DNA of 64,000 nucleotides from Phycisphaerales bacterium (lineage in GTDB: Bacteria > Planctomycetota > Phycisphaerae > WQYP01). The DNA is taken from contig DAIDJN010000040.1 in NCBI GenBank assembly GCA_027451365.1, forward strand, positions 84,711-148,710. The letters are read 5' to 3'. The translations under genes and the position numbers were made by a program. Below the pieces are notes generated by a model that was not told the origin of the DNA, made no database searches, and worked only from the letters and a program-made list of their open reading frames with translations. Below, in pieces: positions 1-64,000 of the stretch; the stretch's first letter is position 1, and every line of letters starts with the position of its first letter.

Positions 1-45
1 TGTATCAACGTGTGTAAATATCATATATACCTCCGCCGGATGGCA

Positions 46-300
46 TTATAGCCAGACCTGCCGGTGAATAACAGCGGAGCAGGTTGTTGTATCGTGTCGT
101 GGCCCGCCGGGCGGCGGGGCTTGCAGACGCCGCCCCGCGCGTTTCTCGAATGTGCCCATGGGGCTGTCGCCCGCCAGCGGTGTGTCGGTTTTTGCGGCAC
201 GGCGATCATAACGATGGAAAAGGACGGCCCGACGGTTATTTCTATGCCGGGTAATGCGATGCGGTACATTGGGGAGGACAATGCGAGCGGTTCGAGGCAT
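46..300 (-). pseudogene. Internally deleted REP-associated tyrosine transposase (RAYT/IS200-like Y1) remnant
   Basis: N-terminus MPRTARIVLPNVPHRITRHRNNRRAVLF resembles the MPRxARxxxPxxxHHxxxRGNxRxxxF start of RAYT-type transposases. The C-terminal PLAGDSPMGTFEKRAGRRLQAPPPGGPR resembles their tail. The HUH catalytic core is missing. Confidence 0.6.
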
Positions 301-510
301 GAAAAATCATATGCCATCATGTGGGGCGGGCAAAAAAAGGGTGAACGTCACCAGATTAAATTGCGCGGATATTTGCCCGCTTCATCGGAAACTTAGACCT
401 GTGGCATCATGTGTCACGCACCCCATGACTGCCAAACCGCCATATCCGGGTTGACAAGTCCGCCCAACTGGGCAAGATAGTCAAAGGATTATTGTGCCGG
501 AGTAATATAA

Positions 511-1476
511 ATGGCGGGTTATAAGGTTGGAATTGCCGTGGTACTCATACTGCTGGCGGTTGTGGTGGGCATTGCTGTATATGCCTTGTGGCCGGGCGGC
601 CTGGGGCAGGCTTCATCCCATGCCATGCGCAGAGGGTTCCTTCAGGCGATCCGTGTGCATCAGTCCATGGGGGCTTTGGCCCCGGCCACCACTGGAACCG
701 GCGCCGGGCATTTATATATGAAGGCGTATAGAAAGCTTGTGGCCCTTGCGCCTGACGCCGATGCCCTGGACAACGCCCGCCACAACACCGCCCCGGAAAA
801 AGACCCGCAATTAATGAAAATTCTCTCACTCCTGGAACAGGCGGCCACGCGATCTATGGGCCGCAAGCATCTGGTGTTTGGTTCCAGTTTGCCGATTCCC
901 GCCGTGGATGACCCGGTCGCGGATCGGATTTCCGCACTCGGCGATATCTGTTCGACCGCCGGGGCCGGACTGATGGTGGATGGCAAGCCGCACGCGGCGG
1001 AAAAAGCCCTGCAAGCCTGCGCACTGTTTGGTCAGCGGGTGTGGCGACGGGGACTGCTGGTTTCCGTCCGCGGCAATGCTTTGGGTGCGATGGAGTTTGG
1101 CGTGCAGGGACTCGAACAGATGTACAAACAAAACGGACCGCTTGCCAATCCGGAAAAATACAGTCTGTGCAAAAAATTGCGCCGGGCGATTGCCGTGGCC
1201 ACAAAAAAATGGTTTGCAAAACTTGGATTCGTCTGCGTGACCGATCCGCGCGCCGCGGATATGGTATACATTGTCAAACATGACAAGGATTTATCCTGGC
1301 GGATTGCAGCCATCATGGAACTTGGCGTTGCCCGCTGGGCCACAGACTATTCCCCGCGTGCCGATGCCATTAAACACTATTTGAATCAGCGGACCTTAAG
1401 CCAGAATAAATGGATCCGCCGTGCCGCCAAACGCGCGGCCGGAATAACGCTCCAGGATATTCGCATGGCCAGTTAA
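511..1476 (+). CDS. Hypothetical protein with N-terminal membrane anchor, helical (HEAT-like) C-terminus
   Basis: 321-aa ORF with GGAG RBS, hydrophobic N-terminal helix and TTGACA at 451-456 upstream. Confidence 0.75.
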   Translation: MAGYKVGIAVVLILLAVVVGIAVYALWPGGLGQASSHAMRRGFLQAIRVHQSMGALAPATTGTGAGHLYMKAYRKLVALAPDADALDNARHNTAPEKDPQLMKILSLLEQAATRSMGRKHLVFGSSLPIPAVDDPVADRISALGDICSTAGAGLMVDGKPHAAEKALQACALFGQRVWRRGLLVSVRGNALGAMEFGVQGLEQMYKQNGPLANPEKYSLCKKLRRAIAVATKKWFAKLGFVCVTDPRAADMVYIVKHDKDLSWRIAAIMELGVARWATDYSPRADAIKHYLNQRTLSQNKWIRRAAKRAAGITLQDIRMAS

Positions 1477-2116
1477 CCCACGGCAGGCGTTTTTCGCCCG
1501 CCAATCACATGCGCCACATGGCCACCGACTTGTCGGCGGTTAATTTCATTCAAATATACAGACGGTGCCGTGTCTCTTTAAGGGTAGCCATATGACCCCT
1601 CAACCAAATTGACTCTCTATGATAACGCAACCATACGTTTCGTCCGGGGGCTATTTCAATCCTGATCTGTAAGCGTGCCCGATCGCGGAGTGGGAATAAC
1701 CGCGCCCGGCATCAAAATGAAGCAAATCGCCGCTTTCATCTGTTCAGTTTTTCAACGCTAGAAAACTATCTGCTCTGGCCGCGACCGGCGCCGGGGTGAC
1801 TGCTTTGTGGTAAGCAAGGTTGTCAAGCGTGCGTACACATTTTCATTTTTGCGGGCCGCGGCCCCAGGCCAGAAAAGTTGACCAGGCGACACGCGATCAG
1901 GTGGGCACCGGAAGAAGCTGGAAATTGTCGGGCAATATGCCAAATTGCCAGGGATGGGGTGACGATTTTAACCGCAAAGGGCAATAAGTACCCAGGCTTT
2001 CTTAATCGCCAAGCCGCGCCGCTCCACGGATTCCGCGACGGACGCTTTTCAGGTGACACACGGCAGGCTATCATTCGCGTGCTTGGACTAATGGGACTCA
2101 AAATTGGGACGGTGCT

Positions 2117-5100
2117 TTGGCCAGTCAGAAACACAATAAAATTTCCAGGTTCAAACCGCCTGCCCGTGTTGGCGCAAGACGGTTTTGCCCCAGACGATGT
2201 TCGGCGCGTGTCGCCATGCTGGCTCTTTCCGTGGCCGGCATTGCCGCCGTCGGCGGCGCGGCAACGGCGCAGTTCGTGCCAAGTCCTATTCAGCCGACTG
2301 TATTTCCGGTGCTTCAACCGGGTAGCGCGGTGAATATTCCGATGGTCGCCCAGGCGGGCGGTACGGATGTATGGGTATCCGCGGATGGCGTGCAGCATAT
2401 ATTGTTGACCGGGCAGGTGCTGGTGAGTGTCGGGTATCGAACCTTGCGCGCGGACAATGCGGCGGTCTGGCTGACGCCGATCGCCTTTGGTGGTTCCAGC
2501 ATTTACAAAGCCGAGATATATCTGGCTGGCCACGTCAGCATCAGCGAAGGCCGCAAGGGCAACGCGGTCAGCCGTGGCACTGAAATGCTGGTGACCACGG
2601 AAATTTCCGGCGGCGTGCGATTGGGCGCTACCAACCCGGTTGCCGCGAAGGAAAGCGGATCGCCAATTGTACTTCGCGGGGAAAAATTAATTCGTGAGCT
2701 TTCGGCCCGCCCGGTGGCTTTGAACTATATTCCGACCGTGCAGATTCAACCCACGGAGACCGCGCTTGGGCTGGGATGGATCGCTCGTGGCTCGCGGAAT
2801 CAGGTTTCACCACTGATAACCAGCTCGCAGCAGGCGATGAAGAGCACCGCGCATGGCGGAGCTATGCAAAAGCCGGCGCTGGTTTTTGCGACGGGTGATA
2901 AAATTACCGTTTCCGTTGAAGGCACGCAGCGCGTGACCACCGCGGAAGGAGAATTTATTCTGGTGCGACAGGTTCCCGGACAGGCCGCACTGGAACTTCG
3001 CGCCAACGATGCCGTGCTGTTCAGTCCAGCCGGGTCGGGCCATCACGTGCGGCCAGTGGGGCCGCGCAATGGCATTACGGAAAAAGTGCAGGGAGTTTAT
3101 CTGGATGGCGATGTCACCATAACCCAGGGGAATCAGACAGTTCACGCCAGCCAAGTCTATTATGACTTTACCACCAACCGGGCCATCATGCTTGACGCGG
3201 TGTTAAGCACCTACGATGTCGCGCATCATTCGCCCCTGTATATGCGTGCCACAAAGATTTTGCAGTTGGCCAAGGGAAGTTTCGCCGCCAAATCGGTCAA
3301 GCTTTCCACGGACGATTTTTACGTCCCGCATTATTACATTGGCGCCGGTTCCATGACCGTGCAGTCCATATCCGGGCCTGTGGTGACGCAGCCCAATGCA
3401 CATGGCGGCGCGATATATGCGTATACGGGCAAGGATATTACCGGTAATTTCATGGGATTGCCTTTTTTCTACTGGCCCGAAATATCCGGAACCACCGCCC
3501 AGCCCACCACGCCGCTGCGGTCCTTCGGCGTGGGCTATTCCAACACATTTGGTGCCTCCCTGACCACGGACTGGAATCTGCTGGAACTGCTCGGTCAGAA
3601 TCCGATTCCAGGATTTGATATGGGGTTGAATCTGGATGAATATTCCAATCGCGGGCCTGGCATTGGGATCAATTCGCATTTTCGGCTGCCGGACCAGCCC
3701 AACGCCCATGGCTCACTGCAAAGTTTCCTTATGTATGACGACGGGACCGACCAGCTAGGTGCCAATCGCGACAACCTGCCGCTGTCATCCCACGTTCGCG
3801 GCTTTGCCTCTGGCCGCTACCAGCAGGACCTTTCGCGGCAATGGACGCTGGCCGTGCAGGGGTCGTATATTTCCGATGAGAACTTCCTGGAGCAGTATTT
3901 TCAGAATGAATATGCCACCGCCCCCGAACAACAGACCTCCATTGATCTGCGGCAACAGCACGAAACCGAAGGCTTTACCATTATCGGAAAATGGAATCTG
4001 AACCGCTTTGTGGCCAATGCGGACCTGGAAGACAATGAATTTTCCGTCCAGCGGTACCCCGAAGCCCATTATTGGCGGCAGGGCGACAAACTCTTGGGAA
4101 TCTTCACTTATTATTCCGATACCAGCGGCGGCGTCCTGAACGACAAATTCAGCTCTCTGACGCCGGCCCAGCGTGCGCTGACGCTGAATTTTCCCGGCAT
4201 GAACCCGAATGAGAGTTTCAGCAACTACTATCTGGCCAATGGCTGGACGGACAACAGCGTGGCACGCGGTGACACCCGCCAGGAAATAGACCTGCCACTG
4301 GGTGCCGGGCCGATTGAATTTACGCCCTTTGTCACCGGCCGCCTGACTTACTGGGACACCAGTTTTCCGGTCACCAACAACCAGACCGGTGGCAATACCA
4401 CGCGGGCCTGGGGTGCGGGCGGGTTTCGTTCAACGGCGACATTCTGGAAGGTGTATCACGGGTTTAATTCCGATTTTCTGGATGTGCATTCTCTTCGCCA
4501 TATTATTCAGCCGGAAGTCAGTCTGTTTGCGTCCGGCTCCAATGTGCAGCGCGGCTATCTTCAGCCGTTTGACCGGAACGTGGAAGGCATTACCGACGCC
4601 AGCGGCGCCGAATTTGCTTTGCGGCAGATTCTTCAAACCAAGCGTGGCCGACCCGGCGAGCGGCAAATCGTCGACTGGATCACCCTGAATGTATCGGCGG
4701 ATATGTTCTGGAATGTACCGACCACCGGTCCATTCAACGCGGCCAATCCAATGTATGCCGGCGCGCCATTTTCCACCAGCGATTTCGGCCAGCCAACGAT
4801 CGGTTATTACGACTTCAGCCGTCCGGAGCTAAGCCAGGTGGCCGACAGTTTAAACGCCAATGCAACCTGGCGGGCCGGTGCCAATGTGCGGGTTCTGGCG
4901 GATGAAAGTTATAATCTGGACGTCAATCAGTTGGAAGAATTTGATACCGGCGTGGTGATTGACCAGTCGCCGGACATATCCTATTTTCTGGGAAACAGCT
5001 ATATCCGGGCATTGGAAACCGATCAGTGGACGGCTTCGATGGATTACCGGCTGACCGAGAAATATTCGTTCGCAGTGACGCAAAGTTACGATTTTGCCAT

Positions 5101-5281
5101 TGATCATAATATTCTCTCGCAGTTGACGATCGTGCGGAAACTGCCGCGGTTTTATTCAGGCGTTACGCTTAGCTACAATGCCGACACACGTTCGGAGGCC
5201 GTGTTTTTCAGCATCTGGCCGGCCGGCTATCCGCAGTATGGCGTTACCAATACCTCCGCGCTTCAGGGGGCGCTCCCCTGA
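2117..5281 (+). CDS. lptD: LptD/OstA-like LPS assembly outer-membrane protein (true start possibly ATG 2216)
   Basis: 1054 aa with signal peptide. It has OstA-like beta-jellyroll segments (YLDGDVTITQG, VYYDF), a PFFYWP motif, YISDENFLEQYF and RHIIQPEV, and a beta-barrel-like C-terminus. Confidence 0.75.
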   Translation: MASQKHNKISRFKPPARVGARRFCPRRCSARVAMLALSVAGIAAVGGAATAQFVPSPIQPTVFPVLQPGSAVNIPMVAQAGGTDVWVSADGVQHILLTGQVLVSVGYRTLRADNAAVWLTPIAFGGSSIYKAEIYLAGHVSISEGRKGNAVSRGTEMLVTTEISGGVRLGATNPVAAKESGSPIVLRGEKLIRELSARPVALNYIPTVQIQPTETALGLGWIARGSRNQVSPLITSSQQAMKSTAHGGAMQKPALVFATGDKITVSVEGTQRVTTAEGEFILVRQVPGQAALELRANDAVLFSPAGSGHHVRPVGPRNGITEKVQGVYLDGDVTITQGNQTVHASQVYYDFTTNRAIMLDAVLSTYDVAHHSPLYMRATKILQLAKGSFAAKSVKLSTDDFYVPHYYIGAGSMTVQSISGPVVTQPNAHGGAIYAYTGKDITGNFMGLPFFYWPEISGTTAQPTTPLRSFGVGYSNTFGASLTTDWNLLELLGQNPIPGFDMGLNLDEYSNRGPGIGINSHFRLPDQPNAHGSLQSFLMYDDGTDQLGANRDNLPLSSHVRGFASGRYQQDLSRQWTLAVQGSYISDENFLEQYFQNEYATAPEQQTSIDLRQQHETEGFTIIGKWNLNRFVANADLEDNEFSVQRYPEAHYWRQGDKLLGIFTYYSDTSGGVLNDKFSSLTPAQRALTLNFPGMNPNESFSNYYLANGWTDNSVARGDTRQEIDLPLGAGPIEFTPFVTGRLTYWDTSFPVTNNQTGGNTTRAWGAGGFRSTATFWKVYHGFNSDFLDVHSLRHIIQPEVSLFASGSNVQRGYLQPFDRNVEGITDASGAEFALRQILQTKRGRPGERQIVDWITLNVSADMFWNVPTTGPFNAANPMYAGAPFSTSDFGQPTIGYYDFSRPELSQVADSLNANATWRAGANVRVLADESYNLDVNQLEEFDTGVVIDQSPDISYFLGNSYIRALETDQWTASMDYRLTEKYSFAVTQSYDFAIDHNILSQLTIVRKLPRFYSGVTLSYNADTRSEAVFFSIWPAGYPQYGVTNTSALQGALP

Positions 5282-5514
5282 TGGCGACCCGCGATCGGCC
5301 AGTGCGCGGGGGATATCACAATGCCCAACTGGTTTACTGTTATTGCAGTTAAATATGGTGACATGTGTATGTATAAGGAATTTCACCTGTTCGCGAATGT
5401 CGCTGATTCTGCGGCTATTTGAAGTCAGACAAAATGCCATCTGCGCCGTTTAATACGGTGGCGTTGGAATAGCGACAAATAAAGCGACAATCTCGCATCG
5501 CACGCGGAGAACAA

Positions 5515-7230
5515 TTGGCCGGACTATTTGATGACGATCCACCGCCCGCCCGCCCGGCGAAATCCGGTCGTCGACCGATGCGCAAAACTCCCATGGACGC
5601 GATACGGGGCGTCGGGCAACCGGATGCCAATCACGCAAAATCCGGACTTGGCAATCCAACCCAAACCGCCCCAAACCAATCGCCAACAGAGTTGGCCGCA
5701 TCACTGCCTGTTGTGAAGCCCGGCGCAGTCATTCGACCGCCTCGATTGCGGCGGTCGGCAGCCGCGATTCTTGAATCCAAAACGGAATCTCAATCCGAAG
5801 CCCAGGCTGAATCAGCCCCAATATACAGCGTGGCGCAGGTGAACAGCCTGATTCAGCGGGCCATTGTCACCCATCTGCCGGCGGCCATTCTGGTGCAGGC
5901 GGAAATTTCCAATTTTTCAGTCTATGGAAAAGGGCACGCGTTTTTTAAGCTGAAAGATGCCAATGCAGAAATTTCCTGCATGATGTGGCGCGACACGCTG
6001 GAGCGCCTGCGTTTTAAGCCGCAGGATGGGTTGGCCGTACTGGCGGAAGGAACTGTCAAGCTTTATGAACCACAGGGGCGGATAAATTTCTATGTCAGTC
6101 GGTTGATCCCACGCGGGGCCGGGGAACTGGAACTGGCGTTTCGGCAGCTTTGTGAAAAGTTGCGCGGCGAAGGCTTGTTTGATCCGGCGCGGAAACGGCG
6201 TCTTCCGCTGCTGCCGCAACGCATCGTCATTGTCACAAGTCCCTCGGGAGACGTGATTCACGATGTGCTGACCACCGCCTGGCGGCGATTTCCTGGTCTG
6301 CAGGTCATGGTGTTTCCGGTCCGGGTGCAGGGGGCCGGGGCGGCCCGGCAGATCGCCGAGGCCATTGAACAGATCAATGCCCACGCGACTGAACTGGGAG
6401 TGGATCTGATTCTGCTGGTCCGCGGCGGTGGTTCGCTGGAAGATTTATGGGCTTTTAATGAGGAAATCGTTGCGCGGGCCATATCTGCCAGCGGACTGCC
6501 GATTGCCACCGGTGTCGGCCACGAACCAGATACCACAATTGCCGACCTTGTGGCGGACCTGCGCGGCCCGACTCCGACCGGTGTAACGGAATTGACCATT
6601 CCGGATGTCCAGATTTTTTTGCGCCATTGCGGGACCTGCGCCGATACCATGCGCCACGCGCTGGCCAACGCTCTGCTTCATGGAGACAAGGACCTGCGCG
6701 TCGCCGCCGGGAATCTGGCAGGAAAATTTCAAGCGATTATCCATGGTCGTCAGCGGCGGATTGATGACAGGGCAACCCGGATTGCGTCCGTTGAACCGCG
6801 GCACGCCGTTGCCCAGGGCTGGCGCCGACTTGAAGATGCGCAGCGCAGGCTTCGCGCTGCACCCCAGCGGGATTTGCAGCGATCTGCTCAGCGGCTGGCC
6901 ACAATGAAGGAAAGGCTGGAACGTCAATCGCCACGACTGTTGCTGGCCCAATGTTATACGCGGCTGTCGCCAGCCCGCCGACAACTTGCCGCAGGCATGG
7001 AACTTGCTCTAAGGGGCCGGCACGCCATATTGGAATCCGCAAGGCAGCGACTGGAACTAATTGGTCCGCAGGCGGTTCTCAAACGCGGCTTTTCGATTAC
7101 GACCGATTCGGCCGGACGGGTTCTGTTTTCGGTCAAGCAGATTACGACGGGACAAAGTTTAACGACCCGACTTGCCGATGGCGAAATTCGAAGCGATAAC
7201 GCCCGCTTGCATTCGGACACCGGTGCATGA
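5515..7230 (+). CDS. xseA: Exodeoxyribonuclease VII large subunit (with long N-terminal extension)
   Basis: Motifs EISN...GHAFFKLKD, EGLFDPARKRRLP, RGGGSLEDLWAFNEE, GVGHEPD, PTPT and LKRGFS. Confidence 0.95.
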   Translation: MAGLFDDDPPPARPAKSGRRPMRKTPMDAIRGVGQPDANHAKSGLGNPTQTAPNQSPTELAASLPVVKPGAVIRPPRLRRSAAAILESKTESQSEAQAESAPIYSVAQVNSLIQRAIVTHLPAAILVQAEISNFSVYGKGHAFFKLKDANAEISCMMWRDTLERLRFKPQDGLAVLAEGTVKLYEPQGRINFYVSRLIPRGAGELELAFRQLCEKLRGEGLFDPARKRRLPLLPQRIVIVTSPSGDVIHDVLTTAWRRFPGLQVMVFPVRVQGAGAARQIAEAIEQINAHATELGVDLILLVRGGGSLEDLWAFNEEIVARAISASGLPIATGVGHEPDTTIADLVADLRGPTPTGVTELTIPDVQIFLRHCGTCADTMRHALANALLHGDKDLRVAAGNLAGKFQAIIHGRQRRIDDRATRIASVEPRHAVAQGWRRLEDAQRRLRAAPQRDLQRSAQRLATMKERLERQSPRLLLAQCYTRLSPARRQLAAGMELALRGRHAILESARQRLELIGPQAVLKRGFSITTDSAGRVLFSVKQITTGQSLTTRLADGEIRSDNARLHSDTGA

Positions 7231-7410
7231 ATTGTAAATCGCCACGTTGACGGACAGTTGTTGTCCGATGCAGCTACGCTCCGGGCTGCGGACGAAGGCC
7301 CGTTTCCCGTTATAACCATGAAAAGGATTCGCAAGTCCCTCGCTTTTCTGGGTGCGTTTTGCCCGTCGTTTCCAGCGAACCGGCGGGCCGGCCGCTTATT
7401 CGCGGAGCAA

Positions 7411-8397
7411 TCAGGCTTCAGTCGTCAGTTTCTCCACCAGGCGACGGCCCAGACGCTGGAATTCCCCGGCTCCGTGAAAGCTTATGCGCTTATAAACCCG
7501 CTGAAACAGCGGTGCCGAAATATCACCTTCTACTTGCAACCAGGGGTTGGCGGCAAGAAACGCCGGAAATTCAATTTCATAACGCGCGTAAAGCGCTGAC
7601 CATCGATTCTGAAAGGCAGTTTCACTGATCGCGTCATCGGAGCGATCGTGCAACAATCCATACACATCGGCGATGAGCGGAAAATCCTTCGTCATGCGGG
7701 CCAAATCGCCTGGCGCTGTGATCGCATGGGCCAGTGAACGGTCCAGAAAATGTGTTTCGTAAAAGTGCATCTCCCTTTCCATCACTTGCGATTCCAAATG
7801 GAATCTGGCGGCAACCCGCTGCAATTGTTTTCGCGGATCTGCCAGCAAATTTTCATAGCTGACCGTCACATTTGGACGATTGAGCGTATCCTGCACGCTC
7901 CGCACGGTGCATTCCAGCCACAGAGCCATTCCTGTGATATGCTTAAGCCCCGATGAGGCGCAAAGCGAATCGGCCACGGCGGCTGGATTCCGCAAGGCAA
8001 CCAGATAGTTATCCTGGCAGGATATTTCGGCAAATAACGCCTGCCAGAAAAATAATAAGCGGTTCATTCGCGGATCTTTCATCGCCCATAATTTGCGGTT
8101 GGCGAAGCGCTGGCCAAGGATATTTTTTGCATCTCGGTGGATACGTCCATATTCCGCTGACGATTCAACCCGTGCCCGGGAAAACCCCGGCCAGCCCAGA
8201 TGCCTGTCGGCCAGTTTCAGAAGCTTGGTGTTAATGTGCTGAATTGCGGTGTCTTCCCAGAAGCCACGCGGATTATTGGCATTTGGGGGCACCATTTCAT
8301 CGCCCAAGTCGATACCGAATACCGGAAGCAGGCGGGTTAATGCGCTTGTGCCACTGCGCGGCGAACCTAGCACCACGAAAGCAACTTTTTTTTCCAT
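7411..8397 (-). CDS. Sulfotransferase-family protein
   Basis: PAPS-binding motif VLGSPRSGTS plus NPRGFWE, MKDPR, RNPAAVADSL and YENLLADP. Start taken at ATG 8397. Confidence 0.85.
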   Translation of the reverse strand: MEKKVAFVVLGSPRSGTSALTRLLPVFGIDLGDEMVPPNANNPRGFWEDTAIQHINTKLLKLADRHLGWPGFSRARVESSAEYGRIHRDAKNILGQRFANRKLWAMKDPRMNRLLFFWQALFAEISCQDNYLVALRNPAAVADSLCASSGLKHITGMALWLECTVRSVQDTLNRPNVTVSYENLLADPRKQLQRVAARFHLESQVMEREMHFYETHFLDRSLAHAITAPGDLARMTKDFPLIADVYGLLHDRSDDAISETAFQNRWSALYARYEIEFPAFLAANPWLQVEGDISAPLFQRVYKRISFHGAGEFQRLGRRLVEKLTTEA

Positions 8398-8647
8398 AAC
8401 CTTCCGGCTCCCGCATATGTCCGACAATTTGCCGTTTTTGTCGGCACGCTGCCACAATTTGCTCGTAAGCCGCGCCTTGGGCGCTCCGGTTGCCCATCAC
8501 TCCATCGTCCAGCCAAACGCAGAGAGTTCAAATTCGTTGCAATTACGTCCAGTTTTAAGGTTATCGGGCGGGAAATACCCCGGGCGCGGGACCGACCCGA
8601 TGGGGCAATTCCCTGGTTCGCATACCGGACTGGTTACGCGATTTGCG

Positions 8648-10720
8648 TCACACGCCGACGGGCTGTTTCAGGGGGGCTTTTTCATGGGGCCATGCCGGTG
8701 CTTTGCCCAGCACGTCTTCCCAGCAGCATCGCAATACCTCTGCCACAGACCAAGCCTGAGCAATACAGCCACGTGGCTGGTGCGGTGCGTCGCCATCGGC
8801 AATTTCGCTTATTGAACCAATCCCCGCCATCAGCAAGTGGGATTCAAACGGCTGTATAAAGCCATACGCCTTTTGACGGGCTGCCGCCGATCCGCCATTG
8901 GCCCGTACATACGCCGACACAAACGGGCCGATCAGCCACGGCCAGGCGGTGCCCTGATGATAGGCATGGTCCCGGCTGTTCTGATCGCCGCAATAGTGGC
9001 CGATATATCGGGCCGAACCGGGTGCCAGCGTCCGCAGCCCCATTGGTGTTAAAAGGTCGCGCTGCACCACGTTGACCACGGCGGCGGCCTTGTCCGTCGG
9101 CAACATGCCAAACGGCAGGCTGGCGGCGATAATCTGATTCGGGCGAATGGAGTCATCTGGTGTGCCATCGGGTGAAATGACATCAAACAGGCAATTGCGG
9201 GCCGGGTTCCAGAATGTTTTAACAAAATTTGCGGCACAAAGCTGTGCTGTGGCGGCAAATGAATCGGCACGCGCGTTGTCTGCGGCGGAACGGGCTATAA
9301 ATTCCATTACTTTTAAGGCATTGAACCAGAGGGCTGAAATTTCCACCGGCTTGCCATACCGCGGCGTGACCACTTCGCCGCCAATTTTTGCATCCATCCA
9401 AGTCAGTTGCACGCCGGGTTCGCCGGCACAAATCAGGCCGTCAACGTCCATATGAATGCCGAAATGGGTTCCGGTGCGGTATTTGTCCAGAATCTGGCAA
9501 AGGGGCGCGTAAAGGTAATCCCGCAGAAGGGCGCCATCTCCGGTGTAACGCCAGTATTGATACGCGGCCTGCACAAACCAGAGTGACGCATCCACTGTAT
9601 TGTAATCCGGCTGGTCGCTTTCATCGGGGAAGCGGTTGGGCGTGAGTCCATCGCGAATATGATCCGCAAATGTAACCAGCACGCCGCGCGCCGCGGCCTG
9701 GCTGCCCGTCACCAGCGCGATGCCTGGCAGACTGATAAACGTGTCACGTCCCCAGTCTTCAAACCACGGATACCCGGCGATGATCGACATTTTATTTGGA
9801 TTCGCCTTGTCCGCACTTCGTGTAACCAGGAATTGTTCAGCGGCTGTGCTTAGTTTGGCCAGCAGATCCGTCATTTCGCCTGCGTTGCCCAGCCGGGAGC
9901 CAAGTTGTTCATGACGCCGCCGACACCCGTCAATCAACCGCTGCTGTTCGGTAATAGCGACAGGATGCGTGGCGGCAATCAGCACAGCCGGACGACCGAT
10001 TTTAAGTGTGAATTCCAAGGCGCCGGGGGTCCACAAGTCGTCCATATCCGGGTAGCCGCGGGCACGTTCCTCGCGCAGCACGAAATTGTACCACCAGCAT
10101 TGGCCTTCACTGAAATGATCGGCATTGTGGCTGATAAAAACCTTCAGCGGACATTGCGGTGCCGAAAGCAGCAGCGCTTCGTGGGCACCGGCACCGGTGT
10201 CCACGCTCCAGCCGGCGCGGTTGGAAGCCGTGGTGGTGGCATGAAAATGCCGGCCGGCCATCATCGGTTGAACGTGGAGCAGAACCTCGGCCTTTCCGGC
10301 GGTGCCCTGAACGAGGTCGTAACGAACGATGACGACATCCTTGCCGTGCGGCATGAAAATGGATTTTTCCACGATGGCATCGCCGCAGGCATATCGCCAG
10401 ACCGGCCCGGCCCCGACTTCGCAGGAAATGAGGTTCTGGTAGCCGGCTGGATCCATCAGATCGGGAAATTCATTGGTGGAGAGCGGGTAGCTTTTCTGGC
10501 CGATCCAGACGCGGTCTTCCACACGTGAAACCAGCACAATACGATCGACCGGCGGCCGGTTGGGGGCCACGAGATATCCATGGTATTTACGCGTATTGAC
10601 ACCCGCAATTGTGCCCGACGCGTAGGCACCGCGCCCATTGGTGCAGAGCCATTCACGGGTAATGGACGCGTCCAGATTACGACATGTTTTTTGATCAATA
10701 CTGATTGGATTCATGGTCAA
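8648..10720 (-). CDS. Glycogen debranching enzyme (amylo-alpha-1,6-glucosidase, archaeal type)
   Basis: Motifs REWLCTNGRGAYAS, TRKYHG, AGYPWFEDWGRDTFIS, LTWMDAK, RPNQ, YHQGTAWPWL and QAWSVAE. Confidence 0.93.
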   Translation of the reverse strand: MTMNPISIDQKTCRNLDASITREWLCTNGRGAYASGTIAGVNTRKYHGYLVAPNRPPVDRIVLVSRVEDRVWIGQKSYPLSTNEFPDLMDPAGYQNLISCEVGAGPVWRYACGDAIVEKSIFMPHGKDVVIVRYDLVQGTAGKAEVLLHVQPMMAGRHFHATTTASNRAGWSVDTGAGAHEALLLSAPQCPLKVFISHNADHFSEGQCWWYNFVLREERARGYPDMDDLWTPGALEFTLKIGRPAVLIAATHPVAITEQQRLIDGCRRRHEQLGSRLGNAGEMTDLLAKLSTAAEQFLVTRSADKANPNKMSIIAGYPWFEDWGRDTFISLPGIALVTGSQAAARGVLVTFADHIRDGLTPNRFPDESDQPDYNTVDASLWFVQAAYQYWRYTGDGALLRDYLYAPLCQILDKYRTGTHFGIHMDVDGLICAGEPGVQLTWMDAKIGGEVVTPRYGKPVEISALWFNALKVMEFIARSAADNARADSFAATAQLCAANFVKTFWNPARNCLFDVISPDGTPDDSIRPNQIIAASLPFGMLPTDKAAAVVNVVQRDLLTPMGLRTLAPGSARYIGHYCGDQNSRDHAYHQGTAWPWLIGPFVSAYVRANGGSAAARQKAYGFIQPFESHLLMAGIGSISEIADGDAPHQPRGCIAQAWSVAEVLRCCWEDVLGKAPAWPHEKAPLKQPVGV

Positions 10721-10752
10721 CGGTTCCTTGTTATCGCGCTGTATCGGGTCGG

Positions 10753-11787
10753 TCAGGCGCTTAACCAGGCGGCCAGCAGGTCGCGTGTTGCGTGCAGATC
10801 GTCCTTGTGGGTCATTTCCGTGACGGTGTGAATGTATCGCGTGGGAATACTGAGTGTAATGGTTTTCATGCCCGCGCCGCTGCGCTGCATGGCGCCGGCG
10901 TCGGTGCCGCCCATGGGCAAAATTTCAAGCTGGTACTTTATTTTTTCATCGCGCGCAACTTTCACGAACTGATCCACAAGTCCATGATCGCTGATTGACG
11001 CGCCATCCATGACTTTAATTCCGACGCCTTCGCCGGCGCGGGTAACCGCCTGGTCGTCCGGTATGCCGGGTGTATCGCAAGCCAAGGTGGTATCCAGGGC
11101 GATGGAAATGTCCGGCTCCAGGCCAAAAGTGGCCGGCCCGGCACCGCGCAGACCGACTTCTTCCTGCACGGTAAATGCAACGGCGATTTGATAGCGAGAT
11201 TTCTTCACCCGCTGCATGGCCCGCACGGCGGCCCAGACGGCCGCACGGTTATCCATTGCCTGCCCGCACACAAAATCGCCTATCTGGCTGAACGGCTTGA
11301 CCAGTGTCACCGGGTCGCCGACGCGAACCAGGTCGCGTACTTTTTTTGCGGCCAGACCGGTATCCACAACGAAATCACTTACCAGAAATATCTTTTTCCG
11401 ATCCTCTTCCGTGGCAATATGAATCGGCTTGCCGCCGGGGTTCAGCACGCCGGAAATATCTTTGCGGCCCTGTATCAGGACGGTGTTGGCCGCCAGATTT
11501 CGTGTATCAAACCCGCCCGCGTTGTGCACGCGAATGAAACCTTTGTCATCAATGTGCCGCACATAAAAGCCGATTTGGTCCATGTGGGCGGCGATCATCA
11601 CGCGCGGCGGTTTTTCGCCGGCGGTGGCCTTTGTGGCATGACGCAGGCAGATCAGATTGCCCATCGCGTCGACACGGGTTTCATCAAACAGACCGGCGAT
11701 TTCGTTCTGTACCACCGCCCGAACACGCTCTTCGCGGCCCGGCACGCCTGGTGTTTCCGTCAACAGTTTGAGAAATTCCACAGCCAT
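10753..11787 (-). CDS. M42 family metallo-aminopeptidase
   Basis: Motifs AAHMDQIG, MDNR, VQEEVGLRGA, GGTDAG and PTRYIH. Confidence 0.95.
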   Translation of the reverse strand: MAVEFLKLLTETPGVPGREERVRAVVQNEIAGLFDETRVDAMGNLICLRHATKATAGEKPPRVMIAAHMDQIGFYVRHIDDKGFIRVHNAGGFDTRNLAANTVLIQGRKDISGVLNPGGKPIHIATEEDRKKIFLVSDFVVDTGLAAKKVRDLVRVGDPVTLVKPFSQIGDFVCGQAMDNRAAVWAAVRAMQRVKKSRYQIAVAFTVQEEVGLRGAGPATFGLEPDISIALDTTLACDTPGIPDDQAVTRAGEGVGIKVMDGASISDHGLVDQFVKVARDEKIKYQLEILPMGGTDAGAMQRSGAGMKTITLSIPTRYIHTVTEMTHKDDLHATRDLLAAWLSA

Positions 11788-11921
11788 GACTCCTGCGCAT
11801 TAGACCGCCTCCCCGCCGGCACCAATGCCGGACGGAAAAGACCGTTTGCCACAAGGGCATTATCGGGCCTGACGGGAAATTGGCAAACGGCTTGCGGCCG
11901 TGGTGGCGCTGGCGCGTCGGG

Positions 11922-12857
11922 TTAAAGTTTGACCGCGGCAATCAGATCTCGCACATGCTGCACGGATCCGTCAAACAGTCGCTTCTCATCAGTTGTGAGT
12001 TTGACTTCAAGAATCTGTTCAACGCCGCGGGTGCCGAGTTTCACCGGGACACCAACAAAATAGCCGCCGACGCCATATTCCTTATCGCAATACGCGGCAC
12101 AGGGCAGAACACGTTTTTTGTCGCGGATAATGGCTTCCGCCATTTGTACAGCCGCGGCGGACGGGGCGTAATAGGCCGACCCGGTTTTCAGGAGATTCAT
12201 AATTTCGGCACCGCCGGCGCGGGTGCGCTTGACGATTGCCTCAATTTTTTCGGCGGACATAAGTTCCGGCAGCGGAATGCCGCCCACGCTGGTGTACCGC
12301 GGCAGGGGAACCATGTCATCACCGTGGCCGCCCATCAACAGTGCCTGTACATCTTCCACGCTTACGTCCAGTTCCGCCGCAATGAAGCTGCGGTAGCGGG
12401 CGGTATCCAGTACGCCGGCCATTCCGACCACGCGGTGCGCGGGAAAGCCGCTGGCTTTGTGTGCCACATAAACCATCGCATCCAGTGGATTGGAAACCAC
12501 CACCAGCACGCTGTTCGGAGAGGCCGCGGCGACCTGCTGGGCCACTGATTTTACAATTTCCGTGTTTTTCGGGAGCAGGTCGTCGCGGCTCATTCCCGGT
12601 TTGCGGGCCAAACCTGCCGTGATAATGACCACATCGCTGTCACGCGTGGCGTCATAGCTCGTGGCACCGGTAATGCGGGCATCATAATCTTCAATCGGGG
12701 CGGCCTCGGCCAAGTCCAGGGCTTTTCCCTGTGGCACGCCATCAATCTGCGGTATATCCACCAGAACCACATCGCCAAGTTCCTTGGCCGCGGCCCAGTG
12801 TGCGCTGGTTGCACCCACATTGCCGGCCCCAATAATGCTGATCTTCGCTCTTTTCAT
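11922..12857 (-). CDS. mdh: Malate dehydrogenase (LDH-like)
   Basis: Motifs [40 protein letters not shown] and GSAYYAP. Confidence 0.97.
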
Positions 12858-13035
12858 ATTCCGACCTTTCATTGGTTGAATTCGCAGCTTGTTTCCAGCG
12901 GCAAACCAGTGTCACCGCACGGGAATGTTGTAAGCTATCCGCAGCCGGCGTGCAATCCTTCAATCCGGGAATGTCGAATGTCGCCAATCTGGCGCGGCGA
13001 TTCATATTTATTGCTTCCGATGGTACATTAACGGA

Positions 13036-14175
13036 ATGATGCGCGGTGCTGAAAAGACAACTCCTGCCTCCGGCCAGCCGGGCGTGCAAGTCGCGGTACT
13101 TCCCGTGGCCCGTCGGCCATGTCGAATCGGCCCATTTGACCTGGCAATTCCGGCCATGCAGGCGGGACTGGCTGGTTATAGCGATATGGCCATGCGCGTG
13201 GTCGCCCGCAGGCGGGGCTGTCCCTATGCGGTCACCGAAGCATTGCTGGACCGCGTCCTGCTCAAGGGCGGTCGTGGTCTGGAAAAAGGGGCGATTCTCT
13301 GCGATGCCGACCACCCGGTCGCGGGCCAGCTTATGGGCAGCGAAGCGGATGAACTGGCCGCGGCGGCCGGAATTCTATTGGACGCGGGCTTTGACGCTAT
13401 CGATTTGAATTTCGCCTGCCCAGTCCGCAAGGTAATGGGCCGGTGCCGGGGCGGGTATCTGCTCAGTGACCCGGAACAGGCCATCCAAATAATGCGCCGC
13501 GTTCGCGATAAAGTGTCCGGTCCGCTGACCATTAAACTGCGGCGGGCATTGGATGAATCCGCGCAGGCGGCGGACTGGTTTGCCATGATTTTTTCGGAAG
13601 CTGTGAAGCTGCAATTCGCAGCCATTGCCGTTCATGGCCGCACGGTGGAACAGAAATATACCGGCAGGGCGAATTGGGAATTCCTGCGACAGTTGAAGGC
13701 GGGGAATCCCGAAACAGTGATTTTCGGCAGCGGGGATGTGTTTTCGGCCCAGGATGCCCTTGGCATGTATCAGCAGACCGGCCTGGATGGTATCTGGGTG
13801 GCGCGTGGGGCAATCGGCAACCCGTGGATATTTTCCGAATTTGCCGCGCTGGTGCAGGGTAAGCCGCTGCCCGACCCGCCGACCCTTCTGGCACAAAAAG
13901 AGGCGCTCCTGGAGCATTTCGGTCTGGCGGTAGAGATTTACGGCGAGGAATCCGCGTCGCGGCAGATGCGAAAAATCGGCATTAAATATTCACGGTTGCA
14001 TCCGGCCGGAGCCGAAGTATGGCGGCGATTCATCGCCGTGCGTTCCCATGCCGACTGGCTGGCGGTGCTGGATGAATTCTACGGCACTGACGGCCCGGGC
14101 CAGCGGACCGCCAGCGTGGCCGATGCGCAGGATTTATACAAGGATTGCGCAGCCGGCGCGGGGGTTTTGTCTTGA
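13036..14175 (+). CDS. dusB: tRNA-dihydrouridine synthase (DusB-like)
   Basis: Motifs IDLNFACP, VHGRT, GSGDV and ARGAIGNPWIF. Confidence 0.9.
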   Translation: MMRGAEKTTPASGQPGVQVAVLPVARRPCRIGPFDLAIPAMQAGLAGYSDMAMRVVARRRGCPYAVTEALLDRVLLKGGRGLEKGAILCDADHPVAGQLMGSEADELAAAAGILLDAGFDAIDLNFACPVRKVMGRCRGGYLLSDPEQAIQIMRRVRDKVSGPLTIKLRRALDESAQAADWFAMIFSEAVKLQFAAIAVHGRTVEQKYTGRANWEFLRQLKAGNPETVIFGSGDVFSAQDALGMYQQTGLDGIWVARGAIGNPWIFSEFAALVQGKPLPDPPTLLAQKEALLEHFGLAVEIYGEESASRQMRKIGIKYSRLHPAGAEVWRRFIAVRSHADWLAVLDEFYGTDGPGQRTASVADAQDLYKDCAAGAGVLS

Positions 14176-15230
14176 ATTCTGAACCTATTGAGTTAAAAGA
14201 GAATGCACATATATTGATTGTAAAACCAAGTTCCCTGGGGGATATTGCCACCGCCCTTCCGCTGCTGTGCGACATCAAGGCCCGGTTTCCCGAAAGCCGA
14301 GTGGACTGGCTGGTTCAGCCGGTGTTTGCGGACCTGGTCCGCGGCCATGATGCCATCAACCGGGTTATTCTTTTTGATCGGGCGAAAATTTCCCGCTGCT
14401 GGCGCTCCGTTGACGGGCACATCGAATTTCGCGGGCTGTATCGCCAGCTTCGCCAGACGCCCTACCAACTGGCGATCGACGCCCAGGGGTTGTTCCGATC
14501 CAGTCTGCTATGCCGGTTAAGCGGTGCCCCCCAGCGCATCGGCTTTGCCGATGCACGCGAAGGGGCGACGCGATTTTACACCCATCGGGTCGACATATCC
14601 CGTGATCGGGAACTTGCCGTGGTGCGAATGCGGCACCTGTTTTCGCCGCTGGGAACACCCCCTGCGCGGGCGGAATTCCGTATGCCGGTGCGGCCCGCGG
14701 CGCGTGATAAAATCAGGTTTCTTCTGCCAGTTGGCCGTCGCATTGCCGTGGTTATTCCCGGCGCGCGGTGGCACGCAAAAAGGTGGTCGGAATTGGGCTA
14801 TGTGGAAATTGTCCGCAAGCTGGAAGCCGCCGGCCTTTTTGTGGTGGTGACCGGCAGCCCGACGGAAAAAGACCTCTGTGCGCAGGTTGCCGCCGGCGGG
14901 GCAGCAACTCTGAATCTGGCCGGAGAGTCAAGCCTGGCGGAAATGGTGGCCCTTATCGCTGCGGCAAATATTCTGGTTGGCAACGACAGCGGGCCACTGC
15001 ATGTGGCCGCAGCGCTGGGCACACCGCTGGTGGGACTGTATGGTCCGACGGATCCGGCTTCCGTCGGTCCTTATGGCCAGATGGACCATGTCCTGCGGTT
15101 TGATGACATTGGCGACTATCGCGACAACACGCTGGACCGCAGCCAATCATTAAAACGCCTGCCCGTTGAAACCGTGTGGAATCTGGTCTGGGCATTGCTG
15201 ACCGCTGGCAATTCGACGGAGCAATTATGA
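14172..15230 (+). CDS. Glycosyltransferase family 9 (LPS heptosyltransferase WaaC/WaaF-like)
   Basis: Motifs KPSSLGD, IDAQGLFRS, GNDSGPLHVAAALGTP and LYGPTDP. TTG start overlaps the dus stop. Confidence 0.92.
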   Translation: MNSEPIELKENAHILIVKPSSLGDIATALPLLCDIKARFPESRVDWLVQPVFADLVRGHDAINRVILFDRAKISRCWRSVDGHIEFRGLYRQLRQTPYQLAIDAQGLFRSSLLCRLSGAPQRIGFADAREGATRFYTHRVDISRDRELAVVRMRHLFSPLGTPPARAEFRMPVRPAARDKIRFLLPVGRRIAVVIPGARWHAKRWSELGYVEIVRKLEAAGLFVVVTGSPTEKDLCAQVAAGGAATLNLAGESSLAEMVALIAAANILVGNDSGPLHVAAALGTPLVGLYGPTDPASVGPYGQMDHVLRFDDIGDYRDNTLDRSQSLKRLPVETVWNLVWALLTAGNSTEQL

Positions 15231-15904
15231 AACACCAATCGCAGACGCGGGTCAGTCATCCGGGTGGGGTAACACGTGTGGCGTTGACATGCCCATTGGT
15301 GCTGGCCAGCGCATCGCCACGACGCGCAGACCTGCTTGAGCGCGCAGGTTATCGTTTTTCTGTGATCGCCAGTCCCGTGTCAGAGCCGGCGAGGCGACCT
15401 TCCAGCGTACCGCTGCGACTGTGGCCGGCCTGCGTGGCCGGTATAAAGGCCCAAGCCGTCGCTGCAAAATTAAAATCGCATACCTTGGTCATTGGTGCGG
15501 ACACCATTGTGACACTCGGCGGGCAGATTATTAACAAGGCCCGGAATCGGCATCACGCCAGGGAAATCCTTTTGCGACTTTCCGGACGGGAGCATCAGAT
15601 ATTAACCGGATTGGCGCTGTTTTCCGACGGCCATTGCCGCTTCGCGACCGCGGTTTCAATCTGCCGCATGAAAAAACTTTCCCGAACATGGCTGAATGCC
15701 TATCTGGATTCCGGCCTGTGGCGCGGCAAAGCTGGCGCGTATGGCATTCAGGACGATCTTGCCAATGGGGCCGGCGGCAAAGATCCGATCATCAGACTTT
15801 TGCATGGCGAATGGTCCAATGTAGTCGGCCTTCCCATGAATCTGCTGGCACAGGAAATGGCTCTGATGAAACAGGACATTCAAGACAAGGATGCCAAATT
15901 ATGA
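15227..15904 (+). CDS. maf: Maf-family nucleoside triphosphate pyrophosphatase
   Basis: Motifs [23 protein letters not shown] and SNVVGLP. ATGA overlaps at both ends. Confidence 0.95.
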
Positions 15905-16215
15905 TTCGCAAAGCATTTATCATGGCGGTTCACCCTGAAGCGCACATGGAGTACCAGCGGCGGCATAATCCGGTCTGGCAGGAGCTTCTGGACACGCTTA
16001 AAAACCATGGCGTGCATAATTATTCCATTTTTCTGGACGCCCGCACCAGCTCGCTCTTCGGCTATGTGGAAATTGAGGATGAAAGCCGCTGGCGGGCGAT
16101 TGCCGCCACGCCGGTCTGTCAACGCTGGTGGAAGCAAATGGCGGACATTATGCCGCATCACACCGATAACAGCCCGGTTTCGACCGAGCTTAAAGAAGTG
16201 TTTCATCTGGATTGA
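15901..16215 (+). CDS. rhaM: L-rhamnose mutarotase
   Basis: [10 protein letters not shown]...[10 protein letters not shown]...HNYSIFLD...[12 protein letters not shown]...LKEVFHL. Confidence 0.95.
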
Positions 16216-16229
16216 TCCGGCAGGCGTCG

Positions 16230-16985
16230 CTATGCCGTGCGCAAATCGTCCATAACGATTCCGGCCAGGCCTTCTTTTCCTTCCGCGGTCAGCCAGACTC
16301 GCGAGACATCCGCATTGGCATCAAGCCAGCTGAGTTGTCGCAAGTAAATCAGGGCGGTTTGCAGGCGAGCTTGATCGCTTTCTATGCTGGTGATCAGATC
16401 TGCCACCAGCGAGCCGCGGCTGCGGCCGGAAAGTTGAATCAGAATATTGGCCGCGGTCAGTTTATCCACCGCCCGGGTTAAATGATCCAGCAGTTCTTTC
16501 TGTGGCCATGCCCGGACAACCATTTTTGGGCCAATCAGCAGGGGCCGCACAAACCATTTGTCCGCGGGAATATCATTCATGTCGCCAAGCTGCATTCCCA
16601 GGAACCCCATGCTGGTCAGATCGGTTGCGGTCTGGCTGACGGATGTAATCTGTTTGCCTTCGTTGTCTGTGCGTATTAATTCCGCTTCCGGAGTGACATT
16701 GTATTTTTCCCGCAGATACATCAGCGGCAGCAGAATCGCGGAAAACAACAGCACAAAAAAAAGCCACCAGATATGGGGCCACCCATGATAACCCCAGGTT
16801 AGAACATTATTGGCAAAATAAAACAGCGTGCCTAACACCACCGGGCCGAGAAAAGACAAGGGTATTCCCGCGCCCAGAAGAATCATGATCTGGGTGCGTA
16901 TCGCCTTGTGGCGGCTTTCCATGGCCGTAAGAACGATCGGTACCGCGGAATGCACGGATGCTGAAACTGGCACATTGTCGGTCAT
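16230..16985 (-). CDS. Hypothetical membrane protein (2 TM helices, possible C-terminal winged helix)
   Basis: 251-aa ORF with two hydrophobic segments, ending in a wHTH-like ...VWLTAEGKE. Confidence 0.7.
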   Translation of the reverse strand: MTDNVPVSASVHSAVPIVLTAMESRHKAIRTQIMILLGAGIPLSFLGPVVLGTLFYFANNVLTWGYHGWPHIWWLFFVLLFSAILLPLMYLREKYNVTPEAELIRTDNEGKQITSVSQTATDLTSMGFLGMQLGDMNDIPADKWFVRPLLIGPKMVVRAWPQKELLDHLTRAVDKLTAANILIQLSGRSRGSLVADLITSIESDQARLQTALIYLRQLSWLDANADVSRVWLTAEGKEGLAGIVMDDLRTA

Positions 16986-17029
16986 GAAATCACACTATCT
17001 GTGGTATCGAGTTCCGTTGAAGCCTTCAG

Positions 17030-18160
17030 TTACAGCTTAGGCCGGGCCGACAGGCGTGCACGTCCCGCGGCTATCAGCACTGCGGCGGTCATGAAAATCG
17101 CCAGGCTCTCCGGTTCGGGTGTAGGAATGCCGAAAGCATTTAATGTGTCATTGGCGGCTGCGGCGGCCAAATAAGAATCGGCAGCGGTGGTTGGGTGCAA
17201 TCCGTCCCAGAACAGATACTGGTCCGGATTGACCGACTTGCCCTGTGCGGGCGCAGTCAAATTCGTAAAGCCATATGCGGCAGGATCGGCGGTCAAACTT
17301 GCAAAAAGTGCGTTGACATCCACCTGAATAATTTTAATTCCCGGCGACGCGGTTTCCAACGTAGAAATATCGGCGGCCTGCTGGGTGTTATAGGTGTTTG
17401 TGGCACTCGCGATGGCTGCAGAAAGCGGTGATCCCGCGCCTTGCGGCGTGGCGGCCAGCGGCGGCAGGTTAAACCACAGGAAATACTTTCCGCCGCGACT
17501 CGTCAAGTCTGAAATGTAGCCGGCAATATTATTCGCCGCCGTGGTGCCCGCGGTTATAACCGAGGCCGCGGTGGCGCCGGTTGTTGACGCGGCGTTCAGA
17601 ATATCATTGGCGCCGCCCCAGAAGGCATATAACGAATTGGCACTGATCGATGTGCCGGGGGAAAATTGTGATTCAAATGCGGAAACTTCCGTGCTCATTC
17701 CAGCCTGAAACTGTCCTGCGGAAGTATTCACGACAGTGTTCCCGGTGACCGCACCGGCTACCGCAAAATTCGTTCCGCCGGGATTAAGCGAATAGCCGCC
17801 GGTGAACAGGTAGTCGGCCAGAAAACCAGTGGACATGGCAGGAACCGGACTTGGTAGCCCCAGGTCGGTGGTGAATTGCTGATCCCATAGCCCAAGTTTA
17901 GTGGTGGATGGTGATGTGTTGGCCCCATCGGTAAATTCGCCCGGCGCATAATTTGGTGGTGCAGGAATATAAGAGCTGTAGCTTGGATAATTGGCCAGCA
18001 GATTTGCCAGGTTGCCCGTATCGGAAAGGCTGTCGCCGAAGACCACCATCTGATTCACCGGCAAAATCGGAGCGGCCGCAGCCTGTATGGGCGAGGCAAC
18101 CGCCGCGCTAACCACCGCGATTGCGGCCAGAGTCATAAGTTTCAGGTGTCGTGGTTTCAT
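17030..18160 (-). CDS. Secreted SGNH/GDSL esterase with PEP-CTERM sorting signal
   Basis: Signal peptide and motifs FGDSLSD, NFAVAGA, GANDI and FWDGLHPT. C-terminal TPEP is followed by a hydrophobic helix and basic tail. Confidence 0.92.
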   Translation of the reverse strand: MKPRHLKLMTLAAIAVVSAAVASPIQAAAAPILPVNQMVVFGDSLSDTGNLANLLANYPSYSSYIPAPPNYAPGEFTDGANTSPSTTKLGLWDQQFTTDLGLPSPVPAMSTGFLADYLFTGGYSLNPGGTNFAVAGAVTGNTVVNTSAGQFQAGMSTEVSAFESQFSPGTSISANSLYAFWGGANDILNAASTTGATAASVITAGTTAANNIAGYISDLTSRGGKYFLWFNLPPLAATPQGAGSPLSAAIASATNTYNTQQAADISTLETASPGIKIIQVDVNALFASLTADPAAYGFTNLTAPAQGKSVNPDQYLFWDGLHPTTAADSYLAAAAANDTLNAFGIPTPEPESLAIFMTAAVLIAAGRARLSARPKL

Positions 18161-18600
18161 ATCGGCATGTCCTCGGGTTGTCTACCGGTTTTGTATTCAG
18201 CTAGGCTATCGTAGCCGTTGCCCCAGCCCCAGACAAGACACCCGCCCCTGAAGAACTGGGCTGGCGCAATCGATTTTTCCGGTGGATTGCAAATCGCCCA
18301 AAGATCGCGGCTGATTTCAATGGATTGCGTTCGACGATTGGCCAGCCACAGTCAATTTCAACGAACCGTTCCGCAGGCTTTTGGCAAATTTCCACAGAAT
18401 TTGGAGCAGCGTAATTCTTGCCCGACGAGCCGTAAAATTGAATGCGCCAGCCATAGCAAATATACTCGCCGATGACGGCCTGCAATTGCGGGCTCTGTGG
18501 CAGAATGGGCCGGGTCAATGCCTATCCGCCTGGAGATTAAAAATCCGCAACGGAGAAATCCGATTTGGAACCAGAGCCGCATGGTAGAGTAGCCGTGGCT

Positions 18601-21600
18601 ATGCAGAACGCCCTGCACCCTTCCCAGGCCGCGCCTGCGCGTCAGGTCGGCTTGCCGATCGCGATTGAATCGCCGGCAACGGTTTCCGAACCTGATGCGG
18701 TCACGATAGCCGCGGACTTGCTTCGACTACATGCTGGCGAACTGTATGCCGACGCCCATCATCGTATGCTGTATTCCACAGATGCTTCTTTGTATCAGGT
18801 CCAGCCGCTGGGCGTGGTGATGCCAAAGGATACGGCGGCCGTCGAAACCATTGTGGATTACTGCGCGCGGCGGCACATTGCGATTCTGCCCCGCGGCGGG
18901 GGCACCAGTCTGGCCGGCCAGTGTACCAATCGGGCGCTGGTCGTGGATATGACACCCCATTTCCGCAGAATTATGTCTGTCGATGTGGCAGGACGGACCT
19001 GCCTGGTGGAACCGGGCATCGGTATTGATGAACTTAATCAGCAGCTTGAGGCGGGTCGCACGGGACTGTTTTTTGCACCCGATCCGGCCACTCTGGCCCA
19101 GGCCAGTGTCGGCGGTTGCATTGGCAATAACGCCGCGGGGGCAAGGTCTATTCGCTACGGCCGCACCAGTGAAAACCTGGAAGGTTTGGAGGTTATTTTG
19201 TCCGCCCGTGGACGGATATGGCTGAAGGCCGGTGCGGGCGCCGCATCGGCGATGGCAGCCGATCTTTCCCGTCGTGTGGCGCGGGTGGTACGCGACCATG
19301 CGCGTGATATTCGCCAGCGGTATCCGAAATTAATCCGCCGCAATGCGGGCTACGCGCTGGACAGTATTCTGGCTCAGCTTGATGCGTGCGTTCCGGATGA
19401 CCAGTTGAATCTTGCAGGATTGATCTGCGGAAGTGAAGGCACGCTGGCGATGATTACCGCCGCCCGTCTGAAACTTTGTCCCGTACCGGTGGCGCGCGGT
19501 TTGGCGGTCGCCGCATTTGCCGATGTGGAGGCGGCCATTGCGGCAGTGGAACCGATTTTGGAAACGCAGCCCAGCGCGGTGGAACTGCTGGATGACGCGG
19601 TCATTCTGGCTGCCGCCGGCAACACCACCTGCAAGCCGTATCTGGACCGGCTTCCGCTTGCCGGCAAAGGCATGCCGCACGCTGTTCTTTATGTGGAATA
19701 TGAAGCAATTGAAACCGCCAGCGAACTTGACCGGCGATTTAAGGAACTAACCGGGCTGCTGGGAGCGGCTGGCGTTAAGACGTATACCGGTGCCCGCGAA
19801 ATGGCGGATGCGTGGGCACTCCGGCGATCCAGTGAAGCGCTGTTGCATGGCCTGCCGGGAAATCGCAAGCCTGTCACGTTTGTGGAGGATAATTCCGTTC
19901 CCGTTGGGCGACTTGGTGAATTTGTGCGGGAATTCAAAAATATTGTGAGGCGGCACGGAACCCAGGCCGCGTTTTATGCCCATGCCTCTGTCGGGGTGTT
20001 GCACATCCGTCCCATGCTGGACCTGCACAGCGATCGGGACCGCGAAAAAATGCGGGCAATTGCCATTGAGGCCGCGGCGTTGGCGAAAAACTGCGGCGGA
20101 GTTATGTCCGGTGAACATGGCGACGGCCGCGCTCGCGGGCCGCTGCTGGAAACGTTTTACGGGCCGGAACTGATACGGGCTTTTAAACAGATCAAGGAAA
20201 TTTTTGATCCTGCTGGCATTTTTAATCCAGGTATGATTGTCGATACGTTACCGTTGGAAGGAATGACTTCGCACTTGCGTGTGGACGCACAACCCGGGAT
20301 GGATAACCTTGCAAAAATTCCGACTTTTTACCGTTATCCGGGCGAACACGGCTTTGCGCAGGCTGTTGAACTCTGCAATGGCGCCGGATTCTGCCGCAGA
20401 CGATCGGGTGGAACCATGTGTCCATCCTATCGAGCGACATTGGATGAACGGCATTCCACGCGCGGCAGAGCCAATGCCATTCGCATGGCGGTCGCCGGTA
20501 ACGACACGCCTGGCCGGCATCCGAACTGGCATGACTTACCGACACTGGCCACACTCGACCTTTGCCTTGGCTGCAAGGCCTGCCGTACCGAATGCCCCAG
20601 CAGTGTGGATATTGCGCAGTTAAAGGCGGAATATTTGGCGCAGCATTACCGCGGTGGTGACCCATCCGCCGAAGCGCTGTTGCTGGCTAATTATCGTCTT
20701 TTCGCCCGCATGGGGGCCGCACTGCCGACTGTCGTGAACCGTCTGTCCGCGACCGCGCCAGTGCGCAGATTCCTGACGCGGCGGGGGGGTATGGCGCCGC
20801 AGCGGACATTACCGCGGTTTTCCCGATCGCTTTTTCAACTTGCAAATCGGCAACGGCGCCGGTTTTCTGACCAGAGTCCGGCGGACGAACGCCGCATTGT
20901 ATTTTTTGGCGACTGCTTCACGGCGTATCACGATTCGGGGCTGGGACTGGCGGCGATTCGGGTCATTGAAAAACTAGGCTATCGGCTGCACCTGGCGAAT
21001 GCCGGCTGTTGCGGCCGGGTCCTGATTTCCAACGGCCTTCTGGAACAGGCTGTGGCGACCATCGGACCGACATTGTCGTTTCTGGCTGCTATGGCCGCCG
21101 ATTCGCGCGTGGAGGCGATTCTGGTTTCCGAACCATCGTGCTTCAGCGCCATGGTCGACGATTGGCGCAAACTGCGTCACATCGGGCCGCCTGGAACGCT
21201 TGATGCGGTTCTGGAAAAACTTATGTGCGTGGAGGATTTTGTACAGCGGAACTGGAATCGGCATCCGAGGCCGCCAGCCTTGCGCGGCCGCGGCGCGCCG
21301 GCGCTGTTCCATGGACATTGCCATCAGAAAGCATTGTGGGGTATTGGAGAAACCGTCGAGTTGCTGACCCGCGTGTGCGGCGACGGACTGGTGACGCTGC
21401 CCACCGGCTGCTGCGGCATGGCCGGTGCCTTCGGCTACCGTCAAGAGCATTATGATGTATCCATGAACATATTTGCACAGTGTGAATTTGATCCGATCCG
21501 TCAGGCCGGCCCGCAGACGCTGCTTCTGGCCAGTGGAATCAGTTGCCGCGACCAAATTCGCCACGCCACCGGGCGGCAGGCTATTCACCCGATTCAACTT

Positions 21601-21639
21601 CTGGATCAGATGTTGACAGATAATATGCCGGCAAGCTGA
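18601..21639 (+). CDS. FAD-binding/4Fe-4S/CCG-domain oxidoreductase (GlcD-GlcF/Dld-II-like fusion)
   Basis: Motifs YSTDASLY, PRGGGTSLAGQ, GSEGTL, SGEHGDG, CLGCKACRTECP, CCG and HGHCHQKA. Confidence 0.92.
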   Translation: MQNALHPSQAAPARQVGLPIAIESPATVSEPDAVTIAADLLRLHAGELYADAHHRMLYSTDASLYQVQPLGVVMPKDTAAVETIVDYCARRHIAILPRGGGTSLAGQCTNRALVVDMTPHFRRIMSVDVAGRTCLVEPGIGIDELNQQLEAGRTGLFFAPDPATLAQASVGGCIGNNAAGARSIRYGRTSENLEGLEVILSARGRIWLKAGAGAASAMAADLSRRVARVVRDHARDIRQRYPKLIRRNAGYALDSILAQLDACVPDDQLNLAGLICGSEGTLAMITAARLKLCPVPVARGLAVAAFADVEAAIAAVEPILETQPSAVELLDDAVILAAAGNTTCKPYLDRLPLAGKGMPHAVLYVEYEAIETASELDRRFKELTGLLGAAGVKTYTGAREMADAWALRRSSEALLHGLPGNRKPVTFVEDNSVPVGRLGEFVREFKNIVRRHGTQAAFYAHASVGVLHIRPMLDLHSDRDREKMRAIAIEAAALAKNCGGVMSGEHGDGRARGPLLETFYGPELIRAFKQIKEIFDPAGIFNPGMIVDTLPLEGMTSHLRVDAQPGMDNLAKIPTFYRYPGEHGFAQAVELCNGAGFCRRRSGGTMCPSYRATLDERHSTRGRANAIRMAVAGNDTPGRHPNWHDLPTLATLDLCLGCKACRTECPSSVDIAQLKAEYLAQHYRGGDPSAEALLLANYRLFARMGAALPTVVNRLSATAPVRRFLTRRGGMAPQRTLPRFSRSLFQLANRQRRRFSDQSPADERRIVFFGDCFTAYHDSGLGLAAIRVIEKLGYRLHLANAGCCGRVLISNGLLEQAVATIGPTLSFLAAMAADSRVEAILVSEPSCFSAMVDDWRKLRHIGPPGTLDAVLEKLMCVEDFVQRNWNRHPRPPALRGRGAPALFHGHCHQKALWGIGETVELLTRVCGDGLVTLPTGCCGMAGAFGYRQEHYDVSMNIFAQCEFDPIRQAGPQTLLLASGISCRDQIRHATGRQAIHPIQLLDQMLTDNMPAS

Positions 21640-21848
21640 TGGAAAACAGAGGCGATGATTTGTGGACCTTCCGCGACGGGGCGGTGCCCTGCAACTGCCT
21701 GCCGGCGGGTATTGCGGCGATACTCATTGTAGAAGAAATATTGCGAGCGGTGAGTTGGCCGGAGTCAGCCCAGATGGTATGATAATCTCTCCAAACCGCG
21801 CCAATGCCGCAGCAATTAGGGCATTTGCGGGGAAAAGCGATACTTGCC

Positions 21849-21920
21849 GCCGACGTAGCTCAATGGCAGAGCAACGGTTTTGTAAACCGTAGGTTGCGCG
21901 TTCGACTCGCGCCGTCGGCT
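21849..21920 (+). tRNA. tRNA-Thr(TGT)
   Basis: Acceptor stem GCCGACG/CGTCGGC, anticodon arm ACGGT-TTTGTAA-ACCGT and T-loop GTTCGAC. CCA not encoded. Confidence 0.95.
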
Positions 21921-22132
21921 TGTCACCTTTAACCGGTAAAAAGTTATACTTTGCGCTGCCCCTTCCGGAGTGGAATGAATTCGCACTTGGCGAGGTGGGC
22001 GGGCCGCTGCTTTCATTCTGGCTCAAAGCCGGTCAGGATACAACAAATCTGTTGGCCGAATGAAAGGATTGCGATTGCGATTCAGAGTGTTTTTTAACCA
22101 AAGCGTGCGAACCTAAGGAATAGAGAGGTTGA

Positions 22133-23569
22133 ATGGATTCGTTGAATCAAAGTCGCAGGCTCGCGGATCGGGTGGCTTTGCCAATCCGCATCGGCTGGGG
22201 CACCGGCGGCCTGACTGACAGTTTCATGACCACCTTGCTCTACAGCCTGGCGCTGGTCATTTTTCCATTGTATTGGGGGCTGCCTGCCGCATGGGTCGGC
22301 CTGGCGCTGGGCTTGCCGCGAATTGTGGATGCCGTTGTGGATCCTTTAGTCGGTTATCTTTCAGATAACACCCGCTCGCGATGGGGGCGGCGGCGGCCTT
22401 ATATGCTGGCTGGAATACTTCTTTGTGCATTTTTACTGCCCGCCATTTGGGCACCGCCATTTCAATCGCCGAACCACGTGGTCTGGTGGCTGGTAATTGG
22501 GCTGTTGCTTTATGCCATCGGCTATTCCCTTTATGTGGTTCCCTATACGGCGCTGGGTTATGAACTGACCGAGGATCAGGACGAACGCAGCCGCGTTCTG
22601 GCCTGGCGTATGTACATTGGTCTTCCGGCCAGTTTGCTGGCCGCCTGGTATCTTCCAATCTGTCTGAAACTTGGCCCGGTGTTTGGCAAGGTCAGCACTG
22701 CCGCGATGGCGCTTGCCGCCTGCGCCGGCGTGGCCATTCTGGTGACAGGGGCAATTCCACTTTTTGCGTGTCGCCGGCTGCATGAACTTCCGCTGCCGGC
22801 ACAGCGGATTGCCCCCTGGACCGCTTTAACCCGGACCCTGACCAGCGTCCCGTTTGTAATCATGTCCCTGGCGTACATTCCTCTGATTGTAGTGGCAACA
22901 GGTGCTTACAGCATAAATATATATCTAAATTTCTTTTATGTATACGCGGGCAATGTGCACAATCAACAACTGGGCGCAAGGGTGGCCGGATGGAGCAGTA
23001 CGCTGGTCGGGTTGCTGGCGTATGTCAGCCTGCCGCTGCTGACATGGCTGTCTGTGCGCACGTCTAAAAAGGCAGCCTTGCTTGGCGGCATGGTACTGGT
23101 CACACTGGGGCAGCTTACCCAATGGTTTACCATTACGCCGAAGGCTCCCTATCTGCAGCTTGGTTCGCAGTTTATCGCCGGATTAGGCCTCGGCGGCTGC
23201 TGGCTGATGATTGCCTCCATGATCGGCGACATTTGCGATGATGATGAGCTTAAATGCGGCCAGCGCCGTCAGGGCCTGTTCAGCGCAGTCAATTCCCTGA
23301 CCCAGAAAGTTGGGATTGGCCTGGGGGCGATCCTCGCGGGGCAATTAATCTCCTGGTCGGGTCTGGACCCCGAAGCGGCGCGGCGGCTGCATTATGCCCC
23401 GGCCGCCGCGATCACCAAACTCCGGATATGGTATGCGTTCGGCGGTTCCGCCATTCTGCTGTGCGCTTCTGTTTTTATTCTGTTCTATCCGATTACGCGT
23501 CAGCGGGCGCAAAAAACACGTGAATTGCTGGACGCCCGTCGCGGCGATCTGCCTGCCGCCGGACGATAA
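22133..23569 (+). CDS. MFS glycoside-pentoside-hexuronide (MelB-like) transporter
   Basis: DAVVDPLVGYLSDNTRSRWGRRRPY, PYTALGYEL and DICDDDELKCGQRRQG, with ~12 hydrophobic helices. Confidence 0.92.
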   Translation: MDSLNQSRRLADRVALPIRIGWGTGGLTDSFMTTLLYSLALVIFPLYWGLPAAWVGLALGLPRIVDAVVDPLVGYLSDNTRSRWGRRRPYMLAGILLCAFLLPAIWAPPFQSPNHVVWWLVIGLLLYAIGYSLYVVPYTALGYELTEDQDERSRVLAWRMYIGLPASLLAAWYLPICLKLGPVFGKVSTAAMALAACAGVAILVTGAIPLFACRRLHELPLPAQRIAPWTALTRTLTSVPFVIMSLAYIPLIVVATGAYSINIYLNFFYVYAGNVHNQQLGARVAGWSSTLVGLLAYVSLPLLTWLSVRTSKKAALLGGMVLVTLGQLTQWFTITPKAPYLQLGSQFIAGLGLGGCWLMIASMIGDICDDDELKCGQRRQGLFSAVNSLTQKVGIGLGAILAGQLISWSGLDPEAARRLHYAPAAAITKLRIWYAFGGSAILLCASVFILFYPITRQRAQKTRELLDARRGDLPAAGR

Positions 23570-23694
23570 CCTGGCCGGCCATTATTTACCCCGCGCCGGC
23601 ACCCATGGCGGAGGTACTCGCGGCTGCCCGCGGTGGCGTTGCTTTAAGGTTCGCTGAAGCTTCGCACTTTGGCACCAGAACCGGCTCCGTCGCG

Positions 23695-25104
23695 CTATTC
23701 CAACAGCTTGACGGCTTCGTCCAGCGTGCGGCACGGGAAAATTGTCATTGTTTTTCCGGCGGTTGCCAAGGCCGATTTATCCGCCGCACTGCGCTGTACC
23801 GGAACAATGACTCGCTTGTAGCCCAATCTGGCCGCTTCATTGAGTCGCTGGGCAAGCTGCCCGATCTGCCGCAGTTCTCCCAGAAGGCCAAGTTCGCCCA
23901 TCACCAGAGTATCCGAGGTCAGCCCGCGCTTCAGGTGCGAGCCGGCAATGGCCAGGGCAATCGCCGCGTCGGCGGCCGGGTCCACCACTTTCAGTCCGCC
24001 CACCACGTTTACAAATACATCTTTATCCACCAGCCGCAGGCCGGCGCGTTTTTCCAGCACGGCGATAATCATGGCCACGCGGTTGACATCGCATCCACTT
24101 ACTTTCCGCCGCGCCGCACCCAACATGCTGTCCGCCGTCAGGGCTTGTACTTCCACCGCCAGCACGCGCGACCCCTGCATTGCGGCGGTAATCACGCTTC
24201 CGTTGGCGGACCCTTCATGGGTTTCAATAAGCAGGGCGGAGGCATCCTCCAGCGGTTCCAGGCCGGAATTGCCCATGCGGAAAATGCCGACTTCCAGCGT
24301 GCTGCCGTGGCGGTTTTTCACGCAGCGGACGATGCGGTGGTCGTGGTGGGTGTCGCCTTCAAAATAAAGCACCGTATCCACGACATGTTCCAACAGCTTC
24401 GGCCCCGCCAGCATCCCTTTTTTTGTAACATGCCCGACCAGACATACAGCCGATCCGCCCGATTTTGCCAGAAACACCAATTCCTGGCAGCAATCCTTCA
24501 ACTGGGAAACGCTGCCCGGGGGAGAAGGGTTGGTGGTTTTATAAATCAGTTGAACCGAGTCAATAATGCACAGGTGGGGCCGATGTTTTTGAATCTGCCG
24601 GGAAATTTTTTCCAGATCGCATTCGGCGTAAACCAGAAGCTTTTCATGATTGACACCCAGCCGGCCGGCGCGAAGTTTGGTCTGCTGGGCGGATTCTTCA
24701 CTGCTGACGTAAAGAACCTTAAATCCCTGCCGAGCCATGCGGTCGCCAGCCTGGAGCATCAGTGTGGATTTTCCAATACCCGGATCGCCCCCCAGAAGAA
24801 TAGCGCTTCCGGGCACCACCCCGCCACCCAGAACGCGGTCAAATTCCGGCAACCCGGTGACAATCCGCGGTACTTGAAAATCAGGAATTTCCGAAACGCT
24901 GCGGGCGGGCACGTCCTGCATGGTTGCGCGCATGCCGGTGGCTGCGTCGCCATCAGAAAGAATGGCCGGTCGATGTGGATCCGCTGCGGACTCGGTGATC
25001 TGGTCCAGGGAATCCCACGCGTCACAATCTGGGCATTTGCCCATCCATTTGGGCTGCATAGCGCCGCATTGTCGGCAAACAAAATAAGATCTGGTTTTAG
25101 CCAT
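23695..25104 (-). CDS. radA: DNA repair protein RadA/Sms
   Basis: C4 zinc finger CRQCG...KCPDC, Walker A GGDPGIGKST, KNRHG and Lon-like C-terminal domain. Confidence 0.97.
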   Translation of the reverse strand: MAKTRSYFVCRQCGAMQPKWMGKCPDCDAWDSLDQITESAADPHRPAILSDGDAATGMRATMQDVPARSVSEIPDFQVPRIVTGLPEFDRVLGGGVVPGSAILLGGDPGIGKSTLMLQAGDRMARQGFKVLYVSSEESAQQTKLRAGRLGVNHEKLLVYAECDLEKISRQIQKHRPHLCIIDSVQLIYKTTNPSPPGSVSQLKDCCQELVFLAKSGGSAVCLVGHVTKKGMLAGPKLLEHVVDTVLYFEGDTHHDHRIVRCVKNRHGSTLEVGIFRMGNSGLEPLEDASALLIETHEGSANGSVITAAMQGSRVLAVEVQALTADSMLGAARRKVSGCDVNRVAMIIAVLEKRAGLRLVDKDVFVNVVGGLKVVDPAADAAIALAIAGSHLKRGLTSDTLVMGELGLLGELRQIGQLAQRLNEAARLGYKRVIVPVQRSAADKSALATAGKTMTIFPCRTLDEAVKLLE

Positions 25105-25234
25105 GAAGGCAGTATACCGCACGGGAATTCTTCACGCCTGCGCAGAAAAACCCTTATCGTCTGCTGAAATTTGTAATTTCAACAGACGCTCTGAACTTTC
25201 TGCTTTGATTTTAAGCTTTGCTTGTGGCGAAAGC

Positions 25235-25504
25235 TTAAAGTCCGGCCTTTAATTGCCGTTCGGCTTCCAGCCAGTCCGTTTGCTGATTGCCCGGACCAAA
25301 ACCGCGCTTCAGATAAATCTGATACGCACGTTCAGATATCTGCTGATGCGTGATCGAGCGGGCGATTTCCTTGGCCGGACGAACTGCGGTAGCGGTGCCG
25401 CTGCCCTTGGTTTCCGAGCGGCTGACAACCGGGGCCGCGGGGGCCTTTGTGACCACGGCGGCCGGGGCGGTGGTTGGGGCTGCGATTTTCTTTTTTGGTG
25501 GCAT
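25235..25504 (-). CDS. DUF2934-domain small protein
   Basis: C-terminal ISERAYQIYLKRG...DWLEAERQL with Ala/Pro/Lys-rich N-terminus. AAGGAG RBS precedes ATG 25504. Confidence 0.85.
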   Translation of the reverse strand: MPPKKKIAAPTTAPAAVVTKAPAAPVVSRSETKGSGTATAVRPAKEIARSITHQQISERAYQIYLKRGFGPGNQQTDWLEAERQLKAGL

Positions 25505-26166
25505 GGGATACTCCTTTTGTAACTGCGGCGGTTCGGTCCCGAACCAATACCGCCAGCGAACCTGAAATTGGCAGGTCGCTGAACCGTTGAAAGACCAAAA
25601 TGGCAATCCTGAGCTATGCCGGAAATTTATTCCATTCGGCATCCGTTCAGCGGCAATGCTGCCAGCGGTTTGGCGACCATAAAGGCCGACCGATGCGGCA
25701 GCATGAGCAAGGATTTAACAGGGCGAATAGCCGGGTTATAAGCCTTGGGCAGGCTTTCATGGAAACGGCCCCTTTTTGTGCGCACATCCCCCCCAACCAG
25801 GCACTGTTTCCACCCCAGCTTCACCCCGCCACGTCGCCGGGACCGACTCCCGGCGATTGCCTTTCCAATCCGTTGTAGTAAGTTATGGGGCTGGTGTCAA
25901 GCCCGCGCCCGTATCAGGCCGATAAGAGATTGTGCCTGATCCCCCTGGTGGTCGGCTGCAATGTGCGCCGACGGCGGACGGGCTGTTCCCATCTGCGTTA
26001 AGGTGCATCTGGAAGAGGTGTTTTGAGAGAGTGCGTCTGGCGGATTCCGGCATATCAGCCGGGCCGGGCGGCTGAAAATTGCGTTCTTAAATTGCGATGG
26101 CTGAACTTGGCCCATTGACACACCGCGTTCAAAGGAACGTTTGACTGGCGCGGGATTCCGAGGCGA

Positions 26167-27252
26167 TTGAACATGAGTCTGGTTGTGGCACGACGAAAAT
26201 TCAAACCGCGCCGCCGCAACCGGACGGTCTTTTTTCAGCGGACCGCCTGGACCCCCGTAGTGGCGGTGGCCGTGCCGCGAGGCAAATCATCAAGTCTGGC
26301 GGGTTGGGGCACTTCCGTGCTCCTTCACGCCGGTGTGATAATTTTAGCGCTTCTGGCCTACCATCTTTTGCATCATCGAATTAAAGCGCCTTCTCAAGCG
26401 TTTGTGGTGCCGGAATCGTTTGGCCCGGTCGCTCCTGTGCATAAGGGTATCACCCAGAATCAGGCGACGTCGGCTGCAAAAATAAATTCGCTCAAACGGG
26501 TACTGGCGACTGCGGAAAAGGAATCCCGAAAAAACCCGACCTCCATTAGTGATCTTTTAAGTGGTGCCGCCGGTCGAAAGAACGCGAGCCTTATTGGCCT
26601 TGGCTCGACTGGTTCAATCGGCGGTGCCATGTGGGGTGCCGGCCCGACAAGTGGAAACGCCGCCGCGTTTGGCATAGCCAGCGGGCAGGCGGGGCACGGG
26701 CCGCCAATATCGTTTTTCGGAGTGAAGAACAAGGCGTCCCGCATCGTGCTGTTGATCGACCACAGTGGATCCATGATCGGCAAGCTTCATCTGGTGAAGG
26801 CACAGGTCCGCATCACGCTGGATCATCTGCTGCCATTTCAACATTTTGCCGTCATCAGCTTTGCAAATAGGTATAAAATTCTGGGACCTGATCGGCTTAT
26901 TGCCGGGACGGTGCAGAATCGCCGCCGGGTTAAGGAACTGCTGCATTCTGTTCTGGCGGAGGGCCATAATGATGACGAACTTGCGCCGTTCCTGAACCCA
27001 TTTATTGTCGCATTCAAGATGAAGCCGCAGGTGATATATTTTCTGACTGATGGCCATTTCGATAAAAGGCTGATCAGTCGGATAGCCCAATTGGACCGAC
27101 ATGACCATGTTCAGGTCGATACGTTCGCTTTTCTTGATCGGGACCCGCTGTTTATCCAGCATTTGAAACAAATTTCCAGGCAGACCAACGGGCGGTTTGT
27201 CTACGTATCGCGACATTTGCTTTCGCGAGCGCAGTCCGATGCAGTTCCGTAA
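26167..27252 (+). CDS. Single-TM, Gly-rich linker, vWA-domain protein (intact MIDAS)
   Basis: TM segment SVLLHAG..., SFFG and motifs IDHSGSM and YFLTDG. Confidence 0.85.
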   Translation: MNMSLVVARRKFKPRRRNRTVFFQRTAWTPVVAVAVPRGKSSSLAGWGTSVLLHAGVIILALLAYHLLHHRIKAPSQAFVVPESFGPVAPVHKGITQNQATSAAKINSLKRVLATAEKESRKNPTSISDLLSGAAGRKNASLIGLGSTGSIGGAMWGAGPTSGNAAAFGIASGQAGHGPPISFFGVKNKASRIVLLIDHSGSMIGKLHLVKAQVRITLDHLLPFQHFAVISFANRYKILGPDRLIAGTVQNRRRVKELLHSVLAEGHNDDELAPFLNPFIVAFKMKPQVIYFLTDGHFDKRLISRIAQLDRHDHVQVDTFAFLDRDPLFIQHLKQISRQTNGRFVYVSRHLLSRAQSDAVP

Positions 27253-27566
27253 CCGCTTGTGGACAAATAACCACCTCCGCGGGCGCTGAAATTTGTGTCA
27301 TTACTGACACTGTCGGAAGCCCGTTTGTGACAGAATTGGCACAATGCCACGTGGCCTGATCGTGCGGAATGGATAAAAATATCGGGAAATACAGCCTGCG
27401 TCCTGAATTACACTTCTGGTACGGCGATTGCTTTATTTAACCATGTTGCATTTGGCGAGTCCCAGGCGGATGGGCTTGTTGAATGCAACATGAAGGTGGT
27501 CAACGGCGTGCCCCACGGCAACGGTTAGGCCTTTTGTCCGGTTGGCGGAATCAGGAGACGTGGAAT

Positions 27567-28670
27567 ATGAGTCAGGCAACTTCGAACTCCGGCTTTGGAC
27601 CCAAGCGGCCTTCGCGGCCGTCAAAACCCGGCGGCAGTACCACGCCGCCACCGCCCGCTCCCCCCACGCGCGGCGAGCCGGCAGGCAAGCAGCCGGAAGA
27701 TCACGACGATCAGGCGGAGTTGGCGGTTGCCGAGGGCGGCGAAATACCGGCGTGGCTCGACGCCGCCATCCCCTGGATTTCATCGATTCTCATTCACCTC
27801 GGGATTTTTCTGGTTCTGCTGTTTGCCATTAAAGCCATCAGCACCGTGATTCACAAGAAGGCCCATCCGATTATTATTCCGCAAGCCTGGAATTCCCGCT
27901 TTTCCCTGCATCCTGGCGGCCATCCGCATCCGGGGCATAATAACAATCCATTGCATAGCGCGCGGCAGGATATCAAACGTGCGCTTAGCCACAGTGCCAA
28001 CACCACGACATCCATTAACAAGCTGTTGTCGGACAGTTCACAGCATTCGTTGGCCTTTATTGCCGTTGGCCCGCATGGCGGAACTGCCAGCGGCGGCGCG
28101 CTGGCTTCCTTTGGCGTTCCCGGTGGTGGCATGGGTTCCGGACCGCCTTCGCAGTTCATAGGCCACGGCGGTAATGCCACGCGCATTGTGTATATCATTG
28201 ACCATGCTGGCGGCATGTTGGACAACTTTGGGTTTCTGGAGCGCAAGCTTGATAGTTCGATTGATCGGCTGGTGCCGCTTCAGTCTTTCTCCGTCATTAT
28301 TTTTCGCAAGCGCTTCCACGTTCTTGGCCCGTCCGCCCGCACCGGCAAGCTGGAGCCAGCCACGGGCAAAATTAAGCAGGAAGTTCGTGCCGCCATCAAG
28401 CGGGTTCAGCCGCAAGGCCCCAACGCGTATCGCCTGAATTACTTCCTTAAGCCGTTTCAGGCTGCATTCCGGATGCGCCCCCAAATCATTTACTTTCTGA
28501 CCAACGGTTCATTTGACCCGAAGCTGATTACTGAAATTCAGAAACTCAATAAGGGCAAAAAGGTTATTATTTTTACGTATGCCTTTTTCAATCACGATCC
28601 GATATTTAATGAACAGCTTAAGAAAATCGCCGCGGAGAACCGCGGGGAATACAAGCTGGTAACCCGCTGA
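27567..28670 (+). CDS. Paralogous TM + vWA-domain protein (degenerate MIDAS)
   Basis: TM segment SILIHLG..., IDHAGGM and YFLTNG. CAGGAG upstream of ATG 27567. Confidence 0.85.
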   Translation: MSQATSNSGFGPKRPSRPSKPGGSTTPPPPAPPTRGEPAGKQPEDHDDQAELAVAEGGEIPAWLDAAIPWISSILIHLGIFLVLLFAIKAISTVIHKKAHPIIIPQAWNSRFSLHPGGHPHPGHNNNPLHSARQDIKRALSHSANTTTSINKLLSDSSQHSLAFIAVGPHGGTASGGALASFGVPGGGMGSGPPSQFIGHGGNATRIVYIIDHAGGMLDNFGFLERKLDSSIDRLVPLQSFSVIIFRKRFHVLGPSARTGKLEPATGKIKQEVRAAIKRVQPQGPNAYRLNYFLKPFQAAFRMRPQIIYFLTNGSFDPKLITEIQKLNKGKKVIIFTYAFFNHDPIFNEQLKKIAAENRGEYKLVTR

Positions 28671-28753
28671 CACCCCTGCCGGGCGAAGCTGGTTTCGCCC
28701 GGTGAACCGTTATCCGCCGGTTGTTCCGGCATCGTTTGCACACAGGAGATACC

Positions 28754-29605
28754 ATGGCAAATTCCTACGCAAGTTCCAAATTTCGCATTGGCCTGCTGGC
28801 AGTTCTGGCGGTTGGGGCGGTTCTGGCCATTGGCCATACCGCCATGGCCGCCACGGGCGGGTCGGGCGGCCACACTGCGTACCATCCGAATCCGGTCCTA
28901 TGGGGCCTGGATATTGCGGTGATCATCGTTCTGGTTGGCGCATCGTTGGCCAGCGTCGCACTGATAATTGACGCGATTATTCATCTGCGCGAAAGCAAAA
29001 TCGCACCTGTAGAAACGACGGAACACATCCGTTCCCTGATTGAAGCCCGTCAGTTCAAAGAATTGATGGAATTTACCGCGGTGGACCAATCTTTTATCAG
29101 CAAAGCACTGTACGCCGGTGTGCGGCGCGCTCACTTGGGTTATGCCGCGATGCGCGAAGGTCTGGAAAATGCCGCTGCGGAACAAAGCTCCAATCTTTTC
29201 CGTCGGATTGAAATGCTCAATGTTATTGGCAACATTGGTCCGCTGATCGGGCTGCTGGGAACGGTCTTAGGCATGATCGAAGCGTTCTACGCCCTGCATC
29301 ATACTGGCGGTCATGCCAAGGTCACCGACCTTTCCGCCGGTATTGCAACCGCGTTGTGGCATACCTTTGGCGGCCTGGCGGTAGCCATTCCTTCGCTCAT
29401 TGCCTTCGGCTTCTTCCGCACCCGGCTGGATAAAACCGTGACCCGCGCGTCGCTGCTTTCCGATGAACTCCTGGAAAGCCTGCGTCCGCCCGAAACGGGC
29501 AAGGGCGTTTCGCCTGCCGCTGCGGCCGCCGGCGAAGCCCGCTCCGCCGCCCGGCCTGTTCCCCGCCGCACCCCGGCGGATTCCAATGCCGGTTCCGAAT
29601 CGTAA
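28754..29605 (+). CDS. MotA/TolQ/ExbB proton channel protein
   Basis: IGNIGPLIGLLGTVLGMIEAF and GIATALWHTFGGLAVAIP. Confidence 0.93.
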   Translation: MANSYASSKFRIGLLAVLAVGAVLAIGHTAMAATGGSGGHTAYHPNPVLWGLDIAVIIVLVGASLASVALIIDAIIHLRESKIAPVETTEHIRSLIEARQFKELMEFTAVDQSFISKALYAGVRRAHLGYAAMREGLENAAAEQSSNLFRRIEMLNVIGNIGPLIGLLGTVLGMIEAFYALHHTGGHAKVTDLSAGIATALWHTFGGLAVAIPSLIAFGFFRTRLDKTVTRASLLSDELLESLRPPETGKGVSPAAAAAGEARSAARPVPRRTPADSNAGSES

Positions 29606-29686
29606 CAAGTGTCGCCCGGCCGGGGCGGGAATTTCGCCCCTGCCGGGACGGACTAAAACAATGTTCCCCAATGGAGCTTGTGAAAG

Positions 29687-30127
29687 ATGAAACTCCAAGG
29701 CATTAAACCGATGCAGGACATGCACATCAACGTGACACCGTTGATCGACATCGTCATGTGCCTGATCATTTTCTTCCTGCTGGTTGGTCATATTGCCAAG
29801 CAGGCATCGATAAAGGGTGTGAAAATTCCCGTCGCGCACAATGGTAAGTCGATAAGCAACCGCAGCAATGAACTGATCCTGAATGTGGTGCCGCGTCACA
29901 GCAGCATCGCCGGTGTGCAGCGGAGACCGCGGATATGGGTATGGGGGCAGGAAGTACCGCAGGCCAACCTTGGGGAAATGTTGCGGGCGTTTAAGCGGAA
30001 AAATCCTAATCTGCGTCTGGTGCTGCGGGCGGACCAGAGTATCCATTACCGCTATATCGCGCCGATTCTGACAGATTGTGCCGCCGCCGGTATTGACAGC
30101 ATTCACTTTATGGCACGTCGCCCGTGA
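29687..30127 (+). CDS. ExbD/TolR family protein
   Basis: NVTPLIDIVMCLIIFF and LRAD. Confidence 0.93.
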   Translation: MKLQGIKPMQDMHINVTPLIDIVMCLIIFFLLVGHIAKQASIKGVKIPVAHNGKSISNRSNELILNVVPRHSSIAGVQRRPRIWVWGQEVPQANLGEMLRAFKRKNPNLRLVLRADQSIHYRYIAPILTDCAAAGIDSIHFMARRP

Positions 30128-30175
30128 AGTCCCGCGGCAGGTCGCCGATTGTTCAACCTTTGAAAGGTTCGCATC

Positions 30176-30637
30176 ATGTCATCCGCACCTGGTTCCAAAC
30201 GCAACAAGCTTGTGCCCATGGCGGCGCACGTAGGTCCAAACATGACTCCCATGGTCGATGTGGTCATGGTGATCCTTATATTTTTCATGCTGGGCAGCTC
30301 GTTTGCCAGCCGCAACTGGTATCTGACCAACAACACCCCGGCGATCAAAGGTGGATTGTCCAATATTAAAACGCACGCCATGCCTGCCACACGTATCGAT
30401 ATACGTGTTCAAATGCGCGGCACGCGCGCCATGGTTATGATCGGGGTATTTCAGACGGAAGACCTGAAGGGGCAGCTTTACCGCTTCCTGGTGAAAAAGA
30501 AAAAACTGTTCGGAAAAAAAGTCAAGGTCATTCTGACGCCCGACAACAACGTTCCCTACCAGGATGTCATTACGGTGTACGCCAACTGTGTAAAGGCGCA
30601 GTATCATCAAGTGGCTTTCGGATACCCAAGAGAATGA
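30176..30637 (+). CDS. Second ExbD/TolR family protein
   Basis: NMTPMVDVVMVILIFFM and VPYQDVI. Confidence 0.92.
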   Translation: MSSAPGSKRNKLVPMAAHVGPNMTPMVDVVMVILIFFMLGSSFASRNWYLTNNTPAIKGGLSNIKTHAMPATRIDIRVQMRGTRAMVMIGVFQTEDLKGQLYRFLVKKKKLFGKKVKVILTPDNNVPYQDVITVYANCVKAQYHQVAFGYPRE

Positions 30638-30679
30638 TCGCGGAAGACACGCCGGTGCCATCATCCGGATAGCCATTTC

Positions 30680-33496
30680 ATGGGCCGATGGATGTGGAAT
30701 CGCATTTCCGCCATACAGAATTCACGGGTTCAATCACGCTCAGGAGACAGGATGCTTTCCAAAATGCACAATTCGACGGATTTGCGGGTGCTGGCCTCGG
30801 CAAATCGTTTAATCCCGACCCGAATGCGGCTGGTCCATCAGGGGGCGGGCCATCGCCGGCCTGTTGCTTTGGCGGCTGTTGCGATTTGTGCCGCGGTTGT
30901 CGGCCTGGCGGGACCGCACCGAGCGTCGGCCGCCACCGTTGCGGTGGCAAAAAAAGCCGCCGAGGCACCGGTACTTTCACTGGTAGCGCAGAGGGCGATT
31001 GCAAGCCAGACGCAATTGGCTCAAAGTCTGATAGATGCGCACAATATTGCGGGTCTTCAGGCAGCTCTGAAGTTCGCCACCGATGTCCATGCCAAAGCAC
31101 TTTTTTCCTCGGCGTTAATTGCCGCCCGGTGGCCGTCGATTGCGGACAGTCCAACGCTGCGTCAGAAGGATGCGGACGTTTACATCCGCAATTTGCAGGC
31201 CTATGTGCAATACGCGGGTCCAAGCATTTATCCGCTTTGGGCCCTGCATCAGGCTAAGTTTATTTTGGCGAATCTGACCACCAGCCCGGTCAATCGAATT
31301 GAATATTGGTCCGCACTGCCGCAGGATCGCGCGGAACTTAAGCCGGCGGCGGGCGCGGCGCTGCAATTGCTGCATCTGGCCGATACGCATCTGAAAGCGG
31401 ACCTGGTCCGGCTTAACAATCAGTCGACGTTTTCCAAGTTGGACAAGGCCTATTACATGCTGGCCCTTAACGGCCAGACACAGGCGGCCTATTACCGCTG
31501 TTTCGCATCTTATTTTTATGGACTTTCGCTGCCTCGCAAGGCCGCGGGACGCGATGCGTATTTTCTGGCGGCGGTCAAAGGTTTAAAGCAATGGGCTTCC
31601 GGACCGGCATCCAACGGCGTGAAATATCCGGCACTGCTGCTTAGCGGAAAGGCCAATGTGCGGGCGGGCCGATATACCGATGGCGAATCGGAACTGGTTA
31701 AAGCCCAAAGCCCGGATGCGCCACTTTACATCCAATATGCGGCGCGTTACCAGCAGGTTGTGGCGCTGCTTGGTGCCGGGCATTATAAACAGGCAAGCGA
31801 AATGCTCGCGTCATTCCGCAGTTGGGTGAAATCCAATCCCAAGGCGGACACCGCCAGTGCGACCATGGGCGCGCAATTGCTGGCCTATCGTATCGCGGCG
31901 GCAAAAGCCCGCAGTCTGACCGATCCGCAAGCCCGCAATGCGGGCCTTCTGGCGGCCAGCGGCATTCTGATGCGCGTGGTCGCCACGGCACCGCAATACC
32001 AGGGGCTTATTTTCTCGCACCTTGCCGCGCGGATTCCAGCCAATCCGAACGTCAGCAGCCTGACGCCGGTGCAAGCACTGGCATTCGCCTGGACCAAAGC
32101 ACAAAGCGGCAATTCGGCCAATGCGAAACTGGCACTTGGTGCGGCCAAATCGGTGCTGACGCGCAAAGGCATAAGTACGCCGATCGCGGCGGAAGCGTCT
32201 CTTATTGCCGGCATCAGTTATGGCCGCCTCGGCCGGCTGCAACAGGCTGCCCAGATGAATCTGCGTTTTGTCGCGCTGGTCCCCAATGATACTCGGGCGA
32301 AATCCGCGGTGAATCTTGCCCTTTCCCAGCTTCAGCAGTTAAACCAGGTTGCGGATGTTTCCAGCCAGGTGTCCACCCTCACGCAGCAGGCCTTGAAACT
32401 GGCCTATGTGAATTACCATGAAAAGCAATGGGCCTTTGCCTATGCCTTGCAACTGGAAGAGACCGGTGAGTTCGCCGAGGCCGGTCATCTTCTTTCCGAA
32501 GTAAAGCCGGATAATCCCCTGTTTCTGGATGCGCAATATCAATTGGTGCGCATTACCGCGTCGATCATGAATCAGGATATTCAATCCGGCAAAACCGTGG
32601 TCATCCAGCAGGAGGCTGCGCAAAAGCTGCTGAACGCATGCCATCACTACCTGACAATCCTGCAATATCCGCCGACGGGTACTTCGGCCGCGGCTTTGAA
32701 ACGCGCACGGGCCAACCGTACCAGTATTCTGTTTCTGCAGGCAGCAACGGCCCTTGATCCGTTACGGGAACCGAACACGGCGGGTCGCATTTTAGACTCC
32801 CTTGATGCCATTCGTTCCAAACTTTCGCATCGCCTGCAGGGCATTCTGCTTCGCTACCGCATTCGCCAGTATCAATTGAACCACCAGAGCGCGATGATTA
32901 TTCCGTTGATAAAGAAGTACACCGCCAATTCCAAGGGTGGCGCGGAACAGTTGATTCGCGGTCTGATAGGCCAGTACGATTCTGAGAGCCGCGCGCTCCG
33001 GGCCACCCAGCCGGTTAAGGCCAAGGATCTGGCCAGCCAGGCGGCCACACTGCTGCGGGCGCTCATTGCATACATGCGATCGCAAAAAGGGAACCATCGC
33101 GATTTGATTTATGCCTACCGCCAGATTCTGGCAGAGGAATATATTCACGCCGGTCGCGGACATGCGGCAATGGATTTGTATAAATCGCTGGAAAAACAGC
33201 GGCCGCCGGACCTGCGGAATTTCATCGGATTCGCCCGCGCAGCCTATGCCGCCGGTCATTATCAGCGCGCCCGCCGGTTGTATGTGCGGATCATTCCAAA
33301 GCTTGAGCCGGGCAGCGATTTATTCTGGTCGGCGTATCTGTATCTGATTCGTGCCAATGAAAAGCATTTGACTCACCCGAAAGCCACCGTACGGAAGCTG
33401 CGGGCTTTGCTGGCGATTTACGGCAATACCATCGGCGGCAAGCGCTATCACGCCCAATATGAGGCCCTGCTGCAAAAGTACAATATTACTGAATAG
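30680..33496 (+). CDS. Large exported alpha-helical (TPR-like) protein; true start probably downstream (e.g. ATG 30824)
   Basis: Ala/Leu-rich helical repeats and a signal-peptide-like RRPVALAAVAICAAVVGLAGPHRASA. Confidence 0.75.
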   Translation: MGRWMWNRISAIQNSRVQSRSGDRMLSKMHNSTDLRVLASANRLIPTRMRLVHQGAGHRRPVALAAVAICAAVVGLAGPHRASAATVAVAKKAAEAPVLSLVAQRAIASQTQLAQSLIDAHNIAGLQAALKFATDVHAKALFSSALIAARWPSIADSPTLRQKDADVYIRNLQAYVQYAGPSIYPLWALHQAKFILANLTTSPVNRIEYWSALPQDRAELKPAAGAALQLLHLADTHLKADLVRLNNQSTFSKLDKAYYMLALNGQTQAAYYRCFASYFYGLSLPRKAAGRDAYFLAAVKGLKQWASGPASNGVKYPALLLSGKANVRAGRYTDGESELVKAQSPDAPLYIQYAARYQQVVALLGAGHYKQASEMLASFRSWVKSNPKADTASATMGAQLLAYRIAAAKARSLTDPQARNAGLLAASGILMRVVATAPQYQGLIFSHLAARIPANPNVSSLTPVQALAFAWTKAQSGNSANAKLALGAAKSVLTRKGISTPIAAEASLIAGISYGRLGRLQQAAQMNLRFVALVPNDTRAKSAVNLALSQLQQLNQVADVSSQVSTLTQQALKLAYVNYHEKQWAFAYALQLEETGEFAEAGHLLSEVKPDNPLFLDAQYQLVRITASIMNQDIQSGKTVVIQQEAAQKLLNACHHYLTILQYPPTGTSAAALKRARANRTSILFLQAATALDPLREPNTAGRILDSLDAIRSKLSHRLQGILLRYRIRQYQLNHQSAMIIPLIKKYTANSKGGAEQLIRGLIGQYDSESRALRATQPVKAKDLASQAATLLRALIAYMRSQKGNHRDLIYAYRQILAEEYIHAGRGHAAMDLYKSLEKQRPPDLRNFIGFARAAYAAGHYQRARRLYVRIIPKLEPGSDLFWSAYLYLIRANEKHLTHPKATVRKLRALLAIYGNTIGGKRYHAQYEALLQKYNITE

Positions 33497-33608
33497 TCCC
33501 CTGCGAACGGACGGCCGCTGTTAACCGCTGATTCTGAATCCAGGCGCGACAGGTGTCCGGCTTTTGTCAGGATGCCGAAATTCCCTTTTGGCGGTAGCAT
33601 GATTTGCT

Positions 33609-34271
33609 ATGAGAATCATTGCGGGCAAATTTCGCGGTCGTCCTGTCATTTCCCCCTCCGATGACACCACACGCCCGATAACGGATCGAGCCAAACAGTC
33701 ATTGTTCGATGCGCTGGCCGTGGCTGTGGATTTTTCCGCCACGCCGGTGCTGGATTGCTTCTGTGGCACCGGCTCGCTGGGGCTTGAATGCCTTTCGCGC
33801 GGCTCGCCACGGGTGGTCTTTGTGGAAAACGGCCGATCGGCTCTGGAAAATTTACGCAACAACATTGTGGCCTTTGGCGTTAAAGACAGGAGCGATGTGC
33901 TGCGGCTGGATGCCTACCGCACGCCATCGGCACTCGCGGGTCTGCCGACGCCGGATGGTCGGCCGTTGAAATTTCTGCTGGCATTTGTGGATCCGCCTTA
34001 TGCCCAGATGGAATCGCCGGATGAACGGGACGCGGTGGATAACCTGGTGCAGGCTTTGGCCTTGGACTGGGTGCCGACCGGAGGACTGATTATTTTACGC
34101 CATCCGACCGAAGTAAAACTTACCGGATTGCGGCTGGCACCGCTGGTCATTCGGCAAATGGTATACGGGTCCATGACCATTACCTGGCTGGAAACGCAAG
34201 CCGGCACCGGGAGCCAAGCTGCGAATGTCGTGGCTGATCATGCGCCGGCTGATTCTCCAGGCGATATCTGA
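33609..34271 (+). CDS. rsmD: 16S rRNA m2G966 methyltransferase
   Basis: MRIIAGKFRGR, TRPITDRAKQSLF, LDCFCGTGSLGLECLSRG and DPPY. Confidence 0.93.
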   Translation: MRIIAGKFRGRPVISPSDDTTRPITDRAKQSLFDALAVAVDFSATPVLDCFCGTGSLGLECLSRGSPRVVFVENGRSALENLRNNIVAFGVKDRSDVLRLDAYRTPSALAGLPTPDGRPLKFLLAFVDPPYAQMESPDERDAVDNLVQALALDWVPTGGLIILRHPTEVKLTGLRLAPLVIRQMVYGSMTITWLETQAGTGSQAANVVADHAPADSPGDI

Positions 34272-34382
34272 CCGGGGACCGCCGGTCTGCCGCGACCCGG
34301 TCTGGCGGATTCGCCGCCGTCGGGATTGGGCCGCCTCGGTCGGCGGGAATTGGTAAATTTGTAACGCAAAAGAGGCTTTCGT

Positions 34383-35309
34383 ATGCCCGCATATCAATAC
34401 AAATTTTTCAAACCGGCCCAGGCCGCCCAGTTGCGGCGCATGGAACTGACGGTGCGCGGGGTGGTGGAAGGCGTGTATGCCGGTTTGCATAAAAGTCCGC
34501 ACAAAGGCTTCAGTATTGAATTTGCCGAACATCGTGAATATGTCCCCGGTGATGAAATCAAGCACCTTGACTGGACAGTACTGGCTAAGACCGACCGGTA
34601 TTACATAAAACAATACGAACAGGAAACCAATATGCGGGCCACCATATGCCTGGATGCGTCGGCATCCATGCGGTTTGGCACAGCTGCCCAGGAAGACGCG
34701 TCGGTCAAAGGCGTGCGGCAGGTGAGCAAGTTTGATTATTCCGCAGTGCTGGCCGCATCTCTGGCGTATATGCTGTCCAATCAGCAGGACATGGTCGGGC
34801 TGGTCGCGTTTGATAATGCCATCCGCCTGGAAATTCCGCAGGGGAATGGGCCATCTCACCTGGACCAGATATTTGTATCTCTGGAAAAGCTTTCCCCCGG
34901 CAGAACCACGGACCTGGCAGCCACGCTGCACCGGGTGGCGGCAAAAATTCCACGACGCGGGCTGGTGATTGTTATCAGCGATCTGTTTGATGACCCGGAA
35001 CGAATCGCCACCTCCCTGCAGCATCTCCGCCACGCCCGTCACCAGTTGGTCATGATTCATGTTCTGGATCGCGGCGAAATGGAACTTAATTACAACCGCC
35101 CGGTCACTTTTGAAGATATGGAGGATGGCACGCGCCTGCAGATTGATCCTAAAATTATTCGCGATGACTACCGCAAGGAAGTGCAGGCCTATCTGGAATT
35201 GCTGAAATTCAAGTGCGGCCAGTCGCGGATCGATTATATCACCGCGTTTACCGATATTCCTTGGGACGCACAAATACGCGAAGTGCTGCGGCGGACCTCG
35301 CGCCGCTGA
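34383..35309 (+). CDS. DUF58 family protein (MoxR-associated)
   Basis: GLHKSPHKGFSIEFAEHREYVPGDEIKHLDW, LDASASM and ISDLF. Confidence 0.93.
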   Translation: MPAYQYKFFKPAQAAQLRRMELTVRGVVEGVYAGLHKSPHKGFSIEFAEHREYVPGDEIKHLDWTVLAKTDRYYIKQYEQETNMRATICLDASASMRFGTAAQEDASVKGVRQVSKFDYSAVLAASLAYMLSNQQDMVGLVAFDNAIRLEIPQGNGPSHLDQIFVSLEKLSPGRTTDLAATLHRVAAKIPRRGLVIVISDLFDDPERIATSLQHLRHARHQLVMIHVLDRGEMELNYNRPVTFEDMEDGTRLQIDPKIIRDDYRKEVQAYLELLKFKCGQSRIDYITAFTDIPWDAQIREVLRRTSRR

Positions 35310-35380
35310 ACGGTTTGGACAACCGCCGCGACCTCTGCAATATGCGAATGTCCGGCATGTACGTAAAGGCTGACAGCTTG

Positions 35381-37942
35381 ATGAATGTGTTCGGGTCTAT
35401 TGCGGCCCTGAGTTTTGCCAGTCCGGTCATGCTGGTGGGTCTGCTGGCTGCGGGCATTCCCGTGGCGCTGCATCTGCTGAACCGCGTGCGTTCCCCCATT
35501 GTGCAATTCCCCACGTTGCGATTCCTGCGAATCACAGCTCAAAAAACGTCCCGGCGGCGGCAGGTTCAGAACTTTCTTCTTCTGCTGCTCCGGATGGCGG
35601 TCTTCGCCATGATTGCCATGGCGGTTGCCGGGCCGCTGGTGCATGGCGGGCGGCCAATTCTGGCTTATGGCATGGTTCTGCTTTTGCTGGTGGGGCTTGG
35701 TCTGCTGGCGGTCACCGGCACCTTGTTGGGTGGCATGATCGAAAACCGGCAGCGGGCCGCCAGCGCCGCGCTGCCAACCCGGCCGGATGGTACGCCTGCT
35801 CTACAACCCTCCGCCACACCCCGGACGCCGCCGAACGGTCGCACACCAGGTTTTATATTGCCCATCGCTCTGCTGGTTGCGGGTCTACTGGCTGCCGCTA
35901 CGGCCGTATTCGGACTGGGAACAGATACGCTGTTTCCAGCGTCCGCGGCGCATTTTGATGGCAGTTCCACCGCGTGCGTCATTATTCTGGATAATTCGCA
36001 ATCTATGCTGGCCCATGCGGGCCTTCAATCGCGGCTTGCGCAGGCCACCGCCCAGGTACAATCATTAATAAGTTCCGTCATCCGGCCGGCCCAGGTTGCG
36101 GTGCTGCTGACCAATCCCGGCAGTTCAGCCGTGACTGACCATTTAAGTGCCAACCGCGTGGCGGTTCTAGGGCGGCTGGGAAGAATTCAAAGCACTGGCC
36201 GCACGCTTCCCATGCAACTTCTGATAGCCCGTTCGGTACGGCTGCTCCGCAATTCCGATGAAGCCAGCCGCCTGCTTGTGATCGTCTCCGATTTCGCCGG
36301 CCCGGCCGCAGCGGATACAGACATGTTCCGCGCCTTGAAGCGGAACCCGGAAATTCAGGTAGTGCTTATGCCGCAGGCCACTGGCAGTATTCCGGACGAT
36401 GTTGGCATAACCAAGTTAAATATCACCCGTGGCCAGCCGGTAATCGGCAGTAAAATGATCTTCAAAGCCGCGGTGATCAACAATGGCCAGACTGCAGTAG
36501 TGCCGACTTTTGATCTGCAAATGGATGGTCGAACGATACCTGGCGCGGCTGCCCATATTCAGCTTGGCCCCGCGGGCACCGCATCGGCGCGCGGGTCGGT
36601 CAAACTGTCCTTCACGCTGCCTGCGGCCGGTTACCACCTTTTTGCCGTGCGTCAGGCGGGGGCCTCGGACGCACTGGGCTGGGCGGACCAGCGCAGCCTG
36701 ATGTTGCGGGTGGCGCACAAAATTCGGGTCCTGGTGGTGGGCACCCAGGCTTCGCCTTTGCCTGGCAGTACTGGCTTTTTTACCCAGGCGGCCCTGGCCC
36801 CGTTTGCTGGCGCGCAATTTGCCGCGGCCGGGAAGCCCCTTTGGAGCATTGCCCCGACCTATGTATCGGCGGCGGACTTTTCTGGCACAAACCTGGACCC
36901 ATATGCAGCGGTATTTATGTGTGATGTGCCGCGTCTGACTGCGCCAGCGGCCGACAGCTTGTCCCGCTTTGTTCGCGCCGGCGGGCGAGTCTGCTGGCTC
37001 CTGGGGCCGGCGGTGAACAAAGCGAATTATAACAGTCTTTTGGCCGGTACCAGGCAGATGCTGCCCGGCACGCTTACTGGGCCCATGCAGAATTCCAATG
37101 GTAGCCCGGTAAGCTGGGTGGATATCAAAAGTCACATTTTCGCGCACCTTTTTCCCACACAAACGCCGTTTCAGCGGATTGTGGTGGTGGGGCGGTGGGC
37201 TTTGCCGGCCAATTCGCCCGCCATTGGCAAAGCACTTTCCAGGCTTGAAGATCAGTCTCTGCTGCTGGTGGAACACACGCTTGGACAGGGCAGAGTTTAC
37301 ACCTTTCTAACCGCACCGGGCGGCGGTTGGACCAATATTGCCACTACATCCGCCTTTTTGCCGATGATCGTGCGCATTGCCCTGGGTAGCGCTGGAACCT
37401 TGGCTCACCTTACGAGTTACGAACCACAGCAGGCGGTCTCTATTCCGCTGCCCAACCAAAACGCTCAGGCCAGTCTGAACGTGACTGTTCCCGGCAGCGA
37501 TGTCCCGGTGAATGTCAAATCTATTCCCGGACCGGAAGGCCGGCCGGAATGGATTTTTCAGGAAACATATCGGGCGGGCGTATACAAATGGGAAAGTTTT
37601 GACCACCATTTCCATGGGCGTTTTGTGGTAAATAATCCGGGTGCGGAAGTGGATTTACGTGCCACATCAGCCAAAATTATTGCCAAAGAAGCGCCTGTAA
37701 AATCGCCACCACTGATTGCCGCAACCGCACGACAGCTTCAGGCTGTTCTGCAGAAAAATTCACAAGGCAGTTCGCTGATGCCTGGAATTCTGGCACTTGT
37801 GCTTATCCTGGCCGTGCTGGAAGCATTGGCCGCCAACCGCTACAAACCGACTGTTCAAAGACGGGACGATCTCCTGGGCCGCGAGCCAGACGTCGTCCAG
37901 CGCGGTTCTTTGGCCGCTCTTGAAGGCCGTTCAGTTGCCTGA
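35381..37942 (+). CDS. BatA-domain/vWA membrane protein
   Basis: BatA N-terminus IPVALHLL...FPTLRFL...LLLLLRMA, vWA motif LDNSQSM/VSDF, GATase-like domain and C-terminal TM. Confidence 0.88.
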   Translation: MNVFGSIAALSFASPVMLVGLLAAGIPVALHLLNRVRSPIVQFPTLRFLRITAQKTSRRRQVQNFLLLLLRMAVFAMIAMAVAGPLVHGGRPILAYGMVLLLLVGLGLLAVTGTLLGGMIENRQRAASAALPTRPDGTPALQPSATPRTPPNGRTPGFILPIALLVAGLLAAATAVFGLGTDTLFPASAAHFDGSSTACVIILDNSQSMLAHAGLQSRLAQATAQVQSLISSVIRPAQVAVLLTNPGSSAVTDHLSANRVAVLGRLGRIQSTGRTLPMQLLIARSVRLLRNSDEASRLLVIVSDFAGPAAADTDMFRALKRNPEIQVVLMPQATGSIPDDVGITKLNITRGQPVIGSKMIFKAAVINNGQTAVVPTFDLQMDGRTIPGAAAHIQLGPAGTASARGSVKLSFTLPAAGYHLFAVRQAGASDALGWADQRSLMLRVAHKIRVLVVGTQASPLPGSTGFFTQAALAPFAGAQFAAAGKPLWSIAPTYVSAADFSGTNLDPYAAVFMCDVPRLTAPAADSLSRFVRAGGRVCWLLGPAVNKANYNSLLAGTRQMLPGTLTGPMQNSNGSPVSWVDIKSHIFAHLFPTQTPFQRIVVVGRWALPANSPAIGKALSRLEDQSLLLVEHTLGQGRVYTFLTAPGGGWTNIATTSAFLPMIVRIALGSAGTLAHLTSYEPQQAVSIPLPNQNAQASLNVTVPGSDVPVNVKSIPGPEGRPEWIFQETYRAGVYKWESFDHHFHGRFVVNNPGAEVDLRATSAKIIAKEAPVKSPPLIAATARQLQAVLQKNSQGSSLMPGILALVLILAVLEALAANRYKPTVQRRDDLLGREPDVVQRGSLAALEGRSVA

Positions 37943-38068
37943 CAGACGCATCCTTTACTACAGCAGCAGCAGCGCGAATCGCCATTGGCAAACGCGCGGA
38001 AATAACCTGCACGCACAGATTGGCACGCATCGGCACTCAGCAGTCAATGCGCGCAGCTTGATTCCTTA

Positions 38069-38080
38069 TTGTGTACACAA
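38069..38080. promoter_or_regulatory. Palindromic operator TTGTGTACACAA upstream of TA operon
   Basis: Perfect 12-bp palindrome followed by a second TACACA, lying within TTGATT-17-AAAAAT. Typical position for TA autoregulation. Confidence 0.55.
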
Positions 38081-38136
38081 AAAAATACACAAAGCCGGGT
38101 ACGCCTGCAGACGGTCATTGGGCCAGCGAGGTTTTT

Positions 38137-38424
38137 ATGCGATTTGTGACCATTCGCGCTGTAAGAATGATTGCCGCATCCGTTCTGCGCAAGTTGCCCC
38201 GTGAAGGGGAAGTCGTTCTTACCCACCATAGCCACCCGATAGCCATTGTTCCTTCTGCTGATGAAAGCAATCTGGAAGATACGCTGCGAACATTGCGACA
38301 AATCCGGGCTCTTCAGGCCGTCGACCGCAGGCAGCGCAGCACTGCAAAACGTGGTGCCGCGCGATTGTCGCGCCGCCGTATTGCCGCGGAAGTTGCCGCC
38401 GTTCGACGGGACCGCAAACAGTGA
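38137..38424 (+). CDS. Phd/YefM-family antitoxin
   Basis: MRFVTIR...EGEVVLT...PIAIV pattern with GAGG RBS. Stop overlaps the PIN gene start (GTGA). Confidence 0.75.
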   Translation: MRFVTIRAVRMIAASVLRKLPREGEVVLTHHSHPIAIVPSADESNLEDTLRTLRQIRALQAVDRRQRSTAKRGAARLSRRRIAAEVAAVRRDRKQ

Positions 38425-38822
38425 GAATTGTGGTCGGCACAAACATCCTTGTGTCCGGCCTGCTTTCGCCTTTCGGGCCACCAGGACAGATTGCCTCCGG
38501 GATCGCCGTTGGCACTTGGAAAGTCTGCTATCCTGCCCGAATAATGACGGAATACGCGGAAGTGCTTTTGCGGCCTGCGTTCGGTTTTGACCCGGGCGAT
38601 GTCGCCACAATAGTGCGCCAGATTCAAATTGAAGGCGAGCTTTGTGCGCCACCACCAACCGCGATGGTGTTACCGGATCCGTATGACTGTCCATTTCTCG
38701 AAGCGGCGCCCGCAACTTCCGCAGATTACCTGAGTACCGGAAACCTTCGGCATTTTCCCGTCAAATCCCGTCAGGGTGTTGCGGTTGTCTCACCCGCTCA
38801 ATTTATCAGGCTTATAAGTTAA
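38421..38822 (+). CDS. PIN-domain (VapC-like) toxin; first catalytic Asp replaced by Gly
   Basis: VVGTNILVS (canonical DTN), EYAEVLLRP, PDPYDCPFLEAA and DYLSTGNLRHF. Confidence 0.8.
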   Translation: MRIVVGTNILVSGLLSPFGPPGQIASGIAVGTWKVCYPARIMTEYAEVLLRPAFGFDPGDVATIVRQIQIEGELCAPPPTAMVLPDPYDCPFLEAAPATSADYLSTGNLRHFPVKSRQGVAVVSPAQFIRLIS

Positions 38823-39117
38823 CCACCGCATTAAAGCCCTTTTCCAGCAATGGAACATCACACTCCAGCCAGGCCGCAAAAGGGCGTGCGGACGATACAT
38901 TAGTTGTTACCTGCTTGTGTCTTTTTTTTTGGACAACAAGTGGCCATCCCGGATGTGATAAGAAAAGAGTCGCGACGGGCGAAGATTGGGCTAAATATGA
39001 AGGACGTCCGATTGTTGACAGCCGGGCGGGAATGAGCAACACTTCTGCCGTGGCTGAGCGGCGTTGACGGATGTTCAAAGAGTAATGCGCAGAAGCAGGG
39101 AAGGCGGCGGACGTTTT

Positions 39118-39999
39118 ATGAGTAAACAAAAAAGGGGCCGTATTGACACTCATGAAGTCGAGCGCGTCCAGCAGATCAAGCGGTTGGTGGTTATCGCATT
39201 GTTTTCGGATGACGAACTCATGGAGCGCTTCGTGCTCAAGGGTGGCAATGCCGTTGATCTGGCCTACCAAATCGGTTGGCGTGCGTCAGTCGACATCGAC
39301 CTGTCGATGGCGGACGATTTTCGATCGGAGGATATTGAGGCTATTCGGTTACTTATTGAGAATAATCTTCTGGCTACCTTCCGGCCCGCCGGCTACGAAA
39401 TATTCGACGTCACGATGGAGGAACGACCGGAAAAAGTCAGTGCGAGCCTGAAGACATTCTGGGGAGGTTATTTCCTGAGCTTCAAGCTGATAGAGGCGGC
39501 TAAATACGCGGAGAATTCCGGAAACCTGGAAAATCTGCGCCGGAACGCAGTGCAGATCGGAGCCAGGGGAAAAATCGAAATTGACATCAGCAAATTCGAG
39601 TTTTGTGAGGCGAAAATAGCTCGCGATTTGGAGGGCTATCGGATATTCGTATACACGCCGGAGATGATTGTCTGTGAGAAGCTGCGTGCGATTTGTCAGC
39701 AGATGCGGGAGTATGGCCCAATCGTTGACCGCCATCGCACCGGCAGCGCGCGGGCGAGGGATTTCGTGGATATTTATCAGGTGATGCAGCACTTCAACCT
39801 GGACTTAACGACACCGGAGAATTGTTTGCTTCTGCGCAATATTTTCGACGCCAAGCGGGTGCCGCTGGCATTACTGAATCAATTGCCGGAGTATCGGGAG
39901 TTCCACCGCCCGGACTTTGCGGCTGTAAAGGCGACCGTGAAGGCGGGCGTGGTGCTCAAGGATTTCGACTTCTACTTTGACTATGTATTGGACGTCTGA
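39118..39999 (+). CDS. AbiEii/AbiGii-family nucleotidyltransferase toxin (type IV TA)
   Basis: LKGGNA..., RASVDIDLS, IEIDIS, IVCEKLRAI and RARDFVDIY. Confidence 0.9.
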   Translation: MSKQKRGRIDTHEVERVQQIKRLVVIALFSDDELMERFVLKGGNAVDLAYQIGWRASVDIDLSMADDFRSEDIEAIRLLIENNLLATFRPAGYEIFDVTMEERPEKVSASLKTFWGGYFLSFKLIEAAKYAENSGNLENLRRNAVQIGARGKIEIDISKFEFCEAKIARDLEGYRIFVYTPEMIVCEKLRAICQQMREYGPIVDRHRTGSARARDFVDIYQVMQHFNLDLTTPENCLLLRNIFDAKRVPLALLNQLPEYREFHRPDFAAVKATVKAGVVLKDFDFYFDYVLDV

Positions 40000-40005
40000 C
40001 TGCGG

Positions 40006-40896
40006 CTAAAAGCCCTTGGGGATGTGTAGCCGCCACTCCTTGATGTATTGGGTCTCCTTCATGCCGTGCGTGAGGTAAAAGTCGAATTCAGACGGGAATC
40101 TGCGCAGCAGGTCCAGTTGAGCAGGCCTGTACCCGGCTCGCTCCAGGTAGAATCCGATGACCTGGTGATAAGGATAAAGGTAGCCCAGCTTGTCCAGGGT
40201 GGCGGCCAAAACATTGACCGACACCCGCTCCTTGGCGAGCTGGTACGCCTTGGCGACCTCGCTGACGCCCCCCGCGTAGATGGGGCGCACGGCGATGTCG
40301 ATTAACGTGCGTTCAAGTTTGGTGAAACGCAAGCGGCCCAAGGGCTTCCCGGCACCCATAACCGGCTCCTCAATGACCGCGTAGTTGTTGGTATTCTTTC
40401 CACTTATGATGCAGATGCGAAAATCGCTGGTCTCGGCCACGTTGCCCGAGACGCGGACAGGACGGCGCATCGCCAAATCGATGCCTTTTTGTGTCAATGT
40501 ACCACCAACCGGCCCGGTGCTTTTCTGCTCACTGTTAAGGTACGTGGTCTTGGGCAGTTGCTCCGTAAGGCCATGAAAGGCCATCGCGGTGTAGTGGGAA
40601 AAATAACATCCTGGCCTGAGCATCAGCATGATTTCGTAAATTGAAGCATCGCCCCAGGCGAAGCGAATCTCCTTCTTGTATGGCTGGGGGAAAGGGAAGA
40701 CGATCTTCGATAGCCTGGCCGAGTTGATCAAATACCGGATAAAATCCTGAGTGGTGGTACTCTGGGCGAGGCGCCAAAATTCCCGCTGCTCCGTGAGGAA
40801 TCGCGAAAGATCCTTCTGCCGGAAGACCTTCTCCGGTAGTTGATCGAAATAACGGACAATGTCCGGCTTGGCGATGCTGATCCGGGTTCTATTCAT
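40006..40896 (-). CDS. AbiEi-family antitoxin/transcriptional regulator (type IV TA)
   Basis: YFSHYTAMAFHGLTEQLP and TKLERTLIDIAVRP.YAGG, with an N-terminal wHTH-like region. Confidence 0.85.
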   Translation of the reverse strand: MNRTRISIAKPDIVRYFDQLPEKVFRQKDLSRFLTEQREFWRLAQSTTTQDFIRYLINSARLSKIVFPFPQPYKKEIRFAWGDASIYEIMLMLRPGCYFSHYTAMAFHGLTEQLPKTTYLNSEQKSTGPVGGTLTQKGIDLAMRRPVRVSGNVAETSDFRICIISGKNTNNYAVIEEPVMGAGKPLGRLRFTKLERTLIDIAVRPIYAGGVSEVAKAYQLAKERVSVNVLAATLDKLGYLYPYHQVIGFYLERAGYRPAQLDLLRRFPSEFDFYLTHGMKETQYIKEWRLHIPKGF

Positions 40897-40906
40897 GGGC
40901 CGTCCT

Positions 40907-41187
40907 AGTCACTGGGATTATATATAATCCCAGTGACTGGGGTATGTCAAGGCGTATGGAACGCCTATTTGGCCAAATGATGCGACCAAACCACTGCATT
41001 TCAGTAAATTGTGATCAGAACTGATAGGCTGCATTAGGTATTATATATAATACCTAATGTCGCAATGATTCGCCTATACGAAATTAGCCACAGCTCGCGC
41101 GAGACGGGCTAGCAGCGGCGGCCCAAGCCGACACGGTCAAGGTAATTTACCAGTGCATAAGCATTATATATAATGCTTATACACTGG
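40907..41187. repeat. Array of three palindromes with common core ATTATATATAAT at an exact 123-bp period
   Basis: Cores at 40917-40928, 41040-41051 and 41163-41174. Palindromes: 40907-40938 (32 bp perfect), 41032-41059 (28 bp perfect), 41157-41180 (24 bp perfect; extends to 41150-41187 with one mismatched pair). Confidence 0.95.
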
Positions 41188-41197
41188 CTGTGTAATT

Positions 41198-41446
41198 TCA
41201 ATTCGGCAACCTTGGAAACACATCCTGATCACAAAAGTCATGATTGCCGCGAACCGCCGGCACTTACGCATTCAGCGCGGCGGCCCATGGCCGGCCTGCG
41301 TAATATTCGCCCTACTGAATTGCACCAGCATGGTAAATATCCCCCGCATGAATCGCCGCACTCAGCTTTCGGCCATGCCATCGCCGTAGTTGTTCGCCAT
41401 GGATTTCGAAGCAGATTCCCAGGGTGATCGCGTGCAAGGCAGCCAT
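41198..41446 (-). pseudogene. Truncated calcineurin-like metallophosphoesterase pseudogene
   Basis: Manual translation: MAALHAITLGICFEIHG...IHAGDIY...Q*...A*VPAVRGNHDF. Motifs I-III are in one frame with stops at 41312-41314 and 41264-41266. The C-terminal half is absent. Confidence 0.75.
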
Positions 41447-41508
41447 GTCGCCGTTCCAAGCACAACCATTTAAAGCTGTCATCCATACCCCAGCCGCAGA
41501 GGATAATT

Positions 41509-42345
41509 TTGCATACTGCCCCCCTCGCCGCTGGCTTGCCTAAATGCCGCGCTTGGGGGACGATTCCGCCTATAGCGAAGCTTACCGTACAAAAGATTCG
41601 TGAACTGGCGCTGGATATTGTGGCACAAACCCCGGGTGGCGTACGCTATCAACCCCTTCGCACAAGAATTCTTGAGCAGCATCCCGAAACCAACAGCAAC
41701 ACCATATCCGGCGCAATTTGGAACCTTGACGCTATTTTTCCCGATAAGATTACCAAACCAAGCCGCGGGCTATTTAAGGCGGCAGGTACCGACCTTGAGG
41801 GTGATGTCGTTGCTTTCGGAGTCCCGGTGCAGACGGGATCCAAGGGCAAAAAAATCAACGAATCCGATTTTTACGACGGCTTCGCCGACTGGCTCCGCGA
41901 TGACCTTGGCGAGGTAACGGTCGCAAAGAGCCTGGGCGGCGCGTCATTGAAATCCAAATGGGGCACGCCCGATGTCGTCGGGGTGTACAAGCCGCTGGGA
42001 CGCGACCTTATCAAATTTCCCCTGGAACTGGTCGCAGCGGAAATTAAAATTGACCCGCAGGCTCCAGTGGTTGCATTCGGACAGGCGATCGCCTATCGCC
42101 TTTTCGCCAGCAAAACCTACATCGCAATGCCCAACACGCTAACCGAAGAAGACCAAAGCAGGCTTGAAGCGCTGTGTATGCTTTTCGGCGTCGGTCTGGC
42201 GCTATTTAACCTGGACCCGGAAAAGCCGGAATTTACCGTCCGGGTACGGGCGCAACGGTTCTCACCGGATATGTTCTACGTAAATGAATTCGCCGACCGA
42301 TTGAAGAAATCTGATTTAGAACTCTTTGAAAATCTGTTTGGCTAA
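41509..42345 (+). CDS. Putative wHTH + PD-(D/E)XK endonuclease
   Basis: E..FY, TPDVVG, AAEIK and GQAIAY motifs with an N-terminal HTH-like domain. Start uncertain (TTG 41509 after AGGA). Confidence 0.7.
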   Translation: MHTAPLAAGLPKCRAWGTIPPIAKLTVQKIRELALDIVAQTPGGVRYQPLRTRILEQHPETNSNTISGAIWNLDAIFPDKITKPSRGLFKAAGTDLEGDVVAFGVPVQTGSKGKKINESDFYDGFADWLRDDLGEVTVAKSLGGASLKSKWGTPDVVGVYKPLGRDLIKFPLELVAAEIKIDPQAPVVAFGQAIAYRLFASKTYIAMPNTLTEEDQSRLEALCMLFGVGLALFNLDPEKPEFTVRVRAQRFSPDMFYVNEFADRLKKSDLELFENLFG

Positions 42346-42349
42346 TTAT

Positions 42350-42526
42350 CTCGTCCTCAACCCAGCTTGCCAGTTCAGCCAAAATACGCCGCCCAGACCG
42401 GTTCCATGGCCACCTTGGCGTTGAACTGCGACGTAACTAACGACGTTTTACCTGAATAAAATGGACTCCGAAAATTGGAAAAAAACTACCTTGGCAGCCA
42501 GGCCGGATTCTGGGGAGTATTACCCA
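42350..42526 (-). mobile_element. Degenerate IS3-family remnant (orfA 5' end and probable left end)
   Basis: Minus strand reads TSQFNAKVAME, then a frameshift, then RILAELAS, like IS3 OrfA (FKAKVALEA...TLAELA). GGAG lies upstream, and the end TGGGTAATACTCCCCAGAATCC is IR-like. Confidence 0.55.
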
Positions 42527-42599
42527 GTTGCCAAATTCAACGCAATGATGCGATAATGAATCAACTGATTTGGGCAACTGTTCCTGCTGGAGTTTTCTC

Positions 42600-43526
42600 A
42601 TGAAGATGCGCTATATATTGATATTAGCCACTTTATCGGGCTGTCTGGCGCTTTCAAATTTGACCCGTGCCGCTGCGCCCAATCGCGCCAAATTTCTTGG
42701 CACAACCTGGAGCGGATTTAATTCGCCGCTGTTTGGCACATTATTTAATCAGATAACCCCTGAAAATGCGGGTAAATGGGGTAATGTGGAGCCTCAAAAG
42801 GGGGTCTTTCTTTGGCGCAATCTCGACGCTATGTATACCCTGGCCAAGCGCCGTCATCTGATTGTAAAACAGCACAACATGATCTGGGGGCAGAATCAGC
42901 CGCGGTGGGTAAACAAATCCAATGCCAAAGCCGCGGTGCGTCAATGGTTCGCCGCTTTTGCCCGGCGTTATGCATCGCGCACTGCTCTGATGGACGTAGT
43001 GAATGAGCCGTTGCAGAATCCGCCGGCATATCGCACCGGCCTTCCCGGCGGAAACACGAAATGGGGATGGGTGATCTGGTGTTACCGGTTGGCCCGGCAT
43101 GATTTTCCGCACACGAAACTGCTCATCAATGATTACGATATTCTTGATTCCACCCAAAACACACTGCGTTATGCAAGATTGATCGCCCTACTGAAAAATC
43201 GTGATCTGATAGACGGCATCGGCTGTCAGGCGCATGGGTTGGAACGTGTGAAAACCGCCCTTATTCGGAAAAATCTGGCTGTATTATCCCGTCTTAATGT
43301 ACAAATATATATAAGCGAATATGACCTCAATCAGAAAAGTGATGTCTCGCAGCTCGCCCAGATGAAGCTCCAGTTTCCGGTTTTCTGGAGGGACCCTCAT
43401 GTGGCGGGTGTGACCTTTTGGGATTTTAAACAGGGGCATACCTGGCTGCGTTATACCTATCTGGTTCATCGCGACGGTAAACCGCGCCCGGCCATGGTTT
43501 GGCTGCGGCGCTATCTGGGCCGATGA
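42600..43526 (+). CDS. GH10 endo-1,4-beta-xylanase, secreted
   Basis: Signal peptide, TPENAGKW, DVVNEP (acid/base), INDY, IGCQAH and ISEYD (nucleophile). Confidence 0.93.
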   Translation: MKMRYILILATLSGCLALSNLTRAAAPNRAKFLGTTWSGFNSPLFGTLFNQITPENAGKWGNVEPQKGVFLWRNLDAMYTLAKRRHLIVKQHNMIWGQNQPRWVNKSNAKAAVRQWFAAFARRYASRTALMDVVNEPLQNPPAYRTGLPGGNTKWGWVIWCYRLARHDFPHTKLLINDYDILDSTQNTLRYARLIALLKNRDLIDGIGCQAHGLERVKTALIRKNLAVLSRLNVQIYISEYDLNQKSDVSQLAQMKLQFPVFWRDPHVAGVTFWDFKQGHTWLRYTYLVHRDGKPRPAMVWLRRYLGR

Positions 43527-43604
43527 ACCGGGATGGCATGCTGACGCCAGCGATCCGTTGTCCGGGATTGCCTGTAAATATCATCTGTTTGAAAATTGGA
43601 TTCT

Positions 43605-46175
43605 ATGAACAGACGACTGTTTTTGCAGGCAACCGGCCTTGCGGCGATCATGAACGCGATTGCCCGTCGTAAAGCCCCGGCAGCAGAGTCCATGTCTGGC
43701 GTGTGTGCGATTACGCATGAATGGCCGGGCGGTTCAGGTTCGGTACTTCTGGCCGGGCCTTCTGGAACTGCCGAAATTCTGGTGGACCAGAAAGATCACG
43801 CCGTGGTGCATATCGCCGCCCGAATGCTCGCCCAGGACATGGCCCGCATCACCGGCCATGTCCTGCCCGTTACGAACCAGGTGCGAGTCTCCAATTCGGC
43901 CATCATCGTTGGCACACTGGGCCACAGCCATTGGATAGACGCTTTGGCGGCGGCGGGAAAAATTCAGGTTCACGGCCTAAAAGGAAAATGGGAATCATTT
44001 ATCTGGCAAACAGTGGATCATCCGCTGCCAGGTGTCGGCCGGGCGCTGGTTATTGCCGGGTCGGACCGGCGTGGTACATCATATGGTGTGATGGAATTAT
44101 GTGAAATATCCGGCGTGTCGCCATGGTTCTGGTGGGCGGATGTGCCGGTAAAAAAGGCTGCTTGCGTGGCCGTTACGCCGGGGCGACTTATCTCCGGGCC
44201 GCCGGGGGTGAAATACCGGGGTATATTTATCAATGATGAGGATTGGGGGTTCCAGCCATGGGCGGCACATACGTTTGACCCGGCGCGTGGAAATGTGGGG
44301 CCAAAAACCTATAAAAAAGTATTTGAGCTGATGCTGCGGCTTAAACTAAATTATCTCTGGCCCGCCATGCACCCCTGTTCGGCTTCGTTTGCCTCCATAC
44401 CGCAAAATGCGGCCTTGGCCAGCGATTATGCCATTGTCATGGGGTCCAGCCACGTCGAACCGATGCTGGCGAATCCCGCGGCGTTTCTTGGCCACCCCGG
44501 CCATATGCGACGCGGACCATGGAACTTTGTCACCAACAGCGCCAATATTCTGAAATTCTGGGCGCAATCCGTCAAAAGCCGCGGCCAGTATGAAGCTGTC
44601 TGGACCCTCGGCATGCGCGGCCCTTATGACAGTGCGTTATTGGGCGTTCACACCAGGGCACAGGAAAGATCGCTGGTGGAAAAGATTTTTCATCTGCAGG
44701 CCAATCTTCTGCGGCGCCTGGCATCCCGTCGCTTGGGTTTGCCAGCAACTTGTTATGTTCCCTATAAAGAGGCTCTGCTGGTATTTAATTCCGGTCTGAA
44801 AGTTCCACCAGATGCCACCATCGTCTGGCCGGATAATAATTTCGGCTATATCCGGCAACTCAGCAATGCGCCACAGCGCCGCAGGTCCGGTGGCTCCGGC
44901 GTGTATTATCACATTGAATACCTTGGCAAGCCGCATTCCTATTGCTGGTTGAACACCACGCCACCGGCCCTGATGTGGGAGGAATTAAAAAAAGCCTGGG
45001 ACAATGAGGCACGTCAGATATGGGTGATAAATGTCGGTGGTATAAAGCCACGGGAAATCAGCATGGATTTTGCCGCCCGGCTGGCCTGGCGCCCCCAAGT
45101 CTTCGGCGCGGATTGCCAGCCTGTATTTCTGCGACACTTTGCCGAAACGGTTTGCGGCCCGGAATATGCCGCAACCATTGCGGACCTGCTTCAGGAGTTT
45201 TTTCTGCTGGGGCAAATCCGCCGTCCGGAATCCATGAATCGCAACTGGGCTGCCGAATTGCCCGATCAGAAAGCGACTGATCTGCTGGCCCGTTATCAAA
45301 GGCTGTTCGACAACCAGCGGAATCTGCAGCGCCGGATTCCGCCAGAAAGTCGTGCAGCCTTTTTTGAATTGTTTGCCTATCCGGCGCAAATGCTCGCCGC
45401 CAGCGGCTTGATCTTCCTGTTGGATCGACATGCTCGCGCCACGCCGGCCCAGGCTGAAGAAACCGGCAGAAAAATTGCCCTGTGGCGAAGGTTTATTGTG
45501 CGGCAGGTTGCCTGGTACAACAATAAGCTCAGGAATGCCAAATGGCGCGATTTTGCCACCATGGGCGGCACCACCTGGCGAGTCGCCTGGGCGTCCGTGC
45601 AGTGGCCATGGCTGGATCACCATAAGGGCGGCGCAACGCGTCCGGGCCACGACTCGCTGCTGATTCTGCCTGCGTATAAGTTCGAACGCACGCATTCTAC
45701 CGCGACGGCCCGATGGCGGCGGATTTCCGGTCTGGGGCGCTCAGGCGGGGCGATGGCTCTTTGGCCTGCAGTGCCACAGAACCGGTGGAACCCGGAAAAA
45801 CAGCTTGCCGATGCCCCGCGCATAGACTATCAGATCCATATTACCCGGCCGATTATCACGGCAATGCTGGTGCTGAGTGTTTTGCCCACCTATCCACTGT
45901 ACCCGGGAATGAACCTGCGCATCGCCATTCGCTGGAATGGCGGTGCGGCCAAGGTTTTAACTGTGCCGTATGCTTCCAGTGAAATACGTGTGGCTGGCAA
46001 TCGGGTGCGGGCGGCCGGCGTTCTGGCAAACCAGATTCCACTGCATTATCCGGTCGGTCCGCTATCCAATGGCCTGCACACGCTTTCGGTTTATGCCGTA
46101 GATCCGGGTGTGGTTCTGGACGAAATCCTGCTGCAAGACGACAATACACCTCATTCTGGCGGTAGGTCGGAGTGA
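43605..46175 (+). CDS. GH115 alpha-glucuronidase with Tat signal
   Basis: NRRLFL Tat motif, GSDRRG, YRGIFINDE, NYLWPAMH, GSSHVEPM, GSGVYYH and DPGVVL. Confidence 0.9.
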   Translation: MNRRLFLQATGLAAIMNAIARRKAPAAESMSGVCAITHEWPGGSGSVLLAGPSGTAEILVDQKDHAVVHIAARMLAQDMARITGHVLPVTNQVRVSNSAIIVGTLGHSHWIDALAAAGKIQVHGLKGKWESFIWQTVDHPLPGVGRALVIAGSDRRGTSYGVMELCEISGVSPWFWWADVPVKKAACVAVTPGRLISGPPGVKYRGIFINDEDWGFQPWAAHTFDPARGNVGPKTYKKVFELMLRLKLNYLWPAMHPCSASFASIPQNAALASDYAIVMGSSHVEPMLANPAAFLGHPGHMRRGPWNFVTNSANILKFWAQSVKSRGQYEAVWTLGMRGPYDSALLGVHTRAQERSLVEKIFHLQANLLRRLASRRLGLPATCYVPYKEALLVFNSGLKVPPDATIVWPDNNFGYIRQLSNAPQRRRSGGSGVYYHIEYLGKPHSYCWLNTTPPALMWEELKKAWDNEARQIWVINVGGIKPREISMDFAARLAWRPQVFGADCQPVFLRHFAETVCGPEYAATIADLLQEFFLLGQIRRPESMNRNWAAELPDQKATDLLARYQRLFDNQRNLQRRIPPESRAAFFELFAYPAQMLAASGLIFLLDRHARATPAQAEETGRKIALWRRFIVRQVAWYNNKLRNAKWRDFATMGGTTWRVAWASVQWPWLDHHKGGATRPGHDSLLILPAYKFERTHSTATARWRRISGLGRSGGAMALWPAVPQNRWNPEKQLADAPRIDYQIHITRPIITAMLVLSVLPTYPLYPGMNLRIAIRWNGGAAKVLTVPYASSEIRVAGNRVRAAGVLANQIPLHYPVGPLSNGLHTLSVYAVDPGVVLDEILLQDDNTPHSGGRSE

Positions 46176-46291
46176 CCCGATGCCGCAGGTTCCTGTCTAT
46201 GCCGCCCGGCAGCGCATGACAAATCGAGTAAGGCACAGTACTCGGTGTTGAAATTCTGTGTCGGAACGCGCATTTTTCAGGAGAAGTTTTC

Positions 46292-48934
46292 ATGGCGGCG
46301 GAACTCACCGGTTCAAATCGTATCAGTCGAAGGGGATTTATTGCTGCAACCGCCGGGGCAGCCGTTGCCACCGGACTTTGCGGCCCAGGAGATCAATCAC
46401 AGGCCGCAAAGCCGGCCAATAAAGCGACTCCGGTCGCACCGCTGGGCAATATAGAGCTTGCGGCATTCTCTCGTGCCCAGGCCCGCGCTGCGGCACTCGT
46501 GGCCCGCATGTCTCCCGCCGAAATGGTTTCTCAGCTTGGTAATACCGCCCCGGCAATTAAACGACTCGGACTGCCGGCGTATCAATACTGGCATGAAGCT
46601 CTGCATGGCCTGCTGCGCAGCGGCCCGGTGACCAGCTTTCCGGTGCCGCTGGCTTTGGCCAACAGTTGGGATCCCGAATTGCAGTTCCAGGTTTATGATG
46701 CCGTTTCGGATGAAGCCCGCGCCTATCACAACGCCCATGGGACCGCGCTGGCATTTTATTCTCCACAAACGCTTAATACCGCACGCGATCCGCGCTGGGG
46801 TCGGATAGATGAAACCCTGGGTGAAGACCCGCATTTAATTGGTGTGATGGCAGGTGCGGCCGTGCGCGGCATGCAAGGCGAAGATGCGACCTATCTGAAA
46901 ACCGTATGCTGCGCCAAACATTTTATCTGTAACGAAACCGATGATGACCGTCACACGGTTTCCGCAGCGGTAAATCCACGTAGTTTCTGGGAATATTTTA
47001 CGCAGCCCTTCGAAGCCGCGGTAAAGGCCGGAGTGGCCACGGTCATGAGTTCCTATAATGAAATAAATGGTATTCCGTGTACCGGCGATCGCACACTCCT
47101 GACCGATCTTCTGCGCAGACAATGGGGATTCCGCGGCTATGTCACTTCTGATTGCGACGCGGTGGCCGATATTTACCAGACACATCACTATGTGCCGACA
47201 GGTTCGCAGGCCGCGGCCATGGGCCTGCACGCCGGTTGCGACCTGAATTGTGGCGACACATACCAGAAGCACGCCCTGCAAGCCATGAATCTTGAACAGG
47301 TCAGTGATGGACAGGTGGCACAGGCGGTTACCCGATTATTGACCATTCGCATGTTGCTGGGGGAATTTGATGACGCTGGCGGTGTTCCGTTCAGCGGCAT
47401 CAGCTTTTCCGTGGTGGACAGTGCAGAACACCGGACATTAGCGGTGCGGGCAGCGCGGGAATCGATGGTGCTTCTGAAAAACGACGGCCCGCTGCTGCCG
47501 CTAAAAATAGACGCGATCAAATCGGCGGCGGTCATCGGGCCGTTGGCGGCGCGGTGCCCACTGGGCGGATATGCCGGCGGTCCCTTTGTTCATGTGTCGC
47601 CTTTAGAGGGAATTGCCTCGGCGCTGGGGACAAAAATTGCCCACAACCGCATTCCCGCGGTGAATTTCACCAGCATTGACTGGCAGTTTAAATTTTCAAA
47701 CTGCGTCCTGGCGGATTCTTCACTGGGGCTGGCGCGCAACTCATATTGGGTGGAATTGCCGGCGGCCGATTTTTCCGGAGTTACTTCTATCAAGGCTCGC
47801 GCGGCGGCCCTTCATTCCGGCGGAACGCTGGAAGTGCATCTGGATTGGGCCGGCGGCCCGCTTGCCGCCAGTCTCCCCATTCCCGCCACCGGAAGCTGGA
47901 ATACCTGGCAGGTGGTATCCGCGCCTGTGAGTCACAAAAATTCTCAAATCACCGGCAGCCATTCCATTTATCTTGTTTTCCGTGGACCTGGCAATAGCCC
48001 TGATCTTTTTCATCTGGATTGGATCGAACTTGACCCCGCGCCGCATATTCCACCATCCAGTGTGCGAATAACTTCCGTATTGGGCTGCACGGTGGCTGGC
48101 CCGCGGAATGAAAAATGGCTGACCGAAGCCGCCGCTGCTGCCAAAGCGGCGGATATTGCGGTTGTGGTGGTGGGTGATGATCAGACTGTCGATCACGAAC
48201 AGCTTGACCGTGCAGATATTCGATTGCCCGGTGCTCAGCATGAACTGATCCGGCGGGTCTGTCAGGCGAATCCCAAAACAATTCTGATTGTCGCCAGCAA
48301 TTGTCCGGTCGCCATTCCAGCCGAGCAGGCCAGCCCGCATATTCCGGCAATTCTTTGTGCGATTGCCGCCGGACAGGCGGGGGGGATCGCGATTGCAGAT
48401 GTGCTGTTTGGCGCGTACAACCCCGGTGGAAAGCTGGCGGAAACCTGGTACACAGGCCTGAAGCAACTGCCGCATTTTCATGATTTTGATATTATGAATA
48501 ATCGCACATATATGTATTTCACAGGCAAGCCTCTGTATCCATTTGGGTATGGACTAAGTTACAGCACATTCGCATTTTCCGATCTTCAAACCAGTTCCCG
48601 CACTTTGCGCGCGGGTGAAACAATTGACATAAGCCTGAGCATAAAAAACACCAGCCACGTGACCGGTGACGAAGTCGTGCAGGTATATGTACGCGCTCCC
48701 AAAAGCAGTGTCAAACGCCCACGGAAACAACTGGTGGACTTTCTGCGGGTGCGAAACCTTAAGCCCGGCGAGGCGCGTCGCATTACTCTTCATCTAGGCC
48801 ACGACCACCCGGCCCTTCGTTATTGGGACGAAACCCGCCAGAGTTTTGTCGTACAGCCCGGCAAAATGGATATCATGGCCGGCAATTCCAGCGACAATAT
48901 TCTGCTCAAGACCTCCATCTCGCTTTCGGCGTGA
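46292..48934 (+). CDS. GH3 beta-xylosidase/glucosidase with CBM6-like insert and Fn3-like domain; Tat signal
   Basis: SRRGFI, EALHG, RDPRWGR, KHF, VTSDC and YPFGYGLSY, with CBM6-like PATGSWNTWQ. Confidence 0.93.
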   Translation: MAAELTGSNRISRRGFIAATAGAAVATGLCGPGDQSQAAKPANKATPVAPLGNIELAAFSRAQARAAALVARMSPAEMVSQLGNTAPAIKRLGLPAYQYWHEALHGLLRSGPVTSFPVPLALANSWDPELQFQVYDAVSDEARAYHNAHGTALAFYSPQTLNTARDPRWGRIDETLGEDPHLIGVMAGAAVRGMQGEDATYLKTVCCAKHFICNETDDDRHTVSAAVNPRSFWEYFTQPFEAAVKAGVATVMSSYNEINGIPCTGDRTLLTDLLRRQWGFRGYVTSDCDAVADIYQTHHYVPTGSQAAAMGLHAGCDLNCGDTYQKHALQAMNLEQVSDGQVAQAVTRLLTIRMLLGEFDDAGGVPFSGISFSVVDSAEHRTLAVRAARESMVLLKNDGPLLPLKIDAIKSAAVIGPLAARCPLGGYAGGPFVHVSPLEGIASALGTKIAHNRIPAVNFTSIDWQFKFSNCVLADSSLGLARNSYWVELPAADFSGVTSIKARAAALHSGGTLEVHLDWAGGPLAASLPIPATGSWNTWQVVSAPVSHKNSQITGSHSIYLVFRGPGNSPDLFHLDWIELDPAPHIPPSSVRITSVLGCTVAGPRNEKWLTEAAAAAKAADIAVVVVGDDQTVDHEQLDRADIRLPGAQHELIRRVCQANPKTILIVASNCPVAIPAEQASPHIPAILCAIAAGQAGGIAIADVLFGAYNPGGKLAETWYTGLKQLPHFHDFDIMNNRTYMYFTGKPLYPFGYGLSYSTFAFSDLQTSSRTLRAGETIDISLSIKNTSHVTGDEVVQVYVRAPKSSVKRPRKQLVDFLRVRNLKPGEARRITLHLGHDHPALRYWDETRQSFVVQPGKMDIMAGNSSDNILLKTSISLSA

Positions 48935-49029
48935 TGGGAATCGGACCGCCTGGAACGCCATAGGCATTCACCATACTTGCCAACCGGCAGGCCGCCTTCC
49001 AGCCGTATTTGGCGGTTTATTGCGGCGGT

Positions 49030-49061
49030 AAAACAAAAGGCCCGCCGGTGTGGCGGGCCTT
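49030..49061 (-). terminator. Rho-independent terminator after ahcY (possibly bidirectional)
   Basis: AAGGCCCGCC-ggtgt-GGCGGGCCTT stem with a T-rich tail on the minus strand. Confidence 0.8.
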
Positions 49062-49093
49062 GAATATGATGCTCTTGTGGCGGTGCTCGGGAA

Positions 49094-50416
<1,323 letters not shown>

Positions 50417-51433
50417 CTAATTTCGCGGACGCATTGCCCGCATCACAAACAAATCCGGCACAGCCACGCGGCTTTCCGGGGAACGGCTTTTTCGGGATGG
50501 CAGCGTATGGCGGCGAATATCCGTCAGGCCGGCGCTGCGCAACTGACCGGTCAACTGGTCCGGCGCAAATCCCATCCATCGGTGACCCATTTTTTCACGG
50601 AACATCTCCACTTGATGCGGCAGCAGATCCACAATCAGGGCGACTCCGCCGGGCTTGAGTACCCGATGCACTTCCGCCAGCGAGGATTCAATATTGGACA
50701 CATGATGCAGAACCAGCACAATCAGTGCCGCATCCAGCAATTGGTTTTCAATGGGCAGTTGTTCCATGCGACCCGCCAGCAATTCAACATTTTTCAGTTG
50801 GGCCATGCGGATTCGATTGCGCGCGGCCTTGAGCATAGGGGCCGATGGCTCCACGGCAATCACTTTTTTTACATGTGGTGCCACCATCCCGAAAGTGGCT
50901 CCGGTGCCCGCCCCCAGATCACCGATCGTCCATTCCGGAGTCAGCAGAGCCAGCATCGCTTCAAGGTGAAAGGTATCGCCAAACCACTGGCTGCGGATAG
51001 TGTCCCACTGCGGTGCCGCGGAGCCGAAAAAATCGACTTTCAGATTTTGTCGGTCCTGCAGAGCCTGATTCAGACGGCATTCATCGGTGGCAAGCCGATC
51101 ATCGGTTAACAGTTGATGCTTGACCATCACATGCAATTGTTCAGAAATCGCATCGCGGCCGGAACTGATTATACGATACAGCATCGACGTGCCGTCGCGG
51201 CGCCCTTCCGCGATTTTCCCGTCCACCAGTGCTTTCATGTGCCGGCTGACCGTGGACTGAGGCAGTTTGAGTGCGGTGGCCAGTTCGCCTATGCGAAGGC
51301 CATCGGCTCCGGTGCGGTCCAGCAGGCGCAGCATTCGCAGCCGCATGGGGTCGGCCAGTGTTTTGAGCAACTCCACCCAGCGGTGCAGAGGGAGTGGCTC
51401 GGTATGGGTCCGGGTTGTCAATAATCCGTTCAT
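50417..51433 (-). CDS. ArsR-HTH + SAM-methyltransferase-fold regulator (SahR/SamR-like)
   Basis: LADPMRLRML...LPQSTVSRHM, DLGAGTG, VLHH, LKPGG and HRWMGF. Lies directly upstream of ahcY. Confidence 0.9.
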   Translation of the reverse strand: MNGLLTTRTHTEPLPLHRWVELLKTLADPMRLRMLRLLDRTGADGLRIGELATALKLPQSTVSRHMKALVDGKIAEGRRDGTSMLYRIISSGRDAISEQLHVMVKHQLLTDDRLATDECRLNQALQDRQNLKVDFFGSAAPQWDTIRSQWFGDTFHLEAMLALLTPEWTIGDLGAGTGATFGMVAPHVKKVIAVEPSAPMLKAARNRIRMAQLKNVELLAGRMEQLPIENQLLDAALIVLVLHHVSNIESSLAEVHRVLKPGGVALIVDLLPHQVEMFREKMGHRWMGFAPDQLTGQLRSAGLTDIRRHTLPSRKSRSPESRVAVPDLFVMRAMRPRN

Positions 51434-51471
51434 CCGGATATAATGATAGTATTCGCGGGCGGCCGCCGCAA
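51422..51471 (-). promoter_or_regulatory. sahR-ahcY promoter (TTGCGG-17-TATCAT) with ATCCG-N6-CGGAT operator over the start codon
   Basis: -35 at 51466-51471, -10 at 51443-51448 and inverted repeat at 51424-51439. Confidence 0.6.
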
Positions 51472-51562
51472 GTGAGGCACCGCCATGCCGTCAGGACCCG
51501 TTGGACCTGACGCGGCTTGTGTTAAACTGGAACGCTGTTATCAGAGTTGCTGGCGGTGAACG

Positions 51563-52585
51563 ATGTATCCATTGAAATTTAATCCGGTTTACCAAAAACG
51601 CATCTGGGGCGGGCGGCAAATTCAACACATTCTCGGACGGGCCATTCCACCGGCGTTGACCGGTGAACCCGTCGGCGAATCGTGGGAAATTGCGGATCTG
51701 CCGCCGGGGTCGGTTAAGGCTGATTCCGCGGGGGCTATGCCCGATGGATCATTAAGTTCCATTATCGCGGGCGGTCCTCTGGCCGGGCTTTCGCTGCACC
51801 AGGCGATGGAACGCCATTCCGCTGATATTCTGGGCGGGGGCGCAAGCAGTTATTTTCCATTGCTTATCAAATATCTCGACGCCAATGAAGACCTGTCCGT
51901 GCAGGTGCATCCTAATGAAGCCTACGCAAAATCCCACGCCGGCGCGCATCTTAAAAGCGAGGCCTGGTATATTTTGGCGGCCCGGCCCGGTTCTAAAATT
52001 TACAAAGGGCTGCGGCCTGGGACAACCCGCCAGATGTTTGCCGATGCGATACAGCAGGGCACGGTGGCCCAGATGCTAAATGCCATTCCGGTGCGCGCTG
52101 GAGACTGCCATTATCTGGAATCCGGCACCGTGCACGCCTTGGGGGCTGGTGTGCTGGCCGCAGAGGTGCAAACTCCCAGCGATACAACCTTCCGCGTGTT
52201 TGACTGGAATCGCCTCGGACCGGACGGCAAGCCGCGGGATTTGCATATTGAGGCAGCCATGCAGGTGATATCTTTTGACAGTGTCGCCGAACTGCCCGCG
52301 CAAGGCCACAGCGCACGTTTGGGCGATATTCAGGTGACCGATCTGGTTTCCTGCCGCTATTTTTCCATCAGTCGTCGAACGGTGGAAGGTGGAACGGTGG
52401 CGCTGCCGGTTTGTCCCGCGGCCGTCTGGATTATGCTGGCGGGTCAAGGTGTTCTGGAAATTCCAGGCGAAAGTGGCGTTGCGGTGGCCGCCGGCGATAC
52501 GGTGCTTGTGCCTGCTAAAATGGACAAGGCGATCCTCCGGGTGGTCAGCCCGTGCAGTTGGCTCCAGGCGGATTTGCCGAGTTAA
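51563..52585 (+). CDS. manA: Type I phosphomannose isomerase (cupin)
   Basis: RIWGG, GESWE, FPLLIKYLDA..LSVQVHP, KSEAWY, GTVHA and EVQTPSDTTFRVFDW. Confidence 0.9.
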   Translation: MYPLKFNPVYQKRIWGGRQIQHILGRAIPPALTGEPVGESWEIADLPPGSVKADSAGAMPDGSLSSIIAGGPLAGLSLHQAMERHSADILGGGASSYFPLLIKYLDANEDLSVQVHPNEAYAKSHAGAHLKSEAWYILAARPGSKIYKGLRPGTTRQMFADAIQQGTVAQMLNAIPVRAGDCHYLESGTVHALGAGVLAAEVQTPSDTTFRVFDWNRLGPDGKPRDLHIEAAMQVISFDSVAELPAQGHSARLGDIQVTDLVSCRYFSISRRTVEGGTVALPVCPAAVWIMLAGQGVLEIPGESGVAVAAGDTVLVPAKMDKAILRVVSPCSWLQADLPS

Positions 52586-52627
52586 TGCCCCAGTGTTCGA
52601 ATCGGCATTGGCCGGGTAACGGACCAG

Positions 52628-53665
52628 ATGGGCAATAGATGGATGATTATGAAACAGTTGAAAGTAAGACTGCAAAAATTTATGGCCGACTGCGGGGTCG
52701 CTTCGCGCCGCCGGTGTGAGGAACTCATTATTCAAGGACAGGTTCGCGTCAACGGCCAGGTGACGGCCATCCTGCCTGTGCTGATCGACCCGGCCAAAGA
52801 TCAGGTGATGGTGGGCGATGAAATTGTCGAATCCCTGGCACCAGAGGCCTTGGTCTATTTCGTGCTGCACAAGCCCAAAGGCGTCCTGGTAACCGCCCGT
52901 GATCCGGCTGATCGCAAAACTGTCCATGAACTCATGAAGGGTGTTCACGAGCGGGTTTTTCCCGTGGGACGGCTGGATATGGACGCCCGCGGCCTGGTTC
53001 TAATGACCAACGATGGCGAACTGGCCAATCAACTAAGCCATCCGCGTTACGCAGTGGAAAAAACCTATATTGTGACTGTGGATGGACGCATTGACGCCCG
53101 CGGCCTGGAGGAAATGAAAAAGGGAATGTGGCTTGGACCGGCGTATGAAGGCGGCAAAGCTGAAAAAACCCACGGCTTGAAAGTTAAGGTACTGGCCTCG
53201 GACCGTCGCGAATCAGTCCTGGAAATAAAATTGACCGAGGCCAAAAACCGGGAAATTCGCCGCGTGCTCGCCCGCATTGGCTATCGCGTGCGGGATCTGT
53301 TCCGCGCCGCGCTGGCGGAAAAAGTAACCGTCAAAGGGCTTGAGCCAGGAGCATTTCGGCCCTTGACCGAACAGGAATTGCACTGGCTCCAGAAAGTCAG
53401 TTCGCCCGATTATTCCCGGCGCCGGCTGGATGCCACCCAGAAATGGTATGAATCCAAGGAAATGGATAAAGAACGCAAACGGCTCGCCGCCGATGCCCGT
53501 AAGCCTGTCCCGCAAAAACCGGTTGCCAGGGATACCCGGAAAAAGGTTGCCGGACCGCGGCAGTCCAACGGCCCATGGACGCCGCGCGGCGGCCAAAACT
53601 CCGGCCATCGGCGGACCTCGGCCCTGGATCGCACGCACAAGCCATTTTCACGGCCAAAACGTTAA
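52628..53665 (+). CDS. rRNA pseudouridine synthase (RluB/RsuA family) with basic C-terminal tail
   Basis: RLQKFMADCGVASRR, HKPKG, FPVGRLD, MTNDG, HPRY and NREIRR. Start may be ATG 52649. Confidence 0.92.
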   Translation: MGNRWMIMKQLKVRLQKFMADCGVASRRRCEELIIQGQVRVNGQVTAILPVLIDPAKDQVMVGDEIVESLAPEALVYFVLHKPKGVLVTARDPADRKTVHELMKGVHERVFPVGRLDMDARGLVLMTNDGELANQLSHPRYAVEKTYIVTVDGRIDARGLEEMKKGMWLGPAYEGGKAEKTHGLKVKVLASDRRESVLEIKLTEAKNREIRRVLARIGYRVRDLFRAALAEKVTVKGLEPGAFRPLTEQELHWLQKVSSPDYSRRRLDATQKWYESKEMDKERKRLAADARKPVPQKPVARDTRKKVAGPRQSNGPWTPRGGQNSGHRRTSALDRTHKPFSRPKR

Positions 53666-53727
53666 TGACCTTGCCGCGGTTGCGCGGTTAGCAGTCGCAA
53701 TTAAATAAGCTGGAACCATGAAGTTTT

Positions 53728-56700
53728 ATGTCTGACAAACTGAAAACCAATCTCAACACCGCAGATACGAAGTGTCTTGACAAGCTGGATTCACTTGTGC
53801 AGGCCCCTTTGGCAAAGCATCCATTTCTGGACGTGCTCCAGTCGCGCGTGATGGTGTTCGATGGCGGCCTGGGCACACAGATATTCGCCGCGAACCTGCA
53901 ATTGTCCGATTTCTGGAATCTGGAAAACTGTCCGGAAGTGCTGGTTCTGTCCCGCCCGGATGTCATTGAAGGCATCCATTCATCCTATTTCGCCGCCGGC
54001 TCAGATACTGTGGAAACCGACACTTTCGGTGCCAGCAAAATCACTCTGGGCGAATTTGGTTTGCAGGACCGCTGTCGGGAAATAAACCGCGCCGCGGCGC
54101 AATTGGCCCGTCGCGCCGCCGATGCCCATAAAACCGCAGAAAAACCGCGGTTTGTGGCCGGTTCAATTGGACCGGGAACCAAGTCCATTACGCTGGGAAA
54201 CACCACGTTTGATCTGATGCACGATTCCTATCTGGAACAGGTCCGCGGCCTGCTGGATGGCGGCGTAGATGCCATACTTATCGAAACCTGTTTTGATCTT
54301 CTTCAGGCCAAAGTCGCCGTGATTGCCGCACTCGACGCCATGCGCGAATGCGGCCGGCGGGTGCCCATTATGGTGCAGGTCACCATGGAACAGGTCGGCA
54401 CCATGCTGCTGGGAACAGACATGGAGTCCGTGATTACCACCCTTGAAGCGCTGCCTGTGGATATTCTGGGCATGAATTGCGCCACAGGCCCGGAATTAAT
54501 GCGCCCGCATGTGGAGACCTTAAGCCGACTGTGTGCGCGGTATCTTTCCATTCAGCCCAATGCCGGCTTACCGGTACTGCACGAAGGGAAAACCCATTTT
54601 CCACTGGGTGCCGCTGAGCTTGCCGGCGCACATCGTGAATTTGTTACCGATTTTGGCGTCAATATTGTCGGCGGTTGCTGCGGCACTACTCCAGAACATA
54701 TCCGCGCGGTGGCCGGGGCTGTCCGTGGACTTTTGCCCAAAAAACGCGAAGCCTTTGGCCGCAAACCGGTCGGTGCCACTGCGGCCGTGTCTTCACTTTA
54801 TTCCTCGGTCCCGGCGCGGCAGGATAATTCGATTCCCATTATCGGCGAACGCACCAACACCAATGGTTCGCGCAAATTCAAGGATTGCCTGCTGGCACAG
54901 GACTGGGACACTCTGGTTTCCATGGGGCGCGAAGCCGTAAAGGAAGGCTCGCATGTGGTGGATGTCTGTGTGGATTATGTCGGTCGGCAGGGCGTGCCGG
55001 ATATGACCGAAGTCATCCGACGTTTCGCCAAGGAAGTCACCGCGCCCTTAATGATCGATTCCACCCAGCTTGATGTGGTGGAGGCCGGCCTGCAGGCCGC
55101 GCCGGGCAAGTGCATTGTCAATTCCATAAATCTTGAGGATGGCGAGGAGAAACTCGCCAATATGTGCCGACTGCTTCGCCGCTACGGCGCGGCCGTGGTG
55201 GCTGGCACCATAGATGAAGACAAAATTGAGGCCATGGGCAAAACCGCGGACCGCAAACTTGCCATCGCCCGACGACTGCATGATCTTCTTGTGTATAAAT
55301 ATGGCATTCCGGCTACCGATATTTATTTCGATCCGCTTATATTTCCCATCGTTACGGGGCAGGAGGAGGTCCGCCGCCTGGCACTGGAAACAATTGAAGG
55401 CATTCGCCGCATCAGCGCCGAGTTTCCCGATTGCCACACCACGCTTGGTCTTTCCAACGTCTCCTTCGGGTTAAAGCCTTACGCGCGGCTGGTGATCAAC
55501 AGCGCGTTCTTTAATGAATGCGTGCAGGCGGGGCTGACCTCGGCAATTGTGCATTCCAGCAAAATTCTCCCACAGAATAAAATTGAGCCTGAACATTACC
55601 AGTGGGCACTGGACCTTATTTATGACCGTTCCACCGAGAGCTACAACCCGCTCGGACTCCTGAGCAACCTTGGCGCGCCCGCCCGCGCCGCTGAAGCGCT
55701 GGATATGCTTTCACTGGAGGAAAAACTTCAGCGGCACATTATTGATGGAGACAAGCAGAAACTGCCCGAACATCTGGCTGAAGCCATGACCAAATACGCC
55801 CCGCTGGACATTATCAACGATCATCTGCTGGCTGGAATGAAAGTGGTCGGAGAACTCTTCGGCAGCGGCCGCATGCAGTTGCCGTTTGTGCTGCAAAGTG
55901 CGGAAGTGATGAAAACCGCCGTTGCCTGGCTTCAGCCACATATGCCTAAGGCGGCCGGGCAAAGCCGCGGCCGCATGGTACTGGCCACGGTGAAGGGGGA
56001 TGTGCACGACATCGGCAAAAACCTGGTGGACATTATTGTGTCCAACAATGGATATACGGTGTACAACTTGGGAATCAAACAGCCCATTGCCAATGTCATT
56101 GAGGCCGCCAAGAAATATGATGCTCACGCCATAGGCCTTTCCGGATTGCTGGTGAAGTCCACGCTGGTCATGCGCGATGACCTGATGGAACTCAACCGTC
56201 TGGGAATTTCCACGCCCGTGATTCTGGGCGGCGCGGCCCTGACGCGGAAATATGTCGAAAAAGATCTTCGTGATATTTATAAAGGTCCATTGTTTTTCGG
56301 AAAAGACGCCTTTGAAGGCCTGAAAATCATGGATCATGTCGCCACTGCCCGAACCGCCGATCTGCTGGTTGAAACCGGCGATGCGCCGGAAGTCGCACAG
56401 GCCCGCTGCCGCGGCGGTATGACGGCGGTTGCGCCGGTGTCCGCCACCGATTCCACCGGCCCGCAGGTGACGGATTATGCGGCAAATTCAATCGCCCGCG
56501 GCAACGCCATTCCTCCTCTGCCGTTTTATGGAACACGGGTGGTACAGGACATACCAGTAGACGCCATATATCCATATATTGATGAAGTCGCGCTGTTCCG
56601 CGGTCAGTGGCAGTTTAAAAGCGGTGTGATGCCGCGGGATGAATTCCGCAAATGGACCGAAGTGACCGTTCGCCCGATTTACGAACGCATTAAACAGAAA

Positions 56701-57303
56701 TGCCGGGATATGCAACTGCTTTCGCCGCGCGTGGTGTACGGCTATTTCTGGGCGCAAAGCGACAGGAATGACCTGGTTGTCTATGCCGAAGACCGCAAAA
56801 GTGAAGTCATGCGTTTTCACTTTCCGCGGCAGACCGCCCGCAAGCGCTGGTGTCTTTCCGATTTTTTCCGCAGTGTGGAATCCGGTCAGATGGATGTTCT
56901 GGCCATGCAGTGCGTTACCGCGGGGCCGAACGTTGCGCCGTATGAAAAGCAGTTGTTCGACACCGGTGATTTCACTGAATACCTTTACATTCATGGCATG
57001 GGCGTGCAGATAGCCGAGGCGCTGGCCGAAATGTGGCATAAGCGCATACGCCAGGAACTGGGTATCGCGGGCCATGACGGCCAGACGATGCGCGATATTT
57101 TTGCCTGCCGCTATCAGGGTTGCCGTTACAGCTTTGGCTATCCGGCCTGTCCCGATTTGCAGGATGAGGAAAAGCTGTTCAAACTGCTGGATCCTTCGCG
57201 CATCGGCTGCACGCTTTCCGAAAACTGGATGATTCAGCCGGAACAGTCCACCTCCGCACTTATCGTGCACCATCCGGAAGCGGTTTACTTTAATGTCGAT
57301 TGA
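53728..57303 (+). CDS. metH: Cobalamin-dependent methionine synthase
   Basis: DGGLGT, GGCCGT, IGERTNTNGS, MQLPFVLQSA, GDVHDIGKN and RYSFGYPACP. Confidence 0.97.
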   Translation: MSDKLKTNLNTADTKCLDKLDSLVQAPLAKHPFLDVLQSRVMVFDGGLGTQIFAANLQLSDFWNLENCPEVLVLSRPDVIEGIHSSYFAAGSDTVETDTFGASKITLGEFGLQDRCREINRAAAQLARRAADAHKTAEKPRFVAGSIGPGTKSITLGNTTFDLMHDSYLEQVRGLLDGGVDAILIETCFDLLQAKVAVIAALDAMRECGRRVPIMVQVTMEQVGTMLLGTDMESVITTLEALPVDILGMNCATGPELMRPHVETLSRLCARYLSIQPNAGLPVLHEGKTHFPLGAAELAGAHREFVTDFGVNIVGGCCGTTPEHIRAVAGAVRGLLPKKREAFGRKPVGATAAVSSLYSSVPARQDNSIPIIGERTNTNGSRKFKDCLLAQDWDTLVSMGREAVKEGSHVVDVCVDYVGRQGVPDMTEVIRRFAKEVTAPLMIDSTQLDVVEAGLQAAPGKCIVNSINLEDGEEKLANMCRLLRRYGAAVVAGTIDEDKIEAMGKTADRKLAIARRLHDLLVYKYGIPATDIYFDPLIFPIVTGQEEVRRLALETIEGIRRISAEFPDCHTTLGLSNVSFGLKPYARLVINSAFFNECVQAGLTSAIVHSSKILPQNKIEPEHYQWALDLIYDRSTESYNPLGLLSNLGAPARAAEALDMLSLEEKLQRHIIDGDKQKLPEHLAEAMTKYAPLDIINDHLLAGMKVVGELFGSGRMQLPFVLQSAEVMKTAVAWLQPHMPKAAGQSRGRMVLATVKGDVHDIGKNLVDIIVSNNGYTVYNLGIKQPIANVIEAAKKYDAHAIGLSGLLVKSTLVMRDDLMELNRLGISTPVILGGAALTRKYVEKDLRDIYKGPLFFGKDAFEGLKIMDHVATARTADLLVETGDAPEVAQARCRGGMTAVAPVSATDSTGPQVTDYAANSIARGNAIPPLPFYGTRVVQDIPVDAIYPYIDEVALFRGQWQFKSGVMPRDEFRKWTEVTVRPIYERIKQKCRDMQLLSPRVVYGYFWAQSDRNDLVVYAEDRKSEVMRFHFPRQTARKRWCLSDFFRSVESGQMDVLAMQCVTAGPNVAPYEKQLFDTGDFTEYLYIHGMGVQIAEALAEMWHKRIRQELGIAGHDGQTMRDIFACRYQGCRYSFGYPACPDLQDEEKLFKLLDPSRIGCTLSENWMIQPEQSTSALIVHHPEAVYFNVD

Positions 57304-57877
57304 GAACACGGGATGATTGTTCTTATGCCTGATCCGACAAGGCGAAGCATAAACAATTCAGGCATGATTTTGGCTTCCTGACTGTTGCGGTCCCATCCGC
57401 CGGCCGCCTTCCATCTGGTCTTGAGTTTCAGAACCACCGCTTCAGATTCGGCGCAGGTCTGGTCCGCACAGGCAAGATACATATCTGTCGGGGTTCAAAA
57501 CGGGGAATAGGCGGCCTCCATATGACGACAATTGCCGACCACTGATAATTACCTTATCGGAAACGACATGCAGAGCAAGAGTAAAATCTCGCAGTTTTTT
57601 CCGCGGCCGAACTTGAAGTGCGGACTATATTGATATTGCACCGTGATTGCAATTATCAATAAGCGAGCAATTGCATTATAAAGTGGTTCGCATCCGTTTC
57701 CATGGCCAGTCCAATACCCTTGTGGAATATTGCATGGAATATCGCAAAAATGTCATTGCAATCAGGCGCCCCGGATGTTTTGCTGAATCTTATTTGTGCC
57801 GTGTTCTGGCCGCGCAGAATCCGCATGAGATTTAGCTTGGCATTGACACGGGGTCGCTCAAGGGCAAATTACATATC

Positions 57878-58080
57878 GAGCGGACGGACTTCTGGCTTTG
57901 TTTTGTCGTTCGCAGCGGACAGCACCGGCGCGGTCGGCAGGGGATTCCGGCCAAGCCGGCGGCCCGGGGTCATGTTCCGACGTCCCATCAGGAGTGTGCG
58001 CGGGACAGCGTGTTGTGGTGTTCGAGTATCTGCGGCGAGTCGACGGAACGGCCAGTAGCTTGGCGGCAAGTTTCGTCTTC
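57878..58080 (+). ncRNA. Putative ~195-nt rod-like structured ncRNA (6S RNA candidate)
   Basis: Nested 5'/3' complementary helices (listed in the finding), TTGACA at 57843-57848, and no credible ORF. Confidence 0.45.
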
Positions 58081-58120
58081 AACAATTTAGACCCGGAACG
58101 GAATGGATATATACAGCAAA

Positions 58121-58192
58121 CTCCGCGGGTAGGACTCGAACCTACAACAAATCGGTTAACAGCCGATTGCTCTACCATTGAGCTACCGCGGA
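58121..58192 (-). tRNA. tRNA-Asn(GTT)
   Basis: Minus strand TCCGCGGTAGCTCAATGGTAGAGCAATCGGCTGTTAACCGAT...GGTTCGAGTCCTACCCGCGGAG. Confidence 0.96.
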
Positions 58193-58434
58193 AAATGATT
58201 GGCGCGCTTATTTTCGGCGCTTCATGCTAGGTTACATAGTTGGCCGAAAGTGTCAAGCATCGCCCCGCATTTTTGGCGGTTTTTTGGCCGTAAACAGGAG
58301 GCGTGGTCGGGTGATTCCGGCAGCGTTTGCCAAAAGACCGCTCATTTGCTAAACTGCTGGGCTTGAATAGGGTGTCCTTGGGATGTTGAGTTACCGGACA
58401 CCTAGGTCTCGGAAACATTGTTTAAAGGTCAGGT

Positions 58435-58806
58435 ATGCCGACAATTAATCAGCTTATCCGCAATCCGCGTCGCAGTCTTAAGCGCATCAACAAGGTAAAG
58501 GACCTTGAAGCCTCGCCGCAGAAACGCGGAGTCTGTCTGATTGTCAAAACAATGACCCCCAAGAAGCCGAACTCGGCGTTGCGAAAAGTGGCGCGTGTGC
58601 GGCTTTCCAACGGCAAGGAAGTGACCGCCTATATCCCCGGCATCGACCACAACCTGCAGGAACACTCCATTGTGCTGGTGCGTGGCGGCCGGGTGCGCGA
58701 TCTTCCCGGCGTGCGTTACCATGTGGTACGCGGCGTGCTGGATTCCAGCGGCGTGGAAGCGCGTCGTCGGAGCCGGTCCAAATACGGTGCCAAGAAGCCG
58801 AAGTAA
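58435..58806 (+). CDS. rpsL: 30S ribosomal protein S12
   Basis: [23 protein letters not shown] and DLPGVRY. Confidence 0.99.
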
Positions 58807-58945
58807 TAATGAATTAAAAACGAGGCGGCCAAACTGGGCGCTGAAAACCAAACAACAGCCGCGGCTACGTATGGTTGCGGCAATCTGAAGCCTTCAAGTA
58901 TCCCGGACCCTTGTGGTTCGATACGGAGAAATGAAAGGGTAGCGT

Positions 58946-59422
58946 ATGGGTTCCAAATCTTTCACGGCGAGCTATTCGCATTTTAAACCAGATGGCGTTT
59001 ACAATTCGCTGGTGGTGGCCAAATTTATCAACTGCCTGATGTACGATGGAAAAAAATCCACCGCACAACGTGTGTTTTATGGTGCCATGGACATCATTGG
59101 CAAGAAAATGAAGGACGCCAAACCCATTGAAGTGTTTGATGCCGCCCTTAACAATGTCAAGCCGAATATTGAAACCCGGTCGCGCCGCGTCGGCGGCCAG
59201 AACTATCAGGTGCCAATGGCTGTCAGCCGCAAACGTCAGCAGAGTCTGGCGATCCGCTGGATTCTTGAAGCGGTCCGCTCCAAGGGTGGCAAGCCGATGT
59301 CCGAACGGCTGGCGGAAGAATTTATGGCGGCCAATCGCCGTGAAGGTGCCGCAATTCAGACCCGTGAAAACGTCCACAAAATGGCGGAAGCCAACCGCGC
59401 GTTCGCTCACTTTGCGTGGTAA
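58946..59422 (+). CDS. rpsG: 30S ribosomal protein S7
   Basis: DGKKS, SRRVGG..YQVP and HKMAEANRAFAHF. Confidence 0.99.
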   Translation: MGSKSFTASYSHFKPDGVYNSLVVAKFINCLMYDGKKSTAQRVFYGAMDIIGKKMKDAKPIEVFDAALNNVKPNIETRSRRVGGQNYQVPMAVSRKRQQSLAIRWILEAVRSKGGKPMSERLAEEFMAANRREGAAIQTRENVHKMAEANRAFAHFAW

Positions 59423-59491
59423 GTTTTTTGCCGCGGCTTGCGGACCGGTAATCCGCGAATGGATCCGTCGGACAACGATTGTAATTTTACG

Positions 59492-59520
59492 AGGCCCTGT
59501 TTTATACAGGGCCTTTTTTT
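59492..59520 (+). terminator. Rho-independent terminator after rpsG
   Basis: AGGCCCTGT-tttat-ACAGGGCCT followed by a T run. Confidence 0.9.
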
Positions 59521-59799
59521 GCGCCGGGTCAAATCTCAGAGTTGCGGAAACTGCGGACAAAGGACCGGATCGCGGATTTTGCGGATGGCGCGGCAAGAGA
59601 GGAAATAATCGCCAGGCGGTTTAAGTTGGTGTGGCGGATTTGTATACTTTGTTTATCATTACCTCTATTCTGGCGGCCAAGACTTGGACAACCGCTGATT
59701 CAACTGTGGTGCGGCACCGGGGCTGGAAAAAGCTACAGCCCCCATCGGCTGTGCCGGCGAGCGGGTTGCAGACAGAGACGGAAGAACGACGAGGTACCG

Positions 59800-61713
59800 A
59801 TGGCATTGAACCGAATGGTTGCGTTGATTGGTGTTTGTGCGGTGATCTGGTATGCGGCGTTGCCGCATGGCGTCGCCAGGGCGGATGCCGGACCAACTGC
59901 CAGCGGCAAAACGGTGCCGTGGCGGGCGGCCGTTGCGCCCCTGATGACGCGATGGGCCGCGCGGGTATCACCGGCGCACGCATGGGTGCATTATCCGCGG
60001 CCGCAAATGCGGCGCAGTGAATGGAAGAATTTAAATGGGCTGTGGAATTATGCCATAACCGCGCAGGCGGCTTCGCGGCCTGGTGCGTTTACAGGGCAAA
60101 TTCTGGTGCCGTATCCGTATCAATCGGCGCTTTCCGGAGTGATGCGGCCGCTTTCGCCGACGCATGCCATCTGGTATCACCGAACGTTTCAGGTACCGGC
60201 GGCGTGGCGGGGACGTCATATCCTGCTTCATTTTGATGCCTGTGCCTGGAGGGCGAGCATTTATTTGAATGGTCGGCTGATTGCATCGCACCAGGGGAGC
60301 TATAGCGGGTTTACGGTGGATGTGACTTCATCGCTTGATGGACAAAAATCGCAGAGTCTGCTGGTAAAGGTTTGGAACCCGGTGGGGCTGAAAATCGAAC
60401 CCCGGGGCAAGCAGGTGATGCGTGCACACGGAATGTTCTTTTCTGCCTGCACCGGTTTATGGGGTACGGTGTGGCTCGAGCCAGTTCCAGCGAGGCACAT
60501 CCGACACCTGATTATTACGCCAGATGTGTCACGTCATGCGGTTCTGGTGCGCGTGGCGACAACGCCAGTGTCACCGCCTGCGGAAGTGCGGGCGGCGGTT
60601 TATCGGGGCAAGCGTCTGATCGCTCAAGTAACGGCACGCGCCGGATCGGTTTTGCGCATTGGAATTCCGCACCCTGCATTATGGAGTCCTGCTCACCCAG
60701 AATTATATCAGTTGCGCGTCGAACTGATGATCGGTGGGAAGCGGCATGATCGGGTGGCCAGCTATTTTGGAATGCGTTCAGTTACACTGGGACCCGGGCC
60801 GGACGGTAAAATGCGGATTCTGCTGAATGGTAAGCCGATTTTTGAACGCGGGGCACTTTACCAAGGCTATTGGCCGGATGGGCTATACACGCCGCCGACC
60901 GATGCGGCTATGCGTTTTGACCTTCGGACCGCCAAAGCGATGGGCTTTAATCTGCTGCGGGTGCATCAGATTGTTGAGCCGCAGCGATTTTATTACTGGG
61001 CTGATCGGTTGGGCCTGTTGGTCTGGCAGGACATGCCCGCGGCGTGGCCCCCGGTGCACCCGGAGGCACGGGCCGCGATTCGGCGACAGGTGATGGCTTC
61101 GCGACATTGGTGGCCGGCGAACGGGCCGCAGACCGCCGCGCAGAAGTTGGAATATGTGGCGGAATTAAAAGCGGTGATTCGCCAGAATCGCAATCATCCG
61201 AGTATTGTTGTATGGACGTTATTTAATGAAGGCTGGGGGCAACACGACACCGGTCTTTTGACTGCCTTGATTCAGAAACTGGATCCTTCGCGACTGGTTG
61301 ATGATGCAAGCGGCTGGTTTGACCGGGGCGCGGGAAATATAATTGAAACACATCATTACCCGGATCCGCAATCTGCAGCGGCTACGGAAAGCCGCGCTGC
61401 AACCTGCGGTGAATTCGGCGGGATACCACTTGCTGTGCCTGGGCATTACTGGCCGGGGCCCGGCCGGGTGCCATCGTTGGTCATTAAGCCAGGCGAAAGG
61501 GCGCGGCTGTTAAAGCGTTATCAGCACTATTGGGCGGAAGTTCGGCAGCTTCGCAAAAGTCGGGATATGTGTGCGGCGGTTTATACGGAATTAATGGATC
61601 AGCAGCAGGAAGCATGCGGTCTCATGACGTTTGACCGTAAGATTATCAAGTTTCCGCTGGCCTCCATACGCGCCGTCACGACCGGCCGCACGCTCCGGAC
61701 ATCGCAGAAATAA
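59800..61713 (+). CDS. Secreted GH2 glycoside hydrolase
   Basis: GAGG RBS, signal peptide, YPRPQM, LNGLW, QGYWPDGLYT, LVWQDMP, FNEGWGQ and GEFGG. Confidence 0.9.
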   Translation: MALNRMVALIGVCAVIWYAALPHGVARADAGPTASGKTVPWRAAVAPLMTRWAARVSPAHAWVHYPRPQMRRSEWKNLNGLWNYAITAQAASRPGAFTGQILVPYPYQSALSGVMRPLSPTHAIWYHRTFQVPAAWRGRHILLHFDACAWRASIYLNGRLIASHQGSYSGFTVDVTSSLDGQKSQSLLVKVWNPVGLKIEPRGKQVMRAHGMFFSACTGLWGTVWLEPVPARHIRHLIITPDVSRHAVLVRVATTPVSPPAEVRAAVYRGKRLIAQVTARAGSVLRIGIPHPALWSPAHPELYQLRVELMIGGKRHDRVASYFGMRSVTLGPGPDGKMRILLNGKPIFERGALYQGYWPDGLYTPPTDAAMRFDLRTAKAMGFNLLRVHQIVEPQRFYYWADRLGLLVWQDMPAAWPPVHPEARAAIRRQVMASRHWWPANGPQTAAQKLEYVAELKAVIRQNRNHPSIVVWTLFNEGWGQHDTGLLTALIQKLDPSRLVDDASGWFDRGAGNIIETHHYPDPQSAAATESRAATCGEFGGIPLAVPGHYWPGPGRVPSLVIKPGERARLLKRYQHYWAEVRQLRKSRDMCAAVYTELMDQQQEACGLMTFDRKIIKFPLASIRAVTTGRTLRTSQK

Positions 61714-61967
61714 GGTACTGGCAAGATTGCCGGGCTGGGAAGCGGCAAACAGCCGCAGCAACCGCGGGCATGCCCGCTTGGTTAGCTTCGCGGTCGGCAG
61801 CATGCCTGCGGGGGGGGGCTGGCTTTGGTCTGGATGGGTGGCCGACGGCCTTGGCGCGGGTTAAGGGTACCCGGATCGCGGAATGGCGAAAAAAAGTGAT
61901 CAGAGGCGGCCAAAAACATGCCAAAATGCAGGTGCGGCGTCGCCGGAAGAGCCTCTTACGGGCTTAC

Positions 61968-62237
61968 TTGACATGTCCGTAGGGATGCCATATAACTAAC
62001 CCCTCAAGACGGCAAAAGGAAGCCGTAAAGGGCGTTCAAGCCGGTTGCTCAACATCTTAATGAATGTTAGCAGTAGGTTTTTTTCCGCAGTGTTGCGAAA
62101 CGATGAACGCTCTGTTATAATTCCTTGAAGGTCATCTCCACGGCGGAGTTAACCGGAAGCCTGTTTGGTCTAGAAGCCAAATAAAATTCTGGGAAACTTT
62201 TACGCGGGCTTGACAGTCACAATTTTGTGGCTATATT
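61968..62237 (+). promoter_or_regulatory. Three tandem sigma70-type rRNA promoters
   Basis: TTGACA(61968)-17-TATAAC, TTGCGA(62093)-17-TATAAT and TTGACA(62210)-16-TATATT. Confidence 0.8.
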
Positions 62238-62572
62238 GATAAACCCTTGATGTTGGTTTAAGTGAAAAGCCGACATTAAGAAGGCGAAAAGGAAATGAGA
62301 GTGACGGGTATGAAGCCCGGCACTGACTATCCGACACAGTGAACAAACGTCGGAGCTTAACAGGAGTTGCGGTTGCCAAACCTACAAACGGTGGCAAGCG
62401 ACAGATAAACTCTACCGAAACGGATTCCCGCCAACGGGGCCATCGGTGAGAACTGTGGCCCAAACCGAATATTTACGACTTTTATAGATGCCAGCACACG
62501 CTTAGTGGCGGATGCATTTTGCACCTGAGAACTAAGTGAGTGCCGATGTCTGAATTGTTTTGAACATTCGGG

Positions 62573-62586
62573 CTCTTTGACAAGTG
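62573..62586 (+). promoter_or_regulatory. rrn antitermination boxA
   Basis: GCTCTTTGACAA matches the boxA consensus GCTCTTTAACAA. Confidence 0.75.
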
Positions 62587-62894
62587 AAGATTGCGTGATG
62601 TGGTTCACAAACTCCACATAAATTAAGCACGCCATGCAAGCATATGGTGCTAATCTCTTCCCAGGGGTGAGTGCCAGTGTGGAAGATGGTGTGCGTCAAA
62701 AAGCGCAAAATCTACGGTATACAGTCGAATCATTGCGACTGTATCACCAAACCAGAGTTACTCAAAGTTACTTTCAGGTGGCTTGATCGTTCCGTTGGCT
62801 TCGGCGCTGACGGGGCATACTTGAGACTTTCCAGTTTTTGTTTGTACCGCTTATGCGGGGATAAATGAGAAGTGGGACGGTTGAAAGTCAATGT

Positions 62895-64000
<1,106 letters not shown>

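Follow-up and report, generated by a model that had tools for sequence, protein, structure and literature searches.

In the canonical AbiE system, that of S. agalactiae, the two genes form a bicistronic operon and a single pair of 23-bp inverted repeats covers the antitoxin promoter; the outer 11 bp of these repeats are perfect, and there are 4 mismatches and a gap of 3 nt (PMC3985639). AbiEi neutralises the toxin AbiEii through induced auto-phosphorylation; the S. agalactiae pair was not protective when challenged with 32 coliphages (bioRxiv 10.64898/2026.01.19.700257). A role in defence is therefore not assumed for the subfamily considered here. The Rv2827c/MenA4 system of Mycobacterium tuberculosis is also an operon, and carries four 23-bp repeats with 13-bp gaps in 131 bp (PMC7319586). 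AbiE regulation is presented solely by the S. agalactiae inverted-repeat model in the available sections of a 2026 lactococcal review (PMC13064643).

Here we analyse an AbiE pair in a 64,000-nt stretch of DNA (the window) from a Phycisphaerales bacterium, in which three long palindromes lie upstream of the antitoxin gene. Together the three palindromes make up a single copy of a control element that precedes a widespread kind of AbiE. The feature is real and family-wide, and the system is an AbiE member by its proteins, not by its gene order or operator design. An AbiE kind combining non-operonic genes with variable-arm palindromes is apparently undescribed: no published account of this arrangement was found in a literature covered mostly outside subscription journals.

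Results

Genes and palindromes of the window

The two genes of the window are convergent, tail to tail with a 6-nt gap, and do not form an operon (Table 1). The antitoxin matches the PADLOC AbiEi profile (E=6e-18), its Pfam AbiEi_1 match lies under the cut-off, and its structure model (pLDDT 92) has Rv2827c as closest fold (1zel, Z 14.5, rmsd 4.5, 242 aligned residues, similar length), followed by the S. agalactiae AbiEi (6y8q, Z 13.1, rmsd 4.8, 186 aligned). Like the S. agalactiae system, it thus combines a winged-helix AbiEi with a DUF1814/AbiEii protein carrying the nucleotidyltransferase motif. Residues 85–253 of the AbiEi model, the C-terminal domain, align to nucleotidyltransferase folds (MenT1, Z 9.5, rmsd 3.1, 141 aligned). 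On inspection of the alignment this domain lacks the DxD, and it is therefore probably a pseudo-enzyme.

Table 1. Position of the features around the palindromes, in window coordinates.
Feature	Coordinates	Strand	Description
Second toxin-antitoxin-like pair	38071..38822	+	Weak Phd/YefM and PIN_3 matches; just upstream of abiEii
abiEii-type nucleotidyltransferase toxin	39118..39999	+	Pfam AbiEii PF08843 (E=4e-23); PADLOC match; GG...RxSxDxD motif
abiEi-type antitoxin	40006..40896	-	296 aa; N-terminal winged helix and AbiEi C-terminal domain
P1, proximal palindrome	40907..40938	.	16-bp arms, loop-less, perfect 32 bp; centre 40922/40923; core start 40917; longer form with one mismatch, 40904-40941
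TTGACA, -35-like hexamer	40945..40950	-	22 nt from the P1 centre; promoter scan without call there
P2, middle palindrome	41032..41059	.	14-bp arms, perfect 28 bp; core start 41040
Promoter-like site	41146..41174	+	Overlaps P3; directed away from abiEi (promoter scan)
P3, distal palindrome	41150..41187	.	19-bp arms, 38 bp, one mismatch; core start 41163
Nuclease-like gene	41509..42345	+	278 aa

An earlier note on this DNA had placed the three palindromes, their self-complementary arms and the starts of their shared 12-nt core where we measured them again, and had put P1 10 bp upstream of the antitoxin start, a distance confirmed here (ATG at 40896). The 12-nt core has 3 matches in the window against 0.02 expected, a number reached in 0 of 100 shuffles, and a genome-wide scan found the exact core three times in the whole 4.06-Mb genome, always in the window. 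P1 and P2 are the two longest perfect loop-less palindromes of that genome. The -35-like hexamer beside P1 recurs at another locus, L002, in the same register relative to its unit. P1 is probably an AbiEi operator lying over the abiEi promoter. The spacers, which the note had judged unrelated by eye, indeed show no mirror symmetry about P2, and we rejected on this ground the idea that P3 mirrors P1 about P2. At the gathering level of Rfam the array gave no match, and no tRNA was found near the palindromes.

The neighbouring genes were also inspected. The PIN protein of the second toxin-antitoxin-like pair begins MRIVVGTN. PIN domains usually have an Asp as first catalytic residue; a Gly occupies that place here, and the protein may therefore be inactive. 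The promoter-like site over P3 points at the nuclease-like gene, whose product belongs to Atlas clusters auto-named restriction endonuclease (score 0.97–0.98) and has no Pfam, PADLOC or NCBIfam match; the gene was rejected as a part of the system, being present at 0 of the 90 other loci tested. Four further AbiEii-family matches lie on contigs C64, C57, C54 and C24 of genome G000, none of them with palindromes of this kind.

The palindromes accompany the antitoxin gene

Relatives of the antitoxin numbered 5,220 among 6,679 candidates scored, and the AbiE subfamily comprises 723 clusters at 50% identity (E up to 1e-30). The occurrence of abiEi is patchy, with 9 of 401 genomes of the phylum and 18 of 401 of the class. 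Loci were taken from 2 GTDB matches, the best 80 of 434 metagenome matches, genome searches and 22 of 48 plasmid records, and 105 were kept after removal of duplicates and of loci with less than 60 nt upstream. The named records belong to at least five phyla: Planctomycetota, Pseudomonadota, Bacteroidota, Bacillota and Campylobacterota.

Relative to abiEi, the toxin gene is convergent in 87 of the 105 loci, divergent in 6 and co-directional in none, so that the canonical bicistronic abiEi-abiEii operon is found at no locus of the set. The remaining 12 loci have no toxin match; flanks are short in 9 of them, and the divergent side of L072, one of the three others, carries a more distant AbiEii-family gene. 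All six divergent loci belong to lactic acid bacteria or streptococci (L104, L169-L173). There the palindromes lie between the divergent genes, except at L173, where none was found, and their arms are nearly identical between units; so placed, they could act on abiEi and abiEii alike.

At least one loop-less palindrome was found upstream of abiEi in 100 of the 105 loci, a scan proposed by the earlier note. Among the 90 loci with more than 400 nt upstream, 79 have two to five palindromes, 6 have one and 5 have none. Thirty-three other abiEii loci, mostly co-directional, served as controls: a single unrelated palindrome was present in 5 and an array in none. The 16-mer core was found in 4 of 45 genomes of the window's own family, and each of these four has this abiEi. 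No palindromes were found upstream of abiEii in convergent loci, and the DNA outside the upstream zone held 4 unrelated palindromes in 271,673 positions. Units are kept at L002, where 5 kb of downstream DNA holds no toxin.

No abiEi relatives were found in viral contigs and phage records. Viral sequences gave 42 core matches (22 distinct), with no abiE match and with 23–59% pairing at positions 10–14 from the centre, so that most of them are not extended into arms. In four viral contigs (L134, L139, L144 and L147), distinct sites with this core have arms that reach at least 14 bp, with no abiE match within 2.5 kb; these sites are possible decoys, captured sites or chance occurrences.

At L001, a 48-bp direct repeat (328-376 and 2621-2669, 41/48 identical) brackets the palindrome-abiEi-abiEii module in the manner of an insertion scar. 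L001 is alone among 41 loci in having flanking repeats above control, and the idea of a circularising module whose outward promoter would drive the toxin was rejected for this reason. The upstream regions of the toxin genes are unrelated between loci, which also counts against such a module, and often begin right behind other genes.

A conserved core and free but paired arms

Positions were counted outward from the palindrome centre. We first consider 142 sites from 71 loci that were picked on the core only, a choice free of pairing pre-selection. Their arms are paired at 90–96% from position 6 to 14, at 70% at position 15 and at 51% at position 16; 13 of the 142 sites are poorly paired. Positions 11–13 contain 0.05–0.19 bits of sequence information (155 units), and there are weak base preferences at positions 14–15. 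The comparisons within loci used 237 units, pre-selected by the pairing of 12 of 14 positions. Among units that share a locus, positions 2–5 are 94–100% identical and positions 10–14 only 32–47%, while within a unit positions 10–14 are 94–100% complementary. Where one unit has a base of its own at positions 10–13, its partner is still complementary in 97–100% of cases (87–116 cases per position). The proposal that self-complementarity is conserved rather than arm sequence thus holds for the window and extends to the family.

Arm length was determined for 212 units. It is 14–15 bp in 126, shorter in 19 and at least 18 bp in 28; the longest arm is 36 bp, besides a 71-bp arm at a contig end that is possibly an assembly artefact. 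Long arms of 27–40 bp were noted at L010 (-232, -128), L037 (-89), L122 (-165) and L120 (-107), and in L120 the middle unit is the mirror image of a complete neighbour as far as the contig reaches; a genuine fold-back duplication and an assembly artefact are both possible. The median arm is 14–15 bp in all four GC classes, so that the length of 14 bp is not a melting threshold. A few sites depart from the common anatomy: at L089, where both frames are open, the arms of two cores (-139 and -25) do not complement each other; L031 carries a hybrid site (-22) and an abiEi stop at codon 51; L070 has one degenerate site (-165), a core without symmetric arms; and a 1-nt bulge is retained in one unit of L041 and in one of L045.

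Cores fall into TATAAT, TATACT, CATGC, AACGCT and other classes, some of them GC-richer (GCATGC and GCGTTAACGC types). Core type clusters on the AbiEi tree, with 13 changes against 35.4 for shuffled assignments and 0 of 200 shuffles reaching that value (84 rows, quick tree). A wing motif, PY[KR][KR]E, is associated with the TATAAT core (21 of 23 against 2 of 59); mutual information puts other columns higher, and the link between motif and core may reflect shared ancestry only.

Arms change in pairs

Arm evolution was followed on the same pre-selected kind of unit, with a spanning set of close pairs (28 non-independent edges, 62 orthologous units) and approximate spacer alignments. At positions 9–12 we counted 51 double changes and no single one, which bears out the arm covariation that the earlier note had proposed to look for. 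Positions 13–14 gave 25 double changes, 5 single and 2 doubly unpaired, and single changes dominate from position 15 outward. The tally of arm changes in orthologous units is 64 double against 2 single, and a looser selection (41 edges) gave 80 double, 6 single and 2 other changes. P2 itself differs from its orthologue at L003 by paired changes at positions 12–14.

Corrected divergence is 0.24 at positions 9–13 against 0.50 in the spacers, and double changes occur at 0.48 of the spacer rate. A simple two-step model yields a relative rate of 0.03–0.08 at 2–5% mismatch, and about 40–50% mismatch would be required to reach 0.48. According to this model, which is crude and was applied to edges that share ancestry, selection on pairing alone would be too slow for the observed rate. 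Paired changes faster than stepwise compensation argue for copying of one arm onto the other in a single step; raised mutation at the arms combined with selection is an alternative.

Template switching homogenises and lengthens repeat arms (PMC5941160, PMC13100816), and the long-arm tail of the units fits this process. As in template-switch homogenisation, which also acts at transcription-factor sites, the units display both paired arm changes and arm expansion; the process is a general, genome-wide one, and the available text of these two papers describes no family-specific fixed edge at 14 bp. Double changes are present at position 14 even where position 15 is unpaired, and ordinary anchored template switching leaves such changes at the outermost pair, without an outer anchor, unexplained. 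The bulges kept at L041 and L045 speak against very fast correction everywhere. Contigs from four DNA runs gave no strand-switch joint at the units, a material that can reveal such joints but not prove that they are absent; no RNA run was among the sequencing runs listed as carriers.

Promoter overlap and spacing

Sixty-two proximal units of the homologous loci are no more than 60 nt away from the start of abiEi. Sigma70-like promoters overlap units in several registers: of 100 proximal units, 28 have one directed toward abiEi and 1 has one directed away from it, and of 139 distal units the figures are 10 and 11. The stacked bidirectional promoters envisaged earlier are thus partly retained, with regard to the overlap, and not for the proximal units, where a promoter in both directions occurs in 1 of 100 against 28 of 100 facing abiEi.

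The exact 123/123 spacing put forward in the earlier note is real in the window and does not extend to homologous loci, where units are spaced by 51 to 176 bp, mostly 95–125 nt. Of 52 comparisons between neighbouring spacings, 9 agree within 4 bp where 5.9 would be expected (p=0.12), so equal spacing is not enriched, and a 123-bp period was rejected as a functional constant. Spacings are phased with a best period of 11.2 (R 0.27, p=0.003, 117 spacings); under stronger thinning the best period is 9.2, about tied with 11.0 (p=0.014, 88 spacings). Of the four alternatives in the earlier note, the multi-site operator is the best supported. As to its looping platform, the phasing of sites at about 11 bp is weak and unstable to thinning, and is no more than suggestive.

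Discussion

From the anatomy of the units, their family-wide linkage to abiEi, their paired evolution and their overlap with promoters, we infer that the palindromes are operators through which AbiEi controls its own synthesis, and we give this reading a probability of roughly 0.6. The operator part is supported by several observations: units occur in 100 of 105 loci and arrays at none of the controls, they persist at the toxin-less L002, and their core type tracks the AbiEi tree. It also agrees with the repression exerted by AbiEi homologues through inverted repeats at their promoters (PMC3985639, PMC7319586). Two AbiEi winged-helix domains would bind the AT-rich core (positions 1–8) in a head-to-head arrangement. 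The proximal site would cover the abiEi promoter and the distal sites further or outward promoters, resulting in autorepression of the antitoxin, while the toxin would be transcribed independently from its unrelated upstream DNA. The convergent genes might plausibly interfere with each other by antisense transcription. Arm positions 9–14 would not be read as sequence; a mutation in one arm would be copied to the other, or erased from it, in one step of fold-back, template-switch synthesis, which would occasionally produce arms of 20–36 bp or more. The edge at 14 bp would represent either a defined, protein-set reach of copying or selection for a hairpin or cruciform of at least 14 bp.

The sharp and GC-independent nature of this edge suggests that a hairpin or cruciform is under selection. 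A further reading, which we regard as possible and rather doubtful, builds on this: each unit would extrude as a cruciform or hairpin, in its minimum form a 12-bp stem with a 4-nt TATA loop, and AbiEi would recognise or trap the structure by reading the stem beside the loop, needing a duplex but no sequence out to position 14. Repression would then need negative supercoiling, supplied for example by convergent transcription of abiEi and abiEii. The position of the pairing edge, the constant median arm length and computed hairpin energies of -9.7 to -15.4 kcal/mol are in line with extrusion, as is the central pair, the core position most often unpaired (90–92% paired). The ColE1 cruciform has a perfect stem of similar size, 13 bp, and extrudes under negative supercoiling, and AT-rich loops can nucleate extrusion; its loop has 5 nt and its AT-rich flanks are required (PMC3105387), whereas the present units are known from their sequence and hairpin energies. 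However, L089 is intact with two cores at the usual places and non-complementary arms, and the hybrid site of L031, the degenerate site of L070 and the bulges of L041 and L045 also argue against an obligatory structure. The AbiEi proteins that have been characterised bind probes of linear duplex DNA (PMC3985639, PMC7319586), and the GC-richer cores should extrude less easily. Extrusion is compatible with self-operators whose arms are copied, and would supply the selective force for the 14-bp floor. Tentatively, the AbiEi proteins of this subfamily could be structure-specific repressors that bind or trap a 14-bp-armed cruciform at their own promoters, the same bound structure driving the one-step rewriting of arms with its 14-nt reach. 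Antitoxin synthesis would in that case be gated by supercoiling, produced either by the convergent transcription of the toxin gene or by changes that a phage or plasmid induces, and a self-correcting, sequence-free operator would have spread over bacterial phyla.

Ordinary duplex operators, in which AbiEi would have a base preference at every position and symmetry would be a by-product of that preference acting on both half-sites, are highly improbable: known AbiE operators are inverted repeats and positions 14–15 have weak preferences, but positions 9–13 contradict this reading, unit-unique bases at 10–13 being nearly always matched by their partners.

We see very little room for an array of transcribed hairpins and spacers acting as RNA antitoxin, guide or substrate, another option of the earlier note. 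A transcript reading through from a distal promoter would fold at each unit, and most spacings fall within 95–125 nt. However, mismatches on the sense strand at positions 2–14 (8 G-T, 11 A-C and 37 others in 237 units) have no G-U bias, and the symmetry therefore belongs to DNA, not RNA; spacer length is variable, Rfam is silent at gathering level, the nuclease-like neighbour is confined to the window among the loci tested, and a transcript would start inside the proximal units because these overlap the -10 region. The conserved repeats and period and the G-U covariation of a type III antitoxin or CRISPR-like array are thus not those of the units.

Sites for recombination, resolution or hairpin telomeres have a similarly small chance: the 28-bp length and TATA-rich core of the units resemble targets of tyrosine recombinases and protelomerases, some arms are very long and many plasmid loci have a recombinase inside the fetched flanks, but these plasmid enzymes include tyrosine as well as serine recombinases and vary in position, a count over 74 ORFs flanking non-plasmid loci gave 1 integrase and 1 Y1 transposase, L001 alone among 41 loci has repeats around the module above control, the core tracks AbiEi, the AbiEi fold matches include no recombinase, and no cognate enzyme is conserved or consistently linked to the units, a test that an enzyme acting in trans would escape.

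The operators proposed here share with S. agalactiae AbiE an inverted repeat over the antitoxin promoter (PMC3985639), and with Rv2827c/MenA4 the use of several sites (PMC7319586). Unlike the S. agalactiae operon, the subfamily never has co-directional genes, and instead of one gapped 23-bp repeat pair with conserved outer ends it has two to five gap-less 28-bp sites with a conserved centre and arms that are free but paired. The Rv2827c/MenA4 repeats also differ from the present units in being tandemly packed and sharing a consensus (PMC7319586).

Since a large subfamily breaks the operon rule, operon-based rules and promoter models miss how its toxin is restrained. With hundreds of sites, a sharp boundary and paired substitutions, the units document palindrome self-correction in nature with unusual clarity. 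Two long-standing questions become directly testable with them on small natural plasmids: whether selection in bacteria favours short cruciforms as regulatory structures, and at what rate arms are converted at a protein-bound site.
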